Shown: one piece after another, positions 1-36,362 of the stretch
Layout of the letters: each line of letters begins with the position of its first letter
Numbering within the stretch: position 1 is the first letter of the stretch
Source of the DNA: Candidatus Babeliales bacterium
GTDB lineage: Bacteria; Babelota; Babeliae; Babelales; RVW-14
Length of the DNA: 36,362 nt
NCBI GenBank assembly: GCA_044234015.1
Contig: JBIIJF010000001.1
Span: 1 to 36,362 of the forward strand
Direction: 5' to 3'
The notes under the pieces: generated by a model
What the model was told of the DNA's origin: nothing
What the model saw: only the letters and a program-made list of their open reading frames with translations
Databases searched by the model: none
Translations under genes and position numbers: made by a program

Positions 1-2
1 TC

Positions 3-479
3 CTTAACTCTGTTCATGGGGCGGCTTTACCAGATCCTGCCCGTGATTTGTCCACCAGATATCTGCAGTTAGAAATCCTAATTTCTGTTGGAGATATTTT
101 AGAAAACAGAACTGGGGTGCCGGTACTTTTGAAGGCTTATCGCGACTGTGGGGAGACATTTGAGGAGCTGCCTGAGTGTGAAATTTGCGTGCCAAGTGGG
201 ATGCAATTAAAAGTGAATCAAGAGTCGTTCTTGACTGATCCAGCAAATACTATTTTTGTATTCCCATCTGATTGGCACCTGCCTGCATCTCATGCAATAC
301 CTATTGTGCTAACAGTCAGACACAATGCTATTTTTTCTCAGGAGCCTATCTGCCCTGTAACAGGGTTGCCGGGACTCCACATCCCTGTGCCAAATGTACC
401 GTGTGGCGATGGGGAGGATCCTGGGCCTTTTCCTTTTCCGCCAGGCTCACCGACTGCCCTTCGTTGCCTTGACGAATGA
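3..479 (+). CDS. Hypothetical protein, 3' part of a gene truncated by the window start
   Basis: The reading frame is open from nt 3 to the TGA at 477-479; track ORF 48..479 is the tail of this frame. No recognisable domain. The C-terminus is Pro/Gly-rich. It overlaps convergent ORF 338..898 by 142 nt, so one of the two 3' ends is doubtful. Confidence 0.35.
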   Translation, partial: LNSVHGAALPDPARDLSTRYLQLEILISVGDILENRTGVPVLLKAYRDCGETFEELPECEICVPSGMQLKVNQESFLTDPANTIFVFPSDWHLPASHAIPIVLTVRHNAIFSQEPICPVTGLPGLHIPVPNVPCGDGEDPGPFPFPPGSPTALRCLDE

Positions 480-898
480 TTATCTCGTTGTTGTACAAAG
501 GTGTGTACAGCAGTTTTATTCTTATCTGCTCTGATAGAAACAGTACATAATTTGTGGGGCTTTGAACAAGAAAGTAGCCCCTCAACGGCATTTGAAAAAT
601 TATGTATTTTCCAACCGCTTCGTTCCATTTCACGCGCATAAAAATCTATAGTTTTATTGAGTGGCTGTTTGCCCGTGCACACAAAATAGTCACCATGTAG
701 GCCCATAGAGCGTGGCGTAAGGACAAAGCCAACGGGCTGAGGGATATCGAAGTGCTTGGCATGGCCAAGGCGCAATGGTGAATGAGGATTAGATTTGCTG
801 CAACTAGAAAAAAAGAGCGCTAGGCAGCCCAGCAAAATGCTTGACTGAACTAACGCTCTTTTAAAATTTTGCTTTGGAAGCTTAAGCTTCTTGTGCAT
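338..898 (-). CDS. Putative lipoprotein of unknown function
   Basis: An internal ATG at 898 of track ORF 338..1012 gives MHKKLKLPKQNFKRALVQSSILLGCLALFFSSC, which is a basic n-region, hydrophobic core and lipobox-like FSSC. The longer track ORF would run antisense-free through the rplS 3' end and is rejected. The start overlaps the rplS stop by 17 nt. The C-terminal tail (338-479) is low complexity and overlaps the convergent ORF. Confidence 0.5.
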   Translation of the reverse strand: MHKKLKLPKQNFKRALVQSSILLGCLALFFSSCSKSNPHSPLRLGHAKHFDIPQPVGFVLTPRSMGLHGDYFVCTGKQPLNKTIDFYAREMERSGWKIHNFSNAVEGLLSCSKPHKLCTVSIRADKNKTAVHTFVQQRDNHSSRQRRAVGEPGGKGKGPGSSPSPHGTFGTGMWSPGNPVTGQIGS

Positions 899-1292
899 GT
901 GCACGAACTTGGGCTTCTTTTTGCTCTTTGGTAAGAATACGCTCTTTAATACGAGCAGCCTTACCTTCGCGATCTCTGAGGTAGTAGAGTTTAGCGCGAC
1001 GGGCAATACCATTTTTGACTAAACGAATGGCTGAGATCCCAGGAGAGTAGTAAGGGAAAATTTTCTCAACACCAATACCGTTAGCGCCCATTCTGCGGAC
1101 GGTTACAGTTGATGCAACACCATTTTTGTGCATAGCAATAACGTCGCCAGTGAATAATTGCGTGCGCTCTTTATCGCCATCTTTGATTGTTTGGGAGATT
1201 TCGATGCTATCACCAATTTTAAACGCTGGGAAATTACGTTCGGTCATACCGATGTTCAGAATAGTTTCTCTAGTTAAGCTGCGAGCTTTCAT
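882..1292 (-). CDS. rplS: 50S ribosomal protein L19
   Basis: The 136-aa protein has an L19-typical sequence (FKIGDSIEI...GDKERTQLFTGDVIAMH...VTVRRM..GIGVEKIFPYYSPGISAIRL). It sits in the conserved position downstream of trmD. Confidence 0.95.
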   Translation of the reverse strand: MKARSLTRETILNIGMTERNFPAFKIGDSIEISQTIKDGDKERTQLFTGDVIAMHKNGVASTVTVRRMGANGIGVEKIFPYYSPGISAIRLVKNGIARRAKLYYLRDREGKAARIKERILTKEQKEAQVRAHAQEA

Positions 1293-1339
1293 GAAATCCT
1301 CTTGTAAATAGCGAGTTTTTTGAGGGTCTAAGTATAAAA

Positions 1340-2716
1340 TTATTTACTCTTTTTGGCAATACCAAAGTTATGCCCTCTGTTGCGAGGTTGGAGGCCCAAC
1401 CATCGATCAAGGATGATAGCCATGGCTGATCGTACTGACAGATGGTTATAATTAGTCATACCTTGCACTGGAATGAGCAAGTAGTCGCTCATGGCAACAA
1501 CTTCATCTGCTAATCCCTGACCAGTACCGAATAAAAGCACAACGGGCCGATCATGTTCCCAGACAATTCCCTGGTCATTAAAATCAATTGTTTGACTATG
1601 GGGCAATTTTTTGGCGCTTGTGGTGATGATAAGGGGCCTTTTTCCGGTTTCTGCGGTGATGCGTTCAAGGACTGTAGTTAGGCTAGGGGCCGTTTGTACC
1701 TTGCTTACAGCCTGGTATCGGCTTGGGTTGTAGCTTTTACCTTCTTCTGAATGCCAAAAATCAAGGAAGGTGTGGACGATAGAGAGCTGCTGAACGAGTG
1801 GGGTAACAATAAAAAAATTGTTTACGCCATAACTAGCGCATGAACGGGCAGTGTCGTGAATATCTATTGATGTCACCGATGTTGTCCCTATCTGGCCGTT
1901 TGGTAATTTGATCTGGTCGTGCATGAGTACAACGTAGTGTGGGGGGATGTTTTTTTGCGCAAGCGCGAGCGTTTCTTGTTCTGGATTATTGCTTCTAAAC
2001 CAGTCAAAACGCTTGAGTATTGTTTTTTTACAGGATTCATTCAGTTGCCATTGACGAATAACTTCGTGATTCCCGGAACGTACAACGGCGGGAATTTCTT
2101 GGTTATGCCAGACAACGGGAAGGCTATAAGCCGGGTGGTCAAGTAATGGGCCGCTGAATGAGTCTTGCTCAACAGACTGTGCATTCCCAACAATCCCAGG
2201 AGCATACCGTAAAAGCCCTTCAAGGAGGACTTGAGCTGGCAAGTCACCGCCCATCAAAACGTAATCGCCAATTGAAATAATTGCATCCGCGTAGGTTTGT
2301 TCAACACGAGCATCCATTCCTTCATAGCGAGGGCATATCAAAATAAGATGGGTGCTAGCTGCTTGATCTACCGATGATGTCTCTTGGTAGTTGCCTGGGA
2401 AGAGTTCAGCAGCAAGGCTTTTAAGAACAGGTTGGGAGAGTATTGTGCCTTGTGGAGAGAAGAAAATTTTAAAGCCGTCACCATGCGTTTCGATGCAGTG
2501 ATTAAGGGCTTTTTCCACAACGTCTGGTTTAAGAATCATGCCAGCGCTTGGTCCACAAAGTGCTTGATCAATTCGTTCTTTGACAGCAACAAAGTCTGAA
2601 AAACGTATTAAATTAATTTTCAGCAGGCCTTTTTCTTGTGCCTTGCCAATAAGACTAAGCTTTAAAAAAGTTTCGTGAATCTCAGGAAAAACGCTGATAA
2701 TGCTGATAGTTATCAT
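1340..2716 (-). CDS. trmD: tRNA (guanine37-N1)-methyltransferase TrmD fused to a C-terminal second SPOUT-type RNA methyltransferase domain (Methyltrn_RNA_4 / TM1570-like)
   Basis: The N-terminal ~245 aa carry TrmD motifs (ISVFPE, PRYEGMDARV, ISIGDYVLMGGDLPAQVLLEGLLRYAPG, SGNHEVIRQW). The C-terminal ~200 aa match my recollection of the PF09936 family (TSVTSIDIHDTARSCASYGV..FFIVTP, YNPSRYQA, LLFGTGQGL, NYNHLSVRSAMAIILDRWLG). It is one continuous 458-aa ORF. Confidence 0.88.
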   Translation of the reverse strand: MITISIISVFPEIHETFLKLSLIGKAQEKGLLKINLIRFSDFVAVKERIDQALCGPSAGMILKPDVVEKALNHCIETHGDGFKIFFSPQGTILSQPVLKSLAAELFPGNYQETSSVDQAASTHLILICPRYEGMDARVEQTYADAIISIGDYVLMGGDLPAQVLLEGLLRYAPGIVGNAQSVEQDSFSGPLLDHPAYSLPVVWHNQEIPAVVRSGNHEVIRQWQLNESCKKTILKRFDWFRSNNPEQETLALAQKNIPPHYVVLMHDQIKLPNGQIGTTSVTSIDIHDTARSCASYGVNNFFIVTPLVQQLSIVHTFLDFWHSEEGKSYNPSRYQAVSKVQTAPSLTTVLERITAETGKRPLIITTSAKKLPHSQTIDFNDQGIVWEHDRPVVLLFGTGQGLADEVVAMSDYLLIPVQGMTNYNHLSVRSAMAIILDRWLGLQPRNRGHNFGIAKKSK

Positions 2717-2728
2717 ATGACCTTAGGC

Positions 2729-2758
2729 AAAAAAAATGGCTGGCGGTTAGCCAGCCAT
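2729..2758 (-). terminator. Intrinsic terminator-like hairpin between the KH-protein gene and trmD
   Basis: A perfect 9-bp stem (atggctggc 2736-2744 / gccagccat 2750-2758) has a 5-nt loop. Read on the minus strand, the stem is followed by a run of 7-8 T (plus-strand A-run 2729-2736). Confidence 0.55.
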
Positions 2759-2789
2759 CATTATTTTATATGTGCTATGCAACGGGCAC

Positions 2790-3023
2790 TTATTCAAGAA
2801 TTTCAAGCACCGCGCGCTTATGATCTTTGGATGCAGCGGCGTGAACCAATGTTCTGATAGAACGAGCAGTACGGCCCTCTTTTCCAATGACCTTCCCAAG
2901 ATCTTCTGGCGCAACGCGCAATTCGATAATGGTAGATTGCTCACCGGTTACTTCAGAAACATTTACTTGCTCTGGTTTATCGACGAGTTTTTTTACAATA
3001 AACTCGACTAACTCTTTTAGCAT
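2790..3023 (-). CDS. KH-domain RNA-binding protein (UPF0109 / YlqC-like)
   Basis: The 77-aa protein contains [17 protein letters not shown], a GXXG KH motif. It sits in the conserved position between rpsP and trmD. Confidence 0.85.
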
Positions 3024-3070
3024 GTTAACTCCCTTTTGTGCGTGTCACTAGCTCTGACTAATCCAGTTGC

Positions 3071-3298
3071 TTATTTCTTAAGAAGTTTTGCAACTGAAGG
3101 TGAACATTCAGCACCTTGTGCAACCCATGCTTGAACGCGCTCTGTGTGAAGTTGGATTACTTGATGCTTGATTGGGTCATAGGTTCCCAAGTTTTCAAGG
3201 CAAGCTCCATCACGCTTTTGACGAGAATCAACAGCTACAATACGCCAGTAGCAACGATTTGTTTTACCGATACGGCTAAAACGAATTTTAACAGCCAT
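3071..3298 (-). CDS. rpsP: 30S ribosomal protein S16
   Basis: MAVKIRFSRIGKTNRCYWRIVAVDSRQKRDG...LGTYDP is the canonical S16 N-terminus. The gene lies downstream of ffh. Confidence 0.95.
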   Translation of the reverse strand: MAVKIRFSRIGKTNRCYWRIVAVDSRQKRDGACLENLGTYDPIKHQVIQLHTERVQAWVAQGAECSPSVAKLLKK

Positions 3299-3374
3299 TT
3301 TAAATTATCCTTTCACAGACGTCTTTATCATTATCATTTTCAGGTTGAGCAGCAGAAACAGTAGGAACTACAAG

Positions 3375-4703
3375 TTAAAAGAACCCTTTGTGTTTGCCCA
3401 TTTTCTTTACCATTTTAGCAAATTGTTTGCTTTCTTCAAATCTTTGTAGCATCTGATTTACATCTTGTCCGGTAACACCTGCGCCAGCTGCGATGCGTTT
3501 TTTGCGAGAAGCATCAATCAGAGCTGGGACCAAGCGTTCTTTCTCGGTCATAGAATAAATAATTGCCTTAAATCGCTTCATTTCAGTTTGTCCCTTTTCA
3601 AGCATCTCAGGGGTAACTTGATGACTGCCAGGCAAGTAGCGCATAATTTTTTGCAAAGAACCCATTTTGTCCATCATGGTCATTTGCTCTAAAAAATCTT
3701 TGAGGTTAAAAGCACCATCCATGAACTTTTGGGCCATAGATGCTTGTGTTGCCTCGTCAATATTTTCTGTTGCTTTTTCTAGGAGCGTTTCTAGGTCGCC
3801 CATCCCTAAAATGCGCGTGGCCATGCGTTCTGGAAAAAAACCCTCAAGGTCACCTATTTTTTCACCAACGCCAACCCAGGCAATAGGTTTGCCGAGCTCA
3901 TAGCGGAAAGCAAAGGCCGCTCCGCCACGGGCATCACTATCCATTTTTGTTAGAATGGCAGCATCAAACCCAATTGCGGTGTTAAATGCTTTTGCAACGT
4001 TTAGAGACTCTTGCCCTGTCATAGCATCAAGCACGAGTAATTTGTGTTTTGGGGCAAGTAGTGCGTTAATTTGTACCAGCTCCTGCATCATGCCGTTGTC
4101 TATGTGTAGGCGTCCAGCAGTATCCAAGAGAAGATGGTCGTAGCCTTTTTGTTTAAAAACGGTTTGCAGCTCTTGGGCTGCTGCAATAGGGTCAGTCTTG
4201 GTAGAACGATAAAAATCGGCGCCAACCTGTTTGGCTAAAATTTCGAGCTGATCTATAGCGGCTGGGCGGTAAAAATCGACAGAGCCGAACAGAATGTGCC
4301 GACTTTTGCCACGCTGCTTGGCCAGCTCTTTGATGTGGTGGCATAGTTTGGCTACCGTAGTTGTTTTTCCAGACCCCTGCAGTCCCATCACCATGATGAC
4401 CGAAGGTATTTGGAACATAATGCTACTAGCAGCATTTTTGCCCCCAAGAAAAGCGAGTAATTTTTCGTGAACGATGGTGATAAATTGTTCGCCGGGTTTA
4501 AGAGACTTGCTGGCTTTTAAGCCATTAGATTGTTGCTTAACTTGATCTAAAAAATCATTTACCACGTGTAGTGGAACGTCTGCCTCAAGAAGGCCATCCC
4601 GTACTTTGGTGAGTGCTTCAGCAATATTTGCTTCAGAAAGTGTGTTTTTAGTAGTGAGCCAATGCAGCACACCAGAAAATTTTTCAGATAAAAAATCAAA
4701 CAT
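3375..4703 (-). CDS. ffh: Signal recognition particle protein Ffh
   Basis: The SRP54 N/G domains are recognisable (GLQGSGKTTTVAKL, DTAGRLH, TKMDSDARGGAA). A Met-rich M domain follows (MTMMDKMGSLQKIMRYLPG). Confidence 0.97.
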   Translation of the reverse strand: MFDFLSEKFSGVLHWLTTKNTLSEANIAEALTKVRDGLLEADVPLHVVNDFLDQVKQQSNGLKASKSLKPGEQFITIVHEKLLAFLGGKNAASSIMFQIPSVIMVMGLQGSGKTTTVAKLCHHIKELAKQRGKSRHILFGSVDFYRPAAIDQLEILAKQVGADFYRSTKTDPIAAAQELQTVFKQKGYDHLLLDTAGRLHIDNGMMQELVQINALLAPKHKLLVLDAMTGQESLNVAKAFNTAIGFDAAILTKMDSDARGGAAFAFRYELGKPIAWVGVGEKIGDLEGFFPERMATRILGMGDLETLLEKATENIDEATQASMAQKFMDGAFNLKDFLEQMTMMDKMGSLQKIMRYLPGSHQVTPEMLEKGQTEMKRFKAIIYSMTEKERLVPALIDASRKKRIAAGAGVTGQDVNQMLQRFEESKQFAKMVKKMGKHKGFF

Positions 4704-4741
4704 AGCGCACCTGGTGCTACAAGGAGGAATACTGTTTTGAA

Positions 4742-4817
4742 TGGTGCCGGAAGACGGAGTTGAACCGACGACACATAGATTTTCAGTCTACTGCTCTACC
4801 ACCTGAGCTATTCCGGC
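4742..4817 (-). tRNA. tRNA-Phe (GAA), CCA encoded
   Basis: The reverse complement is GCCGGAATAGCTCAGGTGGTAGAGCAGTAGACTGAAAATCTATGTGTCGTCGGTTCAACTCCGTCTTCCGGCACCA. It folds with a 7-bp acceptor stem, a D arm GCTC/GAGC, an anticodon loop CTGAAAA and a TTCAACT T-loop. There is one U-U mismatch in the T stem. It lies 38 nt upstream of ffh on the same strand. Confidence 0.88.
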
Positions 4818-5074
4818 ATTACGTGTGTATTTAATGCTTGCTAGAGCGATTTGTTGAACTCGATAGCGCAAAAACACGAACAAATATTACCGTTGTCGGT
4901 GCGTATTGTCAATCGAAAATTGTGTGAGATGGCCTGGGGGTTGTCTTTTATTGCAAACTCCTGTTGAATTATAGGAAATATCAACAAAAACAGTGAGCTG
5001 TAGTCTGTGTATCCTTGTTTTGGGCATACTACAGCAAGATACCGATCTTAGTATCGTCTAGAACGAGGAATCGT

Positions 5075-6919
5075 ATGAATGATCCGGCATGTGGTTTGCG
5101 CGAAACAGAGTATGTAAAAGCGGCCCGAGAAATTATTAAATCTTTAGGGGTGGTCTTTGGGGATATCGGCACGAGCCCACTGTACACACTTTCCATTATT
5201 TTCCATATGATTCAACCAACGCAAGACAATGTTTTTGGCGTATTGTCGCTTATTGTGTGGACCTTGATACTCTTGGTTTCTCTTGGGTATGCTTGGCTGG
5301 CCATGAGCCTGGGGAAAAAGGGCGAAGGCGGCACAATTGTATTGCGTGAAATTTTGGTACCGCTCCTTAAATCGCCAAAGCAAGTGATGGTTGCATCAGC
5401 GTTAGCTGTTATTGGGATCTCGCTCTTTTTTGGTGATGGTGTAATTACCCCGGCAGTGAGTATTTTAAGTGCTGTTGAGGGACTTGTGCACGTTCCAGGA
5501 TTTGCAGGGATTGATCATAGTATTTTTGTTTTGGTTGCCTGTTGTGTAACAATTTTTCTATTCGCTCTGCAGCGTCGCGGGACGGAGCGCGTATCCGCTC
5601 TGTTTGGGCCTCTCATGGTTGTTTGGTTTTTGGTTCTTGCCGTATCTGGCATAGCCTCGATTATGACCATGCCAAGCATTCTGTATGCCTTAAACCCGTG
5701 GTATGCAATTAAATTTATTCTTGTTAACAAACTCACTGCGTTCTTTGTTCTATCTGGGGTGACATTGTGTGCAACCGGAGGCGAGGCTTTGTATGCAGAT
5801 ATGGGCCATTTAGGGCGTAAGCCGATTATGCGGGCCTGGTACATTGTATTGGTTGCGCTCTTGTTGACCTATCTAGGGCAAGGGGCGTTTTTATTGCATA
5901 ATCCACATGCAACAGCATTGCTGTGCCAAATGATTCTTGGGCTGGTACCTCTGGGTTTTTATGTTGCTTTTCTGTTTCTCAGTTTGCTTGCAACAATTGT
6001 TGCTTCACAGGCGATGATTAGTGGTATTTTTTCTATTGTGTACCAAGGCATTACAACGAACATGATTCCCATGTTCAAAGTTGATTACACGTCAAGTAAG
6101 TTGCGTTCGCAGGTTTACATCGGGGCTATCAATTGGACTTTGATGGCTGCGGTCCTTGTTTTTATTCTGCAGTTTAAGCATTCGCACAATCTTGCTTCGG
6201 CATATGGTCTTGCTGTAACGGGGACTATGACGGTGACAGCAACACTCATGACATGGATTTTCTTATTGCGTAAACATTATGGAAAAATGTCTGTCGCCGC
6301 AACAATTGCTCTTATTGATCTTGTCTTTTTCTTTTCTAATACTTTCAAAATTCCACACGGAGGCTACTGGTCGCTCTTGATGGGTATGTTGCCATTGACG
6401 ATTATTCTCATTTACACAAGTGGGCAGCGCAAGATGGCAAAAGTATCACAGCCAACAGCCTTGGAGCCGTTTCTTGAAAAATACGAAGAGCGTTACGAGC
6501 AAGCAAGTAAGATTGAGGGCGTAGCTATATTTTTTGTACGTGATATTCATGCAGTTCAGGCTTATGTGGTGCAGACGATGTTTGAAAATAACATTATGTA
6601 CGAAGACAATATTTTAGTTTCGGTTATTGCTCGTGATGACCCTTTTGGGGTTATCGGCTTTTTTAAAGGTAACTTGGCACCAGGGTTTCGTATTTTTGAA
6701 ATTCATATGGGTTACATGGAAGTGCTTGATATTGAGAAGATTTTGCACAATGCGGGCATTGAGGCACGCGTTATGTTCTACGGACAGGGAGAAATTGTAA
6801 CCAGTCACCTTGTCTGGAAAGTTTTTGCAACTATCAAGCGTATGTCTCCTTCGTTTGTGCAGTTCTATAAGCTGCCATCACATAAACTACATGGGGTGGT
6901 TTCATCAGTTGAGATGTAA
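5075..6919 (+). CDS. kup: KUP/HAK/KT family potassium transporter
   Basis: The VFGDIGTSPLYTL signature is near the N-terminus. About 12 hydrophobic segments and GGEALYADMGHLG are present, followed by a soluble C-terminal domain. The start is placed at ATG 5075 with GAGGAA 6 nt upstream; the track TTG at 5015 is judged an extension. Confidence 0.93.
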   Translation: MNDPACGLRETEYVKAAREIIKSLGVVFGDIGTSPLYTLSIIFHMIQPTQDNVFGVLSLIVWTLILLVSLGYAWLAMSLGKKGEGGTIVLREILVPLLKSPKQVMVASALAVIGISLFFGDGVITPAVSILSAVEGLVHVPGFAGIDHSIFVLVACCVTIFLFALQRRGTERVSALFGPLMVVWFLVLAVSGIASIMTMPSILYALNPWYAIKFILVNKLTAFFVLSGVTLCATGGEALYADMGHLGRKPIMRAWYIVLVALLLTYLGQGAFLLHNPHATALLCQMILGLVPLGFYVAFLFLSLLATIVASQAMISGIFSIVYQGITTNMIPMFKVDYTSSKLRSQVYIGAINWTLMAAVLVFILQFKHSHNLASAYGLAVTGTMTVTATLMTWIFLLRKHYGKMSVAATIALIDLVFFFSNTFKIPHGGYWSLLMGMLPLTIILIYTSGQRKMAKVSQPTALEPFLEKYEERYEQASKIEGVAIFFVRDIHAVQAYVVQTMFENNIMYEDNILVSVIARDDPFGVIGFFKGNLAPGFRIFEIHMGYMEVLDIEKILHNAGIEARVMFYGQGEIVTSHLVWKVFATIKRMSPSFVQFYKLPSHKLHGVVSSVEM

Positions 6920-6958
6920 AATGCCGTAGCGGCGCTTCGCAATTTCTGGGGGGAGTTT

Positions 6959-7537
6959 ATGAAAATTGCATTAGGATGTATTATATTTAGCGTATTTTTT
7001 CTCATGACGCCTTGTACGGTCCGTGCCGGTGTGCCTTCTGGGGGCGATTCCACGGGCGATTCCACAGACGATTTGAGGCGGGCAGTTAATGCGTGGAAAG
7101 CAGATTTAGTTAACCCGCTTGGCGAGCAAGAACAACCGCTGTTTGCAGCAATCAAAGTAGGTAATCCTCTAGCCGTGCAGGTGTTGTTGAGCGAAAATTC
7201 GTTTAATCTAGTAGCCAGAACAGCAGAAGGGGATTCCTGCTGGCATGTGCTAGCCCGCAGCATCATTAAGGGTAAAGAGTCTGAATTTATCCACATTGCA
7301 GATATGCTAAAAAAAGCGGATTGCGACCTATTGGTTACGAATAATGAAGGGCAGGGGGTTCTTCATTTAGCGGTTTTCTCTGGCTGTAAACCGCTTATAA
7401 AACGATTAATTACATGGGGTGTTGATATTCTGGCTAAAGATGCTCTAGGTAGGGCTCCTGATCATGAGGACTATGATGCATATGAGGTTTTTCAGGAGTG
7501 CCTAAAGGATGTAGTTGAGACATTACCACGGGCTTAA
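6959..7537 (+). CDS. Secreted ankyrin-repeat protein
   Basis: The N-terminal signal peptide is MKIALGCIIFSVFFLMTPCTVRA. Ankyrin-type repeats are present (PLFAAIKVGNPLAVQVLL, NNEGQGVLHLAVFSGCKPLIKRLITWGVDILAKDALGRAP). A GGGGGAG RBS precedes the ATG. Confidence 0.8.
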   Translation: MKIALGCIIFSVFFLMTPCTVRAGVPSGGDSTGDSTDDLRRAVNAWKADLVNPLGEQEQPLFAAIKVGNPLAVQVLLSENSFNLVARTAEGDSCWHVLARSIIKGKESEFIHIADMLKKADCDLLVTNNEGQGVLHLAVFSGCKPLIKRLITWGVDILAKDALGRAPDHEDYDAYEVFQECLKDVVETLPRA

Positions 7538-7575
7538 GGCTGCTTCTTTGGAGTCTTCTTGGGGAGGGGGATGGG

Positions 7576-8019
7576 ATGAAACGATGTTTTTTTGTACTTG
7601 CTTTTCTGTGGCAAGGGATTGTTCTTCCATGCGGCCCTGTTGGCGCTCATCCGGATGACCAATGGGATTGTGGGATGGCGCCACCACAAGCCTTGTTTGT
7701 TTCTGAGTGTACTGTTTTTGGTTTTCCGCTGCATCATGCCGTGCGTAATCGTCTCCTTGAATCCGTACAGAAAGCCCTCAAAGGGGGCTGTGGCCCTAAT
7801 TCACGTAATAAAGCCGGTCAGGTTCCTTTGCTTGTTTTGGTGAGTACAACTTATGCTTATAACGATGATGGCGTTGCTATTGAGATTGCTCGTGAGCTCA
7901 TACGTCACGGTGCACGGCTCGACACGGTCCGCGACGATGGCAAGACATTGTTACAGATTGCAAGTTTTCAAGGGGCTGTTCGCTTCGGCAATTTTTTACG
8001 TGAGGCAGGGGCTTACTAG
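7576..8019 (+). CDS. Secreted ankyrin-repeat protein
   Basis: The signal-like N-terminus is MKRCFFVLAFLWQGIVLPCGPVGA. Ankyrin-type repeats are present (FPLHHAVRNRLLESVQKALKGGCGPNSRNKAGQVPLL, ARELIRHGARLDTVRDDGKTLLQIA). Confidence 0.75.
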   Translation: MKRCFFVLAFLWQGIVLPCGPVGAHPDDQWDCGMAPPQALFVSECTVFGFPLHHAVRNRLLESVQKALKGGCGPNSRNKAGQVPLLVLVSTTYAYNDDGVAIEIARELIRHGARLDTVRDDGKTLLQIASFQGAVRFGNFLREAGAY

Positions 8020-8134
8020 GCTCCTTGTTTTTCTGCTTGTCAATAATGTTCAGTGGGTCTCATTTGCGCATTTTCCTGCTGGTCGTATAATTATGCGTGA
8101 TAATCAATTGTTTTATAGTCGGTGGAGAAAGCGC

Positions 8135-9784
8135 ATGATTCGACGATTTATGTTTTTGGTGCTTATGGCTTTTTGTGTTGGGGCGCCTGCTCAGCTTGTG
8201 CTTGCTAGGGGAAAGGGCAAGGTGAAAAATCTTGCTACGCGCACTTTTAACGCGAACACAAAGGTATTGTCTGATCGAGAATGGAAAGATGTTTTGGTAG
8301 ACGTTAAAGACAGCTGTGTGCAGATTGTTGCCTACGGTACCCCTTTTAATTTTGAGCTTCCGTTTCGTAAGGCAGATGTTCAGGCTGATGCCGGCAGCGG
8401 TTTTTTTATTGAAGTAGAGAAGCGTTTGTGTGTGGTGACTAATTACCATGTTGTCGACCAATCCTGCAGTATTTATCTGCAGCATGCTGGTGCATGGCAA
8501 GAAAAAATAGAGTTAGAGTTGCTTGGTGCATGTCCTGAGTTTGATATAGCTCTGCTGGGGTTTAAGACTGGTCAGCAAGCGTTTTTAGAGGGGAAATTAG
8601 CTGGGAAGAAAATTGTCCCTTTGGTATTGGGTGATTCAGATAAAATAAGTATCGGTGACGAGATCATGGTTCTTGGATATCCGCTTGCTCAACCGCACTT
8701 AAAGCAGTCAATTGGTCGGGTATCTGGTCAAGAGCCAACATCATTTGGAGAATGTTTTACAACAACTGCTGCAGTAGCGCCGGGTAGCTCTGGTGGTCCG
8801 TGTCTTAATAAAAAAGGTGAGGTTGTTGCACTGACGGTAGCCATGGTGAAGGACTCTCAAGGCTATAATTTTTTACTTCCTATCTCGCGTGAAAAAGTTG
8901 TACTTGATCAGTTGAAGGATGGCGTCATTTTGCCAAATTTTTCATTTGGAGCTCAGTTTGTATCGACAACGCCAGACATGGCAGCATATTTAAACGCTCC
9001 GGTTGAAGGGGGCGTTCTTGTTGTTGCTGTAACACCTGGTGGGACTTGTGATAAGGCTGGTATCATCAAGGGTGATCTTATTACCGGATTGGTGTATGAA
9101 GACTACAGGATGGCGGTTGATCGATTTGGCTATGCATCGGTTCCATGGACTACATCTCGCATGGGTCTTCGTGATATTTTCGCCCGGGTGCAGTATGGTA
9201 CTATTGTAAATGTTGAGTTGTATCGTGATGGGCAGCTCAATCTTATTCCAATACAAAAAACAGTAGCGGTTTCAACAACGGGTATCGCAAATAAACATAT
9301 CCCGTTTGAAAATGCTCCTGAGTATGAAGTTTTTGCTGGTTGTGTTATCACTGAAGTCACGCAGAATTTATCGCTAGAATGGCTTTCTCAGTTATGCAAA
9401 CAGTGCAAGGGGAAATCTCTGAATAGAGATGCAGGTAGTGCTTTTTCAAAAATAAGTGAGCCTCTTTTGCAAGAAAATGAATGGCAAGGAGTTGTTATTT
9501 CATACATATTACCAACGAGTGTTTTTGGCACGAGTAAAGTCTTTGAGCAGGGCCCGTGTTACATAAAAACGGTTAATAACATTCCTGTTTCCACCATTCC
9601 TGAGTATCGTCAGGCGCTTTTGAAGAGCCGTGAAACTGGCTACATTGTGCTGGAAGCAATGAATGGTGTTATTGGGGTAGTAAAATTAGCGACAGCCCTT
9701 GAGCAAGAGCCTCAAATGGCAGAAATGTATGGCTATCCATTGTCAGAGAGCTATCATGCGCTGAGTGTCGGTGTGGCTGCTTAG
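8135..9784 (+). CDS. Trypsin-like serine protease of the HtrA/Deg family (S1C) with C-terminal PDZ-like region
   Basis: The catalytic triad contexts are TNYHVV, FDIALLGF and GSSGGPC. The N-terminal part resembles Deg2/Deg9-type proteases (PFNFELPFRK...GSGFFI). The start is placed at ATG 8135 (GGAGAAAG RBS, signal peptide MIRRFMFLVLMAFCVGAPAQLVLA). ATG 8093 is an alternative, and the track start at 7853 overlaps the previous gene. Confidence 0.85.
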   Translation: MIRRFMFLVLMAFCVGAPAQLVLARGKGKVKNLATRTFNANTKVLSDREWKDVLVDVKDSCVQIVAYGTPFNFELPFRKADVQADAGSGFFIEVEKRLCVVTNYHVVDQSCSIYLQHAGAWQEKIELELLGACPEFDIALLGFKTGQQAFLEGKLAGKKIVPLVLGDSDKISIGDEIMVLGYPLAQPHLKQSIGRVSGQEPTSFGECFTTTAAVAPGSSGGPCLNKKGEVVALTVAMVKDSQGYNFLLPISREKVVLDQLKDGVILPNFSFGAQFVSTTPDMAAYLNAPVEGGVLVVAVTPGGTCDKAGIIKGDLITGLVYEDYRMAVDRFGYASVPWTTSRMGLRDIFARVQYGTIVNVELYRDGQLNLIPIQKTVAVSTTGIANKHIPFENAPEYEVFAGCVITEVTQNLSLEWLSQLCKQCKGKSLNRDAGSAFSKISEPLLQENEWQGVVISYILPTSVFGTSKVFEQGPCYIKTVNNIPVSTIPEYRQALLKSRETGYIVLEAMNGVIGVVKLATALEQEPQMAEMYGYPLSESYHALSVGVAA

Positions 9785-9800
9785 AGTTAATTTTTATATC

Positions 9801-9851
9801 GTCAACAAAGAATGTGCTTTTTTCTAAAAAAACAGCGAATTCTTTGTTGAC
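9801..9851 (+). terminator. Long hairpin downstream of the protease gene (possible terminator)
   Basis: A perfect 13-bp inverted repeat (gtcaacaaagaat 9801-9813 / attctttgttgac 9839-9851) flanks a 25-nt spacer. The spacer is itself T-run/A-run self-complementary. Confidence 0.4.
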
Positions 9852-9874
9852 TTTTCACACAGATAGGGTAGATT
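9847..9874 (+). promoter_or_regulatory. Candidate sigma70-type promoter for tRNA-Gly
   Basis: TTGACT (9847-9852), a 16-nt spacer and TAGATT (9869-9874) lie about 27 nt upstream of the mature tRNA 5' end. This is a pattern match only. Confidence 0.3.
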
Positions 9875-9900
9875 TCTCTTTGTTCTTTGGCATTTGTTAA

Positions 9901-9975
9901 GCGGGAATAGCTCAGTGGTAGAGCATTGCCTTGCCAAGGCAAGGGTCGCGGGTTCGAATCCCGTTTCCCGCTCCA
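9901..9975 (+). tRNA. tRNA-Gly (GCC), CCA encoded
   Basis: GCGGGAATAGCTCAGTGGTAGAGCATTGCCTTGCCAAGGCAAGGGTCGCGGGTTCGAATCCCGTTTCCCGCTCCA gives a full cloverleaf. The anticodon stem is TTGCC/GGCAA with loop TTGCCAA, and the discriminator is U. Confidence 0.95.
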
Positions 9976-10132
9976 GAAAAACAAATGAAGCCCAATGAAG
10001 TGACATGAAAGATTGCAACTAGAGGTATTTTCTGTTACGTTACTGTGGTAATAAACGCCATTTCTAGTGGAATCGCGCAATCGTTATTCAATCCATTTTT
10101 TCCGTTTCATCACTGTTGAAAGGTTTTAGCAG

Positions 10133-10930
10133 ATGAAATCTATGCTTCATGAGGCATCAAGTGTTACTAAGGCCGTGCAAAAGGCATGGGAGAATTCTGG
10201 CAAGCCTCGTGAATTTACCATCAACGTCCTTGAGCTTGGCGAAACAAATTTCTTTGGCTTCAGTACTCGTCCTGCCATTGTTTCGATTACTTTTGATCCA
10301 AGACACGCGGCTCCGCAGGTAAATAATAATGACAGGCGTGATCAGTCTCGCAATCAGCGTCCACAGCATCAGGCTGGTCGTGATGACGCGCAAAGACGTG
10401 ATCAACGTAACAACAATACGGTTCGTCCCGATCGTAATGCTGCATCAGCCGACCAACAGCGTCCAGCTCGTCCAGCAAGGACAGAGCAACCACAGCGTCA
10501 GCAGCAAGAGCCACGTCTGCGTGATCCCCAGCGAGAGCAAAAGCCCCGTGAGCAACGTGATCAGCATGTACCACGTGAGCAGCAAGGTGTGCGTGAAGGT
10601 CGTGAATTATCAGGATCTATGGATTCGGATGATTTGACTATCTGGACACCAGAGTTGACTGCTGATTTGCAAGCAGATGCCGCGGCATTGGTAGCGAATG
10701 CACAAATTGTAGTGCCATACACTATTGCTGTCGACAAGCGGAATGCAGTGATTACTTTTGCATCCGCGGTACTTCCTGAGTCAGATTTTGAGCGCCAGCT
10801 GTTTATGAGCATGTCTTATTTGCTTATCCAGTTTCTCAAGAAAAAACACAAGAAAAAGTTGCGTGGTTTCCACGTGACGGTAACCAGTAATAGGTCTCAA
10901 GGTGCACACCAACCACCAGCTGCAGAGTAG
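10133..10930 (+). CDS. Jag_N-domain protein (Jag/KhpB-like) with a long Arg/Gln/Pro/Asp-rich low-complexity insert
   Basis: The N-terminus SSVTKAVQKAWENSGKPREFTINVLELGETNFFGFSTRPAIVSITF resembles the Jag N-terminal domain. The gene sits in the conserved position directly upstream of mnmE. Residues ~60-165 are RDQ/RPQ/REQ-rich. The C-terminal ~90 aa have no clear KH/R3H signature by eye. Confidence 0.6.
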   Translation: MKSMLHEASSVTKAVQKAWENSGKPREFTINVLELGETNFFGFSTRPAIVSITFDPRHAAPQVNNNDRRDQSRNQRPQHQAGRDDAQRRDQRNNNTVRPDRNAASADQQRPARPARTEQPQRQQQEPRLRDPQREQKPREQRDQHVPREQQGVREGRELSGSMDSDDLTIWTPELTADLQADAAALVANAQIVVPYTIAVDKRNAVITFASAVLPESDFERQLFMSMSYLLIQFLKKKHKKKLRGFHVTVTSNRSQGAHQPPAAE

Positions 10931-12311
10931 TGAAAAGCAGGCTATAGTAGCCCTGTGTACACCTCGAGGTAGTGGTGCTATTGCTCTGATACGTATTTCT
11001 GGTAATAACGCTTTTGCAGTTGCGGCTGCAATAGCTTCTTTTAGCTCGCAGCTTTCTATTGCTGATGCAGCAACACATACCATTCATCACGGCATGGTAA
11101 TTGATCCAGCTACAGGCAAAACTATTGATGAGGTGCTCTTTTTAATTATGAGAGCACCTCGTACTTTTACTGGTGAAGATACTATCGAAATTACCTGCCA
11201 CAATAATCCGTTTATTATCGAACATATTATTAATGCTTCTGTACAGGCTGGTGCTCGCGTAGCGCTCCCTGGTGAATTTACCAAGCGTGCATTTTATCAT
11301 GGCAAGCTTGATCTTGTGCAGGCAGAAGCGCTCAATGATCTCATTCATGCTCAGACCGAATTTGGTCTTAAGCAGTCAATGTCTCAGTTGCGGGGCACCT
11401 TGTCCAAAGCTCTTGTTGAGCTGGAAGCAGAGCTTGTTGCTTTGCTCGGCTATGCCGAGGCCAGTTTTGAATTTTTGGACGAAGAGCAGCGTGATATTAA
11501 TTTTGTGGCTATCGTGAATCAACGCCTCCAAGATGTTATTGCCCGTGTTGCCAATTTGCAGCAACATTTTGCTCTCCAGAAACAGATTCGCCAAGGGGTG
11601 CGTGTGGCGCTTGTGGGGAGTGTTAATGCCGGCAAATCAACATTATTTAACGCACTGGTTGGTCAGGACCGTGCAATTGTAACGCCGATTGCAGGTACGA
11701 CGCGTGATACCATCGAGTGTTCAGTCTACCGAGATGGCGTTTTCTGGCTTTTTGTGGATACCGCAGGCATTCGTCAGACAGCCGATATTGTTGAGCAGTA
11801 TGGGATTGAGCGTTCTAGAGCTGAAGCCCGGCAAGCGGATGTTGTCATTATTGTTGTAGATGCATCGCGAGAATTATCGGCCCAAGAGCAGAATGTTTAC
11901 GATGATTTGGTTACGCTAGCACCTGAAAAAGGCTTGTTGGTCTATAATAAAATAGATACTACTGGTACTCATTTCCTGCCAAAAACAGCATGGCAGCTCC
12001 CATGGTTTGCAGTGTCTGCCCAAAAACATATTGGTTTGGATATGCTGCAAAATGCTATTTTAGAAAAAATTCAATCTCTTTTTGCTCAGGCAAAGTCCCC
12101 GTATCTTTTAAATCAACGACAGTTTAATGTACTTGCCGAAATAGCATCAGAACTCGATCTCATTGCAAAAAGTTTTGGTGATGGCGTACACTATGAACTG
12201 TTAGCATATCGCTTAAAAGAGTTAATAGAAAAATTGTCTGCCCTGACTGGCAAAAATGTTACAGAGCACGTACTCGATATGGTTTTTAACGAGTTTTGTG
12301 TTGGTAAGTAG
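10902..12311 (+). CDS. mnmE: tRNA modification GTPase MnmE (TrmE)
   Basis: The N-terminal domain is AIVALCTPRGSGAIALIRISG. The G domain carries GSVNAGKSTLFNAL, TTRD and DTAGIR. The C-terminal motif is FCVGK. The GTG start at 10902 overlaps the upstream gene by 29 nt, and its exact position is uncertain. Confidence 0.92.
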   Translation: MHTNHQLQSSEKQAIVALCTPRGSGAIALIRISGNNAFAVAAAIASFSSQLSIADAATHTIHHGMVIDPATGKTIDEVLFLIMRAPRTFTGEDTIEITCHNNPFIIEHIINASVQAGARVALPGEFTKRAFYHGKLDLVQAEALNDLIHAQTEFGLKQSMSQLRGTLSKALVELEAELVALLGYAEASFEFLDEEQRDINFVAIVNQRLQDVIARVANLQQHFALQKQIRQGVRVALVGSVNAGKSTLFNALVGQDRAIVTPIAGTTRDTIECSVYRDGVFWLFVDTAGIRQTADIVEQYGIERSRAEARQADVVIIVVDASRELSAQEQNVYDDLVTLAPEKGLLVYNKIDTTGTHFLPKTAWQLPWFAVSAQKHIGLDMLQNAILEKIQSLFAQAKSPYLLNQRQFNVLAEIASELDLIAKSFGDGVHYELLAYRLKELIEKLSALTGKNVTEHVLDMVFNEFCVGK

Positions 12312-12353
12312 TACGTAATATGCCGAGTGGCTGGGCGCAGAGGGGAGAGCGTA

Positions 12354-13730
12354 ATGGTCATTATACACTTGCAGCGTGTTTACGCATTATTGCTCATGAT
12401 GGCATTATGGCAACCCATGAGTTTGGAAGCACAAGCACCCCGGCAGCATAAAAAGATGGCACAAAAAAAGAAACGCCGTTCCCCCGTAAAAAAAAGAGTG
12501 CAAAAAAAACCACAACAAAAAAACAAACGCCCTGGTAAACGGTCTCAAAAAACAGCAACAACCGCAAAAGAAGATGTTGTTGAATTCTCAAAAACCATAT
12601 GTAAATTCTTTGCCAACGACGAGCTTGATGCCATTAAAAATTCGGGTTCAAAAGAGATTCTATGGCAAAAAACTAATGTAAAGCCATTCAGTGAGCTTAT
12701 TCTTTCGTGGAATGCATTTCGGCCACTGAGTGGTTATTTTACTATCTGGGTAAGTGTTTTGTATGAAAAAAAATGGTCAAAATGGCATCGCTTGGCCCAA
12801 TGGGGTGCTAAGACCCAAAAAACATTTTTAAATAAAATGCATCCACACGTGCATACAAAACATTGTCGTGTAGACTTGCAGCAGGGGCACTTGGCTCGTG
12901 GCTTTCGAGCGAAAATTGTTTGCCATAAAGGTGCCCAGCCAGACCTTGTGAAGGCAATGTTTGCCTGCGTCTCCAGATTAAATCAGCATAAAATAGTATT
13001 CCCAGCAGACTCATTGGTGTCAGCGGGCAAGCATCATTCTGGTATGCTTAAAAATCAGTACACAAAAATATCACAGTTTATGCTTGATCATCCACGAAAG
13101 GGTGATATTTGTTCTCCCGTAAGCACGGCTATGATGGTTGGTTATTTTCATCGGCAACTCTATGGTACAAAGCCGCACCCATCCATGAGTACCTATGCAA
13201 TGGATTTTACTAAAAAAGTTCATGATCAAGGGTATTTGAATATTTTTGGTAATTGGATTTTGAACACCGCTCACGCATTTCATGCCGTGAATGGTGAAGT
13301 ATACTTTTCAGTGCAGCGCTTGAATAGTTTCTATGACCTTCACCATTACCTTTCTCACCATGTGCCCGTGGTGGTGAGTGTGCGCCGGTTGCTTGGTGGG
13401 GCTACACCGTATGCCGGTGGCCATCTGCTGATGGTTGTTGGGTATGATGCGCAGGGAAAAGAAGTTGTAACACTTGATCCAGCCTTTGCAACCCATAGTG
13501 CTACTTTTAAAAAATATCCGCTTCGTGCATTTATTCGTGCATGGGGACGCTCAAATAATTTATCTTACGTGCCGTTTACAAAAAAAATGGTGGATACCAT
13601 GCTCAAAGAAGTGGTGACTGCTGGCTCTTGTTTAGCGAGGCGCTTTGATGAGCCATTAGTTGGGCCACTTTTGCAACAGTTGGAGCCACTGCCGCTGCCA
13701 CCTTCTGTACCGTGTGGTGAGACTGTTTAG
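12354..13730 (+). CDS. Secreted papain-fold cysteine peptidase, C39-like (Peptidase_C39_2-type), with poly-basic N-terminal region
   Basis: The start is ATG 12354 after GGGGAGAG. The signal peptide is MVIIHLQRVYALLLMMALWQPMSLEA. A ~45-aa Lys/Arg-rich tract follows. The candidate catalytic Cys context is GDICSPVSTAMMVGYF and the His context is GGHLLMVVGYDAQGKEVVTLDPAF. Confidence 0.7.
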   Translation: MVIIHLQRVYALLLMMALWQPMSLEAQAPRQHKKMAQKKKRRSPVKKRVQKKPQQKNKRPGKRSQKTATTAKEDVVEFSKTICKFFANDELDAIKNSGSKEILWQKTNVKPFSELILSWNAFRPLSGYFTIWVSVLYEKKWSKWHRLAQWGAKTQKTFLNKMHPHVHTKHCRVDLQQGHLARGFRAKIVCHKGAQPDLVKAMFACVSRLNQHKIVFPADSLVSAGKHHSGMLKNQYTKISQFMLDHPRKGDICSPVSTAMMVGYFHRQLYGTKPHPSMSTYAMDFTKKVHDQGYLNIFGNWILNTAHAFHAVNGEVYFSVQRLNSFYDLHHYLSHHVPVVVSVRRLLGGATPYAGGHLLMVVGYDAQGKEVVTLDPAFATHSATFKKYPLRAFIRAWGRSNNLSYVPFTKKMVDTMLKEVVTAGSCLARRFDEPLVGPLLQQLEPLPLPPSVPCGETV

Positions 13731-13828
13731 CTACATTTTTGCGATCCTGCTTCACATTATTTTGTCTTGGGTGTAGTTTTAGCTGAAATACAAATCTACA
13801 TTACAGCACTAAGATATTGCGAGGTGTT

Positions 13829-16384
13829 ATGGATACAAAAAAATACACAAATGCCGTTGTAGAACTCTTGCAAAATGCCTATCAATTAGCGGTAACAAAC
13901 CAAAATCCAACATGTACAGCCGACCATCTTTTGGTGGGGTTGCTTGAGCATGAGCTTACTCAATCGTGCGTACGTGCATTAAACATAGATCTAGCACCCC
14001 TGCAAGTCGTACTGAAGAAAATACTGCAAGCTCAGCCTGCTGTTACTGGTGCAGAAGTGCAGATGGATAGGTCATTGCAACGCTTTCTTGAAGAAGCTGA
14101 AAAAGTAGCAGCATCGTTGGGTGACCAATTAGTGAGTGTTGATGCGAGCCTTCTGGCTATGATTAAAACAAGCACTATCTCAGCTGATGTAAAGATCTTG
14201 GTCCGAGCAGGTTTTGCATATGAAAAAGTTTTGGCATGGGTACAATCCATAAGAAAAGGAAATGTAGTGAGCGATCAAAATGCAGAAGGCCGCTATCAAG
14301 TGCTTGAAAAATATTGTCAAAATATTACCCAGCGAGCTGCAGAAGGCAAGCTTGATCCCGTTATTGGTCGGCATGATGAAGTGCGTCGGGTAGTGCAAAT
14401 TTTATCACGTAGAACAAAAAATAACCCTGTGCTTGTTGGTGATCCTGGCGTTGGTAAAACAGCTATTGTTGAGGGCATTGCGCAGCGTATTGTGAATAAT
14501 GATGTGCCAGAGACCTTGCAAAATCGGCGCATTTTAGCCTTAGATATGGGCGCATTGATTGCTGGCACAAAATTTCGCGGGGAATTTGAAGAGCGGCTCA
14601 AGGCCATCTTGGATGCCCTTGCCCAGGAAGCAGAGGGTGTTATTCTTTTCATAGATGAACTTCACATGCTTGTAGGTGCTGGGGCAACAGGTGGTGGCAT
14701 GGATGCCTCTAACCTCCTCAAGCCGGCGCTTGCTCGGGGCGATTTGCATTGTATTGGGGCTACAACCATTGCCGAGTACAAAAAATACATAGAAAAAGAT
14801 GCTGCTCTTGAGCGTCGTTTCCAAAAAGTGCTCATTGAAGAGCCGTCCGTTGAAGATGCCATTTCTATCTTGCGTGGGCTCAAGGAGCGTTATGAGTTGC
14901 ATCATGGCATCAGGATTAAAGACCAAGCAATTGTTAAGGCGGTGCAGCTCTCCTCGCAAATGATTGCCGATCGTTTTTTACCAGACAAAGCGATTGATCT
15001 GATTGATGAAGCAGCTGCGATGATCAAAATGGCTATTGATTCAAAGCCAGAAGATATTGATCAGATGGATCGCAAAATAAGGCAGCTTGAGATTGAAAAA
15101 GTTGCGTTGGCTAAAGAAAAAGACGATGCCTCAAAACAAAGGCTGGCACAACTTGGGGCTGAGCTTGCCAATGTAAAAGAATCACATCGTATTAAGCTTG
15201 ATCAATGGCAGGCAGAGCGTAAGCCAATCGAAGAGATTAATAAAATTAAATCGCAGATTGATGATGCTAAAAATGCGTATCAGCAAGCAGAGCGTGAGGG
15301 CGATTTTGCAAAGGCTTCCAAAATTAAGTATGGCACCCTTGCGGCGCTTGAGCAAAAGCAGGTGCAGGAGCAAGAAAAACTGAGCAAGCTCAAAACCCAT
15401 CTGATCAAAGAAGAAGTTGATGAGGACGATATTGCAACGGTTCTTGCGCGCTGGATCAAGGTTCCTGTTGAAAAACTTAAAGAGGATGAAGGACAAAAAC
15501 TCATTGCCATGGAGAGCGTGTTGCATGAGCGGGTAATTGGCCAAGACGAAGCGATTACCAAGGTGGCCAATACAATTCGAATTCATCGTGCAGGGATTGC
15601 TGATCCGAATAAGCCGATTGGCAGCTTTTTGTTCTTAGGACCAACGGGTGTTGGGAAAACAGAAGTAGCCAAGACGCTTGCGGAGTATCTGTTCAATGAC
15701 GAGCATAAAATGATTCGGATCGATATGTCTGAGTACATGGAAAAGCATTCAGTGGCACGGCTTATTGGTGCACCCCCTGGCTACGTTGGCTACGAAGAAG
15801 GTGGCCAACTGACAGAAGCCGTACGCAGGAGTCCCTACAGTGTTATTTTGTTTGATGAGATAGAAAAAGCCCACCAGGATGTATTTAATCTCTTTTTGCA
15901 GATTTTAGACGAAGGACATTTAACTGATTCGCAAGGGCGCACCGTATCGTTCAAAAATTGCATCATTATCATGACGTCTAATATTGGTTCGCCTCTTATT
16001 CTAGCGGCAAAACACGTATCTGAGAGTCTGAAGCAAGACATTGAAAAATTATTGCATCAGCACTTCCGGCCAGAATTTTTAAACCGGATAGATGAGACGG
16101 TGTATTTTAGGTCTTTGCAGGTTGAGGATATGAGTGCCATTGTGCGTGTGCAGTTGGCGTTCTTGTTTGCTCGCATGCAAGAGAAGGGCATTGAGCTCAC
16201 CGTTACACCAGCAGCAGTTGCTGCGATTGCTCAAAAAGGGTATGTCCCTGAGTTTGGTGCACGGCCACTCAAGCGCGTGATTCAGCATTACTTAGTGAGT
16301 CCGCTAGCAACGGCAATACTCAAAGAGCCGGGTAAAAAAGAGTTTGCGGTGGATTATGAAAAAGGGGCCTTTATATTCTACTAG
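13829..16384 (+). CDS. clpB: Chaperone disaggregase ClpB
   Basis: All ClpB modules are present: Clp_N repeats, D1 ([26 protein letters not shown]), a long coiled-coil M domain, D2 ([36 protein letters not shown]) and the small D2 domain. The start is ATG 13829 after GAGGTG. Confidence 0.97.
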
Positions 16385-16538
16385 GCAATTGTTTTTATCA
16401 ATATGATAAAATGGTGCCAAAATAGGCTTTTTTAATAGTTTAAGACTACCACCGTTTGTGATTGTGACAGTTACAGCTATATTTGCTGTACATGATAAAA
16501 ATATAACTGTAACTGTTATTCATTTAGGTAGGGGGGAT

Positions 16539-17840
16539 ATGCAAAAAAGTCTTATTTTTAGGTGGCTTATGAGTGTTCTTTGCCTCGTATTGCCTTGTAA
16601 TCTGGTTATTTGTTCTGAAGCAGGGGGCGTCGGGGTAAAATTACCTGTTAAGGCTAAGCCGTTAGGAGAAGAGGGGGGGGCTCAAATTAATGATGTTTCA
16701 TGGAAAAAAAGACTTGAAGAATCTATAAAAAGCATGAATTGGGAGAAAATTTTTCTGGCATCATCGGCCGTTTTTGCCTCTCATCTGGCTTATGTTGGCT
16801 CTCATCTTGCCTTTACACGCCTTATCCAGCCGGGTTGCTTTTCGCTAGCTGATTGGGTTAATGGGCGATATGAATTATGGGAAGGTGGTCGGGCGGTGTT
16901 GCACAAAGGGGCAAGTGAAGACAGTATCGCCTCGTTTTTACGTGCTCGTGTCTTTGGGCAAGAAGAGGCAGTTACTGTTCTTGCTAGAGCTATGCTTGTT
17001 GATAGTGCGGGGCTTTCTACTCCTGGTAAACCAAAGGGAAGCTTTTTATTCCTTGGTCCATCTGGGGTTGGCAAAACAGAATTAGCTATGGCTGTAGCTG
17101 AATATTATAGTGGTGATCGAAACAATTTAATCCGTTTTGATATGTCGGAGTATATGGAAAACTATAGTGCTGCACGATTAATTGGTTCTCCTCCTGGCTA
17201 TACTGGGTTCCAAGATGGAGGGCAACTTGTGAATGCAGTGAGACGTCACCCTCGAAGTGTAATTCTGTTTGATGAGATGGAAAAAGCTCATCCTAGCATA
17301 TATGACCTATTTTTACAGATTCTTGATGCAGGGAGACTTACTGATGGGCGTGGTGATGAGGTTTCCTTTGAAAATTGTATTATTATTATGACCTCAAATC
17401 TTGGTGCTGAATTATCAAAGCAACCTAAAATGCAATCTTTTGATCTGAATAGTGCTAGTTCAGCGCGAGATGATGAGAAACAGCTCAAAGAAAAAATCGA
17501 AGCAAGCCTGAAGAAATTTTTCAGGCTTGAATTTATCAACCGCATTAATGAGATTGTATTATTTAACAGGATATCCATGGAGACCTTGGCTGCCGTGGCA
17601 CGTAAAAATGTCGATGAATTGATTAAACGCATAGCTGGCCAAGGTAAAAAGCTTGAGTTTACTCCTAAGAGTATTGCTATGTTGGCAACAGAGAGCTATT
17701 CAGATACTAAGGGGGTTCGTAATTTGAAAGATCAAATATATCGCCTTGTTACGGTTCCGCTCGCAATGGCAATGCTCAAAGAGCCGGGTAAAAAAGAGTT
17801 TGCGGTGGATTACGTAAAAGATGCTTTTGTGATTGTGTAA
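16539..17840 (+). CDS. ClpB-D2-only AAA+ paralog with N-terminal hydrophobic segments (putative membrane-anchored single-ring AAA+ ATPase)
   Basis: The start is ATG 16539 after a G-rich RBS. The N-terminus MQKSLIFRWLMSVLCLVLPCNLVIC is hydrophobic, and a second hydrophobic segment is IFLASSAVFASHLAYVGSHLAF. A complete D2 module follows, roughly 70 percent identical by eye to ClpB D2 (GPSGVGKTELAM, VILFDEMEKAH, GSPPGYTGFQDGG, IIIMTSNLG, small-D2 region). Clp_N, D1 and the M domain are absent. Confidence 0.85.
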   Translation: MQKSLIFRWLMSVLCLVLPCNLVICSEAGGVGVKLPVKAKPLGEEGGAQINDVSWKKRLEESIKSMNWEKIFLASSAVFASHLAYVGSHLAFTRLIQPGCFSLADWVNGRYELWEGGRAVLHKGASEDSIASFLRARVFGQEEAVTVLARAMLVDSAGLSTPGKPKGSFLFLGPSGVGKTELAMAVAEYYSGDRNNLIRFDMSEYMENYSAARLIGSPPGYTGFQDGGQLVNAVRRHPRSVILFDEMEKAHPSIYDLFLQILDAGRLTDGRGDEVSFENCIIIMTSNLGAELSKQPKMQSFDLNSASSARDDEKQLKEKIEASLKKFFRLEFINRINEIVLFNRISMETLAAVARKNVDELIKRIAGQGKKLEFTPKSIAMLATESYSDTKGVRNLKDQIYRLVTVPLAMAMLKEPGKKEFAVDYVKDAFVIV

Positions 17841-17887
17841 TTTGTACACGGAAGAATAAGTTTATAAATTTTTGTATTTTGATGGCA

Positions 17888-17924
17888 AGAAAAAGACCCT
17901 TGATTTCTCAAGGGTCTTTTTTTA
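17888..17924. terminator. Bidirectional intrinsic terminator between convergent genes
   Basis: A 9-bp stem (gacccttga 17895-17903 / tcaagggtc 17908-17916) has a tttc loop. It is flanked by an A-run upstream and a T-run downstream. It lies between the stop codons at 17840 (+) and 17944 (-). Confidence 0.8.
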
Positions 17925-17943
17925 TTTGCAAAGTGATCGGGGA

Positions 17944-18303
17944 TTAGTAGCCGCCGCGACCGCCACCAAATCCGCCACGACGAGGACCGCCGTTGCCAGC
18001 ACCACTGTCGCCAAATGGACGACGTGGACGACCGCCACCAAAGCCACCTTCTGTGCGCTCTTGTGGAGGACGTGCTTCGTTGATGCGAAGGCGTTGGCCT
18101 TGCAATTCAGCATTATTGAGGCCGTTGATAGCTGCATTACCAGCTGTCGCGTCGCCCATTTCTACGAAGCCAAAACCACGAGGTTGTCCTGTGAATTTGT
18201 CTTTCATAATGCGAACTGATACTACTGCGCCAAATTGCGCAAACAAATCATTCAACTCTTGCTCAGATACTGCATTTGCAAGGTTGCCAACGTAAAGTTT
18301 CAT
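17944..18303 (-). CDS. RRM-type RNA-binding protein with Gly/Arg-rich C-terminal tail
   Basis: The start is ATG 18303 after AAGGA. RNP2 is KLYVGNL and RNP1 is RGFGFVEM. The tail is GGFGGGRPRRPFGDSGAGNGGPRRGGFGGGRGGY. The longer track ORF (to 18369) is rejected as an extension. Confidence 0.9.
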   Translation of the reverse strand: MKLYVGNLANAVSEQELNDLFAQFGAVVSVRIMKDKFTGQPRGFGFVEMGDATAGNAAINGLNNAELQGQRLRINEARPPQERTEGGFGGGRPRRPFGDSGAGNGGPRRGGFGGGRGGY

Positions 18304-18520
18304 AGAAACATCCTTAAAAAAAACTTGGGTCATACGACCCTGATAGAACCAGTAGATTCTGCACAGCACTCATCAATGAAACACTTATGAAATCTACCTA
18401 AAAAACAGTCTATCCTATTTTTAAATACTTTCAAAGGCCGAAGTTAAAAAATGCATAATTTGCTAAAAAACACTGTTTTAAGAGTATGATCCAGGCAGTG
18501 TTGCCTTTTGTATGCACTTT

Positions 18521-19264
18521 TCATGTGATAATTTGATTCAGATTGGCAATTAATGGAAGCTGTGTTCGGTTGTTTAGTGATGGGTGTGTGATATAATGAT
18601 TTCGTTGTTGATGATTTTCTAATATCGCTGACTCAATATTGAATCCACCGTTGCCGGTGACATTATTTTTGACGATGGGCTTGCGGGAACCGTTCTGCTC
18701 AGAAATGGGGCAAAGGTTTGTGGTCAGGTTGTTGGTGCCAGGGTTGTTACCGAGTAGGTTGCGCACTAGATCTTCTCTTTCATGCTTTGCTTGTGCAAGC
18801 ATCTCTTTTGCCTTAGCAATAGCCTCATGCAGTAACATTATTTTGGTATCCATGGCGGCAGCTGTCTGCTCTGGCTCTTCATACATGGCCATTATCTTAT
18901 CTTGTGCGATCGTATACCGTTCGTTAACGTAACGAATTGCAGCCTTGCGCATCGGCTCATGACCAGCATATTTAATGCATTTTTTACGCAGTTCATTGTC
19001 GCGCCATATTGCCAACCGGAAGGTTGCTTGCAGGCAAGTCTCGTGCAAAAAAAGCCATCGCTTCGCTTCTTTCAGGGTAAGTTTATCGGTGAGTCTCAGG
19101 AGGTGTTTTTTGCATGTACGGAAATGCGATTCTTGCCACGGTCTGGGAATGGCGAGCAGATATTTGTTCGTGGTTTGAACCGCTGCTGTTACGGCAGCTC
19201 GGAGCACAGAGCTAGGTGCTAGCGCGAGCCAGCAAACAATTATTAAAAGCATGCACTTGAACAT
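18521..19264 (-). CDS. Hypothetical secreted protein
   Basis: This is a 247-aa ORF with the signal peptide MFKCMLLIIVCWLALAPSSVLRA. The middle appears helical and the C-terminus is Asn-rich. No recognisable domain. Confidence 0.6.
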   Translation of the reverse strand: MFKCMLLIIVCWLALAPSSVLRAAVTAAVQTTNKYLLAIPRPWQESHFRTCKKHLLRLTDKLTLKEAKRWLFLHETCLQATFRLAIWRDNELRKKCIKYAGHEPMRKAAIRYVNERYTIAQDKIMAMYEEPEQTAAAMDTKIMLLHEAIAKAKEMLAQAKHEREDLVRNLLGNNPGTNNLTTNLCPISEQNGSRKPIVKNNVTGNGGFNIESAILENHQQRNHYITHPSLNNRTQLPLIANLNQIIT

Positions 19265-19452
19265 CCTAACCCCTTCCCAGTATCGCCATTATTTGCTGTG
19301 TATCATGGACAAATCTAGGCTACGGTTTTGGGCTGCTGAGGAGCAAGAATATTGTTATGCTCATGCCTCTTAAACATAATGGTAGGAAGTGACACGGCGA
19401 ATACCGGTGCTACCATCATCTTTAGTGAATGTTTCATCACGGGTGCGTTTTT

Positions 19453-20319
19453 CTACGCAGGGCGGACTGAAACAAAAATTTCTTTTGCAGCCCCTATAAA
19501 CGGCAAATTAGGCTTGGTGTTAGGCATTCTACCAGTACTTTCTGGATCAAGAAACGCTTTGCGTGCTATTTCATATGGGGTTAGTTTGGAACTCTTTTTT
19601 GCTTTACAGTAGCAACTAAATAACTCCGTAACCCCAACTTTTGCAGCAAATAACAGCATGATGTCTTTGTAGGTCTTTTGGTCTATATTTGCAATTTTTG
19701 CCAACAAGTGGAGGGGGGTATTGCCTGTTTTTTCATCTACGAACAATGGAGCGGCGCCAGCGTCAAGCAAATCTTGAATAACTGAGATTAAGGACCCAAG
19801 GACAAATGGTTCTTGCAGTTTTTCTAGTTCTAGAAGCATTTGGTACAGCCTATCCCGTTCATAGCCAAGCTCATTTGTCTTATTGCAGAGAAGCATGCGG
19901 TAGCCCCTATCAAGCGCATAGCTATCCTCACAGGGCTCTATGAGACTAGCTTCTTTAGAAGTTGCCATCCCATCATCATCATACGTTTTAAAGCACGGGC
20001 TGCCGTCTTCTTCATCATCATCATCATTGTCACCTGTACCGAAACATCCTGGGGGCAGATCTTCATTCATTATGGTCGCGGATGATGCATCGTCCGTAGA
20101 GTTTGATGGGTTTTTTATTACCGGAGGAGTTCTACGATTGTGGAAATCTAGTGCTGCAGGGGTAAGACGGCTGCTGCTGGGGTCGTCAGACGGGGGGTCC
20201 TCTTGATACAGTTTGCTAGTTGCGGATATTGTCGAATAAAAAATAGTGGCGAAGAGAGATAGAACTACGATGGTGTGACGCGGTGCCATAGAAAAAATCC
20301 TAATTTTGTTGCGTTGCAT
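19453..20319 (-). CDS. Secreted protein with acidic tract and C-terminal ankyrin-like repeats
   Basis: The hydrophobic N-terminus is MAPRHTIVVLSLFATIFYSTISA; the alternative start is ATG 20289. An Asp/Glu run is present (GDNDDDDEEDG). An ankyrin-like segment follows (LLDAGAAPLFVDEKTGNTPLHLLAKIAN). Confidence 0.7.
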   Translation of the reverse strand: MQRNKIRIFSMAPRHTIVVLSLFATIFYSTISATSKLYQEDPPSDDPSSSRLTPAALDFHNRRTPPVIKNPSNSTDDASSATIMNEDLPPGCFGTGDNDDDDEEDGSPCFKTYDDDGMATSKEASLIEPCEDSYALDRGYRMLLCNKTNELGYERDRLYQMLLELEKLQEPFVLGSLISVIQDLLDAGAAPLFVDEKTGNTPLHLLAKIANIDQKTYKDIMLLFAAKVGVTELFSCYCKAKKSSKLTPYEIARKAFLDPESTGRMPNTKPNLPFIGAAKEIFVSVRPA

Positions 20320-20323
20320 AACG

Positions 20324-20350
20324 GAATGTGAAGAATGTGAAGAATGGGAA
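20324..20350. repeat. Three tandem copies of the 9-mer GAATG(T/G)GAA
   Basis: The copies gaatgtgaa gaatgtgaa gaatgggaa are read directly. They lie immediately upstream (minus-strand sense) of the 19453..20319 gene start. Confidence 0.8.
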
Positions 20351-20468
20351 GAAAGCTGCCTGCCAGGAGTATAGATATTTTTTGAATAATTACAAATCTG
20401 TTTTTAGCTGTTGTCTGCGAGCAAAAAGGTATTATGGGGTTGTTGGCAGAGAATACATTTTTTGTGGT

Positions 20469-20487
20469 GGGGGCCGCAACGGCCCCC
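20469..20487 (-). terminator. GC-rich stem-loop downstream of the USP-like gene (possible terminator, no U-tract)
   Basis: The stem is gggggccg (20469-20476) / cggccccc (20480-20487) with a 3-nt loop. It lies 28 nt past the stop at 20515. No T-run follows on the minus strand. Confidence 0.35.
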
Positions 20488-20514
20488 GGTGTGATCTGTG
20501 TGATCGTTGTGAAA

Positions 20515-22365
20515 TTATTTTTCCCATTTATATTCGTCTAGGAAGTATCGCAGTGCAGACTGGAGTGAATCATTGTCAGAGTCTATTGACAATTTGAGTG
20601 CCGTCATGCCAGCTCGATTATCTTGTGTGATAAAATCACGGGTTACCCCTGCATTTACTAAGGATGTAATGATTTTTTTGTAATTACCGTCTGTAAACTT
20701 TGTAGGGTTCATGGCAAGGCAGTGGAGAAGGGTGTTGTTGTTGGTAGGGTCAGTTTCTTTTAAGCGGCGATCTGAGTTGCCAGCTAGGGTATGAATGATC
20801 AGTTGTGCATCAGTGCTCGTTTGAACAATTGTATGCAAAGATAATGCGCCACAGACTCCGGCACCTGTGCCTGCACCAGTGGCTACTGGCAAGGTACTTG
20901 GCGCGACGGTTGCGACTGGATCAGTTCTTCTCATCATTGTGCTTGGTTGTGTTGCGGCAGGCGCAGGCATTACTGCTCCATAAAAATCACCACCGCCGGC
21001 GCCAACTCCTGCGCCGGCTCCGGCACCAGCGGCTACTGCTGCTGGTCTTTCGACTGGAGCAGCGTCAATGCGGCTGTAGATAAAAATTGCTACATCGCTG
21101 TAGTTGGGCTCTATTCTGATGGTTTGTCCACGGCCATTTTTGCCATCTCGTCCTGGCTCAACCAAAATACGGCTACCACGGAGAAGTGCATCTCTTACCG
21201 TATCTGATTCGTCATTGCGGATACCTTGGTTGGCGAATGTTGCCGTTGCGTCAGCTCTGGGGTTTAGTGTAGTAGTTCCTGTTCGGGTAGTTGGGATATC
21301 AGGATTTCCGTCCCGGTCAGAGCCATAATACATATCGTTTGCTGAATACCAGCAGCCTGCATTGTATAGAAACGTCTTGTAGTGGCCATGTCGGGTAGAA
21401 TTTCCAACGTGGGTGGCTATCCCGGTGATGCGGTATTGTTGACGATTAATAGTTAATTCATTCTTAAGTTGAGTACCAAAAAGATTTTTTTCGTCTTCAC
21501 CGGCTCGTCCAATTTTAAAAACAAGCGTTGCTGGCAAAGGATCTCTTCTTGTTGGAGGGATTAACTCTCTTACGACCGCATCTAGACTGATTGGGTTTCC
21601 ATACAGCACTTCTTCGCCAAACGCCGGCATAATATCAAAAGCTTCTATTTTGGGCTCATCCTGATAAAGAGCTTTTTGTAAAGTATCGAATAATTCCGCT
21701 GCTTCTTTTTGTTCAGCAAAACCACCAGCAATAGCTTCTGGATCAACAGCGTTGATAAATGCCTGCATTACTGGGTGTCGGCTATTAATCACGGGAATCT
21801 CACCGGTGACAGGTGCTCTGAGGCGATTGTATTCTTGGCGTAGGTTTAGAAAGGCAATAGCTAGACGATTTAAACCTCTCCGGCCGGTACGCTCGAGTTC
21901 GTCACAATGTGCTTGAATGTGTGGATTATTGAGAAAGAGATGGACAACGGTATTTGCATAGCAAGCTACACCTGTGCCAGTGTTGCCAAGAGCGGTGATA
22001 GTAAAATCGTCATCACCACGAGGATCTGCGGCTGGTCCACCACCAAATCCACCACCCCCTTCGCCAGCGGCTCTGCCTGCGCCTGCAAAAAGATCTGCAG
22101 GTGGTGCAAAAGGTGCTCGAGCTGGGCGAACTGGGGCAACGGGTGCTGGACGCGGTGCTGGGACGTCTTCCGAGGTCATCACTGCATAGAACGCAGGGAT
22201 ATCAGCATCTGGGGTCCCGCTTGTATCGTTTCCGTACGAGGCAAGAAACTGACGCATCTCGGCGATGCTTAATCCGCTCCCCGCCCCCATGAGGCTCCCC
22301 ATACCCCCCATCAGCACAAGTGCCAAGAGGTGGCTAAAAAATAATTTTTTCTTAAAAATCAGCAT
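20515..22365 (-). CDS. Secreted USP/UCH-family (peptidase C19) deubiquitinase-like cysteine protease with C-terminal ankyrin repeats
   Basis: The signal peptide is MLIFKKKLFFSHLLALVLMGGMGSLMGA, followed by a Pro/Ala-rich and Gly-rich linker. The Cys-box-like segment is ALGNTGTGVACYANTVVHLFLN (Cys135, codon 21961-21963). The His box is YRITGIATHVGNSTRHGHYKTFLYNAGCWYSANDMYY (nt 21379-21435), and the USP-domain end is AIFIYSRI. An Ala/Gly linker follows, then ankyrin repeats (NNNTLLHCLAMNP...LVNAGVTRDFITQDNRAGMTALKLSI). Confidence 0.8.
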   Translation of the reverse strand: MLIFKKKLFFSHLLALVLMGGMGSLMGAGSGLSIAEMRQFLASYGNDTSGTPDADIPAFYAVMTSEDVPAPRPAPVAPVRPARAPFAPPADLFAGAGRAAGEGGGGFGGGPAADPRGDDDFTITALGNTGTGVACYANTVVHLFLNNPHIQAHCDELERTGRRGLNRLAIAFLNLRQEYNRLRAPVTGEIPVINSRHPVMQAFINAVDPEAIAGGFAEQKEAAELFDTLQKALYQDEPKIEAFDIMPAFGEEVLYGNPISLDAVVRELIPPTRRDPLPATLVFKIGRAGEDEKNLFGTQLKNELTINRQQYRITGIATHVGNSTRHGHYKTFLYNAGCWYSANDMYYGSDRDGNPDIPTTRTGTTTLNPRADATATFANQGIRNDESDTVRDALLRGSRILVEPGRDGKNGRGQTIRIEPNYSDVAIFIYSRIDAAPVERPAAVAAGAGAGAGVGAGGGDFYGAVMPAPAATQPSTMMRRTDPVATVAPSTLPVATGAGTGAGVCGALSLHTIVQTSTDAQLIIHTLAGNSDRRLKETDPTNNNTLLHCLAMNPTKFTDGNYKKIITSLVNAGVTRDFITQDNRAGMTALKLSIDSDNDSLQSALRYFLDEYKWEK

Positions 22366-22631
22366 AAAAACCCTTTCGAGGCCTATCTTTAGTGCTTATA
22401 TTTCTATCTGTAATTTAACCAAATGATTTAATTAAAATCAATGTTTTTGTCAATGAGGGTGCATATTTCAGTAGGGGGGGCGGCTTCGTGGCATTATTTT
22501 GCAAGATTGGTAGAATAGGTCAGCACATTTATAGCGCAATAAAATTATTAGCGTGACTAGCAAAAAGTCGGCTATGTCTGTTGATACGGTCGTTGCATTG
22601 TTGTAAAAGGCCAAATAACGAAAGAAAATTA

Positions 22632-24041
22632 ATGAATGCATACAATCCAACCCCTGTGGTAGGTGGTATTAGTGGTTTTACTAATTTTAATGAAGCGCAG
22701 CACTATGCCTATGCGCAGTGGCTAGCGACCGTTAAAAATGCCTTTGAACTTTATGGGTTTACCCCCTTCATTCCTCGTCCCGTTGAGCTGCGTGATAATT
22801 TGCATTTTAAGGGTGGTGTTGGTAAACAAATTTATGCCATGGCTCGCCTTGACGAAAGTGGTGCGATAGCGGCCGATGGGCGTCCAGCCGTGGTAGCAAC
22901 GGACATCGGGCTGCCCTTTGATCGCACGGTTCCGCTTGCTTTGTGGGTTGCACAGTATGCCAACGAGATGACGCTGCCCTATAAACGGTACGATATCAGT
23001 TGGGTGTTCCGTGGCGAGACAGCACAGGCTGGGCGGTTTCGTGGTTTTCATCAAGCAGACGTGGACATTATTGGGCGTAATTTAGATGTTGCGGCTGACG
23101 CAGAGTGTTTGCTTGCGATTGCCGACGCACTTAATCGGTTACAGGTTGGCTCTTTCGTGATGCACATGAACCACATCGTTATTGCAAAAATGATGCTTGA
23201 GAGAAGTGGCGTGCCAGCAGAGCATGAGGCCGCCGCCATGCGCATTATTGATAAACTTGAAAAAATTGGTGTTGCCAAGGTGAGTGCTGAACTGCAAGTA
23301 CTGGTGCCCGGCATGGATGCAACAAAGCTTGCAAACCTCATGGCCGTATGCCAATTCCGTGGTGATGTGGAAGGCCTGAAAAATATTTTAATGCAAAAAG
23401 GTTTTGCAACGGCAGAAGATATTCCGGAAAGCGCTTCATTGATGCAACTTACCCAGCTTGAGCAGATTATGCGTATGCGCCATTTTGCAGGGGCGCGGCT
23501 GGTGATTAATCCTGGCATGGTACGCGGGCTTGATTACTACACGGGCATTGTAGTGGAAACTTTTTTGGAAGGTAAAGAATCTTTTGGATCCATCGCTAGC
23601 GGTGGGCGTTACAGCAATTTAGTGAGTGGGTTTGCAGGCAAGCACGAAGATATTGAAGGGGTTGGTTTTTCTATAGGCATCACCAGACTTTTTGATGTGC
23701 TGTGCCGTGCTAACCTTGTTTCCCTCGAGCGAAAAACAACAGCCCAGATACTGCTTGCGTACCACACTGCTTGCTTTGCTCAAGCTTTTGCCCTTGCCGC
23801 ACAACTGCGTGCACAGGGCTGTAAGGTTGATCTGTACGCAAATCCAACTCGCCAAATGAAGCACCAGCTTGAATATGCCGCAAAAAAAGGTATACCGTTT
23901 GTGCTCATGCTCATGAGTGCTGATGCTGCCACAACGGTTGATGAATTTGTTCTTAAAAATATGGCAACACGAGATCAGGTTGCTTGGAAAACACTTGATG
24001 ATGCTGTTGCACATGTTCCAGTACGCCTGGTTGGCTTCTAG
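22632..24041 (+). CDS. hisS: Histidine--tRNA ligase (class II; motif pattern resembles the archaeal/eukaryote-like HisRS type)
   Basis: The motif 2 region is YDISWVFRGETAQAGRFRGFHQADVDIIG. The segments LPFDRTVPLALWVAQY, GLDYYTGIVVE, ASGGRYSNLV and GVGFSIGITRL are present. A C-terminal anticodon-binding domain is present. The start is ATG 22632. Confidence 0.9.
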   Translation: MNAYNPTPVVGGISGFTNFNEAQHYAYAQWLATVKNAFELYGFTPFIPRPVELRDNLHFKGGVGKQIYAMARLDESGAIAADGRPAVVATDIGLPFDRTVPLALWVAQYANEMTLPYKRYDISWVFRGETAQAGRFRGFHQADVDIIGRNLDVAADAECLLAIADALNRLQVGSFVMHMNHIVIAKMMLERSGVPAEHEAAAMRIIDKLEKIGVAKVSAELQVLVPGMDATKLANLMAVCQFRGDVEGLKNILMQKGFATAEDIPESASLMQLTQLEQIMRMRHFAGARLVINPGMVRGLDYYTGIVVETFLEGKESFGSIASGGRYSNLVSGFAGKHEDIEGVGFSIGITRLFDVLCRANLVSLERKTTAQILLAYHTACFAQAFALAAQLRAQGCKVDLYANPTRQMKHQLEYAAKKGIPFVLMLMSADAATTVDEFVLKNMATRDQVAWKTLDDAVAHVPVRLVGF

Positions 24042-24042
24042 C

Positions 24043-36362: not shown

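Follow-up and report, generated by a model that had tools for sequence, protein, structure and literature searches.

Dependentiae (TM6) are protist parasites, and a contig of one such bacterium (Candidatus Babeliales bacterium, JBIIJF010000001.1), analyzed here as a single stretch of 36,362 nucleotides (hereinafter, the window), carries next to an ordinary clpB a gene that encodes only the second AAA+ module (D2) of ClpB. The locus raises the questions of where such a protein comes from and in which compartment it acts. We know of no single-ring, NBD2-only Hsp100 protein described in bacteria; proteins of this kind are established in animals (Skd3). The first-pass annotation proposed a membrane-anchored paralog with an FtsH-like topology, in which two transmembrane (TM) segments flanking an external loop would be followed by a cytosolic AAA+ module.

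The D2-only gene

The D2-only ORF is a real open reading frame, located directly after the full-length clpB, as originally noted, with a spacer of 154 nt (Table 1). It contains no internal stops, whereas 21 and 50 stops interrupt the alternative frames, and the chance of 433 stop-free codons is low (P ~1e-13). The sequence is present in three gene-call records (NCBI and JGI/IMG assemblies) and shows zero differences among contigs of four metagenome runs from three studies, so it is not an assembly artifact; being identical, these contigs carry no information for pN/pS. So far, the gene has been seen in a single species-level lineage, and a search for RNA runs came back empty.

The start codon is ambiguous, given that the public gene calls begin at GTG 16458 (460 aa) or ATG 16569 (423 aa), and the first hydrophobic segment (segment 1) is kept with all three starts, including ATG 16539. 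G-runs like the one just upstream of ATG 16539 also precede the window genes at 6959, 7576 and 18521 as well as lon. Given that promoter-like sites in this region are not above shuffle expectation, the site found in the spacer is at most suggestive. The codon-usage score of the N-terminal 128 codons is +0.23 in frame vs. -0.36 and -0.77 in the other frames (for codons 1-70, +0.25 vs. -0.55 and -0.87), a coding signal at the 16th percentile and within the range of real genes, and the N-terminal part is open over 155 codons (P ~2e-5).

The inconsistent start calls would also be compatible with a soluble cytoplasmic D2-only ATPase that starts downstream, e.g., at Met66, or has an N-terminus unseen by Sec and SRP, and that would form a free single ring or act as a subunit that modulates ClpB. 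Databases indeed contain many D2-only ORFs that lack a hydrophobic N-terminus, but these ORFs look like pieces of split two-ring ClpC or ClpB genes (for instance, P0053 is the C-terminal part of P0079), so we rejected them as a pre-existing family. Moreover, there is no SD-like sequence at Met66, codons 1-70 carry the in-frame signal given above, and all three public starts lie upstream of or inside segment 1, all of which makes a soluble protein very unlikely.

Table 1. Sequence features of the locus (positions in the window)
Feature	Position	Strand	Remarks
Full-length clpB, 851 aa	13829..16384	+	Clp_N, D1, M-domain/AAA_lid_9, D2 and D2-small (Pfam); TIGR03346 1202 bits, model 2-846
Promoter-like site TTGTGA-16-TATATT	16456..16483	+	In the spacer between clpB and the D2-only gene (154 nt); consensus match only
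G-rich SD-like run aggtagggggg	16526..16536	+	Just 5' of ATG 16539
D2-only Hsp100 ORF	16539..17840	+	433 aa, 48 kDa; 44.8 kDa if cleaved after Ala28
Residues 1-28, Sec-type signal-peptide-like	16539..16622	+	n-region MQKSLIFR, h-region WLMSVLCLVLPCNLVIC, c-region SEA, then GG
Residues 29-69, K/P/G/E-rich linker, then short helix 54-64	16623..16745	+	7 K/R, 7 D/E; AF2 pLDDT <50
Residues 70-92, weakly hydrophobic Ala/Ser/His-rich helix (proposed second TM; segment 2)	16746..16814	+	TM status doubtful
Residues 93-128, junction	16815..16922	+	Faint residual likeness to the ClpB D2 start (LADW vs. LARW); in-frame coding signal
AAA_2 large domain, residues 164-339	17028..17555	+	Pfam E 1.9e-57, 194 bits (cut-off 27)
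Walker A GPSGVGKT (K179)	17055-17078	+	Motif in the AAA_2 domain
Pore loop GYTG (Y221)	17196-17207	+	Motif in the AAA_2 domain
Walker B ILFDEMEKAH (D245/E246)	17259-17276	+	Motif in the AAA_2 domain
Loop, residues 290-320, with 13-aa insertion vs. all ClpB D2 sequences	17406..17498	+	Alignments; pLDDT ~69
ClpB_D2-small, residues 346-416	17574..17786	+	Pfam 37.5 bits (cut-off 21.9); sensor-2 R394, GVRNLKD instead of GARPLKR
3' patch near-identical in DNA to clpB 16300-16364	17756..17820	+	38 nt within it match exactly, 17775-17812 = 16319-16356

The D2 module

Residues ~125-433 comprise a full Hsp100 D2 module whose ATPase and pore look intact, which bears out the first-pass description of this part of the protein. 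In addition to the two Pfam domains with the Walker and pore-loop motifs, sensor-1 N287, the Arg finger R335 and sensor-2 R394 are all kept; the AF2 model has pLDDT >90 over residues 125-433, and the Foldseek comparison with isolated Thermus thermophilus ClpB NBD2 (4lj7, 4fcw) gives E 1e-32 and TM 0.88-0.90. The rest of ClpB is missing, again as originally described: there are no Pfam matches to Clp_N, D1 or the M-domain (AAA_lid_9), and the protein, which has no Pfam peptidase match, ends at D2-small. The ClpB equivalog model TIGR03346, for which the cut-off is 1232 bits, gives 303 bits and is matched only at positions 562-837.

Of the 83 near-invariant D2 positions, 66 are kept, all catalytic and pore residues among them, and 17 are changed, including P330L, D337N, G386S, A393V, P395N and R398D, with altered contexts around the motifs (GYTG, FRLEF, RINE and GVRNLKD). 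In the ClpB and ClpC controls, at most three such changes were found in 52 of 53 proteins, the one outlier having 13, so the ATPase or ring function of the D2-only protein may be altered or lost.

Origin of the D2-only protein

The D2-only protein is 50% identical to the adjacent ClpB (residues 564-853), which itself has orthologs at 60-78% identity in Dependentiae/Babeliales MAGs. Third codon positions of the two genes are only ~35% identical, that is, saturated, so that dN/dS was replaced by arguments from the open frame and motif retention, which show the protein to be under purifying constraint. This saturation, together with the 17 changes and the 13-aa loop, led us to reject a fresh duplicate of the neighboring clpB. 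In the 3' patch, third-position identity rises to 85%, and we read this segment as a gene-conversion tract with clpB; a 38-nt unitig of double depth corresponds to 16319-16356 in run X1.

In a neighbor-joining (NJ) tree that includes the patch, the D2-only protein is the sister of its own ClpB (67% bootstrap), a placement caused by the gene-converted patch. With the patch and the loop removed, it forms a long branch within ClpB-only clades, mostly of Dependentiae, in 72% of the replicates and is not specifically grouped with the neighboring ClpB. The protein possesses three of the seven Dependentiae-ClpB-specific residues (F258, S276 and E321) and a 13-residue motif common to it and Dependentiae ClpB, its nearest relative among ClpB/Hsp104 NBD2 modules, with which it shares the fold, the ATPase and pore motifs and 50-54% identity over the D2 core. 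It differs from ClpB in the loss of Clp_N, D1 and the M-domain, the 13-aa loop, the 17 changes and the orphan signal-like N-terminus.

An origin from ClpC had been suggested by the best PDB matches, sequence and fold matches to ClpC D2 among them, and by the length (37 aa, exactly as in ClpC) and the pattern K..K...F.L of the loop that links sensor-1 to the Arg finger. With its 13-aa insertion, this loop equals the ClpP-docking loop of ClpC in length and placement, but has KMQSF where the latter has x-G-F; the tripeptide [LIVM]-G-[FL], by which the unfoldases ClpA, ClpC, ClpE and ClpX dock to ClpP, is Q-S-F here (K-M-Q-S-F-D-L). Given that core identities are equal (53% vs. 50-52%) and that the few lineage signatures, all outside the loop, favor Dependentiae ClpB, ClpC was rejected as the main source, and derivation from the Dependentiae ClpB lineage appears most likely.

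A tandem of clpB with a D2-only gene was not found in relatives: all 18 related Dependentiae clpB loci lack a second D2 copy downstream of clpB. Second D2 matches in Acidobacteria loci were dismissed as parallels because they belong to ordinary two-ring Clp genes (e.g., a 762-aa gene in L058). The singleton status of the gene, its very long branch with the 17 changes in near-invariant positions, the orphan N-terminus and the disagreement of three gene callers on the start could all be explained by a nonfunctional or degenerate relic of a clpB tandem duplication, unexpressed or ATPase-impaired, the N-terminus of which would be read-through of former intergenic DNA. The first-pass annotation had named a decaying duplicate as the alternative to its own proposal. 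Such decay is quite unlikely, given that the frame is intact while the other frames are riddled with stops, that all catalytic and pore residues are kept although synonymous sites are saturated, and that the N-terminal coding signal resembles that of real genes; the SD-like run and the promoter-like site upstream, and the identity of the sequence in four independent metagenomes, also speak against it.

The N-terminal region

Two hydrophobic segments ~60 residues apart had been noted upstream of the D2 module. The first one, approximately residues 5-25, is strongly hydrophobic, with a mean Kyte-Doolittle (KD) value of 2.05 when averaged over 19 aa, which is of TM or signal-peptide grade, and of 2.47 when averaged over 15 aa. 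The n-h-c layout and the cleavage site between SEA and GG were read by eye; there is a positively charged n-region, an h-region within 7-17 residues and small residues at -3 and -1, as in Sec signals. A lipoprotein signal was rejected for the lack of a lipobox, given that the residue at -1 to Cys20 is Pro and that at -1 to Cys25 is Ile.

The second segment (residues ~70-92), separated from the first by ~45 rather than 60 residues, is doubtful as a TM helix. Its KD value is 1.16, below the TM threshold of 1.6, with a Hessa sum of +6.4 kcal/mol, a Wimley-White value of -4.1 and muH of 0.08-0.20. When compared with soluble and TM proteins encoded in the window, it falls within the range that the soluble controls reach in their most hydrophobic parts (KD maxima of 1.31 for ClpB, 1.51 for MnmE and 2.04 for Lon) and lies at the lower extreme of the true TM helices found in Kup, MurJ and the ABC permease, overlapping with the weakest genuine ones (e.g., Kup 333 and MurJ 34/61/388). 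Furthermore, five K/R residues are found in the preceding 15 aa and one in the following 15 aa, a bias opposite to that needed for an N-out/C-in helix, which counts against the FtsH-like topology. Taken together, a Sec-type signal peptide is a better description of the N-terminus than an FtsH-like double anchor, and under this interpretation the AAA+ module would sit outside the cytoplasm.

Marginal helices can insert as hairpins. Segment 1 could serve as a signal anchor (N-in, uncleaved), with segment 2 as a marginal TM helix inserted as a hairpin, in which case the loop of ~44 aa would be periplasmic and the D2 ring cytoplasmic and tethered to the inner membrane; such a ring, either by itself or mixed with ClpB subunits, could pull out or unfold proteins that reside in the membrane or associate with Sec. 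This arrangement is consistent with the AF2 helices at 2-16 and 68-95, albeit predicted with low confidence, and with the non-amphipathic, small-residue-rich character of segment 2, which by muH and its Wimley-White value is similar to the weakest Kup and MurJ helices. A cytoplasmic ring would also obtain ATP without extra assumptions, and gene conversion in the oligomerization-relevant small domain fits co-assembly with ClpB, the small domain of which is reportedly needed for oligomerization (Mogk et al. 2003). However, the KD and Hessa values of segment 2 are both within the range of the soluble controls, the positive-inside rule is broken not only by the flanking residues but also by the seven K/R residues of the putative periplasmic loop, and the phmmer and JGI searches described below revealed no homolog in which a hairpin would be conserved. 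A tethered cytoplasmic ring appears somewhat unlikely but is a serious rival to export. The AF2 model, which shows low-confidence helices at 2-16, 54-64 and 68-95, is uninformative at pLDDT <50 and was dropped as a guide to the topology of this region.

No homologs of the N-terminal region were detected. There is no Pfam match in residues 1-160, the N-terminal 136 aa used as a query retrieved nothing at E<=10, and a phmmer search with residues 1-128 against 1.84 billion representative proteins recovered no true homolog, only the protein itself. The match to a 2099-aa beta-helix repeat protein (P0121) is spurious, resulting from its repeated FGSHLQVVGD. A word-indexed search with the full-length sequence returned only the protein itself at full coverage, and a DNA-level scan of JGI metagenome contigs yielded matches solely via the conserved VFGQEEAV pattern at the start of D2. 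The impression that this architecture is unfamiliar was thus correct, in that the N-terminal architecture was found nowhere else among the collections searched.

Predicted function

The reading that we favor, if only tentatively, is that the D2-only protein is a Sec-exported single-ring unfoldase, a functional derivative of the D2 ring of Dependentiae ClpB that is specific to this lineage and has acquired an orphan N-terminus. For such an exported unfoldase, translation would start at ATG 16539 (or 16569), and the hydrophobic N-terminus would direct the protein to SecYEG; the translocated chain would be either freed by signal peptidase I after Ala28 or tethered via the uncleaved signal. The mature protein of ~45 kDa would consist of a flexible linker, two helices and the D2 large and small domains, and would build a single hexameric ring through D2 and the C-terminal small domain, with the Tyr221 pore loop threading substrates at the expense of host-derived ATP. 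Lacking the M-domain, the protein cannot be a DnaK-coupled ClpB disaggregase and would operate as a stand-alone unfoldase, as Skd3 or ClpX do. We infer the export, cleavage, hexamerization, ATP source and substrates of the protein.

The site of action would be the periplasm of the intracellular bacterium or, following onward secretion, the protist host; we know of no periplasm-to-host route in Dependentiae. Action in the host would parallel the signal-bearing proteins encoded nearby. Similar N-terminal signals are present in 10 of the 28 window ORFs, including those for ankyrin (6959, 7576), UCH (20515) and zf-C2H2 (25899) proteins, which can act only inside eukaryotic hosts; a run of signal-bearing genes adjoins the D2-only gene. 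In the cultured member of Dependentiae, C. destructans, signal peptides are found on 44% of the CDS and on 78% of the ankyrin proteins, Sec has been proposed to carry out the export, and host ATP is taken up (PMC6561590). The first-pass annotation had considered a location outside the cytoplasm, where ATP would be unavailable, to be incompatible with its proposal; this objection is weaker than assumed, given that Dependentiae bring host ATP in across the inner membrane (PMC6561590), so that this ATP must reach the periplasm. Nevertheless, the complete scenario, an Hsp100-type ring that is exported via Sec and runs on host ATP outside the bacterial cytoplasm, be it in the periplasm or as a host effector, must be considered unlikely.

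Comparison with known systems

One analog in overall organization is Skd3 (human CLPB; sequence match E ~5e-45), where a targeting signal and, after it, a hydrophobic stretch likewise precede a single NBD2-type ring with a C-terminal domain. Skd3 is a stand-alone, Hsp70-independent disaggregase of the mitochondrial intermembrane space, that is, outside its "home" cytoplasm (PMC7343390). In contrast to the D2-only protein, Skd3 contains, between its hydrophobic stretch and the NBD, four ankyrin repeats that are required for activity, relies on an MTS and PARL cleavage rather than a Sec signal, and is metazoan and of independent origin; residues 1-160 of the D2-only protein have no Pfam ankyrin match, and AF2 shows only low-confidence helices there.

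Torsins, ER-lumenal AAA+ proteins, similarly combine a signal sequence and a hydrophobic segment with a single Clp/Hsp100-like AAA+ module outside the cytosol, but lack the aromatic pore loop and the Arg finger and depend on LAP1 or LULL1 for activity (PMC5425593), whereas the D2-only protein retains Tyr221 and Arg335 and showed no sequence similarity specific to torsins. Plasmodium HSP101, a component of PTEX, is a signal-peptide-bearing ClpB-type unfoldase that acts beyond the plasma membrane of an intracellular parasite (PMC6550532), and its PDB entries 6e10 and 6e11 are among the matches of the D2-only protein. Unlike the latter, HSP101 is a eukaryotic, full two-ring Hsp100 with an N-domain and an M-domain, docked on EXP2/PTEX150. 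The likeness to FtsH consists of a hydrophobic segment, a hydrophilic stretch of ~45 aa, a second helix and one AAA+ module. However, in FtsH both TM helices are genuine, the AAA module belongs to the classical clade and an M41 protease is present, whereas the D2-only protein has a sub-threshold second helix with reversed charge bias, no protease and a Clp/Hsp100 D2-type module (Pfam AAA_2), which we take to belong to the HCLR clade.

Implications

The weight of the finding is limited by its restriction to one species-level lineage. Export of the protein, if real, would call into question the rule that bacterial AAA+ machines work only in the cytoplasm, and would suggest either that host ATP supplies energy in the periplasm of energy parasites or that effectors can act by unfolding proteins. 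Should an exported ring indeed run on host ATP, bacteria would have a counterpart of Plasmodium HSP101 or torsins, and the protein would be the first bacterial AAA+ unfoldase effector. If, alternatively, the protein is membrane-tethered with a cytosolic ring, it would represent an HCLR-clade analog of extractases such as Msp1 or of a protease-less FtsH. Either way, this gene is a compact natural experiment on which parts of ClpB D2 survive the loss of D1 and the M-domain: the catalytic and pore residues are kept, GARPLKR, FRPEF and other invariants have been altered, and the ClpP-docking site has gained a loop.

An ORF with an orphan N-terminus and a single ClpB-type ATPase module

The D2-only gene, named here for the second AAA+ module (D2) of ClpB, begins 154 nt past the end of a complete clpB and comprises 433 uninterrupted codons (Table; residues are counted from the ATG at 16539). 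Its product contains the Pfam domains AAA_2 (residues 164-339, E 1.9e-57) and ClpB_D2-small (346-416), with no Pfam match in residues 1-160. Residues 129-431 are 50% identical to residues 564-853 of the neighbouring ClpB (BLASTP), and the sequence matches in the PDB, which include ClpC, ClpB, Hsp104, ClpA, Plasmodium HSP101, and human CLPB/Skd3, start at query residue 129-134. An AlphaFold2 model based on a 112-sequence alignment has pLDDT >90 for residues ~125-433 and gives TM scores of 0.88-0.90 against crystal structures of the isolated NBD2 of Thermus thermophilus ClpB. The catalytic residues (Walker A K179, Walker B D245/E246, sensor-1 N287, Arg finger R335, sensor-2 R394) and the pore-loop Y221 are all retained; the first-pass annotation had described an apparently intact D2 module and proposed a search for these two domains, and both the module and the domains are indeed present.

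The same protein, residue for residue, is on record in NCBI assembly GCA_041447055.1 (a 55-kb contig), in the 36,362-bp NCBI contig of the window, and in JGI/IMG, and pieces of the gene occur on contigs from 4 lake or freshwater metagenome runs (3 studies) with zero differences and at a depth similar to that of the flanks. Given that the nearest orthologues of the window's ClpB (60-78% identity) come from Dependentiae/Babeliales MAGs, some of them labelled 'uncultured Pseudomonadota', the organism belongs to the phylum Dependentiae (TM6), whose members are obligate protist parasites.

Public start calls differ (GTG 16458, 460 aa; ATG 16569, 423 aa), and the first-pass annotation used a third start, ATG 16539 (433 aa). 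Which start is taken affects the putative signal peptide in its n-region, and the hydrophobic segment stays in every case. A G-rich Shine-Dalgarno-like run directly precedes ATG 16539, as is the case for other genes of the window; unusually G-rich runs (GGGGGG, GGGGAGGGGG) are found upstream of the genes at 6959, 7576, 16539, 18521 (-), and 29136 (-). The spacer between clpB and the D2-only gene contains a promoter-like TTGTGA-16-TATATT, which is a consensus match only.

Features of the window discussed in the text
Feature	Position	Strand	Remarks
TrmD fusion	1340-2716	-	458-aa ORF; TrmD (tRNA_m1G_MT, residues 24-236) fused to second SAM-dependent RNA methyltransferase domain Methyltrn_RNA_4 (261-440)
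ORF	6959-7537		signal-like N-terminus; Ank
ORF	7576-8019		signal-like N-terminus; Ank
Peptidase_C39_2-like	12327-13730		signal-like N-terminus; extremely basic K/R/Q-rich low-complexity stretch, residues ~40-80
clpB	13829-16384	+	full length
D2-only gene	16539-17840	+	433 aa
Inserted loop	17406-17498	+	residues 290-320; from alignment
Identical tract, 38 nt	17775-17812		matches 16319-16356 in clpB
Wider tract, ~65 nt	17756-17820		matches 16300-16364 in clpB
RRM-domain protein	17944-18303	-	small RNA-binding protein, Gly/Arg-rich tail, without signal peptide; directly 3' of and convergent with D2-only gene
ORF	18521-19264	-	signal-like N-terminus
ORF	19453-20319	-	signal-like N-terminus
ORF	20515-22365	-	signal-like N-terminus; UCH-type ubiquitin hydrolase
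ORF	25899-26711		signal-like N-terminus; C2H2 zinc finger
ORF	31662-32087	-	signal-like N-terminus
ORF	32417-33004		signal-like N-terminus

Constraint and origin

The possibility that the gene is a non-functional relic was assessed from its divergence. Third codon positions are saturated relative to clpB (~35% identical outside one 3' patch), and amino-acid identity is still ~53%; the frame has 0 internal stops versus 21 and 50 in the two other frames (the probability of 433 open codons by composition is ~1e-13). Among the 83 near-invariant D2 positions (≥95% conserved among 53 ClpB/ClpC D2 sequences), 66 are retained and 17 are altered, including P330L, D337N, G386S, A393V, P395N, R398D, and R156S, compared with ≤3 altered positions in every control except one. 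Constraint on the protein has thus clearly changed, but with the frame open, synonymous sites saturated and most near-invariant positions kept, the gene does not, on present evidence, appear to be a decaying duplicate, the alternative on which the first-pass annotation would have fallen. A relic is improbable, and the gene is probably functional.

In a neighbor-joining tree of whole D2 sequences, the protein is the sister of the neighbouring ClpB (67% bootstrap), a placement caused by signal from the C-terminal end that it shares with clpB. Here a tract is perfectly identical between the two genes, within a wider tract of 92% identity (85% at third positions), and in metagenome run X1 the identical tract shows up as a 38-nt unitig at double depth. 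We read this patch as a likely gene-conversion tract between tandem paralogues. It encodes part of the small (oligomerisation) domain, which in Escherichia coli ClpB is reportedly required for oligomerisation (work attributed to Mogk et al. 2003).

When the 3' patch and the inserted loop are removed, the protein forms a long branch; 72% of replicates group it with ClpB-only clades, most of them from Dependentiae, and 11% group it with ClpC. In its core, it is 51-54% identical to Dependentiae ClpB, against 50-52% for ClpC, and it has in common with the former 3 of 7 lineage-specific residues and one further sequence motif. Taken together, these observations place the origin of the protein most likely in the Dependentiae ClpB lineage, with fast evolution afterwards. 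The first-pass annotation had proposed looking for the tandem in related genomes; none of the 18 related Dependentiae clpB loci examined (0/18) carries a second D2 copy. One of them, L001, keeps the order MnmE, C39-like peptidase (8758-9912), ClpB, which is syntenic with the window, and has ndk after clpB. Three Dependentiae loci, L003 (10016-12133), L016, and L018, encode a ClpB of about 705-724 aa that lacks Clp_N and begins just before D1, as do the database proteins P0005, P0007, P0010, P0027, P0037, P0038, P0043, P0047, and P0049; given these many cases, loss of the N-terminal domain appears to be common in the phylum.

Relative to all ClpB D2 sequences, the protein has 13 extra residues after sensor-1 and ahead of the Arg finger. 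The resulting loop agrees exactly in length and position with the loop by which ClpC docks to ClpP and shows the pattern K..K...F.L, but its Q-S-F (KMQSF) stands in place of the [LIVM]-G-[FL] found in ClpP partners. It may be an insertion that arose by convergence, a docking loop that has degenerated, or a remnant of recombination with a gene of the ClpC type.

The N-terminal region and its topology

Residues 1-128 are an orphan region. No homologue was detected in a word-indexed search; phmmer against 1.84 billion representatives returned the protein itself and one repeat-protein match, which was rejected as spurious; and five N-terminal peptide patterns had no match in a JGI metagenome DNA scan. 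The first-pass annotation did not recognise the architecture as a described one, and none of the collections searched contains another signal-like orphan N-terminus joined to an Hsp100 D2 alone. The region looks coding, with an in-frame codon-usage score of +0.23 versus -0.36 and -0.77 in the other frames (16th percentile among 128-codon windows of real genes) and, including the upstream extension, 155 open codons (P ~2e-5); a soluble cytosolic protein translated from a downstream start is very unlikely.

Of the two hydrophobic segments proposed initially, the first is well supported and the second is doubtful as a transmembrane helix. Segment 1 (residues 5-25; KD 2.05, Wimley-White -11) is strongly hydrophobic and, with the n-region MQKSLIFR, the h-region WLMSVLCLVLPCNLVIC, the c-region S-E-A followed by G-G, and no lipobox, has the arrangement of a classical Sec-type signal peptide or of a signal anchor. 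Segment 2 (residues 70-92, IFLASSAVFASHLAYVGSHLAF; KD 1.16, Hessa +6.4 kcal/mol, Wimley-White -4.1) does not exceed the hydrophobic peaks of soluble proteins encoded in the window (KD 1.26-2.04, Wimley-White down to -8.9). In Kup, MurJ, and an ABC permease, most transmembrane helices have KD 1.5-2.5, Hessa between -2 and +5, and Wimley-White between -5 and -13. Its flanking charges (5 K/R in the 15 residues before, 1 in the 15 after) are biased opposite to expectation for an N-out/C-in helix. AlphaFold2 places helices at 2-16, 54-64, and 68-95, with pLDDT below 50. The FtsH-like hairpin, i.e., a membrane-tethered cytosolic D2 ring possibly co-assembling with ClpB, is not supported because segment 2 is weakly hydrophobic and its K/R bias is reversed; we consider this model unlikely, although a few weak helices of the transmembrane set overlap segment 2 in their scores. 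The simplest reading of the N-terminus is a putative signal peptide on an exported protein.

Neighborhood and a possible function

Small genes with signal-like N-termini are abundant in the window: 10 of its 28 ORFs start with signals similar to that of the D2-only protein, which is the first of a row of lineage-specific signal-bearing genes downstream of clpB. The Ank, UCH, and C2H2 domains of some of these ORFs make sense only within a eukaryotic host, and the set looks like a Sec-dependent effector repertoire typical of Dependentiae. In the cultured Dependentiae member Chromulinavorax destructans, signal peptides are predicted for 44% of all CDS and for 78% of the ankyrin proteins, export is proposed to run through Sec, and the cell imports host ATP (PMC6561590). 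We infer that host ATP must cross the outer membrane to reach inner-membrane importers, so the objection that ATP is unavailable outside the cytoplasm is weak for this lineage.

Each element of the mechanism proposed below has a precedent. Torsins reside in the ER lumen and combine one Clp-like AAA+ module with a signal sequence and a hydrophobic domain; the aromatic residue of the pore loop and the Arg finger are missing from them (PMC5425593), and the D2-only protein has both. Plasmodium HSP101, a ClpB-type unfoldase, carries a signal and acts in the parasitophorous vacuole (PMC6550532). The architecture of the D2-only protein is known from a single lineage. We tentatively propose that the D2-only protein is a Sec-exported single-ring unfoldase: it would be directed to Sec and leave the cytoplasm, whether cleaved after Ala28 or not, would assemble into a ring via D2 and the small domain, and, having no M-domain, would act independently of DnaK, either in the periplasm or inside the host.

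Follow-up and report, generated by a model that had tools for sequence, protein, structure and literature searches.

A highly divergent candidate protease of the USP family in a Dependentiae/Babeliales bacterium

The window analyzed here is a stretch of 36,362 nucleotides (contig JBIIJF010000001.1 of assembly GCA_044234015.1), and on its minus strand it carries an intact, intronless frame of 616 codons for a candidate USP-like protease. Its predicted start codon, Met1, is the ATG at 22365, and a Shine-Dalgarno-like motif can be read in the sequence 5 nt upstream. The public gene call P0001 begins at Met200, where no such motif can be read, and thereby leaves out the putative catalytic Cys135. 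The codon log-likelihood is +0.28 in frame over the whole gene and, for residues 1-199, +0.31 in frame vs. -0.26 and -0.64 out of frame, and codon usage is host-like over the entire length. Bacterial housekeeping genes lie on both sides, with ClpB upstream and hisS, encoded on the other strand, at a distance of 215 bp, and GC3 and codon usage of the USP-like gene agree with these flanking genes, indicating that it is native to the contig. The frame and every motif that the earlier note had quoted from it are present as described, at verified positions, and the bacterial setting it had assumed is genuine, given the housekeeping genes on either side and the native codon usage. The features are as follows, those within the protein being given from its N-terminus.

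20515-22365, minus strand: frame of the USP-like protease candidate, complete including the stop codon, 616 aa.
22371-22377, minus strand: Shine-Dalgarno-like GAAAGGG.
22282-22365, minus strand: Sec-type leader or signal anchor by hydropathy, residues 1-28 (MLIFKKK + LFFSHLLALVLMGGMG + SLMGA).
22012-22167, minus strand: Pro/Ala/Gly-rich low-complexity linker, residues 67-118 (13 Ala, 11 Pro and 11 Gly among 52 residues).
21058-22011, minus strand: USP-like catalytic core, residues 119-436 (PF00443 above its gathering cutoff, hhalign, a USP N-half HMM and pairwise comparison).
21943-21990, minus strand: Cys box, residues 126-141, with putative oxyanion Asn128 and putative catalytic Cys135 (alignment, HMM, hhalign, pairwise comparison).
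21679-21714, minus strand: possible QQD-box helix EQKEAAELFDTL, residues 218-229, with candidate E224 (a lead only, hhalign E = 0.54).
21325-21465, minus strand: His box, residues 301-347, with His328, Tyr329 and the adjacent Asn343 and Asp344 (Pfam stretch 301-345, hhalign, PDB matches).
21091-21333, minus strand: insertion, residues 345-425, from the third triad residue to the last beta-strand (spacing comparison).
21067-21090, minus strand: AIFIYSRI, residues 426-433, putative last strand of the USP domain (strand 426-432 in a low-confidence model).
20842-21057, minus strand: Ala/Gly/Pro-rich linker, residues 437-508 (18 Ala, 14 Gly and 8 Pro among 72 residues).
20518-20841, minus strand: C-terminal helical module, residues 509-616 (NNTLLHCLA..., LVNAGVTRDFITQDNRAGMTALKLS), weakly ankyrin-like, with six predicted helices.

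In a ClpB tree the contig falls within the Dependentiae/Babeliales, which are obligate intracellular parasites of protists, and the bacterium is probably itself a resident of protist cells. The USP-like gene is an accessory one and is missing from the closest syntenic relative. Recent horizontal transfer or contamination was rejected on account of the native codon usage and the bacterial context, and the match of GC3 and codon usage to the host contig gives no support to a recent acquisition from a eukaryote; the earlier note had thought an origin in a eukaryotic host probable. No secretion-system or ubiquitin-partner gene lies in the neighborhood. Membership in a defense system or a bacterial ubiquitin-like operon was ruled out, since PADLOC gave no defense-system match near the gene and no bacterial ubiquitin-like, E1 or E2 gene was found there; phage origin was set aside because a PHROG search gave no match. 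The same contig also codes for ankyrin and C2H2 zinc-finger proteins, and for other eukaryote-like or leader-bearing proteins.

The N-terminus has a tripartite Sec-like pattern, consisting of a basic n-region (KKK at residues 5-7), a hydrophobic h-region (residues 8-22, where 15-residue windows reach a hydropathy of 1.97) and a small-residue c-region (SLMGA, followed by GSG), from which export is predicted. A Sec leader by itself takes a protein only as far as the periplasm. Low-complexity sequence makes up roughly a third of the protein, including residues 29-118, where no Pfam domain was found; no secondary structure is predicted for linker 437-508, and none for linker 67-118 save a 3-residue helical turn. 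The leader and the Pro-rich and Gly/Ala-rich linkers had been proposed in the earlier note and are indeed there; the C-terminal ankyrin repeats that it had also proposed did not hold up as a firm claim. The Pfam ankyrin families (PF00023, PF12796 and PF13606) gave no match at E ≤ 10 with either the full protein or residues 489-616, and comparison with the 33-residue ankyrin consensus gave z = 2.3, a score reached by 36 of 1000 shuffles. The same comparison gave z = 14 for a positive control, the protein encoded at 6959-7537, which does match the Pfam ankyrin models, and z = 9.5 for the neighboring protein (19453-20319). Against the C-terminus of this neighbor the module scored z = 3.5, and its DARPin matches lie at E = 0.55-0.87. 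At best, the C-terminus is a degenerate ankyrin-like helical module. The neighbor itself is leader-bearing and clearly ankyrin-like, and the control protein, on the same contig, is Pfam-positive for ankyrin.

The firmest likeness to USPs lies in the His box. The UCH model of Pfam (PF00443), which the earlier note had proposed as a check, scored 28.0 bits (E = 2e-6) with the full protein and 30.7 bits (E = 3e-7) with the core alone, both above the gathering cutoff of 23.9 bits, with an alignment limited to the His box (residues 301-345, about 45 residues, corresponding to model positions 188-233 of 254). Alignment of the box to a USP-only profile by hhalign gave E = 1.5e-5 to 3.1e-5, and when the isolated segment was compared with the PDB, all 13 matches were USPs, the best alignments being to Ubp6 and USP46. 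By Pfam's own threshold the protein is thus classed, in line with the earlier note, as a USP/C19 family relative over a matched stretch of about 45 residues, and the resemblance of its putative His box to USPs is well beyond chance. Within this box, YRITGIATHVGNSTRHGHY occupies residues 311-329 and contains the putative catalytic His328, directly followed by Tyr329 at the aromatic gatekeeper position, and WYSANDMYY occupies residues 339-347. N343 and D344 stand at W339+4 and +5, so that the third triad residue takes the canonical W+4 position.

The Cys box, LGNTGTGVACYANTVV (residues 126-141, with C135 within it), lies N-terminal to the His box, in the correct USP order. In an alignment with eight USP sequences, N128, V133, C135 and N138 are invariant. 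A USP N-half HMM matched it at 14.2 bits (E = 2.3e-6; none of 500 shuffles as high), with a possible selection bias in that the member sequences may be enriched in query-like words. An alternative hhalign alignment gave E = 2.6e-4, and pairwise comparison with P0003, a USP retrieved through its His box only, gave z = 5.5, with none of 3000 shuffles as high. However, neither Pfam, which found no match for the isolated N-terminal segment, nor phmmer against the PDB, which found no USP among the matches of the isolated Cys-box segment, recovered it. The divergent Cys box with Cys135 that the earlier note had described is therefore backed by the HMM, hhalign and pairwise comparisons but not by searches with the segment alone, and its assignment has moderate, partly independent support. 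Taken together, N128, C135, H328-Y329 and N343/D344 are predicted to form a full USP-type catalytic set in the correct order.

Between the two boxes, hhalign placed a third, QQD-like alignment (E = 0.54). This alignment and those of the Cys box (E = 2.6e-4) and the His box (E = 3.1e-5) are separate from one another and collinear between query and template. The motif concerned, EQKEAAELF, was aligned pairwise to QQDAAELL of P0009; 68 of 500 shuffles reach its score, which is not significant, and E224 is a possible candidate for the Glu contacting Arg72 of ubiquitin. Cys135 and His328 are 193 residues apart, compared to a Cys-to-His spacing of 214-222 in compact reference USPs, and no zinc-ribbon CxxC pairs or other signature of the ubiquitin-binding Fingers were found in the candidate. 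From the third triad residue to the last strand there are 83 residues vs. 15-26 in four reference USPs, reflecting an insertion of 81 residues. WYSANDMYY and AIFIYSRI, named in the earlier note as the triad region and the domain end, are both real in position and N343/D344 fit, but AIFIYSRI is not significant by itself, 30 of 500 shuffles reaching its score.

Structure prediction with AlphaFold reached a pLDDT of 35.8 from the single sequence and 38.2 with a nine-sequence USP alignment; an orphan sequence without a deep alignment would be expected to score low in any case. In the second of these low-confidence models the order of secondary structure is that of a USP, with a helix beginning at C135. 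Nearly all Foldseek matches of the model were USP catalytic domains, yet at E ≥ 4e-3 and TM < 0.2 they are not significant, and since the model lies below 40 pLDDT and is biased by the USP alignment, the result serves as a weak consistency check only. From its sequence the core may adopt a USP fold, with C135 and H328 apposed.

Homologues are scarce. An exhaustive HMMER search with the core against 1.84 billion protein representatives returned no real homologue and only two weak non-self matches, both USPs and both confined to the His box. Word-index searches with the full protein and with the core recovered the query itself only, genome, metagenome (two scans) and viral collections held no relatives, phmmer with the full protein retrieved no relevant PDB entry, and Pfam found no match for the N-terminal, middle or C-terminal segments in isolation. 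The weak nearest matches seem to derive from eukaryotic or unknown short contigs, and only about 50-80 residues can be aligned between the candidate and eukaryotic USPs. Neither a eukaryotic sequence nor any other is near enough to the candidate to build a phylogeny on.

Canonical eukaryotic USPs such as yeast Ubp6/USP14, USP46 and USP7 share with the candidate the Cys and His boxes, the order Asn-Cys...His-Tyr...Asn/Asp and WYxxND. They differ from it in their zinc-ribbon CxxC pairs, in a Cys-to-His distance 20-30 residues longer even in compact reference USPs, and in lacking its one-residue Cys-box insertion, its His at the site of the conserved Gln that follows the Cys box, its KE for QD in the QQD box, its roughly 60 extra residues before the last strand and its bacterial leader peptide. 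That USP-fold enzymes are rare in bacteria, as the earlier note had stated, is correct, but the novelty is lower than implied, since active USP-type deubiquitinases have been published both for Burkholderia, as TssM, which is exported by the type II system (PMC10719079), and for Simkania, as SnUSP1-3 (PMC10643670). The candidate is a plausible, highly divergent new member of this documented group.

TssM of Burkholderia pseudomallei/mallei (PDB 8pz3, 8ssi) is, like the candidate, a bacterial USP-family protease shorter than canonical eukaryotic USPs, has an aromatic residue after the catalytic His and additional sequence separating the third catalytic residue from the last strand, and probably shares with it Sec-dependent (type II) export rather than T3SS or T4SS, which on the candidate side is a prediction. 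In TssM this sequence is the Littlefinger loop, a ubiquitin-binding segment that comes after D457 and spans residues 473-486, ahead of the last strand (PMC10719079); the 81-residue insertion of the candidate sits topologically at the same position, where any function would be by analogy, and compares with 14 residues in TssM. The Cys-to-His distance is 134 residues in TssM (C308/H442) vs. 193 in the candidate, suggesting that the Fingers of the latter are probably shortened and not absent. TssM has an N-terminal Ig-like domain, which the candidate lacks, having instead low-complexity linkers and the C-terminal helical module, and the two come from different phyla and different host types (protists for the candidate). 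TssM chains were present in the PDB set and gave no match to the candidate or its segments at E ≤ 10, nor was TssM among the matches of the exhaustive search. Simkania negevensis, the source of SnUSP1-3, is amoeba-associated and likewise an obligate intracellular bacterium with USP-type enzymes. Unlike in SnUSP1-3, what can be detected in the candidate is limited to the His box and a fainter Cys box, and as SnUSP1-3 are absent from the exhaustive-search matches it is not their orthologue. Within the Dependentiae, one genome has signal peptides on 44% of its coding sequences, including most ankyrin-repeat effector candidates (PMC6561590). The leader and helical, repeat-like C-terminus of our candidate resemble those effector candidates of Chromulinavorax and Babela (PMC6561590), from which it differs in that its C-terminal module lies below every ankyrin threshold. 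We found no report of an enzymatic USP domain in this phylum in the literature searched.

[quoted passage not shown] Like the leaders of many candidate effectors in this phylum, its N-terminal leader would route it into the Sec pathway, after which it may exit through a type II system or in outer-membrane vesicles, or be anchored at the bacterial surface. The core would cleave host ubiquitin, or a modifier resembling it, at the C-terminal Gly-Gly linkage, with Cys135 as nucleophile, His328 as base, Asn343/Asp344 orienting the His and Asn128 forming the oxyanion hole, and could thus free the bacterium, the vacuole around it or proteins of the host from the host's ubiquitin marks, while the flexible linkers would join the core to the C-terminal helical, weakly ankyrin-like module for targeting. 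The short Cys-to-His spacing, the missing zinc-ribbon cysteines and the 81-residue insertion at the Littlefinger position suggest that ubiquitin may be recognized in a non-canonical manner. A host-directed effector, as the earlier note had supposed, would fit the placement in the Dependentiae and the biology of that phylum (PMC6561590). Activity, substrate, secretion and the role in the host are all what we infer. More specifically, and as a possible though doubtful extension, the protein could belong to a lineage of bacterial USP-type deubiquitinases that arose independently, the third of its kind and the first from Dependentiae, with truncated Fingers, an 81-residue insertion that recognizes ubiquitin or a protist modifier, Sec-dependent delivery and degenerate ankyrin-like targeting.

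To our knowledge, every characterized USP-family enzyme recognizes a ubiquitin or ubiquitin-like C-terminus, which counts against the view, unlikely in our judgment, that a USP-fold cysteine protease is present but acts on something other than host ubiquitin, be it a periplasmic or extracellular bacterial substrate or another non-ubiquitin one, for example in processing secreted proteins or cleaving ester-linked or unusual conjugates. Such a role would suit a Sec-type leader that predicts periplasmic export only, the large unusual insertion and the missing Fingers/zinc-ribbon signature, and the non-canonical esterase activity of TssM on ubiquitylated LPS indicates that bacterial USPs can shift their substrate chemistry (PMC10371091). 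Y329 speaks the other way, an aromatic gatekeeper after the His being typical of Gly-Gly-specific deubiquitinases (a criterion given in PMC10643670), as does the lack of a bacterial ubiquitin-like, E1 or E2 neighbor and of any PADLOC match. Very unlikely, we think, is a decaying or catalytically dead remnant, either a pseudoenzyme or an orphan drifting since an old transfer, that keeps USP motifs without protease function. The extreme divergence with no orthologue even in the closest genomes, the degenerate QQD box (KE for QD), the one third of low-complexity sequence and the lack of a confident AlphaFold fold would all agree with it, but low pLDDT is to be expected of orphan sequences without a deep alignment, the frame of 616 codons is unbroken and host-like in codon usage over its full length, and retention of all four catalytic and oxyanion residues together with the gatekeeper is unlikely under neutral drift.

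We give an equally low probability to the idea that there is no USP homology at all and that the His-box match arose by convergence or chance in an unrelated protein. The significant match does span only about 45 residues, and none of the N-terminal, middle and C-terminal segments is matched by the Pfam model when taken singly; yet the His box reaches E = 3e-7 in Pfam and about 1e-5 in hhalign, the sole non-self matches of the exhaustive scan are both USPs, the third triad residue takes the canonical W+4 position, and the Cys box stands in the correct order, plausibly spaced, and scores z = 5.5 against the independently found USP P0003. That eukaryotic or giant-virus DNA was misjoined into a bacterial contig by an assembly or binning error is scarcely credible: a eukaryotic type of domain and weak nearest matches that apparently come from eukaryotic or unknown short contigs would suit it, but ClpB and hisS flank the gene closely on one contig with matching GC3 and codon usage, the gene has a Shine-Dalgarno-like motif, a bacterial-type leader and no introns, and nothing similar was found in viral or metagenome collections.

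The USP-family protease favored here is a bioinformatic candidate. If it is active, USP-type deubiquitinases would reach a third bacterial lineage, one made up mostly of uncultured protist parasites, and this would support the view that the OTU/CE bias of bacterial deubiquitinases is partly observational (PMC10643670). Its extreme divergence, with no homologue among 1.84 billion representatives, implies that such effectors may slip past standard annotation, and its atypical spacing and insertion could reveal another non-canonical mode by which the USP scaffold binds ubiquitin.

The minus-strand open reading frame of 616 codons at 20515-22365, read in an earlier note as a deubiquitinase-like protease of the ubiquitin-specific type (USP, family C19) fused to ankyrin repeats, is present in the window, and all of its quoted peptides lie where that note had placed them:

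Residues 126-141: Cys-box-like segment LGNTGTGVACYANTVV, containing C135
Residues 311-329: His box YRITGIATHVGNSTRHGHY, containing H328, then Y329
Residues 339-347: WYSANDMYY, containing N343/D344
Residues 426-433: AIFIYSRI, terminal strand of the putative USP domain

The N-terminus, MLIFKKK-LFFSHLLALVLMGGMG-SLMGA, has the basic, hydrophobic and small-residue order of the Sec-type leader proposed for it, and the linkers, residues 67-118 and 437-508, are rich in Pro, Ala and Gly. The public gene call (P0001, whose precomputed Pfam field is blank, '-') has 417 aa and starts at Met200, thereby losing the catalytic Cys box together with leader and first linker (residues 1-199, window 21769-22365, minus strand). 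The codon log-likelihood of residues 1-199 is +0.31 in the frame of the ORF vs. -0.26 and -0.64 in the remaining two, and a Shine-Dalgarno-like GAAAGGG lies 5 nt upstream of Met1, while the sequence upstream of Met200 holds no such motif; the real gene is therefore likely to be the full 616-codon ORF.

Support for USP membership from the His box is strong. The Pfam UCH model (PF00443, gathering cutoff 23.9 bits) matches above its cutoff, both with the full protein (28.0 bits, E = 2e-6) and with the isolated core, residues 119-436 (30.7 bits, E = 3e-7), its alignment spanning residues 301-345 only. Profile-profile comparison with a USP-only alignment from which the query was left out recovered the same region (E = 1.5e-5), and all 13 matches of the His-box segment to solved structures were USPs (Ubp6, USP46, USP11, USP5, Ubp8), each of them weak (E 0.18-1.7).

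The Cys box adds moderate support. When the query was aligned by MAFFT to eight members of the USP family, N128, V133, C135 and N138 were conserved in every sequence, and the query box carried a one-residue insertion. An HMM of the USP N-terminal half, built with the query left out, matched residues 123-160 at 14.2 bits (500 shuffles all reached at most 4.4 bits), its E-value of 2.3e-6 being perhaps optimistic since some members had been retrieved through a word index for which the query had supplied part of the seed. As a control for this bias the query was compared with P0003, a USP-family protein retrieved by exhaustive search through its His box alone, and the best local alignment was again the Cys box (z = 5.5, 0 of 3000 shuffles); hhalign with alternative alignments gave the Cys box (E = 2.6e-4), the QQD helix (E = 0.54) and the His box (E = 3.1e-5), collinear in both sequences. 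Neither Pfam nor a phmmer search of the PDB detected a USP with the isolated N-terminal segment, and the QQD-like motif EQKEAAELF and the terminal strand are not significant by themselves. Judged by these sequence-level tests the protein belongs to the USP family, and it is very probably a true homologue.

Two structure predictions reached mean pLDDT of 35.8 and 38.2, and the models are unusable as such. The secondary-structure order in the low-confidence model (a strand, a helix from C135, a helical thumb, and beta-strands running across the His box) fits that of a USP; Foldseek returned nearly exclusively USP catalytic domains as top matches, at E >= 4e-3 and TM < 0.2, with a model itself built on a USP alignment. 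Motif spacing was compared with reference USPs and with TssM, the USP-type effector of Burkholderia.

Spacing of catalytic landmarks in the query and in reference enzymes
Cys-to-His spacing: query, 193 residues; four compact reference USPs, 214-222; fingerless TssM, 134 (C308/H442)
CxxC zinc-ribbon pairs in the Cys-His interval: query, 0; found in three of the four reference USPs
Third triad residue to last strand: query, 83 residues; reference USPs, 15-26

The last of these spacings implies an insertion of ~60 residues within 345-425, topologically the same place as the Littlefinger of TssM (473-486, between D457 and the last strand), which binds ubiquitin (PMC10719079). Read from spacing, the query suggests shortened Fingers and non-canonical ubiquitin recognition.

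The ankyrin repeats assigned to the C-terminus were not confirmed: ankyrin profiles in a Pfam search match nowhere in the protein, and the C-terminal 108 residues score z = 2.3 against the consensus repeat (36 of 1000 shuffles as high), vs. z = 9.5 for the neighbouring product of 19453-20319 and z = 14 for the Pfam-positive ankyrin protein of the window. Six helices are predicted here in the low-confidence model, and likeness to the C-terminus of that neighbour is modest (z = 3.5), so that we would call the segment a helical module with weak likeness to ankyrin.

The window carries the housekeeping genes TrmD, Ffh, Kup, HtrA, MnmE, ClpB, HisRS, Lon, MurJ, an MsbA/PglK-like ABC transporter and two tRNAs. 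Its ClpB is 68-78% identical to that of three MAGs, 59-65% to Dependentiae/Babeliales MAGs and at most 54% to all other phyla; in a neighbour-joining tree it falls within the clade holding every MAG so labelled, with a Babeliales MAG as sister. Placement in Dependentiae/Babeliales is thus given moderate confidence, because the tree rests on a single gene. Seven ClpB-bearing loci (L001, L002, L003, L005, L009, L010, L016) deposited as 'uncultured Pseudomonadota' or 'Epsilonproteobacteria' group by ClpB with the Dependentiae/Babeliales MAGs and not with true Pseudomonadota, and were probably deposited under the wrong taxonomy. Dependentiae live as parasites inside protist cells; signal peptides occur on 44% of the coding sequences of one sequenced genome, most of the ankyrin-repeat effector candidates among them (PMC6561590). 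Further leader-bearing or unusual genes of the window are:

6959-7537 (+): 192 aa, genuine ankyrin repeats (Pfam Ank_2, E = 6.7e-7) in a protein whose N-terminus is signal-peptide-like; no counterpart in L001, the closest syntenic relative
12327-13730 (+): 467 aa, Peptidase_C39_2-like cysteine protease domain (E = 1.6e-12), 44% identical to its L001 counterpart
16458-17840 (+): second, shorter ClpB-like gene directly after full-length ClpB; D2 AAA+ module only, with an unrelated N-terminus of ~155 residues; matches PADLOC candidate defence families PDC-M37B and DolB
18521-19264 (-): 247 aa, signal-peptide-like N-terminus and helical or coiled-coil-like middle; Pfam matches sub-threshold only, no counterpart in L001
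19453-20319 (-): 288 aa, directly downstream of the USP-like gene on the same strand; hydrophobic N-terminus, acidic tract DNDDDDEED, clearly ankyrin-like C-terminus; no Pfam match and no homologue in related loci; probably a further secreted effector candidate, perhaps sharing a transcript with the USP-like gene
22581-24041 (hisS) and 23917-25314 (GT4 glycosyltransferase, GTG start): mechanical ORFs overlapping by 125 nt (23917-24041) in different frames; the glycosyltransferase probably starts farther downstream than 23917
25899-26711 (+): 270 aa, zinc fingers of the eukaryotic C2H2 type (Pfam zf-C2H2, E = 1.2e-7) combined with a leader-like N-terminus, a long acidic tract and an NLS-like stretch of basic residues, KRPKAKTKKRPNAETKKRPEAKRKKLK; a bacterial candidate for an effector directed to the host nucleus

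The window and L001 share the order of the genes that precede ClpB, and synteny ends directly downstream of it, where L001 (12634-22532) continues with Ndk, M16 peptidase, PriA and Ddl, and the window (16458-22365) with the ClpB-like paralogue, two small leader-bearing ORFs and the USP-like gene, then hisS. The region looks like a site of accessory-gene accumulation; L001 has neither the USP-like gene nor the two small ORFs beside it, so this gene is lineage-specific and accessory.

In the reading that we consider most likely, and somewhat better than evenly probable, the protein would be exported by Sec and then released or tethered at the surface, where a USP-type cysteine protease core would strip off host ubiquitin or a ubiquitin-like modifier. 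C135 would act as nucleophile and H328 as base, the His oriented by N343/D344 and the oxyanion hole provided by N128, and the C-terminal module would direct the enzyme to its target. A USP-fold protease acting on a periplasmic or non-ubiquitin substrate is a fairly unlikely alternative; we found the gene in no defence system and in no operon of the bacterial ubiquitin-like type. An inactive relic or pseudoenzyme is a little less probable still.

That the protein is not a USP at all we hold to be just as doubtful as the relic. Acquisition from a eukaryotic host, which the earlier note thought probable, is conjectural, alignable similarity to other proteins extending over at most ~50-80 residues. 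Scans of genome, metagenome and viral collections found no relatives, and an exhaustive scan of 1.84 billion protein representatives gave two weak matches (E~3e-4), both USPs. GC3 (0.38) and codon usage of the gene are in line with the housekeeping genes of the window, which speaks against both contamination and recent transfer; an assembly chimera is extremely improbable.

The favoured reading, a Sec-exported deubiquitinase-like effector, has a useful parallel in TssM, a short USP that leaves the cell by a type II system and was called, in late 2023, the sole effector of bacterial USP type (PMC10719079); it also cleaves ester-linked ubiquitin off LPS (PMC10371091). For the amoeba-associated Simkania negevensis, three active USPs were reported that same year (PMC10643670). 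Bacterial enzymes of this type are rare, as the earlier note had it, though already published (PMC10719079, PMC10643670). The present protein lies outside the TssM subfamily and is not orthologous to the Simkania enzymes, and the literature that we searched describes no enzyme of USP type from Dependentiae. On its sequence we would classify it as an extremely divergent new USP of an already known bacterial kind, whose unusual architecture might make it a distinct new variant; to a specialist it would appear plausible and not very surprising, and it merits a probe assay.
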